Source of the DNA: Escherichia phage vB_EcoM-G3G7
Sequence record: MZ234040.1
Direction: 5' to 3' (one strand)
Length of the DNA: 64,000 nt
Shown here: piece after piece, positions 1-64,000 of the stretch
Layout of the letters: every line of letters begins with the position of its first letter
Position numbering within the stretch: position 1 is the first letter of the stretch
The notes under the pieces: model-generated
Database searches by the model: none
Told to the model about the DNA's origin: nothing
Seen by the model: the letters and a program-made list of their open reading frames with translations, nothing else
Position numbers and translations under genes: made by a program

Positions 1-176
1 TTGAAGTTATGGTCTGCTCCAAGCGTGTGAATAATTTCTCGTGAGCGACCTGCAAATTGACTCATCCAGCAAGGAACACCCAATCTTAATTGACCAGCCG
101 CTTGACTCATCCAGCGCTGTCCTGTTTCATTTGCGGCTGAACTTCCAATCCAACCAGGAACACCAACTACTGCCAT
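1..176 (-). CDS. 38: tail-fiber adhesin gp38, N-terminal part (gene continues beyond window start)
   Basis: Minus-strand ATG at 176-174 preceded by GGAG; translation MAVVGVPGWIGSSAANETGQRWMSQAAGQLRLGVPCW... resembles the N-terminus of T2/T6-type gp38 adhesins; lies directly downstream of the gene 37 stop. Confidence 0.75.
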   Translation of the reverse strand, partial: MAVVGVPGWIGSSAANETGQRWMSQAAGQLRLGVPCWMSQFAGRSREIIHTLGADHNF

Positions 177-212
177 AATTTATACTCCAAAGGGGGCATT
201 TCCCCCTTGTTG

Positions 213-3200
213 TTAGAATTTAAAATATTTACTAATTTTGCGAGCAATTTTAGTAAAGAAAGGAGTTTTCAATTCTTTAATTTCTTCACTCATTTCCTGA
301 ATAGCCTTAATTAAAAGAGCATTCACAGCAGAGTTAGAAATTGTCAGAACATCAGATCCATCAACTTCAACTTTAGATACAGCTTCCGGTAATTCCTTTT
401 CAAGGTCCTGAGCAATAATACCAACTTCACGTTTAATAACACTACGGTCTTTAATAGACTTAACTTTATCGTAAATATAAACTTTCAGTCGACATACTTT
501 TTCAAGTGCTCCGTTTTCTAGCTCTTTTTTATTAATCTTAAGACGACCATCGGAACGAATATACACATCGTTAAAGTTACCATTACCAGGAGAATAGAAA
601 GTACCGTCGTAATGAAATTCAAATACCGCGTTAGGGTGTCCAGCCGCTGGTGATGCCTCCGCAGATCCAACACGAATAATTGCTTGCCCCCAATTGTTAG
701 GGACACGACGAATACCAAGATCGACGGCAGTTACAAACCCTTGATTGGTGATTACACTTCTTCCTTTGAGAATCGGATAATAACAATCCTGTGAAACATA
801 ACCATGATCGACGAATATTGGTGCTTCTACTCGCCATTGGTTGCCCCAATCACCCGGTTGTCTAGCAATCCATCCAGAACCGTTAATGTGTACACGATCG
901 CGGTTAACGTTAACCATTGCGATATTTTGTGGATTTAGCGAAATCTCACCATTGTTTGTGATATGTACTGCCGCCTGAGTAGCATAGCTATAAAATGCTA
1001 GCGAATTATCAGCACCACCCTTACCAATATACCAGTTACCACTCCCGTCTACGTCACCACGAATATGCAAAGCATTACCAGCAGTTGTTGATAATACAAT
1101 AGAATCACCCGGACGTTTAATAATCAATCTACCTTCGGATTCAATTTCACCAAAAAATTTAGTCTTAATTGCACCAGTCGCTAAAGTACGTTCAGTGGAA
1201 AAATGAACGCCTTTGCTGTCTTCTAACTGAATAATGTTATCGCGCGCATTATTACTATCACCCCAATGATTAAACCGGAAATAATCACGTGATTGCTTAC
1301 CACCCGCTTCAAACGTCAGCGTACCTTTACTTAAATTAACATCACCGCTAAAGGTAGCAGCAAGAGAATCACGTTCTAATTTTAAAACGTTAGCACCACT
1401 AGTACCACCTAAAGTAACATCACCAGTTCTCAATTCATAACGGAAAGGTCTATTTGTATTATAGTTTCCATTTTGATCATCTTCGTTGGTGGAAAGAATA
1501 TAAAGATTCTCTCCATAAGTACGGAAAATTGTACCAAAATTTCCGGCATACATACGGAATGCATTAGATGAGCGAAATTTAACTTCTGTTTTAAAAGTGG
1601 TAGTGTTATTAAGGTTAACAGTAGAGTTAAAATTGGTAGGAGCACCGAAGTTAACTGCGCCATTAAAATCTTGTTGAGCTGTCCATGTGTGGCGACCATC
1701 TTCAAGAACAACACGGCGGACTGTGCAAGTTCTATTTCCAGAATTACCGAACACACGAACGACAAAATAACGGTAGTTTGTCTGGGATACAGTACCGCGC
1801 CAAACCTGAACAGTACGCCCTGTGCTAGTGTGTTCGCTAGGACCAACGGAAAACATAACCAGGTTTCCGTCAATCGTCCCCCAATCCATATTTGCTGGCA
1901 TATTCTTTATTTTGTTCAAAGGAACACTAAACATACTACCAGGGACAAAATCAAAGGTTTGCCAATCTAGCTCCGCTAATTGAGTTTTAATACCACCCAT
2001 ACCCAAAGTAATTGGCAAAGAGTAAGATGTATATACTTCGTTCCATGTACCCCACGCGCCACCGGTATATGCACGCTCAAAAATACGATCGCGAGTAGTT
2101 GCACCCGTTCCGGCAGTAGTAAATTTTTGGAAAATAGCACCGCCAGAAGCACGCTGTTTAACTTCCAGCAAACCAACAATAACAGTCGGCAAACCTTCAC
2201 CGGTAGGACAGTTAATAACGGCATCAGTGCCTAAAATATTATATAACCCAGGAGTTTTAAAATCATTCAGATCTCCATCATAGAAAGTCGCTGGTGTGAC
2301 ATTACCGACTTGTTGCCACGGTCCCCATTTAGGCGCGGAAGCATCCCACGCGGCAGCAAGACAACGAGTATATACAACACCAAATCTGGTTGTATATCTT
2401 TGTGTACGAGAATAGTTTCCACCTTCATATACTTCCAAAAGACCTTGAGCTGACGACCCCTTTTCTGGGAAATTTCTGTCAAAGGTAGCAATGGAATTTG
2501 AACTATTTCGCCACAAACCAAAGTGTTCAGCGCCTCCTAGATCATTAAGATCAATTGTTGTTGACAGTGGACGAGTACCGGATTGAATATTCTGGGAAAT
2601 TTCTGTCAAAGGTAGCAATGGAATTTGAACTATTTCGCCACAAACCAAAGTGTTCAGCGCCTCCTAGATCATTAAGATCAATTGTTGTTGACAGTGGACG
2701 AGTACCGGATTGAATATTTCGCCACACACTCCACGGACCATTTACTCCGTTCCATGTAGCAGTCAAGGAACGAATATAAACATTTCCGTATCTAGTTGTA
2801 TATCTCTGAGTACCAGCAAATTGACCGGCCACAAATACTTCTAGCACACCTACAGCATTTTCTTCTGGAAATTTATTTGCTGGTTGAGCGTTGGTTGAAG
2901 TTGCTTTCGACCAAACTCCAAGATATTCTTCAACAGGCCCATACGTATCTAAATTAGCATCAGTAGGTAATTCGCCATTATTTTTTATAAATGTTGTGCT
3001 ATTGACATTTATGTCAGATGGAGTTAGCGTGATATCTTTTGACCCATCAAAGGATATACCATTAATTTTTCGTGCTGTTTTTAATTTCGTTGCAGTTGCA
3101 GCGTTACCTGTTAAATTTCCAATTATATTTCCATTAACAGTTAAAGAACCATCAATTGTTCCTCCATATTTTAAACCTAATTCTATAACACTACCTGAGT

Positions 3201-3327
3201 CATCTTTTGTGAAAATTGTTTTATCTTTTAAGTTTATAGCCAATTCACCTTCGGCTAATACTGAAGCTGCAGGACGTTGACCTGCAATTTTGCTTCTTTT
3301 AAATTGTATTTGTTTTAAAGTAGCCAT
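213..3327 (-). CDS. 37: long tail fiber distal subunit gp37; reading frame interrupted by a 127-bp tandem duplication (ORF pieces 2551..3327 and 213..2648)
   Basis: Two adjacent minus-strand ORFs (258 aa and 811 aa) in different frames, both containing [43 protein letters not shown]; removing one 127-bp copy gives one 995-codon ORF; position between gene 36 and gene 38. Confidence 0.85.
2465..2718. repeat. perfect direct tandem duplication, 2 x 127 bp (2465-2591, 2592-2718)
   Basis: Base-by-base comparison of the two copies shows identity over 127 bp, with 2 bp of junction microhomology. Confidence 0.95.
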
Positions 3328-3335
3328 AAGTCCTC

Positions 3336-3986
3336 TTAATAATAGCCGAAATCTTGAACAGAATCTTTAATTACGATTTGGTCAAATCGTGGAACGTGTG
3401 AAGGTTGAGATGCAGGATTCTGTGAAAAAAGGTTTGGCGCAGTTAAATTTCCTGTCATAGTGTCTCCAGAGCGTAATACCCTAGAGTTTGCATTTGCTGT
3501 AACAGTATTTATTGCTCCATCAACATAATCTTTGCGAGTAACATCAGATGCTGCGGAAGGAGTAGATGTAACAGTTACCGATGGAGCCGTTACAGCCCTG
3601 GTAAATGTTGTCAAACCTTCTGGCGTAATAGTAATTTGTCCAGTAGTGATTTCACTACCTGCTGGTCTAAAACTAATACCGCCAGAAGAGCCACCAACTA
3701 CAAGAGTATTACCAGTGCCGCCACCAGAACGAATTCGGATAGGGGTTTCATTATTACTTAATTGAAGATAACTATTTACCCCGTAATTAATAGTAATTGG
3801 ACCGGCGTAAGTACCACCATTAGCTTTAGAAACGAAATCGTTATCAGCTGCCTGCGGTTTATTATATTCTGAATATATTTTAAATGATTTGTAGAGTACA
3901 TCGTCACCGGCTGAATTCAATGGAAAATTTCCTTGATGCCAAATGACAGATCCACCCACAGTTGAACCTACTTTTAAATCAGCCAT
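3336..3986 (-). CDS. 36: long tail fiber distal connector gp36
   Basis: 216-aa ORF in conserved position between genes 35 and 37; T4 gp36-like size. Confidence 0.85.
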
Positions 3987-4009
3987 TATATGCCCCTTTA
4001 TTTTAATAT

Positions 4010-4017
4010 TATTTATA
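4010..4017 (-). promoter_or_regulatory. T4-type late promoter (TATAAATA) for gene 36
   Basis: TATAAATA on minus strand about 24 nt upstream of the gene 36 ATG. Confidence 0.6.
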
Positions 4018-4024
4018 AAGAAAA

Positions 4025-4044
4025 AGGGAACCCGAAGGCTCCCT
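4025..4044 (-). terminator. hairpin with UUCG loop followed by U-run between genes 35 and 36
   Basis: Minus-strand AGGGAGCC-UUCG-GGUUCCCU (one mismatch) followed by TTTTTCTTT. Confidence 0.45.
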
Positions 4045-4048
4045 CAGT

Positions 4049-5164
4049 TTAAACTTCTCTAAATTCCTGTCCAAACACTTTGCCAGTTTTAGAAGAGGCT
4101 TGTGTAGGAAGTACCATTATATCTGGAGGTGAAGCCGATTCACAGACATAATTAACGCGAATACCGTTGACGCCAAATTCGGCAGGTTTTGAAATGCCGC
4201 CATTTCTTGATACTTCAGAAAAACTTAAATTTCTCATGCCGCCTTGACCTGCTTGAGCAGTTCTTTGTGCATATATCGTAAATCCTACGGCGTTTTCTGG
4301 AACAACTACATAGTCTTCTTTTAATTCCCAAGACCCAGCTTGCCCAGTAAACTCAGCTTGGGTCGAGGAAATATATCCATTTGATGCATCATAAAAACGA
4401 ATGGATATGTTTGTAGTTCCAAGATCAAGTAAATCAGCATCAGCATATAACTGTGCTTTAAGATAAAGAACATCACCAGGAATTAAATTATAGTCAGAAA
4501 GTTTACTTATAGCAGCTGAAGTTGGCAATCGCGCAATTTCGTTATTAGTTCCACCAACTGCTGACATGAATTGCTCGACACTTTCATAAGTTCTTTTTGG
4601 AAATCCTGTCGCTCCGACGTCTTCTAAACTATCAAATACAACATCTAAAATAGTTTGATAATCATCTGTGCTTTTTCTATTACTTAGTTTAACATGCTCT
4701 AATGCAATAGCTCTTTTAGAAGAAGTATAAAAAGCAGCATATGATACGTCAAATCTTGACAATACTGAATCTGATGGAAAAACTGAAGTTCCTGCTCCCC
4801 TTAACCAAGATACCACTTCAGGAGGAAAATTAACCTTTCCGCTAGTTAATATAGCAACAAGTCTATTGTTTGACAAAGAATTCATGAAACTAACAAAAGC
4901 AGCTGATGTAGTATTATTTGAAGTAGAAAAAGCATATGACTTACTATCAACTAATGCTCCTGTAGAAGGGTCAAAAACTCTTAAATGAAGACCTGCACTA
5001 AATGTTTGATTTCCAACGGGATTATCCTGAAATTTAACATATGGCCCCGCAGTAGAAAGCGGGCAAGAACCCGCTATGCTTATTTTATATCTTACTGAAT
5101 TGCTTTCCGATAAAAATGGCGTTTGGACATATCCTTGTCCAAACTCTGCCATAAATTTTTCCAT
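4049..5164 (-). CDS. 35: long tail fiber hinge connector gp35
   Basis: 371-aa ORF, conserved position between genes 34 and 36; T4 gp35 is about 372 aa. Confidence 0.85.
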   Translation of the reverse strand: MEKFMAEFGQGYVQTPFLSESNSVRYKISIAGSCPLSTAGPYVKFQDNPVGNQTFSAGLHLRVFDPSTGALVDSKSYAFSTSNNTTSAAFVSFMNSLSNNRLVAILTSGKVNFPPEVVSWLRGAGTSVFPSDSVLSRFDVSYAAFYTSSKRAIALEHVKLSNRKSTDDYQTILDVVFDSLEDVGATGFPKRTYESVEQFMSAVGGTNNEIARLPTSAAISKLSDYNLIPGDVLYLKAQLYADADLLDLGTTNISIRFYDASNGYISSTQAEFTGQAGSWELKEDYVVVPENAVGFTIYAQRTAQAGQGGMRNLSFSEVSRNGGISKPAEFGVNGIRVNYVCESASPPDIMVLPTQASSKTGKVFGQEFREV

Positions 5165-5172
5165 AATACCTC

Positions 5173-8100
5173 TTATTCAATCCACTCAAATTTAACAGTT
5201 TTATTCACTGGGTCAGGAATAATGCGAACATTACCAATTCGCAAGAAATCGCGAATAGTAAGATTACCTATTATTCCATTATCAGATGGGATCGCTCCTA
5301 TATCTGAAGGTTGAGGAGGGTTACCTCCGTCAAATACCTGAACAAAACTTGACCAAGAGTTTTTGGTTTTCTGCCATGTACGTGTCCAGCGAGTGGTACG
5401 TGCTTCTGGGGTCGTTGGATAAGTAATCCAATCTTGGTAAAGTGAATCAAGTGTGTTACCAAACTGAGTCAATGTACCAGGAGATTTAACTTCTTCACCA
5501 CGTTCTAAGTATGGAAGTCCAGTCACTTCATTAGTTTTTTCAACCATTTTAAAATAACCCGGGAACTGGTTATAAGTGGCTGAATCATTAATATCGATTG
5601 ACCAGAATCCTACTGTATCAGATGTTGGCGCACGGGTATATAAATCAGAGGTTTTAGTACCCTGAGAACGAATTCTCGAGTTAACAGTCAAACCACCCGA
5701 ACTTATAGTAGCACCTTTTGCAATGATTAAGCTTTCACCAATCGTTACTTGGCCAGATGCATTATTAATAGCTAAAGGACGCAATCCATTAAATCCGCCA
5801 GTTTGATCACCCGATGCAGTAAGCATAAAATTCGTTACTGACCCATCATTGCGAACAATGAAACCATAATTTCCGTTAATAGCACGGAAAGCATTTGCGC
5901 TTCGAGAAATAATTTCACCAGTTGCAGTGACTGAATTACCAAATGTTGCTACACCATTTGCATTCAATGTTCCTGAAGCATTAACATTTATCGGTGTTAC
6001 TGTACCGTTGATATTAAATGTTATATTTCCAGCTTTATTACGCTGAGAATAAAAATGACTAGACGTTTCATCACTAACTTCAAATACGGTAGAACGTGTT
6101 GTGTCTGATTCCCCACTAAATTGATTTCCCCACACTCTGACTGTCATCGTTTGAGCCGGGTTTGTTCCAGTTTGAGGTCCTTTCTCAAAAATCAGACGAG
6201 TTGCCGTTCCAGTATTAGAAATAGTTAATGTACTATTTGCTGAAACTGATCCACCGAATGTAGCAGTACTAGATGATACAAGAGGGGCACTCAGATTCGT
6301 TTGTTGGGTTAAGGTTAGTGAACCATTAACTGTTTGTGCAATGTCCCTACGAATGAACTGGAGCGAATCTAGACCATCTAATAAATTACTATCTACAGCT
6401 TTTGCTTTTAATGGCAAATAATTTGCTAATACGCGATTTAATTCATATGGTGATACTGCATAACCATTTTTCTCATATGATTCTAATGGCTGTGTTGAAC
6501 CTACCGTATCATTACCAACAAACGTTAATGAACCAGAAGAAGTTTTAACAAACCCTCTTATCAGAGTAGTTGCTGCCCAAGTTGGTTCACTCTGCACAAT
6601 CCATTTTAAATTTTTTGGAGATACAGCAGTATTTGCTGACGTTCCAGTCACAGTTTCAGACTGAGTTGCAACTTTAATAACACCTTCTTGCGATTCGGTA
6701 GATTTAGTACCTAAAAGCTTTTTAGGAGTTATTAAAACATTATCTAATGTTCCTGCAGCAGCTTCAACTTGTGTAGCTACACGAAGTGTACCACGCTGTG
6801 TCTCATTTGCTTCAAGAATATTAAGGGTATAATGGTCCCAGAGAGTTCCTGATTCAACTAATCCAGATAGAGCAACAACAGAAGTACGATCAGTACTATT
6901 AAATCTGGTTTTAATTTTTAATGGTGTAGAGATACGAGTATCGTCGACGCCTGCGTCGAATTCAACTTGCGTAGCAATTTCAGCTATACCACTTAAACTT
7001 TCAGTTGCTCTACGGTCATTTAAAGTTTTAGGAGTGACTGCACGAGTATAGTCAGTTCCTGTATTAACTTCACTTTGCGTAGCAATTTCAATTAAACCAA
7101 TTCTTCCATCAGTTGATGTCTTTTTATGTAACGTTTCTGGCGTTACAACCGCATTTGCCCATCCTTCTTGGCTTTGTCCAGCAATTACTTCACTTTCAAC
7201 TGCTAAAATTACTGCGCCTTGTTGCGTTGGAGTAGCTTTATACTGATCCAAAGCTTTAGGTGAAACAACTAAATTATTAGTGTTTTTATTATAAACATTC
7301 GTACCATTTAATTCACGACTAGAAGCTGGAGTAGCTCCTGCGGTAGATACAAAAGTTACAATACCCGATAATGTTTCAGAACCTTGACGAGCTTGAAGCT
7401 TTTTAGGAGTGATGATTGTAGTATCATCAGTACCTGTATTAGTTTCCTGCTGCGTAGCAATTTCAGCGACACCTCTGCGAGTTTCTGTAGCAGTTCTTTC
7501 ATTCAGCTTTTTAGGAGTGATGATAAGGTCATCTGCAAAAGAGAATGTGGTGTTCTGATTCACTTGAGCAGTAGTTGCTATTCTTGCAATACCTCTGCGA
7601 GTTTCTGTAGCAGTACGATTAGCTAACGTTTCTGGAGTAATTGCCAATTCTTTTTGCGGAGAATTTTCTAAATCAGCATTTGCTTGAGCTTGTGTAGCTA
7701 AAGCAATTACGCCTAATCTTGCTCTAGTAGAATTATTTAAAGAATCGACTCTTTCAACTGTTGGAACGTTTTGCTGTACAACCCAGTATTTTCCATCAGA
7801 ATCTTCTATATAAGCAAGTTGCAAAACTGGTACATAATTAGTTTCACCGTTAAAAACTAATTCTTGAACTGTTACCCATTCAGCTTCAGGCGGATATTCT
7901 GAACGTTTTGGGAATTGCAGCAATTGAACTGAAGAAGCAATTTTATCTTCACCAGCAGCTTTGATTTTAACTGTTTGTCCTTTTCTCATGTAATTCATGG
8001 AAATTTTAACAGTATCACCAACAGAAATATCAGTCGGAAGCTGAAGTTCAATTGTTTGGGTTGTTCCATTATTCGCGCCAAATACCATGACTTCTTCATT

Positions 8101-9042
8101 TGGACGAATATTTGAATTAGTTGTTATAATGCGTAAACGTGCTTTACTATCCCCGTCAAACAATCTCCACAATTTCTCATTATCGTCAAACATCAAGAAA
8201 CCGTCAATCGATGTACGGCCTTCAATGGAATGAGTTCCAACTTCTTGTACTGAAGTCGTTTCATCGTATGTAGTAACAATTGTATGATAAAGTGGATTCA
8301 GTTTATCTAAATCAACGAAATTAATAATATCGCCATGATTAGCAAATCTCGGAAGTTTAACATTAATTGGTGCAGCAGAAGTAAATCTACGTACGATAAA
8401 ATCATTAGATTGTGCTTGATATGCAGTCGATGGAGTAACAATCGCAGCTTCTCTGCTATAATCAGCAATATACATTTGCCACAAACGATTATTAAAAATG
8501 AATACCATCTGTGACTTTGGATGAGTCATTAAAACTGAACGTACCTGTTCACCTCTAAAATTGACAATACTCTGATTTGAAGAATTTATTTTAACCTGAT
8601 TTATGCCAGGTTTTCCACCGATATCTTGAATTATTACGGTTTCTCCATCAAGCGGAGAAGGTGGTAAAGTAAACTCAATGTCATTGCCAACTGATGTATC
8701 TACTGAAATTGCTTCTCCGGATTTTAATTGATATGGTCCAGATGATACGGTTGTATATACGGCATCAGTACGTAATGCTTTCCAACGAATTCTATTAAAA
8801 TTTCCAGCAGGTTTTGGAATATTATCCGTTGCTGCCCAAAAACGATTATTATAAATGATTACAAAATCTTTTAAATATCCACGAGTTGGGTCATATTGCT
8901 GAACTGTGTTTTCTTGAATTAAGTAATCAACGTTAACACCGTCAGTTCCTACGGTACGGTCAGCTAAAGCTACGTTGATTATTTTATCGCCACCTGCGTC
9001 CAGACCATCTTCTGCTCTGAACTTTCTTTTAATCTCGGCCAT
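5173..9042 (-). CDS. 34: long tail fiber proximal subunit gp34
   Basis: 1289-aa ORF (T4 gp34 length) with repeated ...TATETRRG(I/V)A.IAT... motifs; adjacent and divergent to rnh as in T4. Confidence 0.92.
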   Translation of the reverse strand: MAEIKRKFRAEDGLDAGGDKIINVALADRTVGTDGVNVDYLIQENTVQQYDPTRGYLKDFVIIYNNRFWAATDNIPKPAGNFNRIRWKALRTDAVYTTVSSGPYQLKSGEAISVDTSVGNDIEFTLPPSPLDGETVIIQDIGGKPGINQVKINSSNQSIVNFRGEQVRSVLMTHPKSQMVFIFNNRLWQMYIADYSREAAIVTPSTAYQAQSNDFIVRRFTSAAPINVKLPRFANHGDIINFVDLDKLNPLYHTIVTTYDETTSVQEVGTHSIEGRTSIDGFLMFDDNEKLWRLFDGDSKARLRIITTNSNIRPNEEVMVFGANNGTTQTIELQLPTDISVGDTVKISMNYMRKGQTVKIKAAGEDKIASSVQLLQFPKRSEYPPEAEWVTVQELVFNGETNYVPVLQLAYIEDSDGKYWVVQQNVPTVERVDSLNNSTRARLGVIALATQAQANADLENSPQKELAITPETLANRTATETRRGIARIATTAQVNQNTTFSFADDLIITPKKLNERTATETRRGVAEIATQQETNTGTDDTTIITPKKLQARQGSETLSGIVTFVSTAGATPASSRELNGTNVYNKNTNNLVVSPKALDQYKATPTQQGAVILAVESEVIAGQSQEGWANAVVTPETLHKKTSTDGRIGLIEIATQSEVNTGTDYTRAVTPKTLNDRRATESLSGIAEIATQVEFDAGVDDTRISTPLKIKTRFNSTDRTSVVALSGLVESGTLWDHYTLNILEANETQRGTLRVATQVEAAAGTLDNVLITPKKLLGTKSTESQEGVIKVATQSETVTGTSANTAVSPKNLKWIVQSEPTWAATTLIRGFVKTSSGSLTFVGNDTVGSTQPLESYEKNGYAVSPYELNRVLANYLPLKAKAVDSNLLDGLDSLQFIRRDIAQTVNGSLTLTQQTNLSAPLVSSSTATFGGSVSANSTLTISNTGTATRLIFEKGPQTGTNPAQTMTVRVWGNQFSGESDTTRSTVFEVSDETSSHFYSQRNKAGNITFNINGTVTPINVNASGTLNANGVATFGNSVTATGEIISRSANAFRAINGNYGFIVRNDGSVTNFMLTASGDQTGGFNGLRPLAINNASGQVTIGESLIIAKGATISSGGLTVNSRIRSQGTKTSDLYTRAPTSDTVGFWSIDINDSATYNQFPGYFKMVEKTNEVTGLPYLERGEEVKSPGTLTQFGNTLDSLYQDWITYPTTPEARTTRWTRTWQKTKNSWSSFVQVFDGGNPPQPSDIGAIPSDNGIIGNLTIRDFLRIGNVRIIPDPVNKTVKFEWIE

Positions 9043-9076
9043 TCTCCCGGGCTCCTATTGTGTTTTCAATAATAAG

Positions 9077-9084
9077 TATTTATA
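9077..9084 (-). promoter_or_regulatory. T4-type late promoter (TATAAATA) for gene 34
   Basis: TATAAATA on minus strand about 35 nt upstream of the gene 34 ATG. Confidence 0.6.
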
Positions 9085-9087
9085 CCT

Positions 9088-9117
9088 GTTTACTTTAAGA
9101 TTTAGATAGTATATAAT
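9088..9117 (+). promoter_or_regulatory. T4-type early promoter (GTTTAC -35, 18-nt spacer, TATAAT -10) upstream of rnh
   Basis: GTTTAC at 9088-9093 and TATAAT at 9112-9117. Confidence 0.6.
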
Positions 9118-9146
9118 AGAAATCTCACTAATTGAACGAGGTTCAT

Positions 9147-10064
9147 ATGGATTTAGAAATGATGCTGGATGAAGATTACAAAGAAGGAATTTGCTTTATT
9201 GACTTTAGTCAAATTGCTCTTTCAACTGCTCTGGTAAACTTCCCAGATAAAGAAAAAATTAATTTATCAATGGTTCGTCATTTGATATTGAACTCAATTA
9301 AGTTTAATGTCAAAAAAGCAAAAACGCTTGGATACACTAAAATTGTGCTGTGTATTGATAACGCGAAATCTGGATACTGGCGTCGTGATTTTGCTTATTA
9401 TTATAAGAAAAACCGTGGAAAAGCACGAGAAGAATCTACTTGGGACTGGGAAGGTTATTTTGAATCCAGCCATAAAGTTATAGATGAATTGAAAGCTTAT
9501 ATGCCATACATTGTTATGGATATTGATAAGTATGAAGCAGATGACCATATTGCTGTTCTTGTTAAAAAGTTCTCTTTAGAAGGACACAAGATTTTAATCA
9601 TTTCGTCGGATGGTGACTTTACACAGCTTCACAAATATCCAAATGTTAAGCAATGGTCACCGATGCATAAGAAATGGGTTAAAATTAAAAGCGGTTCTGC
9701 TGAAATTGATTGTATGACTAAAATTCTTAAGGGTGACAAAAAGGATAACGTTGCTTCAGTTAAAGTACGTTCTGACTTTTGGTTTACCAGAGTTGAAGGT
9801 GAACGAACTCCTTCAATGAAAACTTCAATCGTTGAAGCTATTGCTAATGACCGTGAGCAAGCTAAGGTGCTTCTCTCAGAATCTGAGTATAATCGTTATA
9901 AAGAAAATTTAGTTCTAATTGATTTTGATTATATTCCTGATAATATTGCTTCAAACATTGTGAATTACTATAATTCATATAAATTACCACCGCGTGGCAA
10001 AATTTATTCATATTTTGTAAAAGCGGGTCTTTCTAAATTAACTAATAGCATTAATGAATTTTGA
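9147..10064 (+). CDS. rnh: RNase H (5'-3' exonuclease / flap endonuclease)
   Basis: Translation MDLEMMLDEDYKEGICFIDFSQIALSTALVNF... matches T4 RNase H (305 aa); GAGG 5 nt upstream of ATG 9147; the ORF-track start at 9132 is a TTG. Confidence 0.93.
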   Translation: MDLEMMLDEDYKEGICFIDFSQIALSTALVNFPDKEKINLSMVRHLILNSIKFNVKKAKTLGYTKIVLCIDNAKSGYWRRDFAYYYKKNRGKAREESTWDWEGYFESSHKVIDELKAYMPYIVMDIDKYEADDHIAVLVKKFSLEGHKILIISSDGDFTQLHKYPNVKQWSPMHKKWVKIKSGSAEIDCMTKILKGDKKDNVASVKVRSDFWFTRVEGERTPSMKTSIVEAIANDREQAKVLLSESEYNRYKENLVLIDFDYIPDNIASNIVNYYNSYKLPPRGKIYSYFVKAGLSKLTNSINEF

Positions 10065-10072
10065 GGTGAATA

Positions 10073-10342
10073 ATGGCTAAAAAAGAAATGGTTGAATTTG
10101 ATGAAGCTATCCATGGCGAAGACTTGGCTAAATTTATTAAAGAAGCATCTGATCATAAACTGAAAATTTCCGGTTATAATGAACTGATTAAAGATATTCG
10201 AATTCGTGCCAAAGATGAACTTGGCGTTGATGGTAAGATGTTTAATCGTCTATTAGCTTTGTATCATAAAGATAACCGTGATGTGTTTGAAGCTGAAACT
10301 GAAGAGGTAGTTGAACTTTATGACACAGTTTTCTCTAAATGA
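10073..10342 (+). CDS. dsbA: double-stranded DNA binding protein DsbA
   Basis: 89-aa ORF MAKKEMVEFDEAIHGEDLAKFIKE... matches T4 DsbA. Confidence 0.9.
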   Translation: MAKKEMVEFDEAIHGEDLAKFIKEASDHKLKISGYNELIKDIRIRAKDELGVDGKMFNRLLALYHKDNRDVFEAETEEVVELYDTVFSK

Positions 10343-10658
10343 CATTCGTCCGGTCGATGAGACCGGTCTTTCAGAAAAAGAACTTTCAATTAAGAAAGAA
10401 AAGGATGAAATAGCAAAGCTTCTTGATCGTCAAGAAAATGGATTTATTATTGAAAAAATGGTAGAAGAGTTTGGAATGAGTTATCTTGAAGCTACGACAG
10501 CATTCTTGGAAGAAAACTCTATTCCTGAAACTCAATTTGCTAAATTTATTCCTTCGGGGATAATTGAAAAAATCCAGTCAGAAGCTATTGACGAAAATCT
10601 TTTACGTCCTTCTGTTGTTCGTTGTGAAAAAACTAATACATTAGATTTTCTACTATGA
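10320..10658 (+). CDS. 33: late transcription co-activator gp33
   Basis: MTQFSLNDIRPVDETGLSEKE... matches T4 gp33 (112 aa); ATG at 10320, ORF-track start 10311 is a TTG. Confidence 0.9.
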   Translation: MTQFSLNDIRPVDETGLSEKELSIKKEKDEIAKLLDRQENGFIIEKMVEEFGMSYLEATTAFLEENSIPETQFAKFIPSGIIEKIQSEAIDENLLRPSVVRCEKTNTLDFLL

Positions 10659-11308
10659 TTAAACTCCGCATGCCTGCTGGTGGTGAAAGATACATTGATG
10701 GTAAATCAGTTTATAAATTATACTTAATGATAAAACAACATATGAATGGAAAGTATGATGTTATTAAGTATAATTGGTGCATGCGGGTGTCTGATGCCGC
10801 TTATCAAAAGCGAAGGGATAAGTATTTTTTCCAGAAGTTATCAGAAAAATATAAATTAAAGGAACTTGCTTTAATCTTTATAAGCAATCTTGTTGCTAAC
10901 CAGGATGCTTGGATTGGCGACATCTCTGACGCTGATGCACTTGTGTTTTATCGTGAATATATCGGACGCTTAAAGCAAATTAAATTTAAGTTTGAAGAAG
11001 ATATTCGCAACATTTATTATTTTAGTAAGAAAGTTGAAGTTTCTGCTTTTAAAGAAATCTTTGAGTATAATCCAAAAGTTCAATCAAGTTATATTTTTAA
11101 ACTACTTCAATCGAATATAATTTCGTTTGAAACGTTTATCTTGCTTGATTCGTTTTTAAATATAATTGATAAACACGATGAACAGACTGATAATTTAGTC
11201 TGGAATAATTATTCTATAAAGTTAAAGGCTTATAGAAAAATTTTAAATATTGATTCACAGAAAGCTAAAAATGTTTTCATTGAAACTGTGAAATCTTGTA
11301 AGTATTGA
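10655..11308 (+). CDS. 59: helicase loader gp59
   Basis: 217-aa ORF MIKLRMPAGGERYIDGKSVYKLYLMIKQHMNGKYDVIKYNWCMRVSDAAY... matches T4 gp59; ATGA overlap with the gene 33 stop. Confidence 0.93.
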   Translation: MIKLRMPAGGERYIDGKSVYKLYLMIKQHMNGKYDVIKYNWCMRVSDAAYQKRRDKYFFQKLSEKYKLKELALIFISNLVANQDAWIGDISDADALVFYREYIGRLKQIKFKFEEDIRNIYYFSKKVEVSAFKEIFEYNPKVQSSYIFKLLQSNIISFETFILLDSFLNIIDKHDEQTDNLVWNNYSIKLKAYRKILNIDSQKAKNVFIETVKSCKY

Positions 11309-11309
11309 T

Positions 11310-11942
11310 ATGAATATAGTATATTGGTTTACATTTGAAGACCGTGTCAAAAATAAGACTCCGCCATACTACTATATCGGTAGTAAATTAAATTGCTCAT
11401 TTGAGAACGGAATAATATATGACTCTTCCGGAAAGGAATACTGGAGCTCATGTAAACAAAAAAGATTTTTGAATGCGCTAATGCTTCAAAAACCGAGCGT
11501 TAAAATAATTCAAATTGATGATGACTTGGATGTTATTGAAGCAGAACGAAAATACCAACTTGAAGTAAATGCCAGAGATAATCCAGACTATTTTAATCTG
11601 GTATATGCTGGTGGTGGATTTGGTGTGAGTGGTGAAACTCATCCAGCAAAAGACCCGGAAGTTAGAGAGCATATGAGATTGGCTAATTATATGAACCGTG
11701 ACGATTTTAGACCTTGGAAAACATCACGAGCTAATATAGAGTCTTGGAAATTATCTCATATTGCTTACGAGAATTATGTGTTATTATTATCCTCTAATCT
11801 GTACGGTAAAACTCCCGGATGGCGAAGAGTTAAAGGTAATATAAATATAACTGATACAACTGCTAAATCGATGGTAAAGTATTTCAACTCAGGTTGGATA
11901 CCTCTCGAAGACCCAGAGTATTGCGAATTATGCCAGCTATGA
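11310..11942 (+). CDS. segG: GIY-YIG-like homing endonuclease SegG
   Basis: 210-aa ORF between genes 59 and 32 (T4 segG position); N-terminal IVY...YIGSK resembles a GIY-YIG motif. Confidence 0.7.
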   Translation: MNIVYWFTFEDRVKNKTPPYYYIGSKLNCSFENGIIYDSSGKEYWSSCKQKRFLNALMLQKPSVKIIQIDDDLDVIEAERKYQLEVNARDNPDYFNLVYAGGGFGVSGETHPAKDPEVREHMRLANYMNRDDFRPWKTSRANIESWKLSHIAYENYVLLLSSNLYGKTPGWRRVKGNINITDTTAKSMVKYFNSGWIPLEDPEYCELCQL

Positions 11943-11996
11943 GGTAAAGTGTCATAGCACCAACTGTTAATTAAATTAAATTAAAAAGGAAATAAA
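11943..11996 (+). promoter_or_regulatory. gene 32 translational operator (autoregulatory leader: pseudoknot region plus unstructured A/U-rich gp32 binding site)
   Basis: GTGTCATAGCACCAACTG followed by TTAATTAAATTAAATTAAAAAGGAAATAAAATG, matching the known T4 gene 32 leader architecture. Confidence 0.7.
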
Positions 11997-12902
11997 ATGT
12001 TTAAACGTAAATCTACTGCTGAACTTGCTGCACAAATGGCTAAACTGAATGGCAATAAAGGTTTTTCTTCTGAAGATAAAGGCGAGTGGAAACTGAAACT
12101 CGATAATGCGGGTAACGGTCAAGCAGTAATTCGTTTTCTTCCGTCTAAAAATGATGAACAAGCACCATTCGCAATTCTTGTAAATCACGGTTTCAAGAAA
12201 AATGGTAAATGGTATATTGAAACATGTTCATCTACCCATGGTGATTACGATTCTTGTCCAGTATGTCAGTACATCAGTAAAAATGATCTGTACAACACTG
12301 ACAATAAAGAGTACAGTCTTGTTAAACGTAAAACTTCTTACTGGGCTAATATTCTTGTTGTAAAAGACCCAGCTGCTCCAGAAAATGAAGGTAAAGTATT
12401 TAAATATCGTTTCGGTAAGAAAATCTGGGATAAAATCAACGCGATGATTGCGGTTGATGTTGAAATGGGTGAAACTCCGGTTGATGTAACTTGTCCGTGG
12501 GAAGGTGCTAACTTTGTACTGAAAGTTAAACAAGTTTCTGGTTTTAGTAACTACGACGAATCTAAATTCCTGAATCAATCTGCGATTCCAAACATTGACG
12601 ATGAATCTTTCCAGAAAGAACTGTTCGAACAAATGGTTGACCTTTCTGAAATGACTTCTAAAGATAAATTCAAATCGTTTGAAGAACTGAGCACTAAATT
12701 CGGTCAAGTTATGGGAACTGCTGTGATGGGCGGTGCCGCTGCAACTGCTGCTAAGAAAGCTGATAAAGTTGCTGATGATTTGGATGCATTCAATGTTGAT
12801 GACTTCAATACAAAAACTGAAGATGATTTTATGAGCTCAAGCTCTGGCAGTTCATCTAGTGCTGATGACACGGACCTGGATGACCTTTTGAATGACCTTT
12901 AA
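11997..12902 (+). CDS. 32: single-stranded DNA binding protein gp32
   Basis: 301-aa [54 protein letters not shown]... matches T4 gp32, including the acidic C-terminal tail. Confidence 0.95.
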
Positions 12903-12924
12903 TGGATTATATTACTAATTAATT

Positions 12925-12954
12925 GGGGACCCTAGAGGTCCCCTTTTTTATTTT
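12925..12954 (+). terminator. intrinsic terminator after gene 32
   Basis: GGGGACC-CTAGA-GGTCCCC hairpin followed by TTTTTTATTTT. Confidence 0.85.
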
Positions 12955-12973
12955 AAAAATTTTTCACAAAACT

Positions 12974-13003
12974 GTTTACATCCTTGTTCTTCCATGGTAC
13001 TAT
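12974..13003 (+). promoter_or_regulatory. T4-type early promoter upstream of frd.3
   Basis: GTTTAC at 12974-12979, 18-nt spacer, TACTAT at 12998-13003 with upstream TGG. Confidence 0.55.
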
Positions 13004-13046
13004 ACAACTATCGGCAATACTGCTGATGATTAAAGAGGAAAACAAT

Positions 13047-13274
13047 ATGGCTAAAGTTGATATTGACATCGTTGATTTTGAATATATTGAAGAGATTATT
13101 CGTAATCGTTATCCTGAACTTAGTATCACAAGCGTGCAAGATTCTAAGTTTTGGAGTATTCAAATCGTTATTGAAGGTCCTCTTGAAGACCTCACCCGCT
13201 TTATGGCTAATGAATATTGTGATGGTATGGATGCTGAAGACACAGAATTTTACATGGGAATGATTGAACAATAA
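13047..13274 (+). CDS. frd.3: small early protein Frd.3-like
   Basis: 75-aa [28 protein letters not shown]... with AAAGAGGAAA upstream; first ORF downstream of gene 32; name by position. Confidence 0.6.
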
Positions 13275-13319
13275 TTATCAAGGGGCTATTAAGCCCCTAT
13301 TAAAATGAGGAAAATCAAA

Positions 13320-13706
13320 ATGGAAATCGGCAAAAAATACGAGTTAAATCCACACCGTATTAAATCTTTCATTGATATTAGTTCATCAAATGCTAATATG
13401 GTCGGCATCATTCAAGAAAATGGTGGTTGGTTTGAAGTTAAATCAATATCAAGTTTAGATGGCTTTGATTATGTAACCGAAATCATTTGTGCTAATGGTG
13501 AAATCTATAATGATGATGGTATGGGTGATGATTATTTTGAACTTAGTGAAGAAGAGTTTTATTGTTTCCGCGAATATAAAGAACCAACTTCTGAAGAAGA
13601 TGAAGTCAAAGACAAGGTTTCTGGCGTAACAAAAATTCACTGCATTGTTGACGAAAACAATGTAGATGAAATCATTGAACTTTTGCGAAAAACTTTCAAA
13701 AAGTAG
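13320..13706 (+). CDS. frd.2: small early protein Frd.2-like
   Basis: 128-aa ORF MEIGKKYELNPHRIKSF...; GAGG 9 nt upstream of ATG 13320 (alternative ATG at 13305); preceded by hairpin AGGGGCT-ATTA-AGCCCCT. Confidence 0.6.
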   Translation: MEIGKKYELNPHRIKSFIDISSSNANMVGIIQENGGWFEVKSISSLDGFDYVTEIICANGEIYNDDGMGDDYFELSEEEFYCFREYKEPTSEEDEVKDKVSGVTKIHCIVDENNVDEIIELLRKTFKK

Positions 13707-13735
13707 TTTACAGAAGGGTAGTAGTGTGATACTAT
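13706..13735 (+). promoter_or_regulatory. T4-type early promoter
   Basis: GTTTAC at 13706-13711, 18-nt spacer, TACTAT at 13730-13735 with upstream TGTGA. Confidence 0.55.
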
Positions 13736-13765
13736 TACCCTATCAAAACTAATGGAGAAAAGAAA

Positions 13766-13834
13766 ATGTTCGCACCTTATATTATGGCAGCAGTTATGTT
13801 GGTCTGTTTATATCTTTTGATTAAAGCTTGCTAA
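13766..13834 (+). CDS. 22-aa hydrophobic mini-protein (MFAPYIMAAVMLVCLYLLIKAC), possible single-pass membrane peptide
   Basis: GGAG 8 nt upstream of the ATG; own early-type promoter; not in the supplied ORF track (below size cutoff). Confidence 0.4.
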   Translation: MFAPYIMAAVMLVCLYLLIKAC

Positions 13835-13844
13835 GGAGAATAAA

Positions 13845-14087
13845 ATGAGATTACAACGCCAGAGCATCAAAGATTCAGAAGTTAGAGGTAAATGGTATTT
13901 TAATATCATCGGTAAAGATTCTGAGCTTGTTGAAAAAGCTGAACGCCTTTTACGCGATATGGGGTGGGAAGATGAATGTGATGGATGTCCTCTTTATGAA
14001 GATGGAGAAAGCGCGGGATTTTGGATTTACTATTCTGACGTTGAACAGTTTAAAGCTGATTGGAAAATTGTGAAAAAGTCTGTTTAA
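13845..14087 (+). CDS. small early protein (frd.1-region), Cys-containing acidic ORF
   Basis: 80-aa ORF with AAGGAGAATAAAATG ribosome-binding context. Confidence 0.6.
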   Translation: MRLQRQSIKDSEVRGKWYFNIIGKDSELVEKAERLLRDMGWEDECDGCPLYEDGESAGFWIYYSDVEQFKADWKIVKKSV

Positions 14088-14097
14088 GGAAAATAAT

Positions 14098-15126
<1,029 letters not shown>

Positions 15127-15127
<1 letters not shown>

Positions 15128-15675
15128 TGAAACAATACCAATTTTTAATTAAAGATATCCTGGAAAATGGCTACGAAACCGATGACCGAACAGGCACAGG
15201 AACAATTGCTTTGTTCGGTACTAAATTACGCTGGGATTTAACTAAAGGTTTTCCTGCGGTAACAACTAAGAAGCTCGCCTGGAAAGCTTGCATTGCTGAG
15301 CTACTTTGGTTTTTATCAGGAAGCACAAATGTCAATGATTTACGATTAATTCAGCATGATTCGTTAATCCAAGGCAAAACAGTTTGGGATGAAAATTACG
15401 AAAATCAGGCAAAAGATTTAGGATACCATAGTGGTGAACTTGGCCCAATTTATGGAAAACAGTGGCGCGATTTTGGCGGTGTAGACCAAATTATAGAAGT
15501 TATTGATCGTATTAAAAAACTACCAAGTGATAGGCGTCAAATTGTTTCTGCGTGGAATCCAGCTGAACTCAAGCAGATGGCATTACCGCCTTGTCATATG
15601 TTCTATCAGTTTAATGTGCGTAATGGCTATTTGGATTTGCAGTGGTATCAACGATCAGTAGATGTTTTCTTGGGT
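15127..15675 (+). CDS. td: thymidylate synthase, exon 1
   Basis: MKQYQFLIKDILENGYETDDRTGTGTIALFG... matches T4 Td; exon ends ...TTGGGT immediately before the intron sequence TAATTGAGGCCTGAGTATAAGGTG. Confidence 0.93.
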
Positions 15676-16691
15676 TAATTGAGGCCTGAGTATAAGGTGA
15701 CTTATACTTGTAATCTATCTAAACGGGGAACCTCTCTAGTAGACAATCCCGTGCTAAATTGTAGGACTGCCCTTTAATAAATACTTCTATATTTAAAGAG
15801 GTATTTATGAAAAGCGGAATTTATCAGATTAAAAATACTTTAAACAATAAAGTATATGTAGGAAGTGCTAAAGATTTTGAAAAGAGATGGAAGAGGCATT
15901 TTAAAGATTTAGAAAAAGGATGCCATTCTTCTATAAAGCTTCAGAGGTCTTTTAACAAACATGGTAATGTGTTTGAATGTTCTATTTTGGAAGAAATTCC
16001 ATATGAGAAAGATTTGATTATTGAACGAGAAAATTTTTGGATTAAAGAGCTTAATTCTAAAATTAATGGATACAATATTGCTGATGCAACGTTTGGTGAT
16101 ACATGTTCTACGCATCCATTAAAAGAAGAAATTATTAAGAAACGTTCTGAAACTGTTAAAGCTAAGATGCTTAAACTTGGACCTGATGGTCGGAAAGCTC
16201 TTTACAGTAAACCCGGAAGTAAAAACGGGCGTTTGAATCCAGAAACCCATAAGTTTTGTAAGTGCGGTGTTCGCATACAAACTTCTGCTTATACTTGTAG
16301 TAAATGCAGAAATCGTTCAGGTGAAAATAATTCATTCTTTAATCATAAGCATTCAGACATAACTAAATCTAAAATATCAGAAAAGATGAAAGGTAAAAAG
16401 CCTAGTAATATTAAAAAGATTTCATGTGATGGGGTTATTTTTGATTGTGCAGCAGATGCAGCTAGACATTTTAAAATTTCGTCTGGATTAGTTACTTATC
16501 GTGTAAAATCTGATAAATGGAATTGGTTCTACATAAATGCCTAACGACTATCCCTTTGGGGAGTAGGGTCAAGTGACTCGAAACGATAGACAACTTGCTT
16601 TAACAAGTTGGAGATATAGTCTGATCTGCATGGTGACATGCAGCTGGATATAATTCCGGGGTAAGATTAACGACCTTATCTGAACATAATG
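15676..16691 (+). mobile_element. group I self-splicing intron of td (1016 nt) carrying the I-TevI ORF
   Basis: Intron 5' end TAATTGAGGCCTGAG... and 3' end ...CTGAACATAATG (terminal G) match the T4 td intron; joining the exons gives a 286-aa thymidylate synthase. Confidence 0.9.
15807..16544 (+). CDS. I-TevI: GIY-YIG homing endonuclease I-TevI (intron-encoded)
   Basis: 245-aa ORF MKSGIYQIKNTLNNKVYVGSAKDFEKRWKRHF... with GIY-YIG motif and C-terminal DNA-binding region, inside the td intron. Confidence 0.93.
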   Translation: MKSGIYQIKNTLNNKVYVGSAKDFEKRWKRHFKDLEKGCHSSIKLQRSFNKHGNVFECSILEEIPYEKDLIIERENFWIKELNSKINGYNIADATFGDTCSTHPLKEEIIKKRSETVKAKMLKLGPDGRKALYSKPGSKNGRLNPETHKFCKCGVRIQTSAYTCSKCRNRSGENNSFFNHKHSDITKSKISEKMKGKKPSNIKKISCDGVIFDCAADAARHFKISSGLVTYRVKSDKWNWFYINA

Positions 16692-17003
16692 CTTCCATTT
16701 AATATTGCATCATATGCTACGTTAGTTCATATTGTAGCTAAGATGTGTAATCTTATTCCGGGAGATTTGATATTTTCCGGTGGTAATACTCATATCTATA
16801 TGAATCACGTAGAACAATGTAAAGAAATTTTGCGTCGTGAACCTAAAGAGCTTTGTGAACTGGTAATAGGCGGATTGCCTTATAAATTCCGCTATCTTTC
16901 TACTAAAGAACAATTGGAATACATTCTTAAACTCAGGCCTAAAGATTTCGTTCTCAAAGATTATCAGTCCCACGGCGTCTTGAAAGGAAAAATGGCGGTG
17001 TAA
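16692..17003 (+). CDS. td: thymidylate synthase, exon 2
   Basis: LPFNIASYATLVHIVAKMCNLIPGDLIFSGGNTHIYMNHVEQ... continues the Td frame after the intron. Confidence 0.93.
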   Translation, partial: LPFNIASYATLVHIVAKMCNLIPGDLIFSGGNTHIYMNHVEQCKEILRREPKELCELVIGGLPYKFRYLSTKEQLEYILKLRPKDFVLKDYQSHGVLKGKMAV

Positions 17004-17026
17004 TTTTAATTTAATTGTGAGGATTT

Positions 17027-17290
17027 ATGATTTTACGATTTAAAGATACTTCTGGTGTAGTTCTTTTTACACTTCCTAACCCAAGTGAGTTAGAAGTTCC
17101 AGGACCAAATCAGCCTATTATCATTTATGGCAAAAAATATTATACTCATAAAATGACTCGTGAGTATTTTGATAATAAAATTTCCACAGTTAAAACTTCT
17201 TCTGACTGTTACTACGATATTACTGTTTTAACGGAAAAACAATATGCCGAATTATCACCGCGCGGGCCGTCTATGTCGGGTAGTGAATAA
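17027..17290 (+). CDS. small early protein between td and nrdA (nrdA.2-like by position)
   Basis: 87-aa ORF with GAGG upstream of ATG. Confidence 0.55.
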
Positions 17291-17322
17291 ATACAAATCC
17301 GACTTTGATGTGAATATTCACC

Positions 17323-17571
17323 GTGGTACATTTTGGGGAAATTACGTCGGTAAAGATGCTGGCAGCCGGGAGGCTGCCATTGAATTATTCAAAAAAAGAT
17401 TTTATACGTCGAATTAAATCCGGAGAAATAACTAAAGCACATTTAGAGCCTTTACGTGGAATGAGGCTAGGATGCACATGTAAACCAAAGCCGTGTCATG
17501 GTGATATAATAGCTCATATAGTTAACCGACTGTTTAAAGACGATTTTCAAGTTGAGGACTTATGCAATTAA
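17323..17571 (+). CDS. small early protein (nrdA.1-like by position), Cys/His-containing
   Basis: 82-aa ORF if the GTG at 17323 is used (internal ATG at 17356); contains hairpin GGCAGCC-GGGA-GGCTGCC at 17361-17378; stop overlaps the nrdA start. Confidence 0.45.
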   Translation: MVHFGEITSVKMLAAGRLPLNYSKKDFIRRIKSGEITKAHLEPLRGMRLGCTCKPKPCHGDIIAHIVNRLFKDDFQVEDLCN

Positions 17572-19826
17572 TTAATGTTATCAAAAGTAGTGGTGTTTCT
17601 CAGAGCTTTGACCCGCAAAAAATTATTAAAGTTTTATCTTGGGCATCTGAGGGAACATCAGTAGATCCTTATGAATTATATGAAAATATTAAATCTTATC
17701 TCCGTGATGGAATGACAACTGATGATATTCAGACTATTGTCATTAAGGCCGCTGCGAATTCTATTTCGGTCGAAGAGCCTGATTATCAATATGTAGCTGC
17801 ACGTTGTCTAATGTTCGCTCTTCGTAAGCATGTTTATGGGCAGTATGAACCGCGTTCATTTATTGACCATATTTCTTACTGTGTAAATGAAGGTAAATAC
17901 GACCCTGAACTGTTGTCAAAATATTCAGCAGAAGAAATTACATTTTTAGAATCAAAAATTAAGCACGAACGGGATATGGAATTTACTTATTCCGGGGCGA
18001 TGCAATTAAAAGAAAAATATCTAGTTAAAGATAAAACCACTGGTCAAATTTATGAAACTCCACAGTTTGCATTTATGACTATTGGAATGGCCTTGCATCA
18101 AGATGAACCTGTTGATAGATTAAAACATGTTATCCGTTTTTATGAAGCGGTATCTACTCGACAGATTTCATTACCAACTCCTATTATGGCTGGTTGCCGT
18201 ACTCCAACTCGGCAGTTTAGTTCATGCGTTGTTATTGAGGCAGGCGATTCACTGAAGTCTATCAATAAGGCTTCTGCTTCAATTGTTGAATATATCTCTA
18301 AACGCGCTGGAATTGGTATTAACGTTGGTATGATTCGTGCTGAAGGTTCTAAGATTGGCATGGGTGAAGTACGCCATACTGGTGTTATTCCTTTTTGGAA
18401 ACATTTTCAGACTGCTGTTAAATCATGCTCACAGGGTGGAATTCGTGGCGGCGCTGCTACTGCTTATTATCCTATTTGGCATTTGGAAGTTGAAAATCTT
18501 CTTGTTTTGAAAAATAACAAAGGCGTAGAAGAAAACCGCATTCGTCATATGGATTATGGTGTTCAACTGAATGATTTGATGATGGAACGTTTTGGAAAGA
18601 ACGATTACATTACTTTGTTCAGTCCCCATGAAATGGGCGGAGAGCTTTATTATTCTTATTTTAAAGACCAAGACCGTTTCCGTGAATTATACGAAGCAGC
18701 AGAAAAAGACCCTAATATTCGTAAAAAGCGTATTAAAGCCCGTGAACTATTTGAATTGCTCATGACTGAACGCTCAGGAACAGCAAGAATTTATGTACAG
18801 TTCATTGATAATACGAATAACTATACTCCGTTTATTCGTGAAAAGGCACCTATTCGTCAGAGTAACTTGTGCTGTGAAATTGCTATTCCAACAAATGATG
18901 TGAATAGTCCTGATGCTGAAATTGGATTGTGTACTCTCTCTGCATTCGTACTAGATAATTTTGACTGGCAAGACCAAGATAAAATTAATGAATTGGCAGA
19001 AGTTCAAGTTCGTGCTCTTGATAATCTGTTGGATTACCAAGGATATCCAGTTCCTGAAGCAGAAAAAGCTAAAAAGCGTCGTAACCTCGGTGTAGGTGTT
19101 ACCAACTATGCAGCTTGGCTGGCAAGTAACTTTGCTTCTTATGAAGATGCTAATGATTTAACACATGAACTATTTGAGAGATTACAGTATGGACTCATTA
19201 AAGCATCCATTAAGCTCGCCAAAGAAAAAGGACCTTGCGAATATTATTCAGACACTCGTTGGTCTCGAGGCGAATTACCTATCGACTGGTACAATAAAAA
19301 GATTGACCAAATCGCAGCTCCAAAATACGTTTGTGACTGGTCGGCGCTGCGGGAAGACCTTAAGCTCTTTGGCATCCGTAATAGCACATTATCAGCACTT
19401 ATGCCATGTGAGTCATCTTCCCAAGTTTCTAACAGTACAAACGGTATCGAGCCTCCACGTGGACCAGTCTCTGTTAAAGAATCAAAAGAGGGTTCCTTTA
19501 ATCAAGTCGTGCCCAATATTGAGCATAACATAGACCTTTACGACTATACATGGAAATTAGCTAAGAAAGGTAATAAACCTTATCTTACGCAGGTAGCTAT
19601 TATGCTGAAATGGGTATGTCAATCAGCTTCAGCAAATACATACTATGACCCGCAGATTTTTCCAAAAGGAAAGGTTCCAATGTCAATAATGATTGATGAC
19701 ATGCTATACGGATGGTATTATGGCATTAAAAATTTCTATTATCATAATACCCGTGATGGTTCTGGTACTGATGATTATGAAATAGAAACTCCAAAAGCTG
19801 AAGATTGTTCATCCTGTAAATTATGA
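17562..19826 (+). CDS. nrdA: aerobic ribonucleotide reductase large subunit
   Basis: 754-aa ORF MQLINVIKSSGVSQSFDPQKIIKVLSWASEG... matches T4 NrdA (ATP-cone and catalytic domain). Confidence 0.95.
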   Translation: MQLINVIKSSGVSQSFDPQKIIKVLSWASEGTSVDPYELYENIKSYLRDGMTTDDIQTIVIKAAANSISVEEPDYQYVAARCLMFALRKHVYGQYEPRSFIDHISYCVNEGKYDPELLSKYSAEEITFLESKIKHERDMEFTYSGAMQLKEKYLVKDKTTGQIYETPQFAFMTIGMALHQDEPVDRLKHVIRFYEAVSTRQISLPTPIMAGCRTPTRQFSSCVVIEAGDSLKSINKASASIVEYISKRAGIGINVGMIRAEGSKIGMGEVRHTGVIPFWKHFQTAVKSCSQGGIRGGAATAYYPIWHLEVENLLVLKNNKGVEENRIRHMDYGVQLNDLMMERFGKNDYITLFSPHEMGGELYYSYFKDQDRFRELYEAAEKDPNIRKKRIKARELFELLMTERSGTARIYVQFIDNTNNYTPFIREKAPIRQSNLCCEIAIPTNDVNSPDAEIGLCTLSAFVLDNFDWQDQDKINELAEVQVRALDNLLDYQGYPVPEAEKAKKRRNLGVGVTNYAAWLASNFASYEDANDLTHELFERLQYGLIKASIKLAKEKGPCEYYSDTRWSRGELPIDWYNKKIDQIAAPKYVCDWSALREDLKLFGIRNSTLSALMPCESSSQVSNSTNGIEPPRGPVSVKESKEGSFNQVVPNIEHNIDLYDYTWKLAKKGNKPYLTQVAIMLKWVCQSASANTYYDPQIFPKGKVPMSIMIDDMLYGWYYGIKNFYYHNTRDGSGTDDYEIETPKAEDCSSCKL

Positions 19827-19877
19827 TATAATTTGACTCACGGACGAGTCACCAACTATTAACTAAGCGGAAAATTT

Positions 19878-21056
19878 ATGAGCACAGTTTTTAATACAAA
19901 TCCAGTTGATGTTTTAAAAGAACCTATGTTTTTTGGTTCAGGTCTTGGTATTGCGCGTTATGATATTCAACGTCATAAAGTTTTTGAAGATTTAACCGAA
20001 AAGCAATTATCATTTTTCTGGCGTCCTGAAGAAGTAAACTTAATGATGGATGCTGCACAGTTTAATAAGCTTCCTCAGTATCAGCAAAATATTTTTACTA
20101 ACAACTTGAAGTATCAATCACTTTTGGATAGCATTCAGGGTCGTGCGCCGTCTGCTGTACTTATGTCATTAATTTCAGACCCAAGCCTTGATACATGGGT
20201 TGCTACATGGACTTTTAGTGAAACTATTCACAGTCGTTCATACACTCATATCATGCGAAATCTTTATACTGATCCGTCAAAGGTATTTGATGAGATTGTA
20301 TTAGATGAAGCTATTATGAAACGTGCTGAATCCATTGGACGTTATTATGATGATGTTCTGATTAAAACTCGTTATTGGGAAAACGCTAAAGCTGATATCG
20401 AATACCAAAAAGAAATTAATGCAGACGAAGACGTTATTGAAGATGCTATTGAGCATGAGACATATTGGAAGCGTGAGCTAATGAAATCTCTTTACCTCTG
20501 TTTGCATGTAATCAACGCATTGGAAGCTATTCGTTTTTATGTATCTTTTGCATGTACCTTTAACTTCCATAAGAACATGGAAATCATGGAAGGTAATGCC
20601 AAGATTATGAAGTTCATTGCACGCGATGAACAGCTTCACCTTAAAGGCACCCAATATATTATTCGTCAACTTCAACTTGGCACTGATGGCGATGAATGGG
20701 TTAAAATTGCTCAAGAGTGCGAGCAAGAAGCAGTTGATATTTTCATGGAAGTTAACCGCCAAGAAAAAGATTGGGCAGTTCATTTATTTAAAGATGGCGA
20801 TGTTCCTGGATTAAATACAAATAGCATGTGGAGCTTTATTGATTACTTAACTGTATCTCGTATGAAACAGTGTGGTCTTCCATGCCCAATTACCGATGCT
20901 CCGGTTAAACATCCATATCCTTGGATTCGTGAATATCTTAATTCTGATAATGTTCAATCTGCGCCACAAGAAGTAGAATTGTCATCTTACCTTGTTGCAC
21001 AGATTGATAATGATGTTGATGATAAAGTTATGATGAGTTTTAAAAAATACTTTTAA
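19878..21056 (+). CDS. nrdB: aerobic ribonucleotide reductase small subunit, uninterrupted (no intron)
   Basis: 392-aa continuous ORF with R2 ferritin-like motifs; no intervening sequence. Confidence 0.93.
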   Translation: MSTVFNTNPVDVLKEPMFFGSGLGIARYDIQRHKVFEDLTEKQLSFFWRPEEVNLMMDAAQFNKLPQYQQNIFTNNLKYQSLLDSIQGRAPSAVLMSLISDPSLDTWVATWTFSETIHSRSYTHIMRNLYTDPSKVFDEIVLDEAIMKRAESIGRYYDDVLIKTRYWENAKADIEYQKEINADEDVIEDAIEHETYWKRELMKSLYLCLHVINALEAIRFYVSFACTFNFHKNMEIMEGNAKIMKFIARDEQLHLKGTQYIIRQLQLGTDGDEWVKIAQECEQEAVDIFMEVNRQEKDWAVHLFKDGDVPGLNTNSMWSFIDYLTVSRMKQCGLPCPITDAPVKHPYPWIREYLNSDNVQSAPQEVELSSYLVAQIDNDVDDKVMMSFKKYF

Positions 21057-21060
21057 GGAG

Positions 21061-21083
21061 TGGGCCGCAAGGCCCATTTTATT
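21061..21083 (+). terminator. hairpin plus T-run after nrdB
   Basis: TGGGCC-GCAA-GGCCCA followed by TTTTATT. Confidence 0.6.
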
Positions 21084-22671
<1,588 letters not shown>

Positions 22672-22674
22672 GCT

Positions 22675-22704
22675 GTTTACAAGCCCCTCGTGTTGTGTTA
22701 TAGT
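22675..22704 (+). promoter_or_regulatory. T4-type early promoter upstream of alc; part of a 52-bp repeat also present at 38622-38673
   Basis: GTTTAC at 22675-22680, 18-nt spacer, TATAGT at 22699-22704. Confidence 0.6.
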
Positions 22705-22735
22705 AGTCTTACTGACATAACATGAGGACTTTATG

Positions 22736-23239
22736 ATGGATTTGCAGCTTATTACTACTGAAATGGTCGTTGAAGCATACGGTGATACTACAGATGGGAT
22801 TTCTGTATTCAAAGGAAATCGTCGAGTTGGATATATCACCGATCTTAAGAAAGATTTAGCTAAGCAAGTCAAGCGGAAAACGACCATTAAAGAATATCGA
22901 AATCGTCGTCTTGAGCAAGCCCGTGATATGCTTCCTGATGCGGTTGAGGAGATGAAAGTCTTTTTAGAAAATCAGCTTGCGAAATATGATTGCGATGTGT
23001 TCATTAATCAGACTCAACCTAATGTTCATATTAACAACTGTAAATGCTATATCATCGTTAATCCTTTAACGGGAAAACATCGTCTTGGAATTAGTAATCC
23101 AAATCGTAGCGCATCGGATATGGCAGAAGATGTTGCGGCGTGCTTTAAAATTTCTAAATCTCCGGCTGAACATCATATTTTAATTAACGGTCTTTCTCAA
23201 GACGATATTATAGAGGTTATTAAAACTTTATGCAATTAA
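22736..23239 (+). CDS. alc: Alc (host transcription shutoff; blocks elongation on cytosine-containing DNA)
   Basis: 167-aa ORF MDLQLITTEMVVEAYGDTTDGISVFKGNRRVGYIT... matches T4 Alc. Confidence 0.9.
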   Translation: MDLQLITTEMVVEAYGDTTDGISVFKGNRRVGYITDLKKDLAKQVKRKTTIKEYRNRRLEQARDMLPDAVEEMKVFLENQLAKYDCDVFINQTQPNVHINNCKCYIIVNPLTGKHRLGISNPNRSASDMAEDVAACFKISKSPAEHHILINGLSQDDIIEVIKTLCN

Positions 23240-23583
23240 GTAATACGACAGCAGGTTTGCTATTAATTGTAATTGCATTAGGCGGAACTTCTTTAATTTT
23301 AAAAAATAAAATTGAAAGATTAGAAACGTCTGTTGTAGAAATTACAAAAACGGCCAATGAAAACGCCTTAGCATTAAATAATTTGCGAATTCAGTATAAT
23401 TATATTGATGCGATGAATAATAAAAATCGTGAGGCGATTGCTGCTATTGAGCGTGAAAATGAAAAACTGCGCAAAGATGCAAAGAAGGCGGATGTGGTGG
23501 CTCGTAAGCCAGGATTGGTTGAAAAACAAATCAACAACTCCTTCAACAAGTTCGCAGAAGACATCCAGGACCTTTCTAAATGA
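23230..23583 (+). CDS. pseT.3: inner-membrane spanin subunit (i-spanin; pseT.3-like)
   Basis: 117-aa ORF with N-terminal transmembrane helix (TAGLLLIVIALGGTSLIL) and coiled-coil-like remainder; T4 spanin position. Confidence 0.75.
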   Translation: MQLSNTTAGLLLIVIALGGTSLILKNKIERLETSVVEITKTANENALALNNLRIQYNYIDAMNNKNREAIAAIERENEKLRKDAKKADVVARKPGLVEKQINNSFNKFAEDIQDLSK

Positions 23584-23879
23584 TTAAACTATCAGCAGTA
23601 ATATTATCTATTGGTCTTCTAGTTGGTTGTTCGACAAAGCCTCTAGAAGTAAAGAAAGAAACAGTTCATCCTAATTGGCCTGTACAGATAAAGTCATATG
23701 ATGAAGCTAAACTATCTTGGCAAGTTAAAGTTATTGATGGTAAAGCTTGGGTCGGTATGCCATTTGAAGATTCCCAGGAATTTCGTATTTGGCTTAATGA
23801 TGTAAAACGATATGTACATGACCAAAAAACTATGATATGTTATTATCGTCAAGAGTTAAAAGAGGATAAATGTAAATGA
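23580..23879 (+). CDS. pseT.2: outer-membrane lipoprotein spanin subunit (o-spanin; pseT.2-like)
   Basis: 99-aa ORF with lipobox LLVGC|S and conserved Cys residues; ATGA overlap with the i-spanin stop. Confidence 0.75.
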   Translation: MIKLSAVILSIGLLVGCSTKPLEVKKETVHPNWPVQIKSYDEAKLSWQVKVIDGKAWVGMPFEDSQEFRIWLNDVKRYVHDQKTMICYYRQELKEDKCK

Positions 23880-24102
23880 TTTCATGGCATCAATTTGAAC
23901 ATCTCAAAGGATTGATTTATGAATCCGAGATGGCTGCAATGATTTATGGACGCCAGATTCAGCGGTTAGAATCTTTACCTCCAACTAATGATGTTTTATT
24001 AGCTCAATCCCGTGCTAATCTCAAAAATGAATATCAAAATAAGTGGGGTAAAGCATCTAAAGACCTGCATGATTATATTCAATCATTAGTTGAGAAAAAT
24101 AA

Positions 24103-24106
<4 letters not shown>
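23876..24106 (+). CDS. small early protein (pseT.1-like by position)
   Basis: 76-aa ORF, translationally coupled (ATGA overlap). Confidence 0.55.
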
Positions 24107-25324
<1,218 letters not shown>

Positions 25325-25325
<1 letters not shown>

Positions 25326-25522
25326 TGGCTTGGCACCATGAAACTTGGGCTATTGTTATTGTAAATAGCGGTTTAGTTGGTACTAGTAATGGGCAATTTT
25401 GTGTATTTACTAGTGAAAATAGAGCATGGGAGGAATGCCTTAAATTAAGAGAAAAGAATCCTGATGTTGAACTAGTAGTAAAGAAAACTAAACTGCCTTT
25501 ACCATGGAAAACGTATGAATAA
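25325..25522 (+). CDS. small early protein (cd-pseT intergenic cluster)
   Basis: 65-aa ORF MAWHHETWAIVIVNSG...; TAATG overlap with the pseT stop. Confidence 0.5.
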
Positions 25523-25715
25523 CCTAGAAAAGATTTATCGTCTTTGTGATAAAATTGAAAAAGAAAAGAAATATCTATTTTGTCTATGGCCTATTGTTGA
25601 CGGAAGAGTAGGCCTAGATGTTCTTGATTATGAAACAGAAGACAAAGTAGATGGCGCAACTTTTGATAACGCTTTGGATGTTATTGATTGGCTCGAAGAA
25701 AATTATGTGAGGTAA
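25515..25715 (+). CDS. small early protein (cd-pseT cluster)
   Basis: 66-aa acidic ORF overlapping the previous stop by 8 nt. Confidence 0.5.
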   Translation: MNNLEKIYRLCDKIEKEKKYLFCLWPIVDGRVGLDVLDYETEDKVDGATFDNALDVIDWLEENYVR

Positions 25716-25717
25716 AT

Positions 25718-25993
25718 ATGTTTCCGACTTACTCTAAAATCGTAGAAGTAGTGTTTAGCCAAATTATCGCTAATAATATGTTTGAAAAACTTGATAACGC
25801 AGCTGAGCTTCGAATCCATGCTCAAGTGACTCATGTATTGAACACTTTGCTTCCAGACCAGGTGGATTCTGTTGCCATCACGTTGTATCCAGGTTCCGCG
25901 CATATCATTGTCGTATTCGGTCTTGATGCTGAGCTAGTCATCAAAGGCGATATTCGCTTTGAATCACAGACATCAGAATTCAAAGCAATTTAA
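25718..25993 (+). CDS. small early protein (cd-pseT cluster)
   Basis: 91-aa ORF; GAGG 5 nt upstream of ATG 25718. Confidence 0.5.
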   Translation: MFPTYSKIVEVVFSQIIANNMFEKLDNAAELRIHAQVTHVLNTLLPDQVDSVAITLYPGSAHIIVVFGLDAELVIKGDIRFESQTSEFKAI

Positions 25994-25994
25994 A

Positions 25995-26024
25995 GTTTAC
26001 TTTACGGTAGAGTTGTGATATTAT
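25995..26024 (+). promoter_or_regulatory. T4-type early promoter
   Basis: GTTTAC at 25995-26000, 18-nt spacer, TATTAT at 26019-26024. Confidence 0.55.
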
Positions 26025-26054
26025 AGCTCTACCAAAACAAATGAGGAAATTGAA

Positions 26055-26582
26055 ATGAGCGAATGGTTTGAAGAAGATAAGGTTTATCGCTTTAAAGCTG
26101 GATATAAAGATATTTTTAATGAAACTTGCGGGGCTAATAAACGAATTGCCCAGTTTATTGGGGAAAATTCATTTAAAGTAAAAATAGATCCTGCGAAAAA
26201 TGTTATTAGCATTAAACGTGAAATTGATGATTGTTGGTATAAAGCTGTTGATGTAATGGGTGAATCCTATAAAGTTAGCCCGTTATTTTCAATTGCTTAT
26301 ATGTTAGAATATTCTTTTTTCGAAGAAGTTCAAAAAGATGATTCTGTAAGTAAATTTGAAATTAAAACTGATAAAGAAATTAAGTGGAAAGTAGTAGGTA
26401 TTACTGGTTGCATGTTTTATATCTATGCTCAAACTGATACAAAGGAAGAAGCTAAAAAGAAAGCTCTAGAATATCTTGAAGAGTATGAAGAAGGCCCGGT
26501 AATGATTACTCAAGATGCTGAATTAGTTTCTGTCAAATTAGTTAAAAACGTTGAAAGTAAGGAGCTGGGATCAACATGCTAA
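26055..26582 (+). CDS. early protein, unknown function (175 aa)
   Basis: ORF with GAGG upstream of ATG, downstream of an early promoter. Confidence 0.6.
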   Translation: MSEWFEEDKVYRFKAGYKDIFNETCGANKRIAQFIGENSFKVKIDPAKNVISIKREIDDCWYKAVDVMGESYKVSPLFSIAYMLEYSFFEEVQKDDSVSKFEIKTDKEIKWKVVGITGCMFYIYAQTDTKEEAKKKALEYLEEYEEGPVMITQDAELVSVKLVKNVESKELGSTC

Positions 26583-26812
26583 GTGAAAAACCAATTACTG
26601 TTAAAGAATTCCAAGAAAAAGTTAAACTATTTGCGCAGGAATTAGTAAATAAGGTTTCTGAACGATTTCCCGAAACATCGGTTCGTGTTATTACCGAAAC
26701 TCCTCGTTCAGTATTAGTAATTGTGAATCCAGGTGATGGCGATCAAATATCGCATCTTAAACTGGATTTTGATGGATTAGTTGAAGCACAAAGGGTGTAT
26801 GGCGTACTATGA
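26576..26812 (+). CDS. small early protein (78 aa)
   Basis: Overlapping start/stop (translational coupling). Confidence 0.5.
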   Translation: MLSEKPITVKEFQEKVKLFAQELVNKVSERFPETSVRVITETPRSVLVIVNPGDGDQISHLKLDFDGLVEAQRVYGVL

Positions 26813-27147
26813 TGAATTTAACTGATATAATTGATAATTGTCTTGAAAATGATACTGGCGATCATAGAGCGCTTGATTCTGAAACAGCACAGTTCATTAG
26901 AATAACTTTAATGAATGATACTTTGGTGAATAGTATTCATCCTTCTGTGTATGATGCTATTATTGTGACGAAGTATCCAGTTGAGCTTCACAAAAAGATG
27001 GTTGGTGCAATTTTTATTGATAAGAAAAACCGCTTTAAAGATGGGCAGAATATAATTAGTTCTGTTATTAAAAGTATAACTAAACTTCGTCACGAAATTT
27101 ATCGTGTTGAAACTGCTAAATCTGCTTATCTGGTGATTATGAAATGA
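26809..27147 (+). CDS. small early protein (112 aa)
   Basis: ATGA overlaps on both sides. Confidence 0.5.
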   Translation: MMNLTDIIDNCLENDTGDHRALDSETAQFIRITLMNDTLVNSIHPSVYDAIIVTKYPVELHKKMVGAIFIDKKNRFKDGQNIISSVIKSITKLRHEIYRVETAKSAYLVIMK

Positions 27148-27725
27148 AAGCGAGTACAGTACTTCAAATTGCATATTTAGTATCGCAAGAATCAAAATGT
27201 TGCTCCTGGAAGGTAGGAGCAGTAATTGAAAAGAATGGACGTATTATTTCTACTGGGTATAATGGTTCACCTGCAGGGGGTGTGAACTGTTGTGATTATG
27301 CTGCTGAGCAAGGTTGGTTGCTGAATAAACCTAAACATACTATCATTCAAGGTCATAAGCCTGAATGTGTATCATTTGGTTCAACTGATCGTTTTGTCTT
27401 GGCGAAAGAACATCGTAGTGCTCACTCGGAATGGTCATCTAAAAATGAAATTCATGCTGAACTAAATGCGATTTTGTTTGCTGCACGAAATGGTTCTTCA
27501 ATTGAAGGTGCTACTATGTATGTAACACTTTCTCCTTGTCCGGATTGCGCAAAAGCGATAGCTCAGTCTGGAATTAAAAAACTGGTTTATTGCGAAACAT
27601 ACGATAAAAATAAACCTGGCTGGGATGATATTCTGCGAAATGCAGGTATTGAAGTGTTTAATGTTCCTAAGAAAAACTTAAATAAGTTAAACTGGGAAAA
27701 TATCAACGAATTCTGTGGTGAATAA
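27144..27725 (+). CDS. cd: dCMP deaminase
   Basis: 193-aa ORF with zinc-binding deaminase motifs HAELNAI and SPCPDCAKAI; matches T4 Cd. Confidence 0.93.
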   Translation: MKASTVLQIAYLVSQESKCCSWKVGAVIEKNGRIISTGYNGSPAGGVNCCDYAAEQGWLLNKPKHTIIQGHKPECVSFGSTDRFVLAKEHRSAHSEWSSKNEIHAELNAILFAARNGSSIEGATMYVTLSPCPDCAKAIAQSGIKKLVYCETYDKNKPGWDDILRNAGIEVFNVPKKNLNKLNWENINEFCGE

Positions 27726-27961
27726 TGAAATTTCGTTTGGTACAGCTCACAGCAATTAGTTCTTATTCCAACGAGAACATTTCATTTGCTGTAGAGTATA
27801 AGAAGTATTTTTTCTCTAAATGGAAGCAGTATTATAAGTCAAACTGGGTTTGTATTGATAGACCACATAGTTGGAAATCTGATTTAGAAAAATGCCAAAA
27901 ATTACTTTCCACTCTTAAAGAACGTGGAACAACTCATATTAAAACTGTAATAGGTAAATAA
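27725..27961 (+). CDS. small early protein (78 aa)
   Basis: ORF coupled to the cd stop. Confidence 0.5.
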   Translation: MKFRLVQLTAISSYSNENISFAVEYKKYFFSKWKQYYKSNWVCIDRPHSWKSDLEKCQKLLSTLKERGTTHIKTVIGK

Positions 27962-28270
27962 ATGAAACTGACGACTGAACAAAAAGTAGCAATTCGTGAA
28001 ATTTTGAAAACTAAATTGTCCATGGGTGTTTCAAACGTAGTTTTTGAAAAGTCTGATGGTACTATTCGTGTTATGAAAGGTACTCGCGATGCTGACTTTA
28101 TGCCAACCATGCAAACTGGTAAATTGACTGAATCTACTCGGAAAGAATCTACTGATATGATTCCAGTATTTGATGTTGAACTTGGTGCATGGCGAGGTTT
28201 TTCTATTGACAAATTGATTTCCGTTAATGGTATGAAAGTTGAGCATTTGCTCCAATTTATTGGTAAATAA
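27962..28270 (+). CDS. small early protein (102 aa)
   Basis: ORF immediately following, ATG 27962. Confidence 0.5.
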   Translation: MKLTTEQKVAIREILKTKLSMGVSNVVFEKSDGTIRVMKGTRDADFMPTMQTGKLTESTRKESTDMIPVFDVELGAWRGFSIDKLISVNGMKVEHLLQFIGK

Positions 28271-28326
28271 ATGCTTTAAGAATTATTTGTTATTATTAAT
28301 TCATCTGTTAACAAAAAGGAAAAACG

Positions 28327-28662
28327 ATGTCTGAAGTACAACAGCTACCAATTCGTGCTGTCGGTGAATATGTTATTTTAGTTTCTGAACCTGCACAAGC
28401 CGGTGATGAAGAAGTTACAGAATCAGGACTTATTATCGGTAAACGTGTTCAAGGTGAAGTTCCTGAACTGTGTGTAGTTCACTCTGTCGGTCCTGATGTT
28501 CCTGAAGGTTTCTGCGAAGTTGGCGATTTGACTTCTCTTCCAGTTGGTCAAATTCGAAATGTTCCGCATCCTTTTGTAGCTCTGGGTCTTAAGCAGCCAA
28601 AAGAAATTAAACAAAAATTCGTTACCTGTCACTATAAAGCTATTCCGTGTCTTTATAAGTGA
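28327..28662 (+). CDS. 31: co-chaperonin gp31 (GroES analogue for capsid protein folding)
   Basis: 111-aa [64 protein letters not shown]... matches T4 gp31. Confidence 0.93.
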
Positions 28663-28670
28663 TATAAATA
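28663..28670 (+). promoter_or_regulatory. possible T4-type late promoter (TATAAATA) downstream of gene 31
   Basis: Exact TATAAATA on plus strand, about 140 nt upstream of rIII. Confidence 0.35.
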
Positions 28671-28809
28671 ATAATATGAATTGGGTGTCGGAATAATAAG
28701 TTAACCGAACAATTCTATGTGGTAGTCTACAACTGAGAGATCTGTCGAAAGAAGATGAAATTCAGAAGAACGTGACTACCGAGTTTTAATCTCTAACGAG
28801 AATTTTTAA

Positions 28810-29058
28810 ATGATTAAACAATTACAACACGCTCTTGAACTGCAACGAAACGCATGGAATAATGGTCACGAAAACTATGGCGCATCTATTGATGTTGAAG
28901 CCGAAGCTCTTGAAATCCTGCGTTATTTCAAACATCTGAATCCTGCTCAAACTGCATTAGCTGCTGAGCTTCAGGAAAAAGATGAACTTAAATATGCTAA
29001 GCCTCTGGCTTCTGCTGCACGAAAAGCAGTTCGTCACTTTGTGGTAACACTGAAGTAA
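28810..29058 (+). CDS. rIII: rIII lysis-inhibition accessory protein
   Basis: 82-aa ORF at the T4 rIII position between gene 31 and the 30.x cluster. Confidence 0.7.
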   Translation: MIKQLQHALELQRNAWNNGHENYGASIDVEAEALEILRYFKHLNPAQTALAAELQEKDELKYAKPLASAARKAVRHFVVTLK

Positions 29059-29456
29059 TTTATTGGAGAGTCACTGCCTTAGTGTGAAGTTAAAACGAGG
29101 AGCCGTCGAACTGTCTGATTAATGATTTGCGAATCATTATAGTTTTAAGACCCCGGCAGTTTTACGGTGTACCTCTTGAATGTTATTCTTATAGCGGCAA
29201 GTGCATGCTACCCCGAGGTGATGGCCAATCGGGAGTACGCCTCAAGGCCTATATATCCATCAGTATATATCTTATCCTCGAGAAATCGAACCCGGAACCT
29301 TTAAGCTAACGGTGTGCAACAGATAAGAGCTATAAGGTATGATGACGGGTTTATGGTTATCCTGGTCGTTAAATATCAAAAAACCTATGTTCCCCTTGAG
29401 GGCTTGCGCAGGCAATGCCAATAAGTCCTGCATTTTCATTTAAAAGAGAATTTATA

Positions 29457-29633
29457 ATGGCAAAACAAGCTAAAGCAAAGAAAGCAGTTGAAAAGAAAGT
29501 TGGTGATTCTAAACGCGCTGGCTACAAGCGTGGGTCGAACTCTCGTATCAATCAAACTGTTGAGAAGATCATGCGCCGAGCACGTGCGGTTCTTCGAGAT
29601 GATGCTTCTCGTTTTGGTAAGCAGAAAGCATAA
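29457..29633 (+). CDS. small highly basic protein (MAKQAKAKKAVEKKVGDSKRAGYKRGSN...), unknown function
   Basis: 58-aa ORF (alternative upstream ATG at 29415 gives 72 aa); followed by a strong terminator. Confidence 0.5.
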   Translation: MAKQAKAKKAVEKKVGDSKRAGYKRGSNSRINQTVEKIMRRARAVLRDDASRFGKQKA

Positions 29634-29638
29634 GTTGA

Positions 29639-29667
29639 GGACTCCTTCGGGAGTCCTTTTTTATTTT
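29639..29667 (+). terminator. intrinsic terminator
   Basis: GGACTCC-TTCG-GGAGTCC hairpin followed by TTTTTTATTTT. Confidence 0.85.
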
Positions 29668-29686
29668 CCAAAGATTGCATAAAGTT

Positions 29687-29716
29687 GTTTACAGTATGGT
29701 TCCTTTGTGATAGTAT
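29687..29716 (+). promoter_or_regulatory. T4-type early promoter
   Basis: GTTTAC at 29687-29692, 18-nt spacer with TGTGA, TAGTAT at 29711-29716. Confidence 0.55.
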
Positions 29717-29743
29717 TATCTTACACAAACAAAGGAGAATAAA

Positions 29744-30076
29744 ATGAAAACGATTAATCTGAACGCTGCAGTTAAAACTAAATGCTTCAATGGTAAATAT
29801 GATGAAACTATGTGGTTCTTAATGGCAGTTGAAGGTGATATTATTGAAGTAGAAACAACAGAAGGTATGGGAACAGATTTCACCTTTACAATTCAAGTTC
29901 ATAATTTCTTTACTGGTTGGATTTATGAATTGAATACAGTAATCGTTGGAAAAATTGAACAAAATGAATTAGGTGAATGGTATTATGTTACAGCTCGCCA
30001 ACGTGCCGAACGCTTAATTGAGAAGATGAAAAAAGTTGGTAAACTTGACATGCAGCATTGGAAAGTAGTAAAATAA
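29744..30076 (+). CDS. early protein, unknown function (110 aa)
   Basis: AAGGAGAATAAAATG context. Confidence 0.6.
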   Translation: MKTINLNAAVKTKCFNGKYDETMWFLMAVEGDIIEVETTEGMGTDFTFTIQVHNFFTGWIYELNTVIVGKIEQNELGEWYYVTARQRAERLIEKMKKVGKLDMQHWKVVK

Positions 30077-30078
30077 TT

Positions 30079-30108
30079 GTTTACTTTGGTACAGGATATG
30101 ATATTATA
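30079..30108 (+). promoter_or_regulatory. T4-type early promoter
   Basis: GTTTAC at 30079-30084 and TATTAT/ATTATA around 30102-30108. Confidence 0.5.
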
Positions 30109-30143
30109 TACCTGTACCGCAATTAAACATCTTGGAGAATAAA

Positions 30144-30509
30144 ATGAACTACATCAACTTTGAACGTAAATATGTTTCTAATGGTATTGCAGGTTCTATT
30201 GATACTATTTGCCTTTGGAAACATCAAAATGGATCAGTATGCGAAATTGAGCAGTATATGACTCCTAATTACGTTTATATGCGATTTGAAAACGGTATCA
30301 CGGTTTCAATCACGATGGAAGGTTCCAACTTTAAAATCGCTCTGGATGATGATTTCCGTGAACGCGATTTAGGGACTCATCCTTGCTGGAATGGCGTTAA
30401 TCGCAAGCTTTTGGTTAAAACTTGGATTCGTCATATTCTGAGTAACAGAGCTAAACCTGAGCATCTTGAAGCAATCTTTGATGTAGTTCTTAACGAATTT
30501 GATATTTAA
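30144..30509 (+). CDS. early protein, unknown function (121 aa)
   Basis: TTGGAGAATAAAATG context; ORF-track start at 30132 is a TTG. Confidence 0.6.
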   Translation: MNYINFERKYVSNGIAGSIDTICLWKHQNGSVCEIEQYMTPNYVYMRFENGITVSITMEGSNFKIALDDDFRERDLGTHPCWNGVNRKLLVKTWIRHILSNRAKPEHLEAIFDVVLNEFDI

Positions 30510-30549
30510 AATAAATGAGGGGCTTTGGCCCCTTACTGAGGAAAATGTT

Positions 30550-30837
30550 ATGTTTATGACTACTTATTTTGATACCCGTAAAAACTTCTGCGAAGTAGTT
30601 TTCTCAAAGGCGCCTAAAGACCTTCCTGCACATTTGCAACCTACTAGCGAATCGATTAAAAACTACGTTAATGTAGTCTGCCCTTTAGAGTTCCGTACTG
30701 TAAATGGGCGCGATACTTTAGCTATCACTAAACTCAATCGCGAAATTGACATTGATCCCTCAATTGCACGTGAAATTAATAGTTCTGATATTAATGGCGG
30801 TAATGTTAAATCGCACGGTTTTCAGATGAGGTTTTAA
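30550..30837 (+). CDS. early protein, unknown function (about 95 aa)
   Basis: GAGG upstream of ATG 30550; preceded by hairpin AGGGGC-TTTG-GCCCCT. Confidence 0.5.
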   Translation: MFMTTYFDTRKNFCEVVFSKAPKDLPAHLQPTSESIKNYVNVVCPLEFRTVNGRDTLAITKLNREIDIDPSIAREINSSDINGGNVKSHGFQMRF

Positions 30838-31034
30838 TGAAATTCTTTTTAGGTCAAACTGTTGAATTAAAGGGAGTTGGTATACCTGGATTAATTTCTA
30901 AGGTTCTACCTCCATTTAAATGGAGTGGTATTCAAATAAAAGAGGCTTATATTGTTTCCTGGGTAGATGGAAATGAAGACCTTCGTATGGGTGATGAATT
31001 ATCTCCTATCTACGGATTAAAGGAAATAGTATGA
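30837..31034 (+). CDS. small early protein (65 aa)
   Basis: ATGA overlap with the upstream stop. Confidence 0.5.
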   Translation: MKFFLGQTVELKGVGIPGLISKVLPPFKWSGIQIKEAYIVSWVDGNEDLRMGDELSPIYGLKEIV

Positions 31035-31237
31035 ATATAATTAATAAGATTTTTGGAATTCAGTACATTAAGGTCACATATAAAGTAACAGATAAAAATC
31101 CATATACTGATGAACACGAAGAACCACAAGTTAAGTCTATTATATTAGAAAAGGACCCTAACTGGCCAGTTGAATTTCGTCTTCCTTGCTATGGTCATTG
31201 GGCTGATGTTGAAATTATAAGCATTGAAAATGTCTGA
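31031..31237 (+). CDS. small early protein (68 aa)
   Basis: ATGA overlap with the upstream stop. Confidence 0.5.
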   Translation: MNIINKIFGIQYIKVTYKVTDKNPYTDEHEEPQVKSIILEKDPNWPVEFRLPCYGHWADVEIISIENV

Positions 31238-31688
31238 GTTAGAGATTAGAAGCAATTTTAGGTGGCCATCATGTGCATTAAGTAATTTCGCCCATTGGCC
31301 TTTCGTTATGGATGGCATTCAATTTGGAGGTCTTGAAGGATTCCTCCAAGGATGCAAAGTGAAAAATGTTGAACAACAACGTCGTATATTTGGGTTATCC
31401 GGGCTTGCCGCCCAACAAGCTGGAAGGTCTTATGCAAGAGCTCAGGACCGTGGGACCCTCTTCTGGCTTGGAGTTCCATTTTCAAGATACTCCCCGGCGT
31501 GGAAAGAATTATACACAAATGCATATTTTGAAGCAGCGATCCAAAACAAGGGCTTCCGTGATGCATTACAAGCCTCGAAAGGAAAAGTTTTGAAGCACAG
31601 CATGGCTAGTGGTCTAACAAAAGATGATACAATACTAACCGAAGCTGAATTTATTGATGTGTTAAACCTATTAAGAGACTCTCTATGA
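31224..31688 (+). CDS. YbiA/NADAR-family-like protein (putative N-glycosidase / ADP-ribose processing domain)
   Basis: 154-aa ORF; LSNFAHWPFVMDGIQFGGLEGFLQGCKV resembles the signature SNFA.WP...DG......EH.FQA.K of E. coli YbiA / DUF1768 proteins (recalled, not searched). Confidence 0.5.
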   Translation: MKMSELEIRSNFRWPSCALSNFAHWPFVMDGIQFGGLEGFLQGCKVKNVEQQRRIFGLSGLAAQQAGRSYARAQDRGTLFWLGVPFSRYSPAWKELYTNAYFEAAIQNKGFRDALQASKGKVLKHSMASGLTKDDTILTEAEFIDVLNLLRDSL

Positions 31689-32539
31689 AGCCTACTATTT
31701 TAACTGATATTGATGGAGTATGTTTAAGCTGGCAATCAGGCCTTCCTTATTTTGCTCAGAAATATAATCTTCCGTTAGAACATATTTTAAAAATGATCCA
31801 GGATGAGAAATTTATTTCTCCTGGTAAACTATTTAATTGCGATGAAGAACTTGGCGTTAAGCTAATTGAAAAATACAATCGTTCGGATTTTATTCGATAC
31901 TTGTCTCCATATAAAGATGCCCTGTGTGTAATTAACAAATTAAAAGAAGATTATAATTTTGTAGCTGTTACAGCATTGGGTGATTCTATTGACGCTCTGC
32001 TGAATCGTCAATTTAATTTGAATGCTCTTTTTCCTGGTGCCTTCTCAGAAGTACTGATGTGTGGTCATGATTCTTCAAAAGAAGAGTTGTTCAAAAAGGC
32101 AAAAGAAAAATATAACGTAATTTGTTATATTGACGATCTCGCTCACCACTGCGATCACGCAAGTGAAATATTAAATGTTCCTGTTTATTGGATGGCTCGA
32201 GGGGAACGTGACAGTATTCCAAAAACTGCACAGCGAGTTTATACATGGAATGATGTAGAGAATAAGCTTTTTCCATCGAAGGAAAATAAAGAAAGTTTTG
32301 ATAGTGAAAAAGTTATAAAAGATGTAATTGAGAAGATGATTAAAAACGATTCTTTTCGTTGGAACACTACTTGGAGAACTCCTGGATTTAATCCTTATAA
32401 TCCATATCATCCATATTATACACACTCACATCAGATGCATCCATTCCATACGTGGAGTTATATTAAGCCTGGCGACGCAGGGTATTTTAATAGACTTACT
32501 AGTGGTAGTGGTGATAATATTTTCCAAGGAGCATTCTAA
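31685..32539 (+). CDS. HAD-superfamily hydrolase-like protein with Pro/Tyr/His-rich C-terminal tail
   Basis: 284-aa ORF; N-terminal ILTDIDGV (HAD motif I DxDG); C-terminal PGFNPYNPYHPYYTHSHQMHPFHTW low-complexity region. Confidence 0.5.
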   Translation: MKPTILTDIDGVCLSWQSGLPYFAQKYNLPLEHILKMIQDEKFISPGKLFNCDEELGVKLIEKYNRSDFIRYLSPYKDALCVINKLKEDYNFVAVTALGDSIDALLNRQFNLNALFPGAFSEVLMCGHDSSKEELFKKAKEKYNVICYIDDLAHHCDHASEILNVPVYWMARGERDSIPKTAQRVYTWNDVENKLFPSKENKESFDSEKVIKDVIEKMIKNDSFRWNTTWRTPGFNPYNPYHPYYTHSHQMHPFHTWSYIKPGDAGYFNRLTSGSGDNIFQGAF

Positions 32540-32808
32540 TGTTTGTTGTTCACACTATTTATGAAAATGAAGGTAATACTACACGTGATTACGGTCACGT
32601 AAATCAATTTTTTAGATGCAATCCAGAATTCCGAGCTCAAAAAGACGAACGAATTTTTAAAAAATGTGTAGAGCAAGGTTTCATTTACGTCAAGCACTGG
32701 ATGCAAGGAAATAAAGTTAGAACCACGTACCACAGGTCTTTGACTGAGCTTAATGATGAATTGATTTATAATAGAGCTGTAAACCAAACTCTAAAGGATG
32801 AACAATGA
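32539..32808 (+). CDS. small early protein (89 aa), upstream of DNA ligase
   Basis: ORF with TAATG coupling to the upstream stop and ATGA coupling to gene 30. Confidence 0.5.
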   Translation: MFVVHTIYENEGNTTRDYGHVNQFFRCNPEFRAQKDERIFKKCVEQGFIYVKHWMQGNKVRTTYHRSLTELNDELIYNRAVNQTLKDEQ

Positions 32809-34268
32809 TTCTTAAAATTCTGAACGAAATAGCATCTATTGGTTCAACTAAGCAGAAGCAAGCAATTCTTGAAAAGAATAAAGATAATGAATTGCTTAAA
32901 CGAGTATATCGTCTGACTTATTCTCGTGGGTTACAGTATTATATCAAGAAATGGCCTAAACCTGGTATTGCTACCCAGAGTTTTGGAATGTTGACTCTTA
33001 CTGATATGCTTGACTTCATTGAATTCACGTTAGCTACTCGGAAATTGACTGGAAATGCGGCAATTGAAGAATTAATTGGTTATATTACTGACGGTAAAAA
33101 AGATGATGTTGAAGTTTTGCGTCGAGTGATGATGCGAGACCTTGAATGTGGTGCTTCAGTATCTATTGCAAACAAAGTTTGGCCAGGTTTAATTCCTGAA
33201 CAACCTCAAATGCTCGCAAGTTCTTATGATGAAAAAGGCATTAATAAGAATATCAAATTTCCAGCCTTTGCCCAGTTAAAAGCTGATGGAGCTCGGTGCT
33301 TTGCCGAAGTCAGAGGTGATGAATTAGATGACGTTCGTCTTTTATCACGAGCTGGTAATGAATATCTAGGATTAGATCTTCTTAAGGAAGAATTAATCAA
33401 AATGACCGCTGAAGCCCGCCAGATTCATCCAGAAGGCGTGTTAATTGATGGCGAATTGGTATACCATGAGCAAGTTGAAAAGGAGCCAGAAGGCCTAGAT
33501 TTTCTTTTTGATGCTTATCCTGAAAACAGTAAAGCTAAAGAATTCGCCGAAGTAGCTGAATCACGTACTGCATCTAATGGCATCGCCAATAAATCTTTAA
33601 AGGGAACCATTTCTGAAAAAGAAGCACAATGCATGAAGTTTCAGGTCTGGGATTATGTACCGTTGGTAGAAATATACGGTCTTCCTGCATTTCGTTTGAA
33701 ATATGATGTACGTTTTTCTAAACTAGAACAAATGACATCAGGCTATGATAAAGTAATTTTAATTGAAAACCAGGTAGTAAATAACCTAGACGAAGCCAAG
33801 GTAATTTATAAAAAGTATATTGACCAAGGTCTTGAAGGTATTATTCTCAAAAATATCGATGGATTATGGGAAAATGCTCGTTCAAAAAATCTCTATAAAT
33901 TTAAAGAAGTAATTGATGTTGATTTAAAAATTGTAGGAATTTATCCTCACCGTAAAGACCCTACTAAAGCAGGTGGATTTATTCTTGAGTCAGAGTGTGG
34001 AAAAATTAAAGTAAATGCTGGTTCAGGCTTAAAAGATAAAGCCGGTGTAAAATCGCATGAACTTGACCGTACTCGCATTATGGAAAACCAAAATTATTAT
34101 ATTGGAAAAATTCTAGAGTGCGAATGCAACGGTTGGTTAAAATCTGATGGCCGCACTGATTACGTTAAATTATTTCTTCCGATTGCGATTCGTTTGCGTG
34201 AAGATAAAACTAAAGCTAATACATTCGAGGATGTATTTGGTGATTTTCATGAGGTAACTGGTTTATGA
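32805..34268 (+). CDS. 30: ATP-dependent DNA ligase
   Basis: 487-aa ORF MILKILNEIASIGSTKQKQAILEKNKDNELLKRVYRLTYSRGLQYYIKKWPKPG... with adenylation lysine motif FAQLKADGARC; matches T4 DNA ligase. Confidence 0.95.
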   Translation: MILKILNEIASIGSTKQKQAILEKNKDNELLKRVYRLTYSRGLQYYIKKWPKPGIATQSFGMLTLTDMLDFIEFTLATRKLTGNAAIEELIGYITDGKKDDVEVLRRVMMRDLECGASVSIANKVWPGLIPEQPQMLASSYDEKGINKNIKFPAFAQLKADGARCFAEVRGDELDDVRLLSRAGNEYLGLDLLKEELIKMTAEARQIHPEGVLIDGELVYHEQVEKEPEGLDFLFDAYPENSKAKEFAEVAESRTASNGIANKSLKGTISEKEAQCMKFQVWDYVPLVEIYGLPAFRLKYDVRFSKLEQMTSGYDKVILIENQVVNNLDEAKVIYKKYIDQGLEGIILKNIDGLWENARSKNLYKFKEVIDVDLKIVGIYPHRKDPTKAGGFILESECGKIKVNAGSGLKDKAGVKSHELDRTRIMENQNYYIGKILECECNGWLKSDGRTDYVKLFLPIAIRLREDKTKANTFEDVFGDFHEVTGL

Positions 34269-34453
34269 AAGCTTACTTAGAAACAATTGTCATTGCTCAA
34301 AAAGAAGGTGGAGATGTTTCTACTTCTGTATCACAAGTCATTCTCGAATTTGTAGATGCATACGCTTATAATAAATTCACAGAAACATTTGATGCCTATG
34401 AAAAAGGTCCAAAGTTTGAAATATACCGTACTCTCTTACCACTAGATTATTAA
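34265..34453 (+). CDS. small protein (62 aa) downstream of ligase
   Basis: ATGA overlap with the gene 30 stop; followed by a terminator. Confidence 0.5.
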   Translation: MKAYLETIVIAQKEGGDVSTSVSQVILEFVDAYAYNKFTETFDAYEKGPKFEIYRTLLPLDY

Positions 34454-34475
34454 AGGCCTTCGGGCCTTTAATTTT
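34453..34475 (+). terminator. intrinsic terminator
   Basis: AAGGCC-TTCG-GGCCTT hairpin followed by TAATTTT. Confidence 0.7.
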
Positions 34476-34505
34476 ATAAATAGAATAAACACTAGAGAGG
34501 CTATG

Positions 34506-36560
34506 ATGGAACTTATTACAGAATTATTTGACGAAGATACTACTCTTCCGATTACAAACTTAAATCCAAAGAAGAAAATACCGCAAATTTTTTCAGTTCA
34601 TGTTGATGATGCAATTGAACAACCAGGCTTTCGTTTATGTACCTATACATCTGGAGGTGATACTAATCGCGATTTAAAGATGGGCGATAAAATGATGCAT
34701 ATTGTTCCTTTTACATTAACTGCTAAAGGTTCAATTGCTAAATTAAAAGGTCTTGGTCCAAGCCCAATTAATTATATCAATTCAGTTTTTACTGTTGCGA
34801 TGCAAACAATGCGTCAGTATAAAATTGATGCCTGTATGCTTCGTATTCTTAAGTCTAAAACCGCTGGTCAAGCTCGACAAATTCAAGTTATTGCTGATAG
34901 ACTTATCCGTAGTCGTTCAGGTGGCAGATACGTCCTTCTTAAGGAACTCTGGGATTACGATAAAAAGTATGCATATATTCTTATACATCGCAAAAATGTA
35001 TCACTAGAAGACATTCCGGGAGTTCCGGAAATTAGTACTGAGCTCTTTACTAAAGTTGAATCGAAGGTCGGTGATGTTTATATCAATAAAGATACTGGAG
35101 CTCAAGTAACTAAAAATGAGGCAATTGCAGCATCTATTGCGCAAGAAAATGATAAACGTTCTGACCAAGCTGTAATCGTTAAAGTTAAAATTTCCCGTAG
35201 AGCAATTGCGCAAAGTCAATCATTGGAATCTTCTAGATTTGAAACGCCGATGTTTCAAAAATTTGAGGCTTCAGCAGCAGAATTAAATAAACCTGCTGAC
35301 GCTCCTTTAATTTCTGACGCTAATGAATTAACTGTTATTTCTACTTCAGGATTTGCATTAGAGAATGCTCTTAGTAGTGTTACAGCTGGAATGGCATTCA
35401 GAGAAGCTTCTATAATTCCTGAAGATAAAGAATCTGATGTTAATGCAGAAATAAAAAATAAAGCTTTAGAAAGATTACGAAAAGAATCTATTACTTCAAT
35501 AAAAACTTTAGAAACTATTGCTTCTATAGTTGATGATACTTTAGAAAAATATAAAGGTGCTTGGTTAGAAAGAAACATTAACAAGCATTCGCATTTAAAT
35601 CAAGATGCTGCGAATGAGTTAGTACAAAATTCTTGGAATGCAATAAAAACAAAGATTATTCGAAGAGAATTGCGTGGATATGCTCTTACCGCTGGATGGT
35701 CACTACATCCTATAGTCGAAAATAAAGATTCATCTAAATACACACCGGCACAAAAACGCGGAATTCGTGAATACGTAAGTTCAGGATATGTAGACATAAA
35801 TAACGCTCTTTTGGGATTATATAATCCAGATGAGCGTACAAGTATTTTGACAGCATCTGATATAGAAAAAGCTATTGATAATTTAGATTCTGCCTTTAAA
35901 AATGGTGAACGATTACCAAAAGGTATTACTTTGTATCGTTCACAACGAATGTTACCTTCAATATATGAAGCACTGGTAAAAAATCGAGTTTTTTATTTTA
36001 GAAATTTTGTGTCAACATCATTATATCCAAATATTTTTGGTACCTGGATGACTGATTCATCTGTGGGTGTTTTACCAGACGAAAAGCGTTTAAGTGTTTC
36101 TATTGATAAAACTGATGAAGGACTAGTAAATTCTAGCGATAATTTAGTTGGAATTGGATGGGTTATTACTGGGGCTGATAAAGTCAATGTTGTTTTACCA
36201 GGTGGAAGTTTAGCACCTTCAAATGAAATGGAAGTCATTTTGCCACGTGGATTAATGGTCAAAGTTAATAAAATAACCGATGCATCTTACAATGATGGAA
36301 CAGTTAAAACTAACAACAAGCTTATTCAAGCTGAAGTTATGACCACAGAAGAACTCACCGAATCGGTAATTTATGACGGTGACCGTCTAATGGAAACCGG
36401 CGAAGTAGTTACAATGACAGGTGATATTGAAATAGAAGACAGAGTTGATTTTGCATCATTTGTTTCATCAAATGTTAAACAGAAAGTAGAATCATCTCTT
36501 GGAATTATTGCGTCTTGTATAGATATTGCAAACATGCCTTACAAGTTCGTTCAAGGATAA
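34506..36560 (+). CDS. alt: Alt, virion-packaged mono-ADP-ribosyltransferase (modifies host RNA polymerase)
   Basis: About 684-aa ORF MELITELFDEDTTLPITNLNPKKKIPQIFSVHVDDAIEQPGFRLCTYTSGGDTNRDLKMGDK...; ART catalytic signature R (LYRSQ), STS (FVSTSL), E-x-E (EMEVILPRG). Confidence 0.9.
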   Translation: MELITELFDEDTTLPITNLNPKKKIPQIFSVHVDDAIEQPGFRLCTYTSGGDTNRDLKMGDKMMHIVPFTLTAKGSIAKLKGLGPSPINYINSVFTVAMQTMRQYKIDACMLRILKSKTAGQARQIQVIADRLIRSRSGGRYVLLKELWDYDKKYAYILIHRKNVSLEDIPGVPEISTELFTKVESKVGDVYINKDTGAQVTKNEAIAASIAQENDKRSDQAVIVKVKISRRAIAQSQSLESSRFETPMFQKFEASAAELNKPADAPLISDANELTVISTSGFALENALSSVTAGMAFREASIIPEDKESDVNAEIKNKALERLRKESITSIKTLETIASIVDDTLEKYKGAWLERNINKHSHLNQDAANELVQNSWNAIKTKIIRRELRGYALTAGWSLHPIVENKDSSKYTPAQKRGIREYVSSGYVDINNALLGLYNPDERTSILTASDIEKAIDNLDSAFKNGERLPKGITLYRSQRMLPSIYEALVKNRVFYFRNFVSTSLYPNIFGTWMTDSSVGVLPDEKRLSVSIDKTDEGLVNSSDNLVGIGWVITGADKVNVVLPGGSLAPSNEMEVILPRGLMVKVNKITDASYNDGTVKTNNKLIQAEVMTTEELTESVIYDGDRLMETGEVVTMTGDIEIEDRVDFASFVSSNVKQKVESSLGIIASCIDIANMPYKFVQG

Positions 36561-36563
36561 ATC

Positions 36564-38621
36564 ATGGAACTTATTACAGAATTATTTGACGGCGCTTCGG
36601 CGCCGGTTGTTAACTTAAATCCTAAGCATAAAATACCACAAATTTTTGCTATTCAAGCCGGCGAAGAAAGCGTGCTTCCTGGATTTAGATTTTGTACATA
36701 CACCTCTGGTGGTGATACGAATAAAAACGTTAAGCCAGGCGATAAAATGATGCATATCGTAATGATAGGTGTTAATGAGAAACTATCATTAGTTAAGCTT
36801 AAAAACTTGGGTGGAAATCCAATTGGTGTCATTAATGCCGTTTTTGATACTGCTCTTCAAACAATGAAACAGTATAAAATCGACGCATGCCTATTCCGCG
36901 TACTAAAAAGTAAAACAAATGGCGCAGCTCGTCAAATGCAAGTTATTGCTGACCGTTTAGTACGTACTAAAGGAGCAGGTCGATATGTTCTTTTAAAGGA
37001 AATCTGGGACTATGATAAGAAATATGCATATATTATGGTTTACCGTAAAAATGCCAATTTAGAAGACATTCCAGGTGTACCTCCTATTTCAACTGAGTTA
37101 TTCACAAAAGTTGAATCAAAGGTCGGTGATGTTTATGTAGACGTTAAAACAGGAAATGCTGTTCCTAAAGCTGTCGCTGTTGCTGCTTCTATTGCTTTAG
37201 AAAATGATAAGCGCACGGACCAAGCTGTTATTCAGAAAACTAAAATCAGTCGTCGATTAGCAGCACAAGCTCAATATTCTACTGTTGATGCTTCACTTCA
37301 GGGTGATAGCTTTGCTGCCAAGAAATATCAAGAGTTTGAATCTAAAGTTCCGGTATATAAAGCAGAAGGTCCGATGAACTCTGGCGTTATCCAGATTGGT
37401 TCAAACTTCAGCAAAGGAGCTATCGGTGGTATGAGAAGTGCTTCTCGTTTTAAATCTAACGATTATGAACTAGAAAGCTTCCGAAATCATATTGCATTGG
37501 CCCATGCACGTTTACGTGATCCATCTATCAAGTTGCAGAGCGATATAACATATCAAGGTTCTCAAGAATATTTAAAGAATAAAGAATTCTTTGATTATAA
37601 AACTGATAAAATTTTAAGCGATCTTGCTGACATTAATATTTCTAATAGCTTTGATGTTATTAAGAAAATTATCAATGATTTGGTTAAAGGTTCTAAAGCC
37701 ACGCCAGATGAAAAGACAGCTATTATTCAATTTGTAATGAATGGCATTTATAAATTGATTAATGAATCTGCTGCCCAGGCATATGAATACGCAAGCACCG
37801 AAGTAGCTCCAAAAGGACTGACTCAGGCTGAATCTGATGTAATTGAAGATTATTGTGCAGATTCATATGTTGAAATGAACTCGTTCCTTTTGGGTAAACC
37901 AGATTCTACCCGTGAAGAATACATGGAACGAGCTATTAAGCACATCGAGACGTTAGATTCTGCCTTTGCCAAAGGATCAGTTCTTCCTCCAGGAACTACA
38001 CTTTACCGTGGGCAAGAAGTTACCTTTAAAACTTTGCGTCATAACATTGAAAATAAAATGTTCTATTTCAAGAACTTCGTATCCACATCGCTTAAACCAA
38101 ATATCTTCGGTGAGCATGGTAAAAACTATATGGCTCTAGATGATTCTGGCGCAGTATTTTCTGGCGAAGGAGAAGGTTCCGTTGATACAGAAGATTTGAT
38201 GCATATGGGTAGTCATTCTACATATGCTAATGAAGATGCTGAAACTAGCGTGGGTATGGTAATTAAAGGAGCTGAGCGAATCAAAGTTATCGTTCCAGGT
38301 CATTTATCAGGATTTCCATCAGAAGCTGAAGTTATTCTACCACGTGGAATTTTACTGAAGATTAATAAAGTAAGTACGTACTTTATGAAAGAAACTGCTT
38401 ATAACAAGTATCTAATCGAAGGTACAATCGTTCCTCCTTCTGAACAATTAGAAGAATCAGTATATGATGGAGACCATCTAATGGAAACTGGTGAAGTTCG
38501 TCCAATGGCTGGATTTAATCAATTCCTTGTAGAAGAATCAAAAGAAGAGGAAAATGAAGTTTCTCAAATCTTGGCTTCTTTGGTTAACATCAACGGAATG
38601 TCTAAAAAGTTCAAAATGTAG
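36564..38621 (+). CDS. Alt paralog (second Alt-like ADP-ribosyltransferase)
   Basis: 685-aa ORF sharing the N-terminal MELITELFD... and C-terminal catalytic region (LYRGQ, FVSTSL, EAEVILPRG) with Alt, but with a divergent middle region. Confidence 0.85.
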   Translation: MELITELFDGASAPVVNLNPKHKIPQIFAIQAGEESVLPGFRFCTYTSGGDTNKNVKPGDKMMHIVMIGVNEKLSLVKLKNLGGNPIGVINAVFDTALQTMKQYKIDACLFRVLKSKTNGAARQMQVIADRLVRTKGAGRYVLLKEIWDYDKKYAYIMVYRKNANLEDIPGVPPISTELFTKVESKVGDVYVDVKTGNAVPKAVAVAASIALENDKRTDQAVIQKTKISRRLAAQAQYSTVDASLQGDSFAAKKYQEFESKVPVYKAEGPMNSGVIQIGSNFSKGAIGGMRSASRFKSNDYELESFRNHIALAHARLRDPSIKLQSDITYQGSQEYLKNKEFFDYKTDKILSDLADINISNSFDVIKKIINDLVKGSKATPDEKTAIIQFVMNGIYKLINESAAQAYEYASTEVAPKGLTQAESDVIEDYCADSYVEMNSFLLGKPDSTREEYMERAIKHIETLDSAFAKGSVLPPGTTLYRGQEVTFKTLRHNIENKMFYFKNFVSTSLKPNIFGEHGKNYMALDDSGAVFSGEGEGSVDTEDLMHMGSHSTYANEDAETSVGMVIKGAERIKVIVPGHLSGFPSEAEVILPRGILLKINKVSTYFMKETAYNKYLIEGTIVPPSEQLEESVYDGDHLMETGEVRPMAGFNQFLVEESKEEENEVSQILASLVNINGMSKKFKM

Positions 38622-38650
38622 TTTACAAGTCCCTCGTGTTGTGTTATAGT
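38621..38650 (+). promoter_or_regulatory. T4-type early promoter; part of a 52-bp repeat also present at 22675-22726
   Basis: GTTTAC at 38621-38626, 18-nt spacer, TATAGT at 38645-38650. Confidence 0.55.
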
Positions 38651-38681
38651 AGTCTTACTGACATAACATGAGGAACACAAA

Positions 38682-38972
38682 ATGAAATCTTCTTTGCGCT
38701 TTTTAGGTCAAGAACTTGTAGTTGAAGGAGTTATTCCTGCTGATAATGCTTTTAATGAAGCAGTTTACGATGAATTTATCAAAATTTTTGGAACAGATAA
38801 AAAGTTCGGAATTTTTCCTTCTGAAAATTTTTCAAAGCCAGAACAGACTGAAAGTATTTTCCAAGGTGTAGTAACAGGTAAATTTGAGTCAGAAGCTCCG
38901 GTAAAAATTGAAGTTTATATTGAAGACAGTTTAGTTGCTTCAGTTTCTGCTTTCATTTCATTCCGTAAATAA
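38682..38972 (+). CDS. small protein (96 aa), unknown function
   Basis: ORF preceded by CATGAGGA SD context; followed by a bidirectional terminator. Confidence 0.55.
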   Translation: MKSSLRFLGQELVVEGVIPADNAFNEAVYDEFIKIFGTDKKFGIFPSENFSKPEQTESIFQGVVTGKFESEAPVKIEVYIEDSLVASVSAFISFRK

Positions 38973-38978
38973 AAATAT

Positions 38979-38996
38979 GGGGACCGAAAGGTCCCC
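38979..38996. terminator. bidirectional hairpin terminator between the early (+) block and late gene 54 (-)
   Basis: GGGGACC-GAAA-GGTCCCC flanked by A/T runs on both sides. Confidence 0.75.
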
Positions 38997-39000
38997 ATTG

Positions 39001-39966
39001 TTATATTGCTCCTAATATTTTACTCTGCGAATTGACAATTCCTGTCATAGTATTAATATTTGAAATGCTTCCTGTAGTTCCCCCTAATCTACTAAGTCGT
39101 GAAAGCGAATTAGATAGTCCAGTAACACCTCCACTATTTCCGAGAACGCTTTGAATACCATTTATAGTAGCAGATTCAAGCCATTCAAGGGCAGCTTGTC
39201 TATCAACTGCTCCAGCCTGCATCACTCTATACGCAAAAGTAACATCAAATGTAGTTATTTGGTTATCTCCATCATATGATAACTCAGGAGCGCTTACGGA
39301 CACTGGAATGCATCCAGTGAACATCACCGCAGTATGTGGTAATCCATTGCGAGAATGAAGATTAACCTGAATATCTGCCTCGACATCTTGCGGCAAAGCA
39401 CGCAATCCAGTTACTGGGTCTTGAACAGCGTTAACCCAGTCTTGCATTGCACGATAGTTACAAGCTTCTGAATCCATTCTGAATGAAATAACCAAAGGGT
39501 CTAATTCTCTCCCAGTTATACGAATATTAGGAGAATTATAGTTCCAGTCAGTTTCATAGGATAATCTATTCTCTGGCATTTTTACAGAGTATATCATCAA
39601 TCCAGATGAGTTATATGCCACGTTAAAGAAGTCAATTAAATATGTACCAACTGTAAATGAGCCTAATAAACTTTGAACTGTACGTTGACTCATGGCACCA
39701 ATAAGATATTTACTAACCCCTGATTTTCTTATCAGTTTTTGTGTGCCAGCTGTAATTAGCGTAGTAATTCCCTGATTAATATCGCCTTGAGTTAATCCTA
39801 ACCAATCTGAATTTAGGCCCAAGTTATTATAAGAAAAGTTGCTAATTGAACTTATCAACGAAGAGCTTTTAGTTGATGGAGTTGTAGCAAAAACACAGCT
39901 GAACATATTATTACGTTGGAAATCTGCGTTTATTGCTTGATTATTAAATTCCTCTAAAGAATACAT
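39001..39966 (-). CDS. 54: baseplate tail-tube initiator gp54
   Basis: 321-aa ORF at the T4 gene 54 position and size. Confidence 0.88.
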   Translation of the reverse strand: MYSLEEFNNQAINADFQRNNMFSCVFATTPSTKSSSLISSISNFSYNNLGLNSDWLGLTQGDINQGITTLITAGTQKLIRKSGVSKYLIGAMSQRTVQSLLGSFTVGTYLIDFFNVAYNSSGLMIYSVKMPENRLSYETDWNYNSPNIRITGRELDPLVISFRMDSEACNYRAMQDWVNAVQDPVTGLRALPQDVEADIQVNLHSRNGLPHTAVMFTGCIPVSVSAPELSYDGDNQITTFDVTFAYRVMQAGAVDRQAALEWLESATINGIQSVLGNSGGVTGLSNSLSRLSRLGGTTGSISNINTMTGIVNSQSKILGAI

Positions 39967-41060
39967 TAAAAAGTCCCCGCATATAAAGAAGCACGGTTTA
40001 ACGTGATAATTTCTCTCATAGTAATCTCGAGAGTAAATGTACTAGGGAGATTTGGAGCAATAGCTAATCCGTTAAAGTTACCATTAGGTGTTTTATCAAA
40101 TCTGATACTCTGGATTTGACATGGACCGAATATTTCCGTTTTTCCATCAAACTTAGATGTTGCACCAAAGTTTTTCACCATCCAAATTGTCGGGTTTGAA
40201 ACTACAAGAACGTTAGTTAAACTCGATGTCATTTTCTCAAATAACGTCTTATTTTTAACTGCATCTTCTGGAGTTAACGGCTCAATAAAAGTAGAACGGT
40301 ACCACTCATCTAAATATCCTTTTATTTCAGCAGCATATTGAGATTTACCAGTTTCACCGTAAGAAAAATAGTTAAAATACTGATAGATATTAATAATAGC
40401 CATTAAATCTTCTGTTGAGCGCGGAGTCAAATCCCAAGTGAACACTTTAGTTCTATTTTCAGCACCGCCGTACATGCTTCTGGCTGTCGTATAAATCTGT
40501 TCATTATTATCAGCCATTATACCTTGTGTTATACTTTCCAGCGCTCCAAATACTGCGGTTGAAGCCATATTGCTTAGCACACCAGTAGCAGTACCTCCAC
40601 CTTTTGTAATAAGACTATCTTGAACATCATTAAATCTATGTGATGACGTATCGACGTCAGATTTAGATCTAGGTAAAAGAATATTTGCAACAGGAACTTT
40701 ACTTATTGTTCCTGAATTATTATCTGATATTAGTCCATTTGATAGTTTTGATACTGTATTACTGATAGTGTTTCTGGCTGTACGTAAAATACTCGAAGAT
40801 GAAGAAGAGTAGTTAGATCTCATCGTTCTAAGACTTCCAGAATCCCTAGATGACATATTGTATGCAGTAAATAATAATCCATTCTTATATAGATCTGTTA
40901 CCTGGAAGTCCCCTGTAGTGTCATTACCACTAGCACGCCCAGTTGGAAACTGGGCTGTGTATGTTTTAGTTCCTACTTCTGATTTAGTACTCTGTCCGGC
41001 TGAAATTGTTTCACCGGACTTTTTAATTAAATCAGCAGTTATTTCTTTAACAATTGCCAT
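39966..41060 (-). CDS. 48: baseplate tail-tube cap gp48
   Basis: 364-aa ORF (T4 gp48 length); position between 54 and 29. Confidence 0.88.
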   Translation of the reverse strand: MAIVKEITADLIKKSGETISAGQSTKSEVGTKTYTAQFPTGRASGNDTTGDFQVTDLYKNGLLFTAYNMSSRDSGSLRTMRSNYSSSSSSILRTARNTISNTVSKLSNGLISDNNSGTISKVPVANILLPRSKSDVDTSSHRFNDVQDSLITKGGGTATGVLSNMASTAVFGALESITQGIMADNNEQIYTTARSMYGGAENRTKVFTWDLTPRSTEDLMAIINIYQYFNYFSYGETGKSQYAAEIKGYLDEWYRSTFIEPLTPEDAVKNKTLFEKMTSSLTNVLVVSNPTIWMVKNFGATSKFDGKTEIFGPCQIQSIRFDKTPNGNFNGLAIAPNLPSTFTLEITMREIITLNRASLYAGTF

Positions 41061-41068
41061 ATTATTCC

Positions 41069-42841
41069 TTAATTAACTCCCGTCGCACCAAATACACCAG
41101 GAGCAGTTGTGCTTGTGACAGGTGTCATATTATGAACGACAGTATTTTTCTTAATAACATTATTAGTATTATTGATTGAAGGAGATGCTTGTTGAACAGG
41201 AGCTTGTTGTGCTTTGTTCTTTTCAATCACCTGGACCTGTTTTGCTTCTGGTGATTTAGCAGAAGTTTCAGGTTTTGCTTCAGGTTGATTTTTCTTGAGC
41301 TCTTGATAAGTGGCATCAATTTTAGCAAATCTAGAAGCAAGTTCTTTTTTAACTGCTGGTGAATTATTTAAATCCGGATCATTCATTCGTTTTTTAAGGT
41401 CTTCATGAGCAGCTTCAATTGATTTAACTGTCGAGTCTTTGCTCATATCAGCTGAATCAGCGTATTTTTCAAAACGAATCATCGCAGCACGAGCTTCATT
41501 AGCTTTCATTAAAGCATTTTTTCTTTCTTCCGGTGAAAGTTGTTTTAATTTTTCTTCTTCTGCTGCACGTTCTTCGTCAGTAGTCAATGCTTCTTTATTA
41601 TCTACACCACGAATCCAGTTAGATGCACGAGTTTTCCAGTTCGCAATTTTGTCTAATCCTTTTGCTATTGGGCCAAGATCATCATTCATTCGTTTATCTT
41701 GATAATTTGCTACTTTTTCTTGGTCTTCTTTATTAAGAGATGCTCCAGTAGAATTTTGGAAATTTTCTAATGCTCTTCCTTCTACTTCATCAGCAGTATC
41801 CTTCATGCCAGGAATGACTCGAAGAATTGCTGCAGATAATTTAGCCATACCTAATTGAATAAGCTCTCCTAAATTATAAAGAACACTTCCAAGCCCTTCA
41901 ACAATAGCTACTGTTAATCCGCCCCAATCTCCAGCTTCCCAGAACTTTTTAATTTCATCAATAGATTCAAAGATGCTTTGTAATAAAGGGCCCCAAGTTC
42001 CTGTTTCGCTTGAGAAAGTTTTAAAATCAGTGCTAAATAAATCCCAGGCTTTTGAAAATTTATCTGACCAGTATTTAAAATGAACCATCAGCAGGTCTAT
42101 TCCAATAACAACAGCCATTATCAATGCAACCATTTTAGCAGCTTCAATAGCAGCACTGACGGTATACTTAAATAGCATGCTAGATATTTTATCAGTAATT
42201 GAAATAGATTTCTTAAATCCGAAATCAACTGTCTTTGTTAATTTATCTAAAGCTTGAGATAATTTTAAGTTAAATGCGTCTCTTTTTTGCTTCTCTTCTG
42301 GAGACTCTTGTTTTGGTTCAATTGGCTGAGGAGTAGGGAAAAAATCAGCATCAGGATCATTATTAACTGCTTCAGGAGCCGGTAATAAAGGACCCACAGA
42401 TTCAGCTGTATCATCCTCGACGACTTTAACAGGAATAGCATTTTCTACTACTGCTAAACTCGTTCCAGTCTGTTGAATTCCAGCTGTTTGAATTTTTTGT
42501 TCTAATAAACTCGTTAATTTATCTAATTTGCTTCCGAGTGATTCGCCTATTTCTTTATTGATATTATTGCCAATTTCAACAGTCTCGGCAATTAACTCAG
42601 AACCGGCAGTAGTATCACTTACTGCGCTTTCAACGTTATCAATTGCTCCAACTATTTCATTTGATTTTTCTTCAACAGTCTGAGCTATTAATTCAGAGGC
42701 AGCTTGAGCATCATCTAATTTTGTAGAAATGTCATTAAGACCAGATAAAGTATTAGAAGCGGATTTAGCCGCTTCCTGTGTTGGTTTATTATCTGAAATA
42801 ACTTTTCTACGCATCGTTTGCATTTCTTGTGGCTTTTTCAT
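41069..42841 (-). CDS. 29: tail tape-measure / baseplate hub protein gp29
   Basis: 590-aa ORF (T4 gp29 length), low-complexity alpha-helical. Confidence 0.88.
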   Translation of the reverse strand: MKKPQEMQTMRRKVISDNKPTQEAAKSASNTLSGLNDISTKLDDAQAASELIAQTVEEKSNEIVGAIDNVESAVSDTTAGSELIAETVEIGNNINKEIGESLGSKLDKLTSLLEQKIQTAGIQQTGTSLAVVENAIPVKVVEDDTAESVGPLLPAPEAVNNDPDADFFPTPQPIEPKQESPEEKQKRDAFNLKLSQALDKLTKTVDFGFKKSISITDKISSMLFKYTVSAAIEAAKMVALIMAVVIGIDLLMVHFKYWSDKFSKAWDLFSTDFKTFSSETGTWGPLLQSIFESIDEIKKFWEAGDWGGLTVAIVEGLGSVLYNLGELIQLGMAKLSAAILRVIPGMKDTADEVEGRALENFQNSTGASLNKEDQEKVANYQDKRMNDDLGPIAKGLDKIANWKTRASNWIRGVDNKEALTTDEERAAEEEKLKQLSPEERKNALMKANEARAAMIRFEKYADSADMSKDSTVKSIEAAHEDLKKRMNDPDLNNSPAVKKELASRFAKIDATYQELKKNQPEAKPETSAKSPEAKQVQVIEKNKAQQAPVQQASPSINNTNNVIKKNTVVHNMTPVTSTTAPGVFGATGVN

Positions 42842-43371
42842 TCAAATAATCCAATAATATTGCCAATTCCGGTTATTGGACCATTAGGGCCAGGAATTGC
42901 TAAAGTTGTAGAAATATCATTTGCCCATTTTAAAACAAATGCTGGCATCTCAAGAAAATTAATTTCTTTAACTTCATCATTGACCTTAAGCAAGCATTTG
43001 GATAACATATCGCTTACAGTTAAAAATTGTTCAAATTTTCCAGGAGGTCTAAAATAAAATGTATTTCCTTGGTATTGAAATTCCAATCTTTGACATACAT
43101 AAACGTCATTAATATCATAAGTATAACCATCTATTTCTTTACGAGATTTAATCTTTCCATTAAATTCCAATAAATGAATAGAAACGAAATCAACTTCTGC
43201 CGGTGATAAATTCGGACAAATAGAATCAATAAGAAGTTTTAAATTTTCATCAGGACCTTTAACATCTTTTAAAATGTTATAATGTTTAAGACCCATCTTA
43301 GGAATAGAAACTTCTTTATTACTTATTGGAAGAACTACTTTCTTCAGTGGTAGTATCAGATTTAAATTCAT
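42838..43371 (-). CDS. 28: baseplate hub distal subunit gp28
   Basis: 177-aa [14 protein letters not shown]... (T4 gp28 length); overlaps the 3' end of gene 27. Confidence 0.85.
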
Positions 43372-44491
43372 TTTTAACCTTAACTGGGTCTATTGTTTCC
43401 AGTTTCGTCGCATTAGTGAACATATATAGATGAGTTACTGAATTATTATTTGATAATTCATGGATAACTTCATCAACGTAAAATTCTGTTTTAAATTGGT
43501 TTTTACTATCATTAAAAATAATTTTAACACCAGGAGTCAAGTTAAAATTACCGACAGTAGAACATTTAGCATAGCCATCATATTGCGCCATAGTTTGAAG
43601 ACGAATAGCTTCTTCATAGCCATTCCTATAAGTCATTTCAGAATAAGCACCTGACCTTGACACTACAATAGAGTTTTCACCCTTTCCTGTAGTAATCATT
43701 GGCAGTGAAGAATCTAAAAACGAATGAGCATAGATAGTAGCATTTTTCATTGGATCACGTTTATGCGGGTTTGATTTAGTCAACCAAACAAAATCATATG
43801 CTAATGGATATTTCAATTCTTGGACGAATTGACCTATTAAAGTTGGCTCACCTACAATCATTGGATATGATTCTTGATTTATCATCATATCATAGTCCAT
43901 CATGTTAACTCCCATGATGTCTTGCCATACAAATACAAATTTGTCACTTCCTACAGCTAGAGCAACTTCTCTGACATATGACAAATAGTTTTCAAATGTG
44001 CTAGTCCATGGAATATCAGGAACATAAGCATTTATAGCATTTATTGCTGGAGTTAATAATGTGCGGTCTTGATAAATGACACCAAGCATTTCTTTTATAG
44101 ATTCACCTGCATCAGGGAAAAATGGTCTACCAAATTTAAGATTTTCTATAGAATGAATAGTTCCCAATTCAATAGCAATGATGTTATCGCCTTTTGAATC
44201 TACTGACACGGAAAAATGCTTGCATCCATAAATTCGTGTTTTAACATTATTAATATCGTTTGCATTAGCTACAGAAATTTGAATTATTTCATTTCCATCC
44301 ATTTTTGTATGGATGTTTTTAGAATCATAAAATTGTAGCATTCCTTCATTTCGACCATAAAGAGAGTCACGCATAGTTAATGTGGTAATAGTAGCAGCTA
44401 ATTCAACAAATCTATTATTACTCCAAGCGTCATAACTCTCAAATAATTTAACGCTGAGATTTGGATATCCAGGACGTTGTAACATACTCAT
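43319..44491 (-). CDS. 27: baseplate hub subunit gp27
   Basis: 390-aa ORF (T4 gp27 is about 391 aa). Confidence 0.88.
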
Positions 44492-45240
44492 TGATGTTTA
44501 TCCTTCTCAATCAGTTTTAATACGAATCCGCGCTCGGCAGGAATCATTTTCATTATTGAATTTAAGCTATAATTACTTTTTACAAGCGTGTGATTAATTT
44601 GATAAAAAGTAAATATCTCATCTGGATTAACTAATAGCTTAAACACATCTACTATATCAGTGTATTTTTTAATGTACTTATCACAACACGACATGTGCAA
44701 TGTTAAATTAATAGGATTCATTGCATCGAGAATTTTTTCTAATGTTTCTATCTCGATGGCGTCAACTAGTTCTATTTGACTGGACTCGCTAATTTCCTTC
44801 CAATCATACCATATTTCATCTACTTGAACAGAATGAATATTTTCAGTAATCATCTTTGCTTTATTTTCATAAAACTCAGAAGGAAACTTTAATTTAATTT
44901 TAACATTAGCTACATCAAAAACAGGTTCCTTTAATTCTTTTTGATATATTTCAAATGGAACTGTCTTTTCTTTTTTACATTTTGGACATACAAATGTGAC
45001 CGGTACTTTAGTTTTACCTATTGAACCTACAAATACCTGCAAAAATATAAATGGTTGCCAAGTCTTTGGATAGTCTCCAAAATAATCATCAATTAAATCA
45101 GTAATTATTTCTTTTTGTTCTTGTGATGACCGATGTTCTATATCGTTTCGAACTAACAAAAAATCTCGATAATCTTCTACCGTAAATGGTTTAAAACGAT
45201 GAACACCATCTGGTAATTTACAACGAATAATGTTTGCCAT
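44488..45240 (-). CDS. 51: baseplate hub assembly catalyst gp51
   Basis: 250-aa ORF with Cys-rich CPKCKK motif; T4 gp51 position. Confidence 0.85.
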
Positions 45241-45257
45241 AGATGCTCCTTTTATTC

Positions 45258-45269
45258 TATTTATAAATA
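45258..45269. promoter_or_regulatory. overlapping divergent late promoters (TATAAATA on both strands) for genes 51 and 26
   Basis: TCTATTTATAAATATG contains TATAAATA on plus (45262-45269) and on minus (45258-45265); 18-22 nt from each start codon. Confidence 0.6.
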
Positions 45270-45290
45270 TGATAAATAAAGGAGCTAAAT

Positions 45291-45917
45291 ATGTATGAAT
45301 ACAAATTTGATGTGAGAGTTGGTTCTAAAATAATCAACTGTCGCGCATTTACTCTTAAAGAATATCTAGAACTTATTACTGCTAAAAAGAATGGTTCAGT
45401 AGAAGAGATTGTTAAAAAGCTAATCAAAGACTGTACAAATGCAAAAGATTTAAACCGCCAAGAATCAGAACTATTACTGATTCATTTATGGGCGCATTCT
45501 CTTGGAGAAGTTAATCACGAAAACTCCTGGAAGTGCACCTGTGGAACTGAAATACCAACCCATATAAATCTATTACATACACAAATAGATGCACCAGAAG
45601 ACCTCTGGTATACACTGGGTGACATTAAAATTAAATTCCATTACCCTAAAATTTTTGATGATAAAAATATAGCCCACATGATAGTATCATGTATAGAAAC
45701 GATTCATGCTAACGGTGAAAGCATTCCAGTTGAAGACTTAAATGAAAAAGAACTGGAAGATTTATATTCTATCATCACAGAGTCAGATATTGTAGCTATA
45801 AAAGATATGCTTTTAAAGCCTACTGTTTATTTGGCTGTTCCAATTAAATGTCCAGAGTGTGGAAAAACTCACGCTCATGTAATAAGAGGACTCAAAGAAT
45901 TCTTTGAGCTATTGTAA
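45291..45917 (+). CDS. 26: baseplate hub subunit gp26
   Basis: 208-aa ORF (T4 gp26 length); AAGGAG SD. Confidence 0.85.
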
Positions 45918-46315
45918 TGGCAAATATTAATAAGCTTTATTCTGATATTGACCCAGAGATGAAAATGGATTGGAACAAAGACGTTTCAAGATCACTTGGA
46001 TTAAGGTCAATTAAAAATAGTCTTTTAGGAATTATTACAACAAGAAAAGGTTCAAGACCGTTTGACCCTGAATTTGGATGCGATTTATCTGACCAACTTT
46101 TTGAGAATATGACTCCTCTTACTGCTGACACGGTTGAGCGTAATATCGAAAGCGCAGTAAGAAACTATGAGCCACGTATTGATAAATTAGCAGTTAATGT
46201 AATACCGGTTTATGATGATTATACTTTGATAGTAGAAATACGCTTTTCAGTCATCGATAACCCTGATGATATTGAGCAAATAAAACTACAACTGGCTTCC
46301 AGTAATAGAGTATAA
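45917..46315 (+). CDS. 25: baseplate wedge subunit gp25
   Basis: 132-aa [57 protein letters not shown]... matches T4 gp25. Confidence 0.92.
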   Translation: MANINKLYSDIDPEMKMDWNKDVSRSLGLRSIKNSLLGIITTRKGSRPFDPEFGCDLSDQLFENMTPLTADTVERNIESAVRNYEPRIDKLAVNVIPVYDDYTLIVEIRFSVIDNPDDIEQIKLQLASSNRV

Positions 46316-46381
46316 TGCTTCACGTATAAACGTGGTATAATGAATCTAAGTCCATCCAATAACAATTGAATAGAGAACAAT

Positions 46382-46795
46382 ATGAGATTAGAAGATCTTC
46401 AAGAAGAATTGAAGAAAGATGTGTTTATAGATTCGACTAAATTACAGTATGAAGCAGCTAATAATGTGATGTTATATAGTAAATGGCTTAATAAGCATTC
46501 AAGTATTAAAAAGGAAATGCTTAGAATTGAAGCACAGAAAAAAGTTGCTCTTAAAGCTAAATTAGACTACTACTCGGGACGAGGAGATGGTGATGAATTT
46601 AGTATGGATCGTTACGAGAAATCAGAAATGAAGACAGTTCTATCAGCTGATAAGGATGTTTTAAAAGTTGATACTTCATTACAATATTGGGGAATTTTAT
46701 TGGATTTCTGTAGCGGAGCTCTTGATGCTATTAAATCACGTGGATTTGCTATTAAGCATATTCAAGACATGCGAGCATTTGAGGCTGGAAAATAA
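46382..46795 (+). CDS. uvsY: recombination mediator UvsY
   Basis: 137-aa ORF (T4 UvsY length) at conserved position. Confidence 0.88.
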   Translation: MRLEDLQEELKKDVFIDSTKLQYEAANNVMLYSKWLNKHSSIKKEMLRIEAQKKVALKAKLDYYSGRGDGDEFSMDRYEKSEMKTVLSADKDVLKVDTSLQYWGILLDFCSGALDAIKSRGFAIKHIQDMRAFEAGK

Positions 46796-47019
46796 TGAGA
46801 TATAGCATTGATGATGCTTTTAATTATGAAGAAGAATTTGAAACTGAGATTCAATTCTTAATGAAAAAGCATAATCTTAAGCGTCAGGATATTCGTATCC
46901 TGGCCGATCACCCGTGTGGTGAAGATGTCCTTTATATTAAAGGAAAATTTGCCGGATATCTTGATGAATATTTTTATTCTAAAGATATGGGCATTGATAT
47001 GCATATGAGAGTTGTATAA
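46795..47019 (+). CDS. small protein uvsY.-1-like (74 aa)
   Basis: ATGA-coupled ORF downstream of uvsY. Confidence 0.6.
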   Translation: MRYSIDDAFNYEEEFETEIQFLMKKHNLKRQDIRILADHPCGEDVLYIKGKFAGYLDEYFYSKDMGIDMHMRVV

Positions 47020-47022
47020 ATA
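47015..47022 (+). promoter_or_regulatory. T4-type late promoter (TATAAATA)
   Basis: Exact TATAAATA 25 nt upstream of the ATG at 47048. Confidence 0.55.
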
Positions 47023-47047
47023 GATATATAATTCAGAGGAGACAATC

Positions 47048-47215
47048 ATGTCAGATAAGATTTGTGTTGTCTGTAAAACTCCAATCGATTCTGCATTGGT
47101 TGTTGAAACAGACAAAGGTCCTGTACATCCTGGGCCTTGCTATAATTACATTAAAGAACTACCAGTTTCAGAAAGTTCGGAAGAACAATTAAATGAAACA
47201 CAACTTTTGCTATAG
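47048..47215 (+). CDS. small Cys-containing protein uvsY.-2-like (55 aa; CVVC...PGPC possible zinc ribbon)
   Basis: AGAGGAGACAATCATG SD context; not in the supplied ORF track (below size cutoff). Confidence 0.5.
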   Translation: MSDKICVVCKTPIDSALVVETDKGPVHPGPCYNYIKELPVSESSEEQLNETQLLL

Positions 47216-47238
47216 TGTGACCTTTAGTCTATAGTTTT

Positions 47239-47267
47239 GGCCCTTCCTTTTTGGTTGGGCCTTTTTT
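47239..47267 (+). terminator. hairpin plus T-run terminating the uvsY transcription unit
   Basis: GGCCC...GGGCC stem with a 13-nt loop followed by TTTTTTAATTT. Confidence 0.45.
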
Positions 47268-47270
47268 AAT

Positions 47271-47501
47271 TTAAAAGCTTTCTTCTACTTCATCGTCTGA
47301 ATCTTCTAATTCAGCTCTTTTTCCTGCCAAAGCATCTCTCACAGAGATGTCATCAGTATCTTTTAATTCAGTTTCTTTAACTCTTTTCTTATAATAAGCT
47401 TCAAGTTCTTCTAGACCTTCTAATGTTTGACAAGAGGCAATTTTACCCATAAATTCATCAATAGAAGCTTCATAAAGAAATTGTTTAAATTCTAGTAACA
47501 T
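47271..47501 (-). CDS. uvsW.1: UvsW.1 (small acidic partner of the UvsW helicase)
   Basis: 76-aa ORF MLLEFKQFLYEASIDEFMGKIASCQ... from ATG 47501 with GGAG SD; ORF-track start is an upstream TTG. Confidence 0.75.
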   Translation of the reverse strand: MLLEFKQFLYEASIDEFMGKIASCQTLEGLEELEAYYKKRVKETELKDTDDISVRDALAGKRAELEDSDDEVEESF

Positions 47502-47526
47502 CTTTTTCTCCAAAGGGCCGAAGCCC

Positions 47527-49038
47527 TTATAAATTAACTGTTTTCATTACGTAATTAAATTTTTCATCTGCGTAGCGCTGAATACGATCAATGCCGTGTT
47601 TTAAAAGATAGTTCAAGTGAACATATTTCTTTTTAGTATTAGCAGATTTTGGCTTGACACCACAGTCATCTATGAGGTCCCAGACTGTTGCGATTGTTTT
47701 AGAACCATGCTTACGTAATACACGACCGATTGTTTGTAATACAATGATTTTTGATTTAACACCGTGTGCTAAAACAACGTGATGCAGATTTTTAACTGAA
47801 ATACCAGTAGAAAATACACCATAACTAGCTACTATAATTATTCCTTTACCGTTTTCAGCTAAGGTTTTCATTATATTGCGGGTTTCGGTATCAACTTCCC
47901 CTGATACGTAATAAACTTTATCGTATTCATTTTTAATTAAATCGAAAATAGCTTTACCGTGCGATACGTGTTTAAACATGACAAAAGCGTTTTCATCTTT
48001 TTGTGCAAGCTTAATAGCTAATTTAGCGATCCATTTATTTCTTTTACTAAGCCCAGTAATAATTTTTATTTCTTCTTGATAAGTTTTTCCCTTTAATTTA
48101 GTAGTGAACTCATCGGGATAGCGAAGAAAAATACTATTAATTTTTAACTCAGTTACTTGTCCATCTTCCATTAATTTAGAGGTCGTTACTGGCTTAAATA
48201 TTTCACCGAACATTCCAACATACTGCATGATATTGGCTTTGCCATCACGTAATGAACCAGACAAACCGAATTTGAACATGCAGTTATTTAAACCTGATAT
48301 GATAGATGAAATACTTTTTCCTGTAGCAAGATGACATTCATCATTCATCATCATTCCAAACTGTGAGAACCATTCTTTCGGTTGTTTTACTACAGTTTGC
48401 CATGTACCAACGACGACTGGTGCATCATTTTTATATTTATCATCTTTTGATGCTCCGCCACCAATTTTCTTTATCATTGCATGGCTGAATAAACGATAGT
48501 CGACGAAGTCATCAGCCATCTGAGTTGTTAGAGCAGTTGTTGGAACAATGATAAGAATTTTACCTTCATAATTTTCCAAATAATATCGCGCAAGCAAAGC
48601 TTGAATTAACGATTTACCAGCGGATGTTGGAAGATTAAGAATTCTACGACGATTAACTAATCCTTCGAACACTGCATCTTTTTGATACCAGTGTGGTTCA
48701 ATTCTTTTATTTCCTGAATAGATTTCTAATTTAGAAAGCCATTCATCAAAATCTTTTCTTGATAATTCTTCTTTTTCGTTAATTTGTGGGTCAATCCAGG
48801 CTTTATAGCCAAAGTTATCACAGAACTTTTTAATTTGCCCGACTAAGCCGAATGGAAGAAGACGATTATAATCTAACAGACGGATTCGTCCATCCCAGTG
48901 GCCATATCTGTACTTCGGATTAAAACGATACCCATCAGCTTCAAAGCTAAAGAAATCACGGAGTTCATGAAATGTACTTTCTTCACAATCAATTCTCACG
49001 TGACTAAAATCATAAAAATGTACTTTAATGTCAGTCAT
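47527..49038 (-). CDS. uvsW: UvsW RNA-DNA / DNA helicase (SF2)
   Basis: 503-aa ORF with helicase motifs (LPTSAGKS Walker A, DECH box); T4 UvsW size. Confidence 0.92.
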   Translation of the reverse strand: MTDIKVHFYDFSHVRIDCEESTFHELRDFFSFEADGYRFNPKYRYGHWDGRIRLLDYNRLLPFGLVGQIKKFCDNFGYKAWIDPQINEKEELSRKDFDEWLSKLEIYSGNKRIEPHWYQKDAVFEGLVNRRRILNLPTSAGKSLIQALLARYYLENYEGKILIIVPTTALTTQMADDFVDYRLFSHAMIKKIGGGASKDDKYKNDAPVVVGTWQTVVKQPKEWFSQFGMMMNDECHLATGKSISSIISGLNNCMFKFGLSGSLRDGKANIMQYVGMFGEIFKPVTTSKLMEDGQVTELKINSIFLRYPDEFTTKLKGKTYQEEIKIITGLSKRNKWIAKLAIKLAQKDENAFVMFKHVSHGKAIFDLIKNEYDKVYYVSGEVDTETRNIMKTLAENGKGIIIVASYGVFSTGISVKNLHHVVLAHGVKSKIIVLQTIGRVLRKHGSKTIATVWDLIDDCGVKPKSANTKKKYVHLNYLLKHGIDRIQRYADEKFNYVMKTVNL

Positions 49039-49067
49039 GTCTAAATACCATGTAATAAATATATCTA

Positions 49068-49075
49068 TATTTATA
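49068..49075 (-). promoter_or_regulatory. T4-type late promoter (TATAAATA) for uvsW
   Basis: TATAAATA on minus strand about 30 nt upstream of the uvsW ATG. Confidence 0.6.
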
Positions 49076-49088
49076 CTGAGGAAATATT

Positions 49089-49769
49089 ATGATAGATAAA
49101 GATTATATTGCAGAGCTGAAGGCTCTTGATGATAACAAAGAAGCTAAAGCTAAATTAGCTGAATATGCTGAACAGTTTGGTATAAAGGTCAAAAAGAATA
49201 AATCTTTTGATAATATCGTTGTTGATATTGAAGAAGCCCTCCAGAAGCTCGCTAGTGAACCTATGCCGGAGACTGATGGGTTATCTATTAAAGACTTAAT
49301 TGATGCTGCTGATGCTGCAGAGGGGTTAAAATATGACGATGAAGAAGTCAATCCAGAAGCAGCACTTTTGATTGATTCTCCGGTTAAATCTGACATTAAA
49401 ATTGAAGTAGTAGAAACAGATAAAATTCCTGAAAATACCACTGTTTTAATTGAAGATACTCCTTTTGTTGAAGAAAAATTCGAACAGGCTGTAGCTGAGA
49501 TTATTGAATCTGAAAAGCCGTCTGTATTTACTCTTCCGGAAAACTTTAGCCCGAATCTTCAGTTGATTGGAAAAAATCCAGGATTCTGTACTGTTCCTTG
49601 GTGGATTTATCAATGGATTGCTGAAACTCCTGATTGGAAATCTCACCCAACTAGTTTTGAACATGCGTCAGCACACCAAACTTTATTTAGCTTAATTTAT
49701 TACATTAACCGTGACGGATCAGTTTTAATTCGTGAAACACGCAACTCTTCTTTCGTAACATTAAAATAA
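49089..49769 (+). CDS. inh: Inh, inhibitor of prohead protease gp21
   Basis: 226-aa ORF at the conserved position upstream of hoc; T4 Inh size. Confidence 0.8.
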   Translation: MIDKDYIAELKALDDNKEAKAKLAEYAEQFGIKVKKNKSFDNIVVDIEEALQKLASEPMPETDGLSIKDLIDAADAAEGLKYDDEEVNPEAALLIDSPVKSDIKIEVVETDKIPENTTVLIEDTPFVEEKFEQAVAEIIESEKPSVFTLPENFSPNLQLIGKNPGFCTVPWWIYQWIAETPDWKSHPTSFEHASAHQTLFSLIYYINRDGSVLIRETRNSSFVTLK

Positions 49770-49778
49770 GGATAACTT

Positions 49779-51197
49779 ATGACTTTTACAGTTGATATAA
49801 CTCCTAAAACACCGACAGGGGTTATTGATGAAACTAAGCAGTTTACTGCTACACCCAGTGGTGAAACTGGAGGCGGAACTATTACATATGCTTGGACTGT
49901 AGATGATGCTCCACAAGATGGAGCTGAAGCAACTTTTGATTATGTATTAAAAGGACCTGCTGGACAAAAGACTATTAAAGTAGTTGCAACAAATACAGTT
50001 CCAGATACTGATGCTGAAACAGCAGAAGCTACTACAACTATCACAGTTCAAAATAAGACACAAACAACTACTTTAGCTGTAACTCCTGGTAGCCCTGATG
50101 CTGGAGTGATTGGAACTCCAATTGAATTTACCGCTGCCTTAGCTTCACAGCCATCAGGTGCAAACGCTACGTATCAATGGCACGTTGACGGTTCTCCTGT
50201 AGACGAAGCAACTGACGCTACATTCAATTACACTCCTGACACAAGCGGAGTTAAAAAAATCAAGTGTGTAGCTCAAGTAACTGCGGCAGATTATGATGCA
50301 CTAAGCGTTACTTCTAATGAAGTATCATTGACTGTTAATAAAAAGGAGCAGACAACTACTTTGGCAGTAACTCCTGATAGTCCTCCAGCGGGAGTAATCG
50401 GAACCCCAGTTCAATTTACTGCTGCCTTAGCTTCTCAACCTGATGGAGCGTCTGCTACGTATCAGTGGTATGTAGATGATTCACAAGTTGGTGGAGAAAC
50501 TAACTCTACATTTAGCTATACTCCAACTACAAGTGGAGTAAAAAGAATTAAATGCGTAGCCCAAGTAACTGCTGAAAATTACAATGAAAAGGAAGTTACT
50601 TCTAATGAAGTATCATTGACAGTTAATAAGAAGACAATGAATCCACAGGTTACATTGACTCCTCCTTCTATTAATGTTCAGCAAGATGCTTCGGCTACAT
50701 TTACGGCTAATGTTACGGGTGCTCCAGAAGAAGCACAAATTACTTACTCATGGAAGAAAGATTCTTCTCCTGTAGAAGGGTCAACTAACATATATACTGT
50801 CGATACCTCATCTGTTGGAAGTCAAACTATTGAAGTTACTGCTGTCGTTACTGCAACTGATTACGATAGCAAAACTATTACAGCAGAAGGTCAAGTTCAG
50901 GTAACTGATAAAGTTGCTCCAGAACCAGAAGGTGAACTACCTTATGTTCATCCTCTTCCACATCGTACTTCAGCTTATATCTGGTGCGGTTGGTGGGTTA
51001 TGGATGAAATCCAAAAAATGACCGAAGAAGGTAAAGATTGGAAAACTGAAGATCCAGACAGTAAATACTACCTGCATCGTTACACTCTTCAGAAGATGAT
51101 GAAAGACTATCCAGAAGTTGATGTTCAAGAATCACGCAATGGATACATCATTCATAAAACTGCTTTAGAAACTGGTATCATCTATACCTATCCATAA
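49779..51197 (+). CDS. hoc: Hoc, highly immunogenic outer capsid protein, with four Ig-like domains
   Basis: 472-aa ORF MTFTVDITPKTPTGVIDETKQFTATPSGETGGGTITYAW...; C-terminal capsid-binding region ...ELPYVHPLPHRTSAYIWCGWWVMDEI...; internal diverged tandem repeat of one Ig-like unit. Confidence 0.9.
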   Translation: MTFTVDITPKTPTGVIDETKQFTATPSGETGGGTITYAWTVDDAPQDGAEATFDYVLKGPAGQKTIKVVATNTVPDTDAETAEATTTITVQNKTQTTTLAVTPGSPDAGVIGTPIEFTAALASQPSGANATYQWHVDGSPVDEATDATFNYTPDTSGVKKIKCVAQVTAADYDALSVTSNEVSLTVNKKEQTTTLAVTPDSPPAGVIGTPVQFTAALASQPDGASATYQWYVDDSQVGGETNSTFSYTPTTSGVKRIKCVAQVTAENYNEKEVTSNEVSLTVNKKTMNPQVTLTPPSINVQQDASATFTANVTGAPEEAQITYSWKKDSSPVEGSTNIYTVDTSSVGSQTIEVTAVVTATDYDSKTITAEGQVQVTDKVAPEPEGELPYVHPLPHRTSAYIWCGWWVMDEIQKMTEEGKDWKTEDPDSKYYLHRYTLQKMMKDYPEVDVQESRNGYIIHKTALETGIIYTYP

Positions 51198-51201
51198 TCA
51201 T

Positions 51202-51228
51202 AAGGGGCTTCGGCCCCTTTCTTCATTT
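51202..51228 (+). terminator. hairpin terminator after hoc
   Basis: AAGGGGC-TTCG-GCCCCTT followed by a T-rich stretch. Confidence 0.6.
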
Positions 51229-51286
51229 TGAAAGCACACAAAACACAATCAGAAAATGATGTATATAATGGCACCAACTCGATAAC

Positions 51287-51502
51287 ATGAGATTGATTAT
51301 GAGAACTGAGGTTGTGGTGTTTACTCTTCATGAGTCTGGAAAGTCATTCATTGAAATTGCTCGTGAATTAAACTTACAGGCAAAAGAAGTGGCTGTATTA
51401 TGGGCTCGAGCTATGACTGCTAAAAATAAATTTGAAACTCGAGAAAAAGTCGTCTATAGAAAAAGACATATCAATAAAAAGGTGAAAAATGGAACAGTAT
51501 GA
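51287..51502 (+). CDS. small protein (71 aa), possibly DNA-binding
   Basis: ORF between hoc and rnlB (24.3-like by position). Confidence 0.5.
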   Translation: MRLIMRTEVVVFTLHESGKSFIEIARELNLQAKEVAVLWARAMTAKNKFETREKVVYRKRHINKKVKNGTV

Positions 51503-51767
51503 TCTTTATGAAAATGAATCTTTTGCTAATCGATTACGCGAAAAAGCACTTAAAAGTAAACAGTTTAAGCTAGAGTGTTTTATTAAAGATTTTTCGGAAC
51601 TTGCTAATAAAGCAGCTGAACAAGGTAAAACATATTTTAGTTATTATTGTACTGCTCGCGATAAATTGATTACTGAAGAAATTGGTGATTGGCTGAGAAA
51701 AGAAGGATTTAGCTTTAAAGTCAATAGTGATCAGCGTGATGGTGATTGGTTAGAAATTACATTTTGA
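51489..51767 (+). CDS. small protein (92 aa)
   Basis: ORF overlapping the previous stop (24.2-like by position). Confidence 0.5.
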   Translation: MEQYDLYENESFANRLREKALKSKQFKLECFIKDFSELANKAAEQGKTYFSYYCTARDKLITEEIGDWLRKEGFSFKVNSDQRDGDWLEITF

Positions 51768-51776
51768 GGATTAATT

Positions 51777-52781
51777 ATGTTTAAAAAGTATAGCAGTCTT
51801 GAAAATCATTACAACTCTAAATTTATTGAAAAACTTTATAGCTTGGGATTGACTGGTGGGGAGTGGGTAGCTCGTGAAAAGATTCACGGCACAAATTTCT
51901 CATTGATTATTGAGCGTGATAAAGTAACTTGCGCTAAACGCACTGGTCCTATTCTTCCTGCTGAAGATTTCTTTGGGTATGAAATTATTTTGAAGAATTA
52001 CTCTGATTCCATTAAAGCAGTACAAGATATTATGGAAACTTCAGCGGTTGTATCTTATCAAGTTTTTGGCGAATTCGCTGGACCTGGCATTCAGAAGAAT
52101 GTCGATTATGGCGATAAAGATTTTTATGTATTTGACATTATTGTTACTACAGAAAGTGGTGATGTGACTTATGTCGATGATTATATGATGGAATCATTCT
52201 GCAATACATTTAAATTTAAAATGGCTCCACTTTTAGGTCGCGGTAAATTTGAAGAACTTATTAAATTGCCAAATGATTTAGATTCTGTCGTCCAGGATTA
52301 TAATTTTACGGTAGACCATGCTGGATTAGTTGATGCAAATAAATGCGTTTGGAATGCTGAAGTAAAAGGCGAAGTATTTACCGCTGAAGGATATGTATTG
52401 AAACCTTGTTATCCTTCTTGGATGCCTAATGGCAATCGCGTAGCTATCAAATGCAAGAACTCTAAATTTAGTGAAAAGAAAAAGTCTGATAAGCCTATTA
52501 AAGCTAAAGTTGAACTGTCAGAAGCTGATAACAAATTGGTTGGAATTTTAGCTTGTTACGTTACACTGAACCGAGTAAATAACGTTATTTCTAAAATTGG
52601 TGAAATTGGTCCAAAAGATTTTGGAAAGGTGATGGGGCTAACTGTTCAAGATATTTTGGAAGAAACTTCTCGTGAAGGTATTACTCTAACTCAAGCGGAT
52701 AATCCTTCTTTGATTAAGAAGGAATTAGTTAAAATGGTACAAGATGTACTTCGTCCGGCTTGGATTGAATTGGTAAGTTAA
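51777..52781 (+). CDS. rnlB: RNA ligase 2
   Basis: 334-aa ORF with nucleotidyltransferase lysine motif KIHGTN; matches T4 Rnl2. Confidence 0.93.
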
Positions 52782-52787
52782 ATAAAA

Positions 52788-52810
52788 AGGGACCTTTCGG
52801 TCCCTTTGTT
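52788..52810. terminator. bidirectional hairpin terminator between rnlB (+) and gene 24 (-)
   Basis: AGGGACC-TTTC-GGTCCCT followed by TTGTTTTATT. Confidence 0.7.
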
Positions 52811-54094
52811 TTATTCATCAATGATAATTTTTGGTAGCTTAACACCTAATAAAACAGACAAATCTGAACGACCCGCCATTTTATCCATATCTCCACCATC
52901 AATTACTCTTGCTTCTTTTTCATCTTTTGCTACAGTGTAAGGATTTGCAGATAAAGCATATCTAACTAATAAACCGATAGATGGCTGCAAACTTTCTGGA
53001 TCAACTACAACTTTAAATGCACCTACATGTTCAGGGTCATCTAAGTCAAGACCTTCTGTATACGGAGCATAGAAAATTGATCCAACAATTTCTTTTTCAC
53101 CAATATTTTCTACTACGCCAACGATTACATAATCTAATGGACTGTTGGTATCGCAATAAAGCGGTAAACCATTAGCTAAGAACCCGTAGGCATTTTGTGA
53201 AAGATATTTGTCATCTTCTGGTTTATGTTTTAACCAACCTGATGCAGCAAGAATCGCAGCGGCACGAGCTGAAGCAACACAGAACGTTGCTGTATAAGTT
53301 GATTCTTTCTGGATATGTGAAACCATTTCACACACCATTCGGTATAATGAACGACCAGCTTCAGGTGCAGATGCATAACTCAAATCAATGAATCCAGTAT
53401 CAGTAATTCCTGTAACTTTATAGCGTTTTGACACTGTAATCAAAGACTGCAGAATATCTTTATTGATTTCATCTGCCATTTCAGTTGCAAGCAAATCTTC
53501 CAAGAAATTAGGAGCATCGAATCCATTTGCTTCTAAATCTTGTGCTAATTCAACTGTGATACCAGTTTTAAGTTTACGAGATTTAACTGCGGTTTGCCAT
53601 TTATTAATCTGAAATCTAGCATCCGCAATTTCACTATCAGAGCTTTCAAATTTGCTTGTTGACGCTGCGTCAGAAAATAGACGAACCTTTAAAAGAACAA
53701 TTGCAATCTGAAGAGCTAATTCTAAATCGCTTTCTTCAATATCAGCAAATGGTGTATCTTCTAATACTTTATAAACGATATTATTATATTTGAATAAATC
53801 GCCCTTATTGAGAGTTAATTTAGACTCTTCTGTTAATTCTGTGATTTGTTCTCGGTCTACATATCCAGCTTCGCCAGCATAAGTAGCACCAGTTTTAAAT
53901 GTAAATTCATTGTCTGGGTTAAGGTATTTTATACCATAAAAAGCAGCAACAGGTTGATTAGTTCTTTGCGTTGCTACAATGTCAGAATATATTAATTTAG
54001 TGGTAGCGCGAGTCAAAGCAACGAGATTTGGGCGACCGATTGAGTTGCTATTCGTTGTGGTTGATTCGCGCAGAAGTTCGTTGATTTTAGCCAT
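52811..54094 (-). CDS. 24: capsid vertex protein gp24
   Basis: 427-aa ORF (T4 gp24 length), paralogous in fold to gp23. Confidence 0.92.
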   Translation of the reverse strand: MAKINELLRESTTTNSNSIGRPNLVALTRATTKLIYSDIVATQRTNQPVAAFYGIKYLNPDNEFTFKTGATYAGEAGYVDREQITELTEESKLTLNKGDLFKYNNIVYKVLEDTPFADIEESDLELALQIAIVLLKVRLFSDAASTSKFESSDSEIADARFQINKWQTAVKSRKLKTGITVELAQDLEANGFDAPNFLEDLLATEMADEINKDILQSLITVSKRYKVTGITDTGFIDLSYASAPEAGRSLYRMVCEMVSHIQKESTYTATFCVASARAAAILAASGWLKHKPEDDKYLSQNAYGFLANGLPLYCDTNSPLDYVIVGVVENIGEKEIVGSIFYAPYTEGLDLDDPEHVGAFKVVVDPESLQPSIGLLVRYALSANPYTVAKDEKEARVIDGGDMDKMAGRSDLSVLLGVKLPKIIIDE

Positions 54095-54121
54095 TGCGCT
54101 TTCCTTTCAGTTTATATGATT

Positions 54122-54129
54122 TATTTATA
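54122..54129 (-). promoter_or_regulatory. T4-type late promoter (TATAAATA) for gene 24
   Basis: TATAAATA on minus strand about 28 nt upstream of the gene 24 ATG. Confidence 0.6.
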
Positions 54130-54130
54130 C

Positions 54131-54162
54131 CATAAAAACAACTAAAGGGACCCGAAGGTCCC
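54131..54162 (-). terminator. hairpin terminator after gene 23
   Basis: Minus-strand GGGACC-UUCG-GGUCCC followed by a U-rich stretch. Confidence 0.65.
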
Positions 54163-54177
54163 TTAAATCGTCAAAGA

Positions 54178-55743
54178 TTAGATACCTTTAACATATACAC
54201 GGCGGAAGTAAGCGTTTTTACCAAGGCTATTCAGAATAGAAGGCATACCGCTCTGGATGCGAGAAGCCGGAGCCTGAGCAGCGGATTCTGCAAATGGGTT
54301 GATACCGATACCGTAACGAGTTTTGAATCCCATTACCGGTTGGAAGTTCTTCGGATCGGAACCACGCAGCGGAGTCAGAGCTACATATGGAGCATAGTAA
54401 ATACCAGCATCCATTTCGTTCGGACCTTTATAACCTACGGTGAAATAATCCTGTTTAGCATACTGGTCGATATATACACGGTATTTACCACCCAGAACAC
54501 CAGCAAATACTGACTTGGTAGTATCAGTGTTAAAGCCAGTAGCCAGACCTTGTGCAGCATAAGAAATGCCGGTATCAACTGAAGCCAGAACGTTAACTAC
54601 GTTACGGGAAGCGATAATGAAGTTACCTTCGCCGCGACCAGTCTGACGAGCAATTTCAACTGCTTCTTTGTCAATCTGGAACAACAGAGCTTTAAAGGAT
54701 TCACCTGCCCAGCGAGCACCACGAATATCGATTGGGTCCTGGAAGTCAAATACACCAGCTTTAGAACCCGGAGTCAGGGTCATACCAGATTTACCAACCT
54801 GAGCGGAGTAGTTAATCCAATCAACAACTTCGCGGTTGATTTCCAGCATAATTTCGGTAGCCAGAATACCAGACAGTTCAGCATCAGCATCCATACCGTG
54901 AACAGCGCGAAGGTCTTGTGCTAATTCAATAGAGTAAGCAGCTTTCAGCTGACGAGATTTAGCTTCGATAACTTGCTTATCGATACGGAAGCCCATTTCA
55001 TTCCATGGGTTATCGGTAGAACCGTTAAAACCTTCCTGAAGTTCAGCGATAGAAGTAGCCATACCTTCAGCGATTTCTACCAGTACACCAGCTTCCATTT
55101 GTTTCTTAATTTCAGCATCTAATTTGTCTGCGTCAGATGCGCCTGAATCAATTTGTTTAACTTCTGTAGCTTGCAGATATACTGTACCAGTTTCCTGGAA
55201 GAAGTGAGTGTAAATAGTTCCGACTTCAAGAGTATCACTTGCTTTCAAAGCAGCGAATTTCTTAGCAGCACCCTGACCAGAGAACATTGCATCTGGACCA
55301 TACATTGGGTGGAATGCTTCTTTAGCACCGGAAGCGATTGGGTCTTTACCATATACTGCGCGCAGTGCGAATACCTGGCCAGTCGGGCTGTTCATTGGCT
55401 GAACACCACAAATATCGAAAGCAATCAGGTTAGGAATAGCACGACGTACCATACCCATAACAGCTGGGCCAATCTGAGTTACTGCTCCAGAAGTCTGACC
55501 TGCAGCGATGTTGGTAGCATTGTAACCGTGGTCACCACCGATTTCAGCTTCTGTTAAGAAAGAACCGAATGCCTGAGCAATTTTTTCGTCTTTATATTCC
55601 GGAGCTGTCTGGAAATCTTTTTCCTGGTTTTCAAAGATTTTAGCGATAATCGCTTGTTTGCTATTAGCAATTTCCGGTAAACCTTCACCTTCCAGTAATG
55701 GCTTCCATTTGTTCAAAAGTTCAGCTTTAGTTTTGATAGTCAT
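54178..55743 (-). CDS. 23: major capsid protein gp23
   Basis: 521-aa ORF MTIKTKAELLNKWKPLLEGEGLPEIANSKQAIIAKIFENQEKDFQTAPEY... matches T4 gp23. Confidence 0.96.
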   Translation of the reverse strand: MTIKTKAELLNKWKPLLEGEGLPEIANSKQAIIAKIFENQEKDFQTAPEYKDEKIAQAFGSFLTEAEIGGDHGYNATNIAAGQTSGAVTQIGPAVMGMVRRAIPNLIAFDICGVQPMNSPTGQVFALRAVYGKDPIASGAKEAFHPMYGPDAMFSGQGAAKKFAALKASDTLEVGTIYTHFFQETGTVYLQATEVKQIDSGASDADKLDAEIKKQMEAGVLVEIAEGMATSIAELQEGFNGSTDNPWNEMGFRIDKQVIEAKSRQLKAAYSIELAQDLRAVHGMDADAELSGILATEIMLEINREVVDWINYSAQVGKSGMTLTPGSKAGVFDFQDPIDIRGARWAGESFKALLFQIDKEAVEIARQTGRGEGNFIIASRNVVNVLASVDTGISYAAQGLATGFNTDTTKSVFAGVLGGKYRVYIDQYAKQDYFTVGYKGPNEMDAGIYYAPYVALTPLRGSDPKNFQPVMGFKTRYGIGINPFAESAAQAPASRIQSGMPSILNSLGKNAYFRRVYVKGI

Positions 55744-55761
55744 TTGTGTTAACCTTTAAAA

Positions 55762-56571
55762 TTAGAAACGAGATGCGACTTTCGCATATACACTTACAAT
55801 ATCTTCTGCACCTTGTGCAGATTTATCTTCTACAGCTTCAGTGACGAAATTCAGTCCGGCTGCTTCAGTATCAGGAGTATTTATACTCTCAGTAATAGTG
55901 CTTTCATCTTTATTAGATTTCTTCACCATTTCTACGATTGCACTCAATTTACTTGAGAATGCATCTGAATAATCCATACCTTCGACCAGAGCAGAGACTT
56001 TTTCTTTTTGAGACTCAGTCAGATCTTTAGTACTTTCGCTCAATGCCACTTCACGCTGCACATAATTGATATATGCGTCACGCTTATTGAGTTCTTCGAA
56101 CAGACGAGCTGATTCTTCTTTATGTTCTTGCAGTTCTTCTTCCATTTCAGCTACAACATCAACTGATTCTTCTGGAACAACAACGTTGTGTTCAACGAAG
56201 AGCTCTTTCAATCCACCAAGCATGGATTCAAACAGTTCGGCTTTGATACCTTTATCTACTGCTAATTTATTTTCAGTGAGCCATTCTTTTGCAAGATGGT
56301 CAAGGAATTTAGAAGCTTGCTCAGCGATTTTCTTCTCAGCTTTTTCTTCTGCTTCTTCTTTATTTTTTTCTACTTCTTCTTCTGCTTTTTCAGCAATTTT
56401 AGCGATATGAGATTCAGCTAATTTAACGGCGTGCTGCTTGACGGTAGCTTCGAATACAGTGCCGAAAGTTTCTTTTGCTTCCGGAGAAATATTAACTGAT
56501 TCGAAAATACTATCAAGAGCAACGGAAGCATCAATTTTCTGCGCTTCGGCAATCAGTTGTTCTTTAAGCAT
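55762..56571 (-). CDS. 22: prohead core scaffold protein gp22
   Basis: 269-aa ORF, acidic coiled-coil; T4 gp22 length and position. Confidence 0.9.
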   Translation of the reverse strand: MLKEQLIAEAQKIDASVALDSIFESVNISPEAKETFGTVFEATVKQHAVKLAESHIAKIAEKAEEEVEKNKEEAEEKAEKKIAEQASKFLDHLAKEWLTENKLAVDKGIKAELFESMLGGLKELFVEHNVVVPEESVDVVAEMEEELQEHKEESARLFEELNKRDAYINYVQREVALSESTKDLTESQKEKVSALVEGMDYSDAFSSKLSAIVEMVKKSNKDESTITESINTPDTEAAGLNFVTEAVEDKSAQGAEDIVSVYAKVASRF

Positions 56572-56598
56572 TTTGTAGTCCTGTTGTTTAGATAATAA

Positions 56599-56606
56599 TA
56601 TTTATA
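56599..56606 (-). promoter_or_regulatory. T4-type late promoter (TATAAATA) for gene 22
   Basis: TATAAATA on minus strand 28 nt upstream of the gene 22 ATG, overlapping the gene 21 stop. Confidence 0.55.
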
Positions 56607-57240
56607 ACGCTTTTTTCATGGCCTCTGCGAGAGCCATATAGGCGTCATCGGCACTTGTATCGGCTTCCGCCGTCTGTGATTCGGTAATTTCCTTAGGAGT
56701 TACCCATGCATCTGGAGCACTTGGACCCCATACTGCATCAACACCTACAGTTAATTTGAATCCTTCGTTTACGATACGATAACCTTTATTTGTGTCAGTC
56801 AATGAACCTAATCCACGAGAAGAAACTCCTGGAATCCATCCGGCACGAATATTAGCTGCTAATTTATCTCCAGGACCGTGGTCACCTTCAATAACACGAG
56901 CTCGTCCGTATACGTCATTTCCTTTCCACCACATATCTTCTATAATGATAGCGGCTTGCATCGGGTCAACATTAGCGCGTGGAGGATGATTTAATTCTCC
57001 GAGAGCTTGTTTAGTTAAAACTTGCTCATTAATATAGTCTTTTACCGCTTTTTCTAATATACGTTTTGGATAAAGACGTTTATTTCTATTGACGACTTCC
57101 GCTTGCATGAATATTCCTTCGATGTATAAACCCGGTTTTAAACCTAAGTCTTTTCCATCATGAGATTCAAGCATTGGTACGCCATCAATAATTTCGCCAG
57201 GTTGACCCCAAGTTTCAATTAGTAATTGGGGTTCATTCAT
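56602..57240 (-). CDS. 21: prohead core protease gp21
   Basis: 212-aa ORF (T4 gp21 length) between 68 and 22. Confidence 0.9.
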   Translation of the reverse strand: MNEPQLLIETWGQPGEIIDGVPMLESHDGKDLGLKPGLYIEGIFMQAEVVNRNKRLYPKRILEKAVKDYINEQVLTKQALGELNHPPRANVDPMQAAIIIEDMWWKGNDVYGRARVIEGDHGPGDKLAANIRAGWIPGVSSRGLGSLTDTNKGYRIVNEGFKLTVGVDAVWGPSAPDAWVTPKEITESQTAEADTSADDAYMALAEAMKKAL

Positions 57241-57665
57241 TAGCTTAATCCTAATGCTTTACGGCGTTTAAGAGCTTTTTTACGCTTACGCTGAGCACGA
57301 GATTGACCTGCTGGATTGGCAATCTTCGTTTTGGTAGCTTTACGAGCAATTTGTCTACGTTTTGCTTTAGACAACCCGGTAGTTTGAAATGCATTACGTT
57401 CGCGGGTTTTGCGATCTTTAGTGCGAGTAATTTCACCACGGGCAGAAACATGTTTAACGATAAATTCATTTAACGGCATATTTTCATTAATAGAAGCTAA
57501 TGCAACCGCTAAATCAGTTTCATCATCAAGCATATTCTCGACAATTGTATTTATATCGTCTTTATTTAAAGCAGAAGACAATTCGTCAAAGCGACCCTGT
57601 GCTTCAGGAATAAGTGCTTCGACATTCTCGAGAACTAATTCATGAGTTTCAGGGATCAGAAGCAT
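57240..57665 (-). CDS. 68: prohead core protein gp68
   Basis: 141-aa ORF (T4 gp68 length). Confidence 0.85.
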
Positions 57666-57903
57666 TATTCATCATCCTCGTCTTCGTCAGAGTCTTTGTC
57701 TTTTTTGTCGTCTTTATCATCACTATCTTCGTCTTCGTCATCATCCTCGTCATCAGGTTCTTCACCTTCGATTAAGAAATTACGAGCGATAGCGATTTTT
57801 TCTTCTTTAATTAAATCAGTCGTTCTTGCAGCCATGGCTTCAGCAAATAATTTACGAGCGGCTACGAGGTCGTTTGATTTAATAGCTTCAATTAAACCTT
57901 CCA

Positions 57904-57904
<1 letters not shown>
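57665..57904 (-). CDS. 67: prohead core protein gp67 (acidic)
   Basis: 79-aa ORF with poly-acidic C-terminus. Confidence 0.85.
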
Positions 57905-59529
<1,625 letters not shown>

Positions 59530-59561
59530 TTAAGCAGGATGGGGATTTCTCCCCATTCATT

Positions 59562-60053
59562 TTATTCCCAATAATCGAGAGCAAGAGTTACTTCAAAGGT
59601 TTGGATTTCATTGTTTGAATCCCAATCTAATTGAAGTTCACCCACGTTAGTAGGCCACAGACCTTTAATTTCAATTTCTTTTGTTACTGTTTTAGCATCA
59701 CGAGCATATTGACGAACAATAGCGCTCTTTTTATACTCTGCAGGTTTTCCACCAGTAATTTCGTTTCCTTGACCAGCAGCAATGCTTTGCCAATCAACAA
59801 ACTTCTGGCGAGCATCATGAGCTTCATCGTTCATTACTGTAACAGTCCAGTCATCGAATGTACGATCGCCTGCTACGTTAATTTTACGGTTCATAAATCC
59901 AACTGGAATTTTTTCTACAATACCAGCTGGTAAAGCAGTGGCTTTACATTGGAATGTAAAATTTTGTCCAAGATAAGAAATTTCTACTTGGAATAAGTTA
60001 GGTCGAGCAAAATCACCAGATTCAAACGCTCGTGTTACATCATCTACAAACAT
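59562..60053 (-). CDS. 19: tail tube protein gp19
   Basis: 163-aa ORF (T4 gp19 length). Confidence 0.92.
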   Translation of the reverse strand: MFVDDVTRAFESGDFARPNLFQVEISYLGQNFTFQCKATALPAGIVEKIPVGFMNRKINVAGDRTFDDWTVTVMNDEAHDARQKFVDWQSIAAGQGNEITGGKPAEYKKSAIVRQYARDAKTVTKEIEIKGLWPTNVGELQLDWDSNNEIQTFEVTLALDYWE

Positions 60054-60066
60054 ATTAGCCTCTGTA

Positions 60067-60074
60067 GTATTTAT
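60067..60074 (-). promoter_or_regulatory. T4-type late promoter (TATAAATA) for gene 19
   Basis: TATAAATA on minus strand 13 nt upstream of the ATG; a second copy at 60133-60140. Confidence 0.55.
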
Positions 60075-60169
60075 ATCCCTATGTTTAACCTAGGGCATAT
60101 AGAATTAAAGAATTAAGGATATAGTGTATTTATATGGCCTGCCGAAACAGGCCTTTAGAATGCACCGTA

Positions 60170-62149
60170 TTAACCAGCAAGACCAGTTAACTCATCGAAA
60201 TCTGCACCAGTAGCAGTTGCGACGAAATTCAAAGTAATATAATTTATACTGCGCGCCGGTTGAATATAGAATGTTGCAACAAACTCATTTCTATCAATTA
60301 CTGACGGAGTGTTATTTGTTGTATCGCAAACTACACGATATTCATAAATTCCACCGAGAGCTTTAATTCCCTGTAAGTATTGGGCAGTTTCTGTGCGGAA
60401 TGATGAACGAGTAAACGCGTTGTTTAATTCGAACAAACGATATTTTGAACTACGTCCGATATTCGTTTTCAACATATTAAACAGACGACGAACGTTAATA
60501 CGATCAAATGGAGAAGGAACAGAAGTAGCTGTTTTATCACCATACAATACGTAACCATCACCACCTGTACCAGTTACTGGGTTGATAGCTTCTTGATATA
60601 AACGGTCGCGCTGAGCTTGGCGAGTTTCAATAGCAAGTTTAATAACGTTAAGAATCTGACCACGATTATAACCAGCTGGAGACATCCAAGTCTGAGAAAC
60701 GTTATCAGTTCTCGCGCATAAACCAGCAATGTCAGCTGCTAATGGAACCCAACGATTCACATCATTATATTTGTCATACTGATATTTGTAGTTACCATCA
60801 ATTGCTGCGTAGGTTGAACTGATATTAAAGTTATTATCAGTGTATGAACCTGCTGCAGTTCTCCAGTTAACTAAATTATCTACTGCACGAGTTACAGGAA
60901 TTCCAACTACAGTTTCACGCGGAGGAGAGCACAATACTAAGCAATCTTGGCGAGCATCCCCAATTGAAACGACGTGTTTTTGGACAGTAGATGCTGTTTC
61001 TAAAGATTCACCGGCACAAGAACCCGCAATAAACAGTTGAACATCAACAGATTCACGGTCAGCAAAGAAGTCCCAAGCTTCCATTAAATCTCCTGCTGTT
61101 ACTTCAGCATTTGATGATAATCCACCAGACAGAGTTAAAATTCCAGAGAAGCCTTCTGGCCAGTTTTGTGCAGTTGCAAAAATATATTCTGAACCACCTT
61201 TTGCGAAAAAGTCATCGATATAGATGTTACTATCGTAAATATCTTTTTCACCACGCTTAGTTGAAAGAACAACGCTTTGAACAATAGCATCATTTCGACG
61301 AACTATAATAGCGTACTGTGAGTCAGTCTGCGGCCCATATCCAAATACTGCCTTGGCAGTAGATGCACGAGTACCACCACCTGGATAAATTGGCAGTAAT
61401 GCAGAAGCGCCTTTCGCATAGTCAGCTTTAGATACGATTTCAATTTCAATTTTATCGCCTAATTCGCCTGGATAGAGAGCTACTACTCCTGGAATTCCAT
61501 ATTTTTCAAGATTTGCTTGAAAGTCAACCGCTGTCATAGCAGCTTCAGCATTTTCAATTTCAGCTAATAAAATACCAGAATCAGTAATAATTTTTCCAAG
61601 AGTTATTACTGCAGCTAAACCGGAAGAAGATGAAGAAATTTCTGCAGTCCAGTTAGAACCTAATGTTGGGTATTCGCCAACTTCTTTAGCTTTAGCAATA
61701 ATTTTTGCAGTAGGAATATTAATTTTCTTAATTTTTCCATCAGCATCTACTTCGGTAATTTTACCTTCTGTTTCAACATCTTCTGAAACATATTTGACCG
61801 TGATTTTATCTCCAACCGCGTAGTTACTACCTGGGGTAGAAATTGTGTATTCAATATTACCAGCAATCGGAGATGAGTTTTTAGCGGTATCTCTATCGAC
61901 AGCGCGCACAACTCGCAAATCATTTCCATATTGTAAGAAATTCATTGCAGACATAAAATAGTCAGCAGTTTCAGCTGTAGGTTGACCAAAAGTATTAACT
62001 AAATCTACTTCGTTTGTAACCTGTTTAATCTGAAAAGCAGGACCCCACTGGAATTTACCGGCCAAAGCTGCTGTACCAGTAGAGTTATTAACCACGGTGC
62101 TTTGAACCGTAGTTTCTTTGAGCTCAATGCCCGGAGATAATAAAGTCAT
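60170..62149 (-). CDS. 18: tail sheath protein gp18
   Basis: 659-aa ORF (T4 gp18 length). Confidence 0.95.
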   Translation of the reverse strand: MTLLSPGIELKETTVQSTVVNNSTGTAALAGKFQWGPAFQIKQVTNEVDLVNTFGQPTAETADYFMSAMNFLQYGNDLRVVRAVDRDTAKNSSPIAGNIEYTISTPGSNYAVGDKITVKYVSEDVETEGKITEVDADGKIKKINIPTAKIIAKAKEVGEYPTLGSNWTAEISSSSSGLAAVITLGKIITDSGILLAEIENAEAAMTAVDFQANLEKYGIPGVVALYPGELGDKIEIEIVSKADYAKGASALLPIYPGGGTRASTAKAVFGYGPQTDSQYAIIVRRNDAIVQSVVLSTKRGEKDIYDSNIYIDDFFAKGGSEYIFATAQNWPEGFSGILTLSGGLSSNAEVTAGDLMEAWDFFADRESVDVQLFIAGSCAGESLETASTVQKHVVSIGDARQDCLVLCSPPRETVVGIPVTRAVDNLVNWRTAAGSYTDNNFNISSTYAAIDGNYKYQYDKYNDVNRWVPLAADIAGLCARTDNVSQTWMSPAGYNRGQILNVIKLAIETRQAQRDRLYQEAINPVTGTGGDGYVLYGDKTATSVPSPFDRINVRRLFNMLKTNIGRSSKYRLFELNNAFTRSSFRTETAQYLQGIKALGGIYEYRVVCDTTNNTPSVIDRNEFVATFYIQPARSINYITLNFVATATGADFDELTGLAG

Positions 62150-62177
62150 TTTTAATCCTCTTTAATATGCTTTAATA

Positions 62178-64000
<1,823 letters not shown>

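What the first reader, a model, noticed from the sequence alone, without database searches (positions are those of the whole stretch)
29744..32808. Hypervariable early cluster between rIII and DNA ligase
Eight or nine ORFs, several with ATGA-coupled starts, are driven by two early promoters (29687 and 30079). They include the NADAR-like and HAD-like proteins above and otherwise have no assigned function. This is the most likely place in the window for uncharacterised host-interaction genes.
Basis: inference. Interest (0 to 1): 0.45.

Follow-up and report, generated by a model that had tools for sequence, protein, structure and literature searches.

The report
T4 30.1–30.9 early gene cluster
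This is the ordinary, already catalogued T4 early gene block 30.8–30.1 (one member is the known anti-DarTG1 enzyme AdfN), but just upstream of it sits an apparently undescribed 145-nt structured RNA that T4 itself lacks at this locus.

Summary
The ORFs and both early promoters are real. The window is a Tequatrovirus, and 29744-32808 is the T4 block 30.8-30.7-30.6-30.5-30.4-30.3-30.2-30.1. Order and content match T4, with 92-99% amino-acid identity. It is therefore not hypervariable within the genus.

It is plastic between genera. The rIII-to-ligase interval ranges from 1.7 to 5.0 kb. 30.8 and 30.7 come and go as promoter-plus-stem-loop cassettes.

Gene 30.3 is AdfN, a published NADAR ADP-ribosylglycohydrolase whose deletion makes T4 and T2 unable to plate on DarTG1 hosts. 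The copy here is full length and keeps E36 and K43.

Gene 30.2 is confirmed as a HAD-fold phosphatase. All four motifs are conserved, and the best structural matches are 5'(3')-deoxyribonucleotidases. The "ninth ORF", 30.3', is not under selection. The other six proteins have no detectable relatives outside T4-like phages.

The one real structural difference from T4 lies outside the flagged coordinates. A 145-nt RNA element at 29190-29334 (+), between rIII and 30.9, has 44 base pairs, 19 of them with compensatory changes. It occurs in about 400 phage records across many Tevenvirinae genera. It was not found in bacterial genomes and matches no Rfam family.

The parts
28722..28779 (+). 58-nt conserved leader hairpin ('module B') between the late promoter TATAAATA (28663) and the rIII start. 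Context, outside the finding.
   Evidence: In Jiaodavirus, Moonvirus and Karamvirus-type loci the homologous hairpin lies upstream of 30.9 instead. RNAalifold gives 16 pairs, 6 with compensatory changes. Late promoter.
28810..29058 (+). rIII (lysis-inhibition accessory protein), left border of the interval
   Evidence: 100% amino-acid identity to T4 rIII
29059..29184 (+). 'up' noncoding module of the rIII-30.9 spacer. Structured, and also present in T4.
   Evidence: 96% identical to T4. RNAalifold on 15 loci gives 29 pairs, 6 with compensatory changes.
29190..29334 (+). 145-nt structured RNA element ('el'). Absent from this locus in T4.
   Evidence: Clean 153-nt indel against T4. Covariance-model hit of 177 bits. 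98-99% of cells paired, with 16/43 and 19/44 pairs compensatory against 4.8 and 6.6 in shuffles. 407 phage records. No Rfam, tRNA, E. coli or bacterial-genome match.
29338..29456 (+). 'dn' noncoding module: hairpin GACGGG..GGTTATCC..GTCGTTAAATA, hairpin CCCCTTGAGGG followed by CTTGCG, hairpin GCAGG..CCTGC, then the 30.9 ribosome-binding site
   Evidence: 99% identical to T4. The sub-modules recur in a different order in other genera.
29457..29633 (+). gene 30.9: 58-aa, very basic protein
   Evidence: 100% identical to T4 gp30.9. Homologues occur only in T4-like phages and are 63-100% identical across genera. No Pfam or PHROG family.
29637..29658 (+). Intrinsic-terminator-like hairpin after 30.9, followed by a T run
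   Evidence: 9-bp stem, 5 GC pairs, then TTTTATTTT. Perfect 8-nt arms.
29687..29716 (+). T4-type early promoter 1 (GTTTACA-N17-TAGTAT), serving 30.8
   Evidence: Fits the TTTACW-N17-TAYWAT consensus for promoter-early stem-loop motifs (PeSLs) in the T4/PST pair, with one mismatch (PMC4122927).
29701..29736 (+). Perfect 8-nt inverted repeat bracketing the -10 box. Its 3' arm (ACAAAGGA) covers the 30.8 Shine-Dalgarno sequence.
   Evidence: sequence.
29744..30076 (+). gene 30.8 (110 aa)
   Evidence: PF06019 Phage_30_8, E=2e-59. 99% identical to T4. Missing from T2, BCPEco_001 and L009.
30079..30107 (+). T4-type early promoter 2 (GTTTACT-N16-TATTAT), serving 30.7 and downstream genes
30088..30118 (+). 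Perfect 8-nt inverted repeat (GGTACAGG/CCTGTACC) bracketing the -10 box of promoter 2
30144..30509 (+). gene 30.7 (121 aa)
   Evidence: PF06919 Phage_T4_Gp30_7, E=2e-52. 97.5% identical to T4. Missing from BCPEco_001 and L009.
30518..30533 (+). GC-rich hairpin (AGGGGC-TTTG-GCCCCT) between 30.7 and 30.6. No T run on the + strand.
   Evidence: One search reports it on the - strand. Sequence.
30550..30837 (+). gene 30.6 (95 aa)
   Evidence: phrog_2153, E=1e-50. 95.8% identical to T4.
30837..31034 (+). gene 30.5 (65 aa)
   Evidence: phrog_1690. 98.5% identical to T4.
31031..31237 (+). gene 30.4 (68 aa)
   Evidence: phrog_2042. 97.1% identical to T4.
31230..31688 (+). gene 30.3 = adfN: NADAR ADP-ribosylglycohydrolase, an anti-DarTG1 counter-defence enzyme
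   Evidence: PF08010, E=7e-70. 150/152 identical to T4 AdfN. Full length, with E36 and K43 present. Function from PMC11825919.
31366..31593 (+). 30.3': an internal out-of-frame ORF annotated in T4. Probably not a gene.
   Evidence: In the three closest alleles all 13 substitutions are synonymous in the 30.3 frame and non-synonymous in the 30.3' frame. Over all ten alleles the counts are 79 of 96 synonymous in 30.3 and 87 of 96 non-synonymous in 30.3'. The start codon is lost in L007. Internal stops occur in T2 and L065.
31685..32539 (+). gene 30.2 (284 aa): HAD-superfamily phosphatase core (residues 1-200) plus a disordered, P/Y/H-rich variable tail
   Evidence: AF2 pLDDT above 90 for 1-200. 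Foldseek top hits are 5'(3')-deoxyribonucleotidases 2jao, 2i7d and 3bwv, E about 1e-8. D8, D10, G11 and K132 are invariant and T96, D150 and D151 nearly invariant in 50 homologues. Always next to the ligase.
32539..32808 (+). gene 30.1 (89 aa, DUF3045)
   Evidence: PF11243, E=3e-64. Homologues only in T4-like phages. AF2 model with pLDDT 80 has no PDB fold match.
32805..34268 (+). gene 30: ATP-dependent DNA ligase, right border, start overlapped (ATGA) with the 30.1 stop
   Evidence: 99.4% identical to T4 gp30.

Best explanation
The flagged stretch is this Tequatrovirus's copy of the T4 early accessory block 30.8-30.1. Gene 30.9 lies just upstream.

**Transcription and translation.** The block is transcribed rightward from two T4-type early promoters, plus read-through from rIII and 30.9. 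Each promoter's -10 box is enclosed by an 8-bp inverted repeat. From 30.6 onward the genes are translated as a tightly coupled string that runs straight into the DNA ligase gene.

**The two enzymes.**
- 30.3 is AdfN, a NADAR glycohydrolase. It strips the ADP-ribose that the host toxin DarT1 puts on guanine in phage DNA, so the phage can replicate in DarTG1 hosts. This is shown in the literature for the 98.7%-identical T4 protein and is inferred for this copy.
- 30.2 is a capped HAD phosphatase whose closest structural matches are 5'(3')-deoxyribonucleotidases. It is most likely a nucleotide or other small phospho-ester phosphatase. The fold and motifs are shown here; the substrate is inferred.

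**The rest.** 30.9, 30.8, 30.7, 30.6, 30.5, 30.4 and 30.1 are small proteins found only in T4-like phages, with no detectable fold or family link. By analogy with AdfN and other T4 early genes they are most plausibly host-takeover or counter-defence factors. That is inference only.

**Variation.** The block is stable within Tequatrovirus. Between genera it is remodelled, mainly by gain and loss of promoter-plus-stem-loop (PeSL-type) single-gene cassettes such as 30.8 and 30.7.
For: **Identity with T4.** Order and content are the same as NC_000866. Per-gene amino-acid identity is 91.6-99.1%. The region is 100% identical to vB_EcoM-CHD2BS1 and 7 other records, and 471 records cover at least 80% of it.

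**Families.** PF06019, PF06919, PF08010, PF11243 and six PHROGs.

**Promoters.** (6 observed against 0.53 expected, all on the + strand). They fit the PeSL consensus of PMC4122927. Inverted repeats lie around both -10 boxes.

**AdfN.** PMC11825919 reports that deleting adfN in T4 or T2 abolishes plating on DarTG1, and that E36 and K43 are catalytic. Both residues and the full-length C-terminus are present here.

**30.2.** AF2 model, Foldseek, invariant motif residues. It sits immediately upstream of the ligase in 37 of 37 loci.

**Cassette loss.** 30.8 and 30.7 are absent in L009 and BCPEco_001. 30.8 is absent in T2.

**Plasticity between genera.**
Against: - No transcription data were examined. 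The promoters are consensus matches conserved with T4, and their activity was not measured here.
- The AdfN activity of this allele (H22 for Q, M124 for I) is inferred, not tested.
- The Pfam NADAR model (PF08719) does not hit 30.3 even at E up to 10. The NADAR assignment rests on the published structure comparison.
- For 30.2, HMM evidence is weak (PF25109 HAD_PNKP at E=0.17). TM-scores to known HADs are moderate (0.64-0.69 on the target), at 12-20% identity.
- A host-takeover role for the seven small proteins has no direct support.
Confidence: 0.88

Rival explanations
1. This is a hypervariable, lineage-specific island. Its uncharacterised ORFs are host-range or anti-defence determinants that differ from phage to phage.
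For: - One member (AdfN) is a proven counter-defence gene.
- Between genera the interval varies from 1.7 to 5.0 kb. 30.6, 30.4, 30.3 and 30.1 are patchy.
- 30.8 and 30.7 are lost in some Tequatroviruses.
- L010 carries a 37%-identical 30.8 allele.
Against: - In this phage the content equals T4 gene for gene, at 92-99% identity.
- By megablast, this 30.8 allele is in 441 records, 30.7 in 662, and 30.3 in 645.
- Nothing in the block is lineage-specific.
- No PADLOC, NCBIfam or PDB similarity suggests a defence-related function for the small proteins.
Confidence: 0.25
2. 30.3, 30.2, 30.1 and the ligase form one functional DNA-repair pathway. AdfN removes ADP-ribose from DNA. 30.2 dephosphorylates a product or a damaged DNA end. 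The ligase seals.
For: - Translational coupling is unbroken from 30.4 to gene 30.
- 30.2 abuts the ligase in all 37 loci examined.
- In the most distant loci (L035-L041) the whole interval is just 30.3 + 30.2 + ligase.
- There is a weak HMM hint to the polynucleotide-kinase phosphatase domain (E=0.17).
Against: - AdfN expressed alone rescues RB69 on DarTG1.
- Many genera keep 30.2 without 30.3.
- 30.2 has a helical C1-type cap and matches small-molecule nucleotidases best. The capless DNA-end phosphatases are not among the top matches.
Confidence: 0.15
3. What deserves attention in the rIII-ligase interval is not the protein cluster but the noncoding rIII-30.9 spacer. The spacer is a mosaic of exchangeable structured RNA modules. 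One of them is a 145-nt RNA (29190-29334) that acts as a stable or regulatory RNA. Candidate roles are a ligand- or protein-binding leader, a ribozyme, or a decoy.
For: - Covariation: 16/43 and 19/44 pairs have compensatory changes against 4.8 and 6.6 in shuffles, and at most 4 in slid controls. 98-99% of cells are paired.
- G-U pairs favour the + strand.
- Frame-breaking indels exclude coding.
- The element is 80-96% identical across genera in which the flanks do not align.
- The same site has three alleles: el, an unrelated filler of about 50 nt, or nothing.
- Modules change order between genera.
- No Rfam family matches.
Against: - The function is entirely unknown.
- T4 and T2 do without it, so it is dispensable in the laboratory.
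- The sequences are phylogenetically related, and one alignment was fitted to the model, which inflates the pair counts.
- It could already be listed in a large unnamed catalogue of candidate phage RNAs that I could not search by sequence.
Confidence: 0.6

Closest known systems
Phage T4 genes 30.9-30.1 (NC_000866, 127205-130540)
   Same: Same genes, order, strand, overlaps and promoters. 91.6-100% amino-acid identity.
   Different: - There are 153 extra bases between rIII and 30.9.
- The 30.2 tail has indels: 284 aa here against 278 aa in T4.
- Otherwise only scattered substitutions.
AdfN (T4 gp30.3), a NADAR ADP-ribosylglycohydrolase that counters DarTG1 (Johannesman et al. 2025, PMC11825919)
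   Same: 150 of 152 residues are identical. E36 and K43 are present, and so is the C-terminal helix that is truncated in RB69.
   Different: Two substitutions (H22 for Q, M124 for I). Activity of this allele was not tested.
5'(3')-deoxyribonucleotidases cdN and mdN, and bacterial deoxyribonucleotidase-like HAD proteins (PDB 2jao, 2i7d, 3bwv)
   Same: Same HAD Rossmannoid core with a helical cap, and the same DxD / T / K / DD motif set.
   Different: - Only 17-20% identity and moderate TM-scores.
- 30.2 has an extra disordered C-terminal tail of about 85 aa.
- No Pfam HAD model reaches threshold.
- The substrate is unknown.
PeSL (promoter-early stem-loop) mobile regulatory cassettes of T4-type phages (Arbiol 2010, PMC2839356; Comeau 2014, PMC4122927)
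   Same: A TTTACW-type early promoter combined with a stem-loop, sitting at the borders of genes (30.8, 30.7) that are present or absent between close relatives.
   Different: - Neither paper mentions this locus.
- Here the inverted repeats bracket the -10 box, in addition to the upstream terminator hairpin.
- Recombination at these sites is inferred, not shown.
T4 small stable RNAs rnaC and rnaD (species 1 and 2), compared with the 145-nt RNA element only
   Same: Phage-encoded noncoding RNAs of 120-140 nt with unknown function, in a T-even genome.
   Different: - No homology. The covariance model of the element scores at most 7.7 bits over the T4 tRNA/rnaC/rnaD region.
- The genomic location is different.
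- The element is not next to tRNA genes in Tevenvirinae.

Membership tests
T4 30.x early gene block | Same gene families in the same order between rIII and gene 30 | tested here: met
   T4 annotation. Pairwise identities of 92-100%. Pfam PF06019, PF06919, PF08010 and PF11243.
NADAR superfamily / AdfN | Catalytic Glu and Lys (E36 and K43 in AdfN-T4) and an intact C-terminal helix | tested here: met
   The alignment to T4 gp30.3 shows E36, K43 and the full 152 aa. The roles of these residues come from PMC11825919.
NADAR superfamily / AdfN | Match to the Pfam NADAR model (PF08719) | tested here: not met
NADAR superfamily / AdfN | Removes ADP-ribose from guanine in DNA and rescues the phage on DarTG1 | not testable with these tools
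   Shown experimentally for the T4 allele.
HAD (haloacid dehalogenase-like) phosphatase superfamily, for 30.2 | Four catalytic motifs: DxD, T/S, K, DD | tested here: met
   D8, D10, G11 and K132 are invariant. T96, D150 and D151 are at least 90% conserved in 50 homologues.
HAD (haloacid dehalogenase-like) phosphatase superfamily, for 30.2 | Rossmannoid HAD fold with a cap domain | tested here: met
   AF2 model with pLDDT above 90 over residues 1-200 and a helical insert at 16-86. 108 PDB matches at E<=1e-3; all 50 listed are HAD-family entries or proteins engineered on HAD scaffolds.
HAD (haloacid dehalogenase-like) phosphatase superfamily, for 30.2 | Significant match to a curated HAD sequence model | tested here: not met
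   The best Pfam hit is HAD_PNKP at E=0.17, 12.5 bits against a cutoff of 27.6. NCBIfam gave nothing relevant.
5'(3')-deoxyribonucleotidase subfamily, for 30.2 | dNMP phosphatase activity and substrate-pocket residues | not tested
   Only fold-level resemblance. Pocket residues were not compared.
PeSL cassette | Early promoter TTTACW-N17-TAYWAT next to a stem-loop | tested here: met
   29688 TTTACA-17-TAGTAT has one mismatch. 30080 TTTACT-16-TATTAT has a spacer one base short. Hairpins at 29637-58, 29701-36 and 30088-118.
PeSL cassette | Marks the borders of indels between closely related genomes | tested here: met
   30.8 and 30.7 are absent in BCPEco_001 and L009. 30.8 is absent in T2. Exact breakpoints were not mapped.
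Any Rfam 15 family, tRNA or tmRNA (for the RNA at 29190-29334) | Covariance-model or ARAGORN match | tested here: not met
   No hit over the element at E up to 10. No tRNA or tmRNA in the window.

The most novel reading that the evidence does not exclude
The rIII-30.9 spacer of Tevenvirinae is a swap site for structured RNA modules. The 145-nt element at 29190-29334 is a previously undescribed RNA class restricted to T4-like phages. It has 44 base pairs, invariant unpaired stretches such as GCUAACGGUGUGCAACAGA, and a GAAA tetraloop. It is kept at 80-96% identity across genera whose neighbouring genes have diverged to 50-75%, yet it is cleanly missing from this locus in T4 and T2. Such conservation of unpaired nucleotides is typical of a ligand- or protein-binding RNA or a ribozyme. 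It could regulate the highly conserved basic protein 30.9, or act in trans on a host factor.
Probability: 0.5. Interest if true: 0.65.

Novelty: already known. Interest (0 to 1): 0.35.

Why it matters
**The flagged cluster.** Little changes. It is the textbook T4 30.x block, and its one understood member (AdfN) was published in 2025. Three points are useful:
- This phage should be DarTG1-resistant.
- 30.2 can now be treated as a real HAD phosphatase. It is nearly universal and always next to the ligase.
- 30.3' should stop being annotated as a gene.

**The RNA just upstream.** This matters more.
- T4 has been the reference genome for seventy years, and it happens to lack the element at this locus. 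That may be why it has gone unnoticed.
- It is present in roughly 400 sequenced phages, including therapeutic Klebsiella, Enterobacter and E. coli phages.
- Natural el+ and el- relatives that are 96-99% identical across this locus exist, so its function is directly testable.

Tried and rejected
- **Rfam.** cmscan over 28000-34500 and over the spacer alone gave only sub-threshold chance hits: Atu_C8 on the 30.9 terminator, plus miRNA and snoRNA models.
- **tRNA.** ARAGORN found no tRNA or tmRNA in the window. A T-arm-like GGTTCGA on the minus strand is not a tRNA.
- **T4 stable RNAs.** The element's covariance model found no homology in the T4 rnaC/rnaD/tRNA region.
- **Host origin of the element.** The invariant 19-mer has 0 exact hits in 185k bacterial and archaeal genomes. 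blastn found nothing in 5,426 E. coli genomes.
- **Chance hit.** One metagenome hit (L078) is a chance 19-mer inside a phage structural gene, not an element.
- **Idea dropped.** I first thought that 30.9 is more conserved where the element is present. Moonvirus-type loci have the element at 94% identity but 30.9 at only about 52%.
- **Defence-related similarity.** PADLOC, NCBIfam and PDB sequence searches on all nine proteins gave nothing useful.
- **30.1.** The AF2 model (pLDDT 80) has no PDB fold match; the best E-value is 0.5.
- **Single-sequence folding.** Folding the element or the whole spacer alone is uninformative (z = -1.4 to -1.6). Only the comparative analysis shows the structure.
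- **Annotation artefact.** The label '1,4-alpha-glucan branching enzyme' seen in many records belongs to the 58-68-aa 30.9 homologue and is an artefact.

Full report
**What the window is.**
- The 4.3-kb stretch around the finding is 100% identical to Escherichia phage vB_EcoM-CHD2BS1 and seven sister isolates.
- It is 96-99% identical to hundreds of Tequatrovirus genomes. 993 phage records match, and 471 of them cover at least 80% of the region.
- Relative to T4 (NC_000866) the window is reverse-complemented.
- T4's annotation gives the order 31, rIII, 30.9, 30.8, 30.7, 30.6, 30.5, 30.4, 30.3 (with internal 30.3'), 30.2, 30.1, 30 (ligase), alt.1, alt.

**Checking the observation.**
- The eight + strand ORFs in 29744-32808 are exactly 30.8 to 30.1.
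- Four hit T4-specific Pfam families: PF06019, PF06919, PF08010 and PF11243. All eight hit PHROGs.
- Reading the junctions gives three ATGA overlaps (30.5/30.4, 30.3/30.2, 30.1/ligase). It also gives two TAATG overlaps (30.6/30.5, 30.2/30.1) and one 8-nt overlap (30.4/30.3).
Both sites have TG upstream of the -10.
- The pattern GTTTAC-N15-18-TANWAT occurs six times in the 64-kb window, all on the + strand, against 0.53 expected from shuffles.
- Both sites fit the early-promoter half of the composite promoter-early stem-loop (PeSL) motif described for the T4/PST pair, TTTACW-N17-TAYWAT (PMC4122927).
- Each -10 box is bracketed by a perfect 8-nt inverted repeat: 29701-08 with 29729-36, and 30088-95 with 30111-18.
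- A terminator-like hairpin follows 30.9 at 29637-58.
- The 3' arm of the first repeat covers the 30.8 Shine-Dalgarno sequence. Read-through transcripts could therefore mask it, while transcripts started at the promoter could not. That is my inference, by analogy with known T4 cases.

**Is the cluster hypervariable?**

*Within the genus, no.*
- Amino-acid identity to T4 is 99.1% (30.8), 97.5% (30.7), 95.8% (30.6), 98.5% (30.5), 97.1% (30.4), 98.7% (30.3), 91.6% (30.2) and 98.9% (30.1). Gene order and content are identical.
- Only the low-complexity C-terminal tail of 30.2 carries indels.
- By megablast, this 30.8 allele is in 441 records, 30.7 in 662, 30.5-30.4 in 449 and 30.3 in 645.

*Between genera, yes.*
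- In 37 loci with rIII 54-100% identical, the rIII-to-ligase interval ranges from 1.7 to 5.0 kb.
- 30.2 is always present and always next to the ligase.
- 30.7, 30.8 and 30.5 are widespread. 30.6, 30.4, 30.3 and 30.1 are patchy.
- The most distant loci keep only 30.3 + 30.2.

*Exceptions inside Tequatrovirus.*
- BCPEco_001 and one IMG/VR genome lack 30.8 and 30.7.
- T2 lacks 30.8 and has two tiny ORFs in place of 30.5/30.4.
- These are the promoter-flanked single-gene units expected of PeSL cassettes.

**Gene 30.3.**
- The literature search shows it is no longer uncharacterised. Johannesman et al. (PMC11825919) renamed it adfN.
- They showed that deleting it from T4 or T2 abolishes plaque formation on DarTG1 cells.
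- They showed that the protein removes ADP-ribose from DarT1-modified DNA, and that E36 and K43 matter.
- They also showed that the RB69 allele is inactive because a frameshift removes the last helix.
- The copy here is 150/152 identical to T4's. It is full length and keeps E36 and K43.
- Pfam's NADAR model does not hit it. The family assignment rests on the published structure comparison.

**ORF 30.3'.**
- Comparing ten alleles, substitutions in the overlap are almost all synonymous in the 30.3 frame and non-synonymous in the 30.3' frame.
- The 30.3' start codon is ACG in one genome. T2 and a Mosigvirus carry internal stops.
- It shows no coding constraint and is probably not a gene.

**Gene 30.2.**
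- HMM libraries barely see it: HAD_PNKP at E=0.17, and nothing in PDB by sequence.
- A database search found 100 homologues, all from T4-like phages. They share a core of about 200 aa and have variable tails.
- In a 50-sequence alignment D8, D10, G11 and K132 are invariant. T96, D150 and D151 are nearly so. These are the four HAD motifs.
- The AlphaFold model is confident for residues 1-200 and disordered beyond about 225.
- Foldseek against the PDB returns 108 matches at E<=1e-3. All 50 listed are HAD-family entries or proteins engineered on HAD scaffolds, led by cytosolic and mitochondrial 5'(3')-deoxyribonucleotidases.
- 'HAD-like' is therefore confirmed. A nucleotidase-type substrate is the best guess.

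**The other proteins.**
- 30.9, 30.8, 30.7, 30.6, 30.5, 30.4 and 30.1 have no hits in NCBIfam or PADLOC.
- 30.1 and 30.9 have homologues only in T4-like phages.
- A reasonable 30.1 model has no PDB fold match.
- 30.9 is a 58-aa, very basic protein that is unusually well conserved: 72-90% identity in Serratia, Pectobacterium, Edwardsiella and Klebsiella phages.

**What actually differs from T4.**
- The two-piece BLAST matches of T4-type genomes pointed to a gap. Alignment shows 153 extra bases in the rIII-30.9 spacer.
- That segment alone is 80-96% identical in Jiaodavirus, Slopekvirus, Moonvirus, Karamvirus, Kanagawavirus, Dhakavirus, an Aeromonas phage and Erwinia phage Cronus. In all, 407 records carry it.
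- In the loci examined it lies between rIII and the 30.9 homologue, while the flanking spacer does not align between those groups.
- Alignment of 21 distinct copies gives an RNAalifold structure of 43 pairs, 16 with compensatory changes.
- On that independent MAFFT alignment, 98.3% of cells are paired. The 16 compensatory pairs compare with 4.8 ± 1.5 in column shuffles and at most 4 when partners are slid.
- A model-fitted alignment of 35 copies gives 19 of 44 pairs.
- Frequent G-U pairs favour the + strand. One-, two-, four- and seven-base indels rule out coding.
- No Rfam family, tRNA or tmRNA matches, and there is no similarity to T4 rnaC or rnaD.
- The invariant 19-mer is absent from 185k bacterial and archaeal genomes. 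blastn finds nothing in 5,426 E. coli genomes.
- IMG/VR and metagenome hits are all T4-like contigs, apart from one chance match.

**The insertion site and the wider spacer.**
- The site has three alleles in near-identical backgrounds: the element, an unrelated filler of about 50 nt, or nothing, as in T4.
- The rest of the spacer is also built from conserved hairpin modules that change order between genera.
- One 58-nt hairpin lies upstream of rIII in Tequatrovirus but upstream of 30.9 elsewhere. It has 6 of 16 pairs compensatory.
- The 'up' module, which T4 shares, has 6 of 29 pairs compensatory.
- I found no paper describing any of this.
- The function is unknown. The element is dispensable, since T4 and T2 lack it at this locus.

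**Verdict.**
It is an early accessory block containing a proven counter-defence gene, but it is not hypervariable or lineage-specific in this phage, and its best candidate is already characterised.
- As flagged, the finding is already known and of low interest.
- The adjacent structured RNA is the item worth following up.

Noticed in passing
window 29190-29334 (+): 145-nt structured RNA between rIII and 30.9. It has 44 base pairs, 19 with compensatory changes. It is present in 407 phage records across many Tevenvirinae genera and is absent from this locus in T4 and T2. It matches no Rfam family and was not found in bacterial genomes.
   Followed up: yes
window 29184/29338 junction; loci L005, L007, L010, L011, L016, L018, L020: The same spacer position holds one of three alleles in near-identical genomes. 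They are the 145-nt RNA, an unrelated filler of about 50 nt (tactatcacgcgtcagaaaaaggttatctgtctaagtcgtgg...), or nothing (T4, L008).
   Followed up: partly
window 28722-28779 (+); L003 about 3161-3218 and equivalent positions in L023, L025-L028, L031-L033, L039: A 58-nt leader hairpin with 6 of 16 compensatory pairs lies upstream of rIII in Tequatrovirus. In Jiaodavirus, Moonvirus and Karamvirus-type loci it lies upstream of 30.9 instead. A structured leader module has changed its client gene.
   Followed up: partly
window 29059-29184 (+): The 'up' part of the rIII-30.9 spacer, which T4 also has, folds into a conserved helix set (29 pairs, 6 compensatory). It contains two GGAG motifs just after the rIII stop.
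   Followed up: partly
L002 3001-3346 (Escherichia phage phiWec187, Justusliebigvirus); also L043, L044: An unrelated myovirus genus carries, inside its tRNA gene cluster, a roughly 93-98% identical permuted copy of the T4-type rIII-30.9 spacer. It consists of up + dn, without the 145-nt RNA, fused to the last ~40 codons of rIII. This is evidence of lateral transfer of this noncoding region between co-infecting phage families.
   Followed up: partly
window 31366-31593 (+): The T4-annotated internal ORF 30.3' shows no coding constraint. Its substitutions are nearly all non-synonymous in its own frame and synonymous in the 30.3 frame. The start codon is lost in one genome, and stops occur in T2 and a Mosigvirus.
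   Followed up: yes
window 29457-29633 (+): gp30.9 is a 58-aa, highly basic protein conserved at 72-90% identity across distant T4-like genera, more than rIII or gp31. Many GenBank records mislabel it '1,4-alpha-glucan branching enzyme'.
   Followed up: partly
window 32290-32536 (+), C-terminus of 30.2: A disordered tail of about 85 aa rich in Pro, Tyr, His and Asn (…NPYNPYHPYYTHSHQMHPFHTW…). It carries indels even between Tequatroviruses, and the tail region beyond the ~200-aa core differs widely in length and sequence among homologues.
   Followed up: no
window 9088, 12974, 13706, 25995 (+): Four further matches to the T4 early-promoter pattern GTTTAC-N15-18-TANWAT, all on the + strand. They mark other early transcription units in the window.
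   Followed up: no

Follow-up and report, generated by a model that had tools for sequence, protein, structure and literature searches.

The open reading frame followed up here in Escherichia phage vB_EcoM-G3G7 (sequence record MZ234040.1; by the window we mean the whole 64,000-nucleotide stretch of DNA that was analysed) is gene 30.3, adfN, of a T4-type phage. We put at roughly 0.9 the probability that it works as adfN, that is, as an early gene for a minimal, stand-alone N-glycosidase of the NADAR fold that would undo DarT1 marks on phage DNA. The identity of the gene, the fold of its product, its homology to the NADAR superfamily, the conservation of E36, K43 and H123, and the intact C-terminus are established here. 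Because the classification, enzymology and phenotype had already been published between 2023 and 2026, the feature was known before, and its assignment brings nothing new to biology. What it bears on is the need of T4-type AdfN for the context of a T-even infection.

The first-pass annotation had drawn the ORF at 31224..31688 on the plus strand, and the ORF is genuine; its translation carries LSNFAHWPFVMDGIQFGGLEGFLQGCKV. The stop at 31688 stands, but the TTG start at 31224 and the resulting length of 154 aa do not. This TTG is merely the mechanical first start codon. Since T4 gene 30.3 is annotated with 459 nt, and since only the ATG at 31230 gives the glutamate and the lysine their published numbers, E36 and K43, translation is taken to begin at this ATG and the product has 152 aa. 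The gene and its two immediate neighbours are as follows.

31230..31688, plus strand: adfN (gene 30.3) CDS, 152 aa plus stop; predicted phage-type NADAR ADP-ribosylglycohydrolase (PF08010, T4 identity, T4-equal length, NADAR fold)
31031..31237, plus strand: gene 30.4, 68 aa (PHROG 2042; T4 annotation); its stop and the adfN ATG overlap (ATGTCTGA)
31685..32539, plus strand: gene 30.2, 284 aa; predicted HAD-fold hydrolase whose Pro/Tyr/His-rich tail is disordered; start codon overlapping with the stop of adfN (ATGA, 31685-31688)

The source genome belongs to Tequatrovirus, the T4-like phages, and 150 of the 152 residues are identical to those of T4 gp30.3. The two differences, Q22H and I125M, presumably leave function unchanged. 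Besides its length, the window gene shares with T4 adfN its neighbours (30.4 before it, 30.2 after it and lig close by), residues E36, K43 and H123, and the intact C-terminal helix. Positions 30500-33000 are 100% identical in several Escherichia phages, vB_EcoM-CHD2BS1 among them, with matches in 673 phage records. The first-pass annotation had called this a hypervariable 30.x region. In this phage it is not, because genes 30.8, 30.7, 30.6, 30.5, 30.4, 30.3, 30.2, 30.1 and lig follow one another in the same order as in T4; moreover, of 1510 phage records with the protein, 619 have it at 95% identity or more. A DarT domain was sought in the flanking genes (30.4, 30.2, 30.1 and lig) and none was found, so that adfN is an orphan. 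Promoters and terminators predicted in 28500..34400 were no more numerous than in shuffled sequence.

An internal ORF annotated in T4, 30.3' (75 aa; 31366..31593, plus strand, in the +1 frame inside adfN), is open in the window as well. We considered it as a conserved second gene and rejected this. Within the overlap the window departs from T4 at five nucleotides, each of which alters the product of 30.3' and leaves that of 30.3 unchanged; in RB69 the 30.3' frame is interrupted by a stop codon, and in phage RZ its ATG is replaced by ATC.

Against Pfam, the protein matched PF08010 (Phage_30_3) over model positions 1-138 of 138 with E = 7.7e-70 and a score of 233.5 bits, the curated threshold being 36; judged by this match, the ORF lies far beyond chance. 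PF08010 was likewise matched by each of the 61 homologues in our gp30.3 family alignment, which extends down to 35% identity. Other collections said less: PHROGs places the protein in phrog_652, function unknown, NCBIfam gave no match for gp30.3, and PADLOC matched neither gp30.3 nor gp30.2.

The product had been described from the sequence alone as YbiA/NADAR-like, with a Pfam search for PF08719 (NADAR) proposed as the check. For the single protein that check was negative, a direct scan returning no PF08719 match at E <= 1, and the relationship is seen only when profiles and structures are compared. When the gp30.3 family was aligned by hhalign with a YbiA family of 33 relatives of the E. coli protein (query from MG1655), the two were joined over 125 columns with a probability of 97.4% (E = 1.5e-11). 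The alignment paired S18-N19-F20 with YbiA S30-N31-F32, E36 with E48, Q40 with Q52, and K43 with K55. PF08719 is also matched by 8 of the 61 gp30.3 family members (best E = 1.5e-7), and several YbiA relatives match both PF08010 and PF08719. A search of the PDB with the single sequence (phmmer) returned a chance match only, E = 0.62; with the family profile, the top sequence match was YbiA (2b3w, E = 0.0047). The likeness to YbiA was also borne out by BLASTP of the motif region against the E. coli protein, which gave 33% identity over 57 aa (pairwise E = 1e-5). Membership of the protein in the NADAR superfamily is thus supported.

Structure prediction and comparison with YbiA had also been proposed, together with a look at the conserved catalytic residues, and both came out in favour of the NADAR reading. 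An AlphaFold2 model built on the 61-homologue alignment reached a pLDDT of 92.9 and a pTM of 0.88, and it has the helical core flanked by small beta-hairpins of the NADAR fold. Its closest structure in the PDB was the Phytophthora NADAR with ADP-ribose (8bau, score 11.8), with E. coli YbiA second (2b3w, 11.5), followed by the DarG1-type NADAR of Geobacter lovleyi (8bat, 9.3); the next structure, an unrelated one, scored 4.2. The N-terminal E..FQ..K motif of NADAR proteins retains both the catalytic glutamate and the lysine that contacts ADP-ribose. The residues and the element concerned lie at these positions.

31335..31337, plus strand: codon GAA for E36, catalytic glutamate; invariant in 61 homologues, aligned to YbiA E48
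31356..31358, plus strand: codon AAA for K43, ADP-ribose-contacting lysine; at least 90% conserved (n = 61), aligned to YbiA K55
31596..31598, plus strand: codon CAC for H123, the phage-NADAR histidine; invariant in 61 homologues, directly after the last strand (E120-122) of the model
31641..31682, plus strand: C-terminal helix, residues 138-151; a helix in the model, intact here and lost in RB69

A frameshift ends the RB69 allele after residue 137, a truncation already published (PMC11825919). The window allele has no such frameshift and is, with its 152 aa and C-terminal helix, a full-length orthologue of T4 30.3.

What this protein does in T4 has been worked out by others. Phage NADARs formed a distinct group in an earlier bioinformatic classification, as cited in PMC11543638, and have also been termed gp30.3 proteins (PMC11125620). 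In 2024, T4 gp30.3 was found to cleave guanosine-ADPr and not thymidine-ADPr, and it did not by itself rescue cells from DarT1 (PMC11125620); a report of 2026 added that cytidine-ADPr is not removed by the T4 NADAR (PMC12945103). By means of chimeras between RB69 and either T2 or T4, Johannesman et al. (Nat Commun 2025) mapped resistance to DarTG1 to 30.3, which they renamed adfN, for anti-DarT factor NADAR (PMC11825919). In that study, T4 and T2 lost the ability to plaque on DarTG1 hosts once adfN was deleted, RB69 regained it when adfN was supplied on a plasmid, and DarTG2 was not countered. The purified protein stripped ADP-ribose from DarT1-modified DNA, whereas purified E36A removed none; the E36A and K43A variants gave only partial plaque rescue, and C-terminal truncation lowered activity (PMC11825919). 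Enzymatic activity and the anti-DarTG1 phenotype would carry over to the window gene by analogy with these experiments on a 99% identical allele. The suggestion in the first-pass annotation that the product might counter DarTG-type defences therefore matches a published function, that of AdfN as a guanine-ADP-ribose DNA glycohydrolase neutralising DarTG1 (PMC11825919, PMC11125620).

On this evidence, infection of a DarTG1 host would proceed as follows. The toxin DarT1 would ADP-ribosylate guanine in the phage DNA, and this modification would block phage replication. AdfN, made during infection, would hydrolyse the bond between guanine N2 and ribose, and the release of ADP-ribose would restore replication. 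The phage would, in effect, carry its own orphan copy of the DarG1 antitoxin. The intact gene suggests that this phage plates on E. coli carrying DarTG1, as T4 and T2 do and unlike RB69, and adfN status may be useful for predicting host range and choosing strains for phage therapy.

The comparison with DarG1 has its limits, however. In contrast to the NADAR of DarG1 (Geobacter lovleyi, 8bat; E. coli C7), the window gene has no adjacent DarT1, and its product is much smaller, consisting of the core domain only, and has a histidine where DarG1 has a catalytic aspartate (PMC11543638, PMC12945103). Nor can T4 gp30.3 replace DarG1 in uninfected cells: T4 AdfN did not rescue E. coli expressing DarT1 without phage (PMC11125620, PMC11825919), and it rescued the unrelated phages T5 and Bas25 only weakly (PMC11825919). 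Because AdfN fails in uninfected cells and helps these phages so little, the picture of a free-standing antitoxin is incomplete, and AdfN may need another T-even factor. DNA hypermodification is not the cause of the T-even restriction, and an extra T-even protein is suspected by the authors of that work (PMC11825919). The NADARs AdfN-Bas32 and AdfN-Bas60, of T5-like phages and Vequintavirinae, are also phage-borne, specific for guanine-ADPr and able to counter DarTG1, but they represent other clades of NADAR, each an independent acquisition, and are active without T-even infection (PMC11825919).

A detail of the 2024 work may deserve attention in its own right. Its Methods describe the T4 construct as 'gp30.3; residues 1-208' (PMC11125620), against 152 aa in the T4 annotation. 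The count may include a tag, or the construct may be a different one, a point of possible relevance to the absence of rescue in vivo that the paper reports.

Could the main substrate instead be RNA, such as tRNA or other RNA ADP-ribosylated on guanine, or soluble ADP-ribose derivatives arising from host immunity or RNA repair, with the action against DarT1 as only one facet? We regard this as unlikely. It would accord with the removal of G-ADPr from RNA reported for representatives of all NADAR families (PMC12945103), and with the position of the gp30.3 homologue inside the tRNA gene cluster of Karamvirus phages and of Ralstonia phage RSP15. On the other hand, the deletion phenotype of T4 and T2 is specific, namely lost plating on DarTG1 hosts, and AdfN acts on DarT1-modified DNA (PMC11825919). 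In the window, adfN lies near the DNA ligase gene and away from tRNA genes; besides, the tRNA clusters of T4-like phages tend to accumulate small accessory genes in general. Placement in such a cluster could reflect a role directed at RNA, or it could simply reflect the clustering of accessory genes.

Examples of this placement were seen in Klebsiella phage KaAlpha (locus L009, 4001..4450) and Aeromonas phage PS49 (locus L010), both with a NADAR gene of the gp30.3 type in the tRNA cluster. In RSP15, which lies outside Straboviridae (locus L008, 3995..4513), the NADAR gene is likewise in the tRNA cluster, near a gene annotated as 'RNA-binding protein'.

If AdfN does undo DarT1 marks together with another T-even factor, the adjoining gene 30.2 comes into view as that missing partner, the two genes then forming a counter-defence module. 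We think this improbable. Its product is predicted, from sequence and model, to be a phosphatase or nucleotidase-like protein of the HAD fold, closest to enzymes of the 5'(3')-deoxyribonucleotidase kind. The HAD signature residues D8, D10, K132, D150 and D151 are invariant among 45 homologues, and the model is confident at residues 1-200, followed by a C-terminal tail of about 70 residues that is disordered and rich in Pro, Tyr and His. Foldseek matched HAD hydrolases including 5'(3')-deoxyribonucleotidases (E about 1e-7), and the family profile matched 2jao (E = 0.03). Two partner roles are conceivable for gp30.2: bringing AdfN to the DNA while it replicates, or further processing of either the ADP-ribose set free or a phosphorylated intermediate. 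The two proteins occur in similar numbers of phage records (1452 with gp30.2 and 1510 with gp30.3), with similar lists of host genera, and Tequatrovirus, Gaprivervirus and Dhakavirus all retain the ATGA overlap of the genes. Against the proposal, many other T-even genes fit the pattern equally well. Gene 30.2 is labelled 'hypothetical' in nearly all the phage records listed.

When the 4-kb flanks of gp30.3 homologues were searched for gp30.2 by tblastn, it was found only in T4, RB69, RZ (Gaprivervirus), CLB_P2 (Dhakavirus) and Acinetobacter phage ZZ1, in each of which 30.2 adjoins 30.3, and not in KVP40, Karamvirus, Ralstonia phage RSP15 or jumbo-phage-like metagenomic contigs, where the homologues are unlinked. 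The linkage is therefore confined to particular lineages. As a universal, obligatory neighbour gp30.2 was rejected, since the gene that follows the gp30.3 homologue in a 308-kb metagenomic contig is unrelated to it (BLASTP E = 11). That homologue, 39% identical, illustrates the presence of such genes on contigs of jumbo-phage size (locus L002, 6001..6468). At most about 4 kb from it, the contig carries a Nudix hydrolase gene and a Thg1-like gene of the tRNA-His guanylyltransferase family.

It is most improbable that the protein is a housekeeping N-glycosidase of the YbiA type which destroys reactive intermediates of the riboflavin pathway, even though YbiA was the top or a near-top match in both sequence and structure. 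YbiA itself (PF08719, 2b3w) is annotated as an N-glycosidase and has activity on riboflavin intermediates according to literature cited in PMC11543638; it is chromosomal, adjoins dinG, and stands in a LexA-controlled operon (PMC11125620). The position in the last strand sets the families apart, being His in phage NADARs, Glu in the YbiA family and Asp in DarG1 (PMC11125620, PMC11543638, PMC12945103). H123 of the window protein is the probable counterpart of YbiA E125, from which it lies one to two columns away in the hhalign alignment. The canonical C-terminal segment of YbiA, ENDxYWGDGG, is absent from the window protein by alignment and by hhalign, and part of the active site must therefore differ, in line with a published account in which the phage NADAR is a bare core domain (PMC12945103). 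In the aligned region the window protein reads LKHSMASGL and YbiA reads VEHTENDAYWGDGG, so that the former is a superfamily relative and not a member of the YbiA family in the strict sense. By its last-strand histidine the protein sits in the phage gp30.3 branch, not in the YbiA branch with its glutamate. Moreover, no riboflavin genes were found near adfN, and the phenotype seen in experiments is the one against DarTG1 (PMC11825919).

The first-pass annotation was right that the phage also encodes ADP-ribosyltransferases (ARTs), since two Alt-like genes lie 2.8 kb downstream of adfN in the same orientation, in tandem and both of full length.

34503..36560, plus strand: Alt-like ART gene, 685 aa, PF03496
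36564..38621, plus strand: second Alt-like ART gene, 685 aa, PF03496; 41% identical to the first

Its further idea of modulated ADP-ribosylation, taken here to mean that adfN reverses or tunes the ADP-ribosylation of host proteins or RNA by the phage's own Alt, ModA and ModB, found no support and is most improbable: although NADARs of T4-like phages are early genes expressed along with ARTs (Iyer et al. 2022, PMC9503650) and the Alt-like genes are close by, the NADAR activities reported in the papers cited here are all on nucleobase linkages, with G-ADPr and neither T-ADPr nor C-ADPr removed by the T4 enzyme (PMC11125620, PMC12945103), Alt is annotated in T4 as an RNA polymerase ADP-ribosyltransferase and so acts on protein, no experiment ties gp30.3 to targets of Alt or Mod, and in other T4-like phages the gene lies away from alt.

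The Alt-like pair itself differs from the arrangement in T4, which has a single alt and, as decayed remnants of duplicates, alt.-1, alt.-2 and alt.-3, whereas in the window phage the second paralogue is intact; it may have a different target. Elsewhere in the window, the dCMP deaminase gene cd (27144..27725, plus strand) matched PF00383 and, weakly, many AID/APOBEC-like deaminase models. This gene is ordinary for T4, whose cd holds the corresponding position.

Follow-up and report, generated by a model that had tools for sequence, protein, structure and literature searches.

How the T4-like phages came to carry two genes for Alt-type ADP-ribosyltransferases (ARTs), and what the second of these genes is for, are the questions raised by a locus in the DNA of Escherichia phage vB_EcoM-G3G7 (MZ234040.1), of which a 64,000-nt stretch, the window, was analysed. 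A preliminary description of this locus noted two adjacent full-length Alt-like ORFs of 684 and 685 aa and proposed a diversification of injected effectors, possibly with different host targets. Both frames are indeed intact, lie on the + strand with 3 nt between the end of ORF1 and the start of ORF2, and encode the expected catalytic residues. The pair is located between the DNA ligase gene (gene 30) and the baseplate gene 54.

The first gene of the pair, ORF1 (34506..36560, +), was listed from 34503 (MMELITE...); the start equivalent to that of T4 is at 34506 and gives a protein of 684 aa. This protein is 99% identical to T4 Alt (NP_049811), matches PHROG 802 and the Pfam family PF03496 (ADPrib_exo_Tox; 120.9 bits vs a cut-off of 23.4), and contains both the catalytic residues R478, S503-T504-S505 and E574-x-E576 and the prohead-protease motifs ITE-6 and LTE-619. 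Judged by these matches, ORF1 is the ortholog of T4 Alt, encoded by a T4-type allele, and is referred to here as alt (Alt1).

ORF2 (36564..38621, +), identified by its reading frame, BLASTP, Pfam and its relatives, is an intact second paralog of 685 aa, referred to here as alt2 (Alt2). Along the + strand it encodes a propeptide (residues 1-6; 36564-36581), a conserved N-domain (residues 7-238; 36582-37277), a divergent helical middle (residues 239-412; 37278-37799), an ART domain (residues 413-631; 37800-38456) and a C-terminal tail (residues 632-685; 38457-38618). PF03496 is matched with 72.1 bits (cut-off 23.4) and PHROG 802 over residues 1-685, whilst PF26846 (Tevenvirinae_ADPRT) is precomputed for the cluster representative P0001, 99% identical to ORF2, and for its relatives. 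The catalytic codons fall within 38007..38330 (+) and specify R482 (38007-38009), S507-T508-S509 (S507 at 38082-38084) and E587-A-E589 (38322-38324 and 38328-38330). A family alignment of 55 sequences shows no variation at R482, S507, E587 or E589, and these residues align with the YR and Q/ExE motifs of the C3-like toxins. Alt2 has an ART domain of the C3/Vip2/Vis fold with all of the R-S-ExE residues in place. Its best structural match is Vis, the crystals of which, according to the title of entry 4xzk, contained the small guanidino compound agmatine. The R-STS-ExE signature previously reported for both copies is upheld, but it does not lie at the extreme C-terminus; the signature occupies residues ~480-590 and is followed by a distinct tail of ~54-65 residues. 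A single-sequence search of the PDB found no solved Alt structure, and the family profile reached toxin ART domains only. Searched alone against a local copy of Pfam with E up to 10, the N-domain and middle of ORF2 returned only a sub-threshold match to CesA (15.5 bits vs a cut-off of 29.1), and the distant proteins P0199, P0217 and P0226, which carry the N-domain, have no Pfam domain in the remainder of the protein. As a weaker lead, the N-domain common to both paralogs may resemble a GNAT (GCN5-related N-acetyltransferase) and have its own function, beyond that of a packaging handle.

The two paralogs can be aligned end to end, with 41% identity by BLASTP (E=1e-158) and 41-44% overall, and this divergence is unevenly distributed. 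Identity is 68% over residues 1-238, 18% over residues 239-412, 37% in the ART domain (413-631) and 43% in the C-terminal tail, which bears out the earlier remark that the proteins diverge in the middle. The shared N-terminal MELITELFD is likewise present in both, includes the ITE-6 processing motif in each case and extends to the nucleotide level, the first 28 nt from the ATG being identical between alt and alt2. Within the ART domain, the loop that precedes ExE reads SGFPSEAE in Alt2 vs SLAPSNEME in Alt1. In a rough distance tree each paralog groups with other sequences and not with its neighbour, and single-copy hybrid genes exist in which an Alt1 N-terminus is joined to an Alt2 body.

The transcription signals around the pair suggest that it is expressed as a unit. 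A terminator-like hairpin (AAAGGCCTTCGGGCCTTT followed by a T-run; 34451..34475, +), seen in the sequence 3' of alt.1 and annotated as a rho-independent terminator in phage JB75, probably separates the alt block from the upstream gene 30/alt.1 transcript. A motif scan located a T4-type late promoter, TATAAATA, at 34475..34482 (+), 24 nt 5' of the ORF1 start. The window contains 18 matches to this motif vs 8.6 expected, and this one is the sole + strand copy between 28663 and 45262. From these signals, alt2 is predicted to be co-transcribed with alt from one shared late promoter, with a Shine-Dalgarno sequence for ORF2 (AAGGA; 36553..36557, +) placed within the final ORF1 codons, 6 nt 5' of the ORF2 ATG. 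An internal promoter for alt2 was considered and rejected, there being no late-promoter match and a number of sigma-70-like matches (21 vs 18.8 expected) at chance level. The top-scoring sigma-70-like site, TTTACA-17-TATAGT with an extended -10 TG (38622..38650, +; 10/12, a consensus match only), lies 5' of the final gene of the block, an alt.-3 ortholog of 96 aa (38682..38972, +; DUF5498, PF17602 with 213 bits, and T4 annotation). Between alt.-3 and the convergent gene 54 is a bidirectional terminator hairpin (38977..38998), which is annotated on both strands in JB75.

The pair is real and, at the level of annotation, ordinary. Phage JB75 matches the window with 100% identity, and a 5.1-kb region is 100% identical in six independent complete genomes, which rules out an assembly artefact or chimera. 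A total of 401 phage records contain the central 1.69 kb of alt2, the segment absent from T4, with 90-100% nucleotide identity; amongst them are T2, RB51, RB5/RB6 and the BASEL phages Bas37 and Bas39. The alt and alt2 pair is thus the common state in Tequatrovirus, with alt2 in most genomes, and the notion that a second intact paralog is an unusual extra of the present phage has to be abandoned. A recent duplication specific to this phage is similarly excluded, as the paralogs are only 41-44% identical, belong to separate clades and occur together in about 400 genomes. The same gene, at the same position and encoding 685 aa with 99-100% amino acid identity, is the 'ADP-ribosyltransferase Alt2' of Bas37 and Bas39 (bas37_0032 and bas39_0033); in RB51, T2 and about 400 other Tequatrovirus records it appears as 'Alt-like RNA polymerase ADP-ribosyltransferase', and in T2 it has been noted as alt.-1. 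Close relatives therefore do have an annotated gene next to alt, as the preliminary description had allowed for, with no known function attached to it there, and neither copy has lost its catalytic residues. A literature search found annotation-level mentions of Alt2 and no functional study, and the main text of the BASEL paper makes no mention of Alt. The partner of alt2 varies: in the window it is a T4-type alt, and in T2, RB51, Bas37, Bas39, REP3 and NBG2 it is an allele of 697 aa that shares only 72-73% identity with T4 Alt.

That T4 possesses a single alt is correct as a description of its present state, but not of its original one. Only two differences interrupt the collinearity of T4 with the window, a deletion of 1,699 bp and the loss of 1 nt from an A5 run. 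Nucleotide identity is about 97% over 36564-36911, after which the alignment resumes at 38602. The A5 run (36723..36727, +; alt2 codons 54-55) is A4 in T4, a single indel at 36723 that shifts the frame and splits the remnant into alt.-1 and alt.-2. The breakpoints of the larger deletion coincide with two copies of a 9-bp direct repeat, CTAAAAAGT, the left at 36903..36911 (+; alt2 codons ~114-116) and the right at 38602..38610 (+; 12 nt before the alt2 stop), between which 1,699 bp were lost, out of frame. T4 consequently keeps only alt2 codons 1 to ~116, as two ORFs (NP_049810 and NP_049809). Alt2 residues 1-56 and 62-117 are matched by the PHROG families to which alt.-1 and alt.-2 belong (2e-40 and 3e-38), more strongly than Alt1 is (1e-21 and 2e-19). 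At least 80% of an 84-nt probe spanning the deletion junction is covered by 91 phage records. The T4 record and Nolan et al. 2006 (PMC1524935) already describe these two ORFs as duplicating the beginning of alt. Read against the window sequence, alt.-1 and alt.-2 are the wreck of a full-length alt2, and T4 is a natural alt2-null; since the gene in the window is intact, the duplication was originally full-length and the T4 state a secondary loss.

Where it is retained, alt2 is under strong purifying selection. Across seven genomes its dN/dS is 0.020-0.054 at a dS of 0.13-0.28, and none of the seven has a disruption in the 685-codon frame; a pseudogene is thereby ruled out. Taken separately, alt and alt2 are each at dN/dS <0.1. 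Published transposon data offer a functional hint. In a preprint describing the Bas37 HIDEN-SEQ library (10.1101/2025.11.20.689424), the 99% identical ortholog bas37_0032 is classed as 'Intermediate' in essentiality, with insertions at 116 of 164 TA sites and a mean of 44.5 reads per site vs 203.6 for alt, whilst in the three comparisons examined, out of six, Alt2 shows no conditional depletion (log2FC 0.11, 0.19 and 0.00). The low baseline insertion count could stem from toxic truncation products and not from loss of function. The existence of about 91 natural and laboratory phages without alt2, T4 amongst them, implies that the gene is dispensable on common hosts.

What, then, would Alt2 do? 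In T4, Alt is a mono-ADP-ribosyltransferase that is carried in the head and proven to enter the host along with the DNA. T4 Alt is cut by the prohead protease gp21 at ITE-6 and LTE-619, and its last ~54-65 residues form a separate tail that is removed during head maturation (PMC5694885). Alt2 has ITE-6 and LEE-631 motifs at positions aligned with these cleavage sites, conservation of E6 and E631 in the 55-sequence family alignment is at least 90%, and the C-terminal site lies within a predicted disordered linker (pLDDT <50, residues 629-659). A literature search found no virion proteomics or mass spectrometry for any Alt2-bearing phage. The packaging, activity and targets of Alt2 are all inferred, and we consider it probable that Alt2 is a conserved, functional alt paralog serving as a second head-packaged, injected arginine ADP-ribosyltransferase whose targets are at least partly unlike those of Alt. 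According to this model, Alt2 would be made late and enter the prohead in the way that Alt does, and there gp21 would trim it after ITE-6 and LEE-631 to a mature protein of about 69 kDa that would be ejected into the next host together with the DNA. There it would use NAD+ to mono-ADP-ribosylate arginines, the acceptor suggested by the ExE motif, on host proteins at least partly distinct from those modified by Alt. The differences in target would arise from the helical middle and from divergent loops of the ART domain; that the targets differ is plausible given the sequence identities of these regions.

An alternative scenario is that Alt2 is packaged and injected like Alt and modifies whatever Alt modifies, including RNA polymerase alpha Arg265, as an additional dose or back-up copy; modification of Arg265 ('alteration') is established for T4 Alt only (PMC2988021). 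The common architecture, processing motifs and catalytic residues would be expected of such a copy, T4 thrives without alt2, and the hybrids of an Alt1 N-terminus and an Alt2 body suggest that the proteins are partially interchangeable. However, ART domains only 37% identical and middles only 18% identical, the grouping of each paralog apart from its neighbour and the separate constraint on both genes make this unlikely. Furthermore, Bas37 Alt does not take the place of T4 Alt in countering Mokosh type I, and if two alleles of Alt are not interchangeable, near-identical targets across the far larger divergence between Alt and Alt2 are not to be expected.

Alt2 could also be a late-expressed ART that is not delivered to the next host and works within the cell that makes it, or on proteins or nucleic acids of the phage; or its substrate could be something other than a protein, such as RNA or a small guanidino compound. 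Its only expression source is a late promoter, Vis was crystallised with agmatine, and T4 ModB shows that phage ARTs of this clade are able to use unusual donors and substrates (RNAylation; 10.1101/2021.06.04.446905). Nevertheless, we regard such a role as improbable, for an N-terminal propeptide that matches that of Alt even in nucleotide sequence, two family-wide conserved gp21 P1 glutamates and a C-terminal cleavage site in a predicted disordered linker are hard to square with a protein that never enters the prohead. Least of all do we expect ORF2 to be a decaying or non-enzymatic duplicate heading for the T4 state, having no function or a structural one only. T4 and about 90 other records do carry the deleted version, and the hybrid genes attest to a recombinationally unstable tandem pair; yet a dN/dS of 0.02-0.05 with appreciable synonymous divergence, an intact frame in 7/7 genomes, a central segment with at least 90% nucleotide identity in about 400 records, invariant catalytic residues and the intermediate transposon class reported for Bas37 make that outcome very improbable indeed.

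As a sequence feature alt2 matters little: hundreds of genome records already contain it in annotated form, and comments on alt duplications go back to 2006. The T4 ORFs alt.-1 and alt.-2 can now be identified precisely as what remains of a full-length alt2 after a frameshift of 1 nt and the loss of 1,699 bp between 9-bp repeats. Intact alt2 is strongly constrained and has a fitness signal in published transposon data. The model phage lacks the gene; as nearly all knowledge of injected phage ARTs comes from this alt2-null phage, the standard picture of T-even takeover may miss a second injected effector. Moreover, alt exists as at least two non-interchangeable alleles and alt2 is nearly invariant, so that the 'accessory' copy is the more conserved. 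Tentatively, about 80% of Tequatroviruses may deliver Alt2 as a second injected effector with targets of its own, possibly a defence system or toxin, by analogy with T4 Alt, which counters Mokosh type I and MazF. If true, this would account for the intermediate cost in fitness that insertions in alt2 impose on Bas37.

Tandem alt paralogs beside baseplate genes, full-length or split, are also found in other T4-like genera (PMC1524935; PMC4177764). The alt duplications of 44RR (ORF187c/188c), RB49 (ORF183c), JS98, Bp7, Ac42 and ZZ1 belong to these and are far more divergent, and proteins 45-51% identical to Alt2 occur in JS10- and KM16-like phages; that the duplicates of other genera are orthologous to Alt2 rather than to Alt1 is only suggested by the rough distance tree. 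ORF2 resembles T4 Alt in length, four-part architecture, late promoter and genomic position, and in having the R-S-ExE residues and the ITE-6 and LxE motifs. The sequences, however, have diverged: overall identity is only 41-44%, and it falls to 37% in the ART domain and to 18% in the middle. The R-S-E toxins of the C3-like, Vip2, iota and Vis types are secreted proteins, 200-460 aa long, whose targets are eukaryotic or other cells, whereas the Alt proteins also have an N-domain of 240 aa, a helical middle and, for delivery by the phage head, termini that are removed by protease.

The window is a segment of a Tequatrovirus (T4-like) genome, identical over 34000-39100 to Escherichia phage vB_EcoM_JB75 and five further complete genomes. 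Five genes follow one another here on the + strand: the DNA ligase gene gp30 (32805-34268), alt.1 (34265-34453, Pfam Phage_blade), ORF1 or alt (34506-36560), whose product Alt1 is 99% identical to T4 Alt, ORF2 or alt2 (36564-38621), a full-length paralog of ORF1 encoding Alt2, and alt.-3 (38682-38972, 96 aa, DUF5498). Downstream of alt.-3 come baseplate genes 54 and 48, which run convergently. The two tandem, full-length Alt-like ORFs announced in the preliminary description are therefore genuinely present, both scoring far over the cut-off for the ADP-ribosyltransferase (ART) exoenzyme family (Pfam PF03496) and both matching PHROG 802, ‘Alt-like RNA polymerase ADP-ribosyltransferase’, from end to end.

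The two products share 41% identity by BLASTP (E=1e-158; 41-44% overall), which is unevenly distributed along their length. Identity to Alt1 is 68% in the N-domain (Alt2 residues 1-238), 18% in the middle region (239-412), 37% in the ART domain (413-631) and 43% in the C-terminal tail (632-685). The catalytic R / S-T-S / E-x-E signature is present in both proteins and R482, S507, E587 and E589 (Alt2 numbering) are invariant across an alignment of the whole family (n=55). A search of the PDB with this 55-member profile retrieved C3-like toxins, Certhrax, Vip2 and iota toxin, in alignments that bring the YR and ExE motifs into register. The AlphaFold2 model of Alt2 (mean pLDDT 78.9, pTM 0.73) comprises an alpha/beta N-domain, an all-helical middle, the ART domain and a tail. 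Within the ART domain, the loop that joins the STS strand to the strand after it (residues 521-565) is only 21% identical to Alt1 and the loop preceding ExE reads SGFPSEAE in Alt2 versus SLAPSNEME in Alt1. Three distant proteins of 485-1,142 aa (P0199, P0217 and P0226) match the N-domain only, over approximately residues 10-167, and carry no recognisable Pfam domain outside this match; the Alt N-domain may thus occur with non-ART partners too.

T4 is described with a single alt gene and a second intact copy had been regarded as unusual, a view that the wider comparison reverses. T4 (NC_000866) is collinear with 32714-36911 at 96.7% nucleotide identity and the alignment resumes at 38602. The junction is a 9-bp direct repeat, CTAAAAAGT, both copies of which are retained in the window (36903-36911 and 38602-38610); this break in collinearity, together with the repeat at the junction, indicates that T4 has lost 1,699 bp, out of frame. 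In addition, a run of four adenines in T4 versus five in the window (36723-36727) breaks the remnant up into two ORFs, alt.-1 and alt.-2, and the PHROG families built from these two fragments match Alt2 residues 1-56 and 62-117, respectively, much better than Alt1. The T4 record describes alt.-1 and alt.-2 as the product of a duplication affecting the initial portion of alt, as do Nolan et al. (2006), who also list alt duplications for RB49 and 44RR (PMC1524935); JS98, Bp7 and Ac42 are further examples given in the ZZ1 paper (PMC4177764). The segment missing from T4 is found in 401 phage records at 90-100% nucleotide identity, including T2 (under the note ‘alt.-1’), RB51, RB5/RB6, AR1 and the BASEL phages; in Bas37 and Bas39 the gene is annotated ‘ADP-ribosyltransferase Alt2’. 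An 84-nt probe spanning the T4 junction, by comparison, is at least 80% covered in 91 records, among them T4 stocks, RB55, RB59, HY03, SG1 and ACG-C40. The second copy is the normal state and T4 the exception.

Both genes appear to be served by a single late promoter. A terminator hairpin that closes the upstream unit precedes a match to the T4 late-promoter consensus, TATAAATA, at 34475-34482 (+ strand), 24 nt upstream of the ORF1 start, and no further + strand copy occurs downstream of it before 45262. Only 3 nt separate the ORF1 stop from the ORF2 start, the ribosome-binding site of ORF2 (AAGGA) lies within the 3' end of ORF1, and a strong bidirectional terminator follows alt.-3. Given this arrangement, alt and alt2 are almost certainly co-transcribed late, as would be expected of proteins loaded into the prohead. 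The translation-start regions of the two genes (34503-34533 and 36561-36591) agree at 30 of 31 nt. From the ATG onwards, 28 consecutive nt are the same and every synonymous site in the MELITELFD codons is alike, whereas the remaining N-domain DNA is ~72% identical between the paralogs, a difference that suggests either gene conversion or an RNA-level constraint on the start region. The alt.-3 ortholog has a predicted sigma-70-like promoter of its own (TTTACA-17-TATAGT, 38622-38650). In T4, read-through extensions of Alt.-3 lead to escape from the CmdTAC defence system (PMC11618068), and the Bas37 ortholog bas37_0031 is depleted in one comparison (log2FC -2.70, adjusted p 0.02) of the HIDEN-SEQ transposon-insertion data (10.1101/2025.11.20.689424).

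T4 Alt is cut by the prohead protease gp21 after ITE-6 and LTE-619, with removal of 63 C-terminal residues, as established by mass spectrometry (PMC5694885). Alt2 possesses ITE-6 as well as LEE-631, which aligns with the C-terminal site of T4 Alt; both P1 glutamates are retained by 90% or more of the family and the C-terminal site falls within a predicted disordered linker of the AlphaFold2 model. These features suggest that Alt2, too, would be packaged and processed. For Alt, the copy number is ~40 per head. The calculated precursor masses of Alt1 and Alt2 are near-equal at 75,950.71 and 75,950.72 Da (34506-36557 and 36564-38618) in spite of 41-44% identity, presumably by coincidence, so intact mass would not separate the unprocessed proteins; the mature forms, which in Alt2 would span residues 7-631, are predicted to be unequal, at 68.1 and 69.1 kDa.

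In seven genomes, alt2 has a dN/dS of 0.020-0.054 at a dS of 0.13-0.28 and is thus under clear purifying selection as a working protein, which contradicts the proposal that it is a decaying duplicate. It is nearly invariant compared with alt, which exists in at least two allele classes that are 72-73% identical to each other (dN 0.21), each under purifying selection: a T4 type of 682-684 aa (T4 and the window) and a 697-aa type (T2, RB51, Bas37, Bas39, REP3 and NBG2). The first ~250 and last ~100 residues of these classes are almost identical, and the interior, which takes in the middle region and the greater part of the ART domain (window 35250-36300), is divergent; further alleles share 61-62% identity. 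Records with the T4-type middle region number 174, and every combination of alt allele and alt2 state is therefore common, that of the window being T4-type alt with intact alt2. Alt1 and Alt2 fall in separate clades, each with other sequences, of a rough neighbour-joining tree built without bootstrap support, and JS10- and KM16-like phages encode proteins 45-51% identical to Alt2, which indicates that the duplication is older than the genus. The family is compact: a search of 1.84 billion representative proteins gave only 112 matches with E below 1e-3. Some homologs (loci L009 and L010, proteins P0003-P0006) are hybrid single alt genes in which an Alt1-type N-terminus is joined to an Alt2-type body, with four distinct crossover points near residues 58, 118, 180 and 232. 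In L010 (5001-7061 of metagenome contig ERZ27282683 k99_7153) the hybrid is the sole alt gene between alt.1 and alt.-3, implying unequal crossing-over within the tandem pair, although the hybrids come from metagenome and Logan assemblies and may be chimeric.

Alt2 is most likely a second arginine-specific mono-ADP-ribosyltransferase that would be made late, loaded into the head, trimmed by gp21 and injected into the host. T4 Alt modifies Arg265 in the alpha subunit of RNA polymerase and other host proteins (PMC2988021), and is reported in a 2025 preprint to be needed for evading the Mokosh type I defence system, a role in which the Bas37 Alt allele (bas37_0033) cannot replace it (10.1101/2025.11.20.689424). 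A less probable reading is that Alt2 is redundant with Alt, with which it shares the catalytic signature; the 18% identity of the middle region, the 21% identity of loop 521-565 and the unlike SGFPSEAE and SLAPSNEME loops argue instead that its target set is probably different. Another, likewise less probable, reading is that Alt2 acts in the producing cell only, or on a non-protein substrate. Late co-transcription would fit a role confined to the producing cell, whilst the putative gp21 sites point towards the head.

Literature searches found no published work on Alt2 function or virion presence. The preprint reporting the Mokosh result does not discuss Alt2, but its supplementary tables cover bas37_0032, the Bas37 ortholog, which is 99% identical to ORF2 (10.1101/2025.11.20.689424). 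There it is classed as ‘Intermediate’ for essentiality, with transposons in 116 of 164 TA sites and, on average, 44.5 reads at each site, compared with about 170-200 for flanking non-essential genes, including alt. This class and the low read count hint at, but do not prove, a cost to loss or truncation of Alt2; in the three conditional comparisons covered, Alt2 shows no further change (log2FC 0.11, 0.19 and 0.00).

The public record already contained the alt2 gene, annotated as an Alt paralog, as well as the T4 remnants. Added here are the exact map of the lesion in T4 and the realization that, of two genes for putatively injected ARTs, the better conserved is the one absent from the model phage T4, which explains why Alt2 has escaped characterisation.

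Follow-up and report, generated by a model that had tools for sequence, protein, structure and literature searches.

The window analysed here, 64,000 nucleotides of Escherichia phage vB_EcoM-G3G7 (MZ234040.1), contains on its plus strand an open reading frame at positions 49779–51197, which encodes the head-decoration protein Hoc (472 aa). Using phmmer, the product was matched to T4 Hoc (PDB 5vf3_Z, 376 aa) with E = 1.6e-224. Directly upstream on the same strand lies inh (49089–49769), encoding a 226-aa inhibitor of the prohead protease. This gene served as a syntenic marker: RB27 has an equal 681-nt gene, annotated inh, at the same position, and the inh of locus L024 (UGKSEcP1) corresponds to Pfam Phage_Inh_N/C. 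The neighbour of inh is uvsW on the minus strand (47527–49038), and the gene order uvsW, inh, hoc, 24.3, 24.2, rnlB is that of the annotated RB27 and UGKSEcP1 loci. Since the neighbours of hoc are uvsW and inh, then 24.3, 24.2 and rnlB, the locus is a T4-type hoc locus. An AAGGA stands 7 nt ahead of the hoc ATG, and a terminator-like GC hairpin with a T run behind it begins 5 nt past the stop codon (51202–51219, plus strand; consensus scan only). On each feature checked by sequence, the gene is a full member of its family, the Hoc of Tevenvirinae. Its DNA is 100% identical in nine GenBank phage records (vB_EcoM-CHD2BS1, MZ234027 among them), which form one isolate series with consecutive accessions MZ2340xx, and 90–99% identical to hundreds more. 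The window is therefore assigned to a Tequatrovirus.

Some observations concern the surroundings of the gene. In T4 and Shfl2 a homing endonuclease gene, segE, separates uvsW from inh (L022:144–761 and L027:144–761). It is not found in the window (49039–49088), RB27, UGKSEcP1 or T2, where the gap between uvsW and inh is only 50 nt. The T4 late-promoter motif TATAAATA occupies minus-strand positions 49068–49075, a short way upstream of uvsW; its 18 occurrences in the window, versus 8.6 expected by chance, befit a T4-like genome. Antisense reading frames within inh (49103–49441 and 49446–49664) were judged spurious, and a terminator-like hairpin at 50102–50120, inside hoc, was attributed to chance (3 sites seen versus 1.6 expected).

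As a trait of the family, one Hoc monomer occupies the middle of every gp23 hexamer once the capsid has expanded, and the protein is dispensable for growth. T4 Hoc aligned to the window protein in two pieces, with residues 1–117 on query positions 1–117 and residues 95–376 on query positions 191–472, which makes the additional 96 aa a repeat of T4 domain 2 (D2). The first-pass annotation had described a Hoc lengthened by an extra Ig-like domain, and this was borne out: the window protein has 472 aa with four Ig-like domains and a capsid-binding domain, T4 Hoc 376 aa with three Ig-like domains in addition to a capsid-binding domain. All parts lie on the plus strand. Ig-like domain 1 (D1, aa 1–92; 49779–50054) aligns to T4 Hoc residues 1–92 and is followed by D2 copy 1 (aa 93–188; 50055–50342) and D2 copy 2 (aa 189–284; 50343–50630). 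Ig-like domain 3 (D3, aa 285–376; 50631–50906) aligns to T4 Hoc 189–280, with Pfam Ig_3/I-set at 289–373, and the capsid-binding domain at the C terminus (D4, aa 377–472; 50907–51194) aligns to T4 Hoc 281–376. T4 Hoc (PDB 5VF3, 8T1X) is the same gene in the same locus, and its D1, D3 and capsid-binding domain are 88–95% DNA-identical to those of the window.

Domain prediction agreed with this layout. The Pfam PKD profile scored 40.6 bits on Hoc against a cut-off of 23.5, and Ig_2 and PKD_4 were likewise above their cut-offs. An HMM built from D2 units gave 189 bits on aa 93–188 and 196 bits on aa 189–284, versus 33–35 bits on domains 1 and 3. An AlphaFold2 model computed from a 30-sequence alignment (mean pLDDT 83) shows four beta-sandwich domains over residues 1–378. 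Within this Ig part the pLDDT of 10-residue blocks is 80–95 (82–92 for D1), and the capsid-binding domain is poorly modelled (33–66). The best PDB fold matches of the model are strings of four Ig domains, namely Dscam1 Ig1-4, ICAM-5 D1-D4 and Sidekick Ig1-4 (E about 1e-13). At the C terminus, all 15 residues that we checked are identical to T4; they comprise the residues in contact with gp23 as well as Asp313 and the ESRNG loop, as named for T4 Hoc (PMC10385173).

The two D2 units form a tandem repeat. Tandem Repeats Finder reported positions 50064–50633 with a period of 288, 2.0 copies and 76% matches (score 665), and a repeat finder paired 50043–50330 with 50331–50618, gap-free and at 74%. 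Compared between the boundaries given in the first-pass annotation (50055–50342 and 50343–50630), the copies are identical at 214 of 288 nt (74%) and 72 of 96 aa (75%). The strong similarity noticed in the first reading thus stood, and its figure of about 80% was slightly high. Of the motifs given there, QTTTLAVTP..GVIGTP..FTAALASQP was found in both units and SNEVSLTVNK at the end of each. The differences between the copies are distributed over codon positions 1, 2 and 3 as 14, 17 and 43. Codon-shuffled controls reached 88 ± 7.5 matches (maximum 117; z = 16.8) and random 288-nt pairs drawn from the window at most 110, and since both stay far below the 214 observed, chance is excluded. The copies are 74% identical in DNA to each other, versus 53–59% to D1 and D3. 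They are adjacent, in frame and of equal length, and each is one whole domain, with unit boundaries that are domain boundaries in the AlphaFold2 model. That makes them a tandem intragenic duplication, as proposed.

We then estimated age and selection (Nei-Gojobori). Between copy 1 and copy 2, dS is 1.12 and dN 0.17 (ratio 0.15), with about 70 synonymous sites and dS near saturation. Between the window and T4, dS is 0.22 for D1, 0.22 for D3 and 0.23 for D4. The value for copy 2 versus T4 D2 (dS 0.27, 90% nt identity) resembles those of the flanking domains, which identifies copy 2, a 'B-type' cassette, as the orthologue of T4 domain 2. Copy 1, an 'A-type' cassette, differs more from T4 D2 (dS 0.81, 80% nt identity) and, judged by these distances, is a deep paralogue with no T4 orthologue. 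The divergence of the two copies is several times as old as that between the hoc genes of the window and T4. The ratio between the copies indicates that both are under purifying selection; for the capsid-binding domain versus T4, dN is 0.009 and dN/dS 0.04. T4's single D2 copy may be a secondary loss; in such a recombining population the data are compatible with either polarity (gain in this lineage or loss in that of T4).

In IMG/VR, hoc relatives were found at only 21 loci, most of them in other genera; with so few Tequatrovirus genes among them, the population analysis was based on the phage GenBank collection and on protein clusters instead. For the whole-gene survey, 678 phage records that matched were ranked, and we sampled 60 rows at even intervals. 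In this sample, hoc measured 1419–1425 nt in 18–19 records, 1125–1131 nt (T4-type) in 31 and 852 nt in 2; the T2 record had a span of 1117 nt and no annotated gene. One 288-nt unit used as blastn query matched 616 phage records at 890 places, and among 60 spread rows two places were found in 19 records and three in one (YUEEL01). The best 120 protein clusters comprised lengths of 375–379 aa (81), 468–472 aa (30) and 567–570 aa (9). According to the HMM, the 376-aa class has one D2 unit, the 472-aa class two and the 568–570-aa class three. Roughly a third to two fifths of the deposited Tequatrovirus genomes appear to carry two (or more) D2 units; these fractions are rough because the collection is redundant (GenBank/RefSeq duplicates, sibling-isolate sets).

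RB27 (annotated hoc), PP01, PST, phiD1, HP3 and wV7 have the two-unit Hoc (90–97% identity) and, together with about 200 other deposited Tequatrovirus genomes, share the order D1-D2-D2-D3-D4 at 90–100% DNA identity. The annotation of the 472-aa protein in these genomes reads Hoc, 'large head outer capsid protein' or 'PKD domain protein', and between the window allele and the Hoc of the RB27 group we found no difference of substance. The domain that the first-pass annotation called extra is therefore extra relative to T4 with its single unit, but it is ancient and common in Tequatrovirus and not particular to this phage. UGKSEcP1 (L024:1501–3207) and YUEEL01 (L029:932–2638) encode a Hoc of 568–570 aa with three D2 units and five Ig-like domains. 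UGKSEcP1/2 and YUEEL01 thus have the same cassette system with three D2 units instead of two, and the first unit of UGKSEcP1 equals window copy 1 in protein, with at most 1 nt difference in DNA. The record OZ035759.1 (H152), named 'Mosigvirus mar005p1', contains a Tequatrovirus-type two-unit hoc (92.6% identity to window copy 2), and its name may be a taxonomic mislabel.

Unit types differ chiefly in two patches, unit residues 44–56 and 77–85. Among 122 proteins, the one-unit architectures were A (51), B (28, including T4) and C (3), the two-unit architectures A-B (24, including the window), A-C (3), A-A (2) and B-C (1), and the three-unit architectures A-B-C (4), A-A-C (2) and A-B-A (2); divergent second units occurred in 2 of the 122. 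Among the units that come first in the window, RB27, UGKSEcP1 and L001, together with the single unit of L004, nucleotide identity is 87–100%, versus only 73–78% to the B group. When single-unit genes with A only were compared with those with B only, the deep divergence was confined to hoc codons about 101–170. D1, D3 and D4 were mostly 87–100% identical per 30-nt window, bar two short dimorphic patches. One of these lies in D1 (about 49989–50018, hoc codons 71–80; LSEGGPET versus VPDTDAET) and one at the end of D3 (about 50847–50906, T4 codons 261–280), and in both, nt identity falls to 50–65% in comparisons of alleles that elsewhere agree at about 95%.

The two variable patches of the D2 unit were found in nearly all combinations. 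T4 D2 (L022:1501–2631) is itself composite: it is nt-identical to window copy 2 over unit codons 41–72 (in every 24-nt window) and to window copy 1 over unit codons 81–88, that is, a B-type unit with a short A-type patch, and the window has one D2 more. This mosaic points to a past exchange between the two cassette types. In the variable patches dN/dS between types is 0.49, elevated yet short of 1, and the figure of 1.3 within type A comes from very few sites; these values are no evidence of positive selection. Enrichment of the copy differences in loops was borderline (p = 0.056 and 0.051). In contrast to the 74% identity of the units as a whole, their ends are nearly the same. The 39-nt conserved end of copy 1 (50307–50345, plus strand; GTTACTTCTAATGAAGTATCATTGACTGTTAATAAAAAG) is a candidate crossover site, with the 39-nt conserved end of copy 2 (50595–50633, plus strand) as its partner; the two differ at only 2 of 39 nt, and the dN/dS of the unit ends is 0.02.

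Because the copies are old, the length classes genus-wide and the types mosaic, we regard D2 as a cassette of variable copy number, resized probably by unequal recombination at the conserved ends. We are confident, though short of certain, that an old D2 duplication was kept by selection and is now a copy-number polymorphism throughout the genus, resized by recombination. The hoc allele of the window runs from D1 through D2(A), D2(B) and D3 to the capsid-binding domain and holds two in-frame 96-aa D2 copies, versus one in T4, which would have originated in an ancient tandem duplication. Today the locus contains one, two or three D2 units of types A, B and C, mostly in a fixed order, and single-unit genes hold any one of the types. 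We infer homologous, out-of-register recombination in mixed or high-multiplicity infections, in which the near-identical unit ends would act as crossover sites and whole 288-nt cassettes would be gained or lost in frame. In-register exchange and gene conversion would shuffle the two variable patches, which are predicted to lie largely in loops. The data fit such an old array that may have been trimmed, extended and shuffled at conserved unit ends. At the T-even tail-fibre adhesin locus, Tetart, Desplats and Krisch reportedly described in 1998 that recombination between conserved motifs swaps variable segments. The mode proposed for hoc would be the same, although the tail-fibre protein is a different one with a role in host-receptor binding and no Ig domains.

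A different origin of the tandem deserves some weight, although we doubt it: A and B might have diverged as alleles of a single-copy D2, with one unequal or illegitimate crossover during co-infection making the tandem, and this array might, just as tentatively, have spread afterwards via recombination through conserved flanks. Single-unit genes with either an A-type or a B-type unit do exist, hoc is mosaic elsewhere too, and the D1/D2 and copy-1/copy-2 junctions share only a short AATAA(A/G)AAG-like microhomology, as in a one-off illegitimate event. However, the divergence between A and B stops inside the unit and D1 and D3 are near-identical, so that reciprocal loss of paralogues is simpler than alleles diverging over the long term without linkage, and the A-B-C order is largely kept in the arrays, which fits an ancestral array that was repeatedly trimmed. 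Diverged alleles and an old array nevertheless predict almost identical present-day data.

Two further readings were dropped on the grounds of dS and population frequency. It is highly improbable that an artefact of assembly or sequencing lies behind the repeat, or that hoc is a decaying pseudogene without a functional fibre. Nothing specific speaks for either, apart from hoc being dispensable in the laboratory and the T2 gene being broken in two independent records. Mis-assembly of a repeat could not yield copies of 74% identity, the frame is intact, dN/dS amounts to 0.15 for the two copies and to 0.04 for the capsid-binding domain, and the same architecture recurs in hundreds of independent genomes. 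A duplication that is recent and confined to this phage or its near relatives, as the first-pass annotation implies by its contrast with T4 alone, would be favoured by the origin of the nine identical hoc records in one isolate series. It has a next to negligible chance, given a dS of about 1.1 between the copies, the same architecture in RB27, PP01, PST, phiD1, HP3, wV7 and many more, and two units in about a third or more of the genus.

Several frameshifts interrupt the hoc gene of T2 in two independent records (L026:1501–2740, MH751506; L028:630–1613, AP018813), of which one has no gene annotated and the other three fragments. T2 therefore probably makes no full-length Hoc.

Changes by whole domains are also found elsewhere in the family. 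The 283-aa Hoc of the PhiPNJ-9/BYEP01 type (PMC11853027) is a whole-domain length variant whose D2 has the same S183-L184-T185. It has lost D3 (D1-D2-D4, junction LTVN/DKVAPEPE), whereas the window has D2 twice. In the BYEP01 record, where this Hoc lies at L023:1501–2352, a further anomaly was noted at L023:2932–3852: the annotated rnlB measures only 381 nt and directly adjoins a major capsid protein gene in inverted orientation, which may be a rearrangement or a misassembly. In the sister genus Dhakavirus, Hoc falls into like length classes (IME341, 472 aa; L006, 471 aa; JS98, 282 aa). The extra domain of IME341 (L005:1501–2919) and L006 arose independently, through tandem duplication of domain 3; the units are 58% and 77% identical in protein, and JS98 Hoc has two Ig domains only. 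Given the D3 loss in the 283-aa protein and the D3 duplication in Dhakavirus, whole-domain gain and loss is normal Hoc evolution.

Much more distant are the Hoc-like fibre of Serratia phage Muldoon with 10 Ig-like domains (PMC10385173) and the T5 decoration protein pb10 (PMC5292684), which combine a capsid-binding domain with a variable number of Ig domains; the literature consulted treats them as variable architecture and not as copy-number polymorphism within a genus. Hoc homologues in general carry strings of Ig-like domains, from 10 in Muldoon down to one or two (PMC10385173). The IMG/VR genome UViG 2706796453 (L014) contains a Hoc-like reading frame which, extended upstream to a putative start codon, appears to encode about 1039 aa with many weak Ig-like units, similar to Muldoon.

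What would the additional unit mean for the virion? The T4 Hoc fibre is 180 Å (18 nm) long and present in 155 copies per capsid (PMC10385173). In the window phage, each Hoc copy should carry one further Ig domain, and attachment to the capsid should be unchanged, as the conserved C terminus suggests. By estimate from the published 180 Å, the fibre should exceed that of T4 by one Ig domain, or roughly 4–5 nm. Both proteins are acidic strings of Ig-like domains, with a pI of 4.43 and a net charge of −29 in the window versus 4.74 and −14 in T4. A pH-dependent clustering of Hoc has been proposed (PMC10385173), and the greater acidity could bear on it.

Hoc's Ig-like domains bind mucin glycans in T4 and in PhiPNJ-6/9 (PMC9271167, PMC11853027), and the 283-aa Hoc binds MUC2 via the D2 residues S183, L184 and T185 (PMC11853027). 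This S-L-T motif of D2 is present twice in the window protein, at 183–185 and 279–281. In the model the residues sit in the last beta-strand, so the published effect of the S183/L184/T185 mutant may reflect folding and not a direct contact. In the literature we found no experiment on a four-Ig Hoc (length, assembly, adhesion or glycan binding). That a longer fibre could alter adherence to mucus or surfaces, as the first-pass annotation proposed, is plausible.

It is conceivable, though we would not count on it, that populations resize and reshuffle the D2 cassette array to tune the reach, glycan specificity or antigenicity of the fibre, with the types under balancing or diversifying selection in the gut. 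Polymorphism, deep divergence of the types and mosaicism are what was observed in the sequences, and an adaptive value may be proposed for them. Such tuning would be a capsid-surface analogue of the variation in repeat number of bacterial surface adhesins and an analogue of the known adhesin swapping in T-even tail fibres.

As a discovery, the finding is minor. The sequence and its architecture have been deposited many times, a variable number of Ig domains in Hoc homologues has been published (PMC10385173, PMC11853027), and the population-level picture of the cassettes is a modest addition. We found no open-access account of the D2 duplication or of the A-B-C polymorphism in Tequatrovirus, and an earlier description elsewhere is possible.

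Hoc has been proposed as the means by which T4-like phages adhere to mucus, and it is in wide use as a scaffold for display on vaccines and vectors. The three-Ig Hoc of T4 is only one among several lengths that are common in nature, which also provides a four- or five-Ig scaffold whose capsid anchor is unchanged. Display engineering and the comparison of therapeutic phages can profit from these length variants, and they offer a natural experiment in which fibre length or D2 type can be set against mucosal retention.
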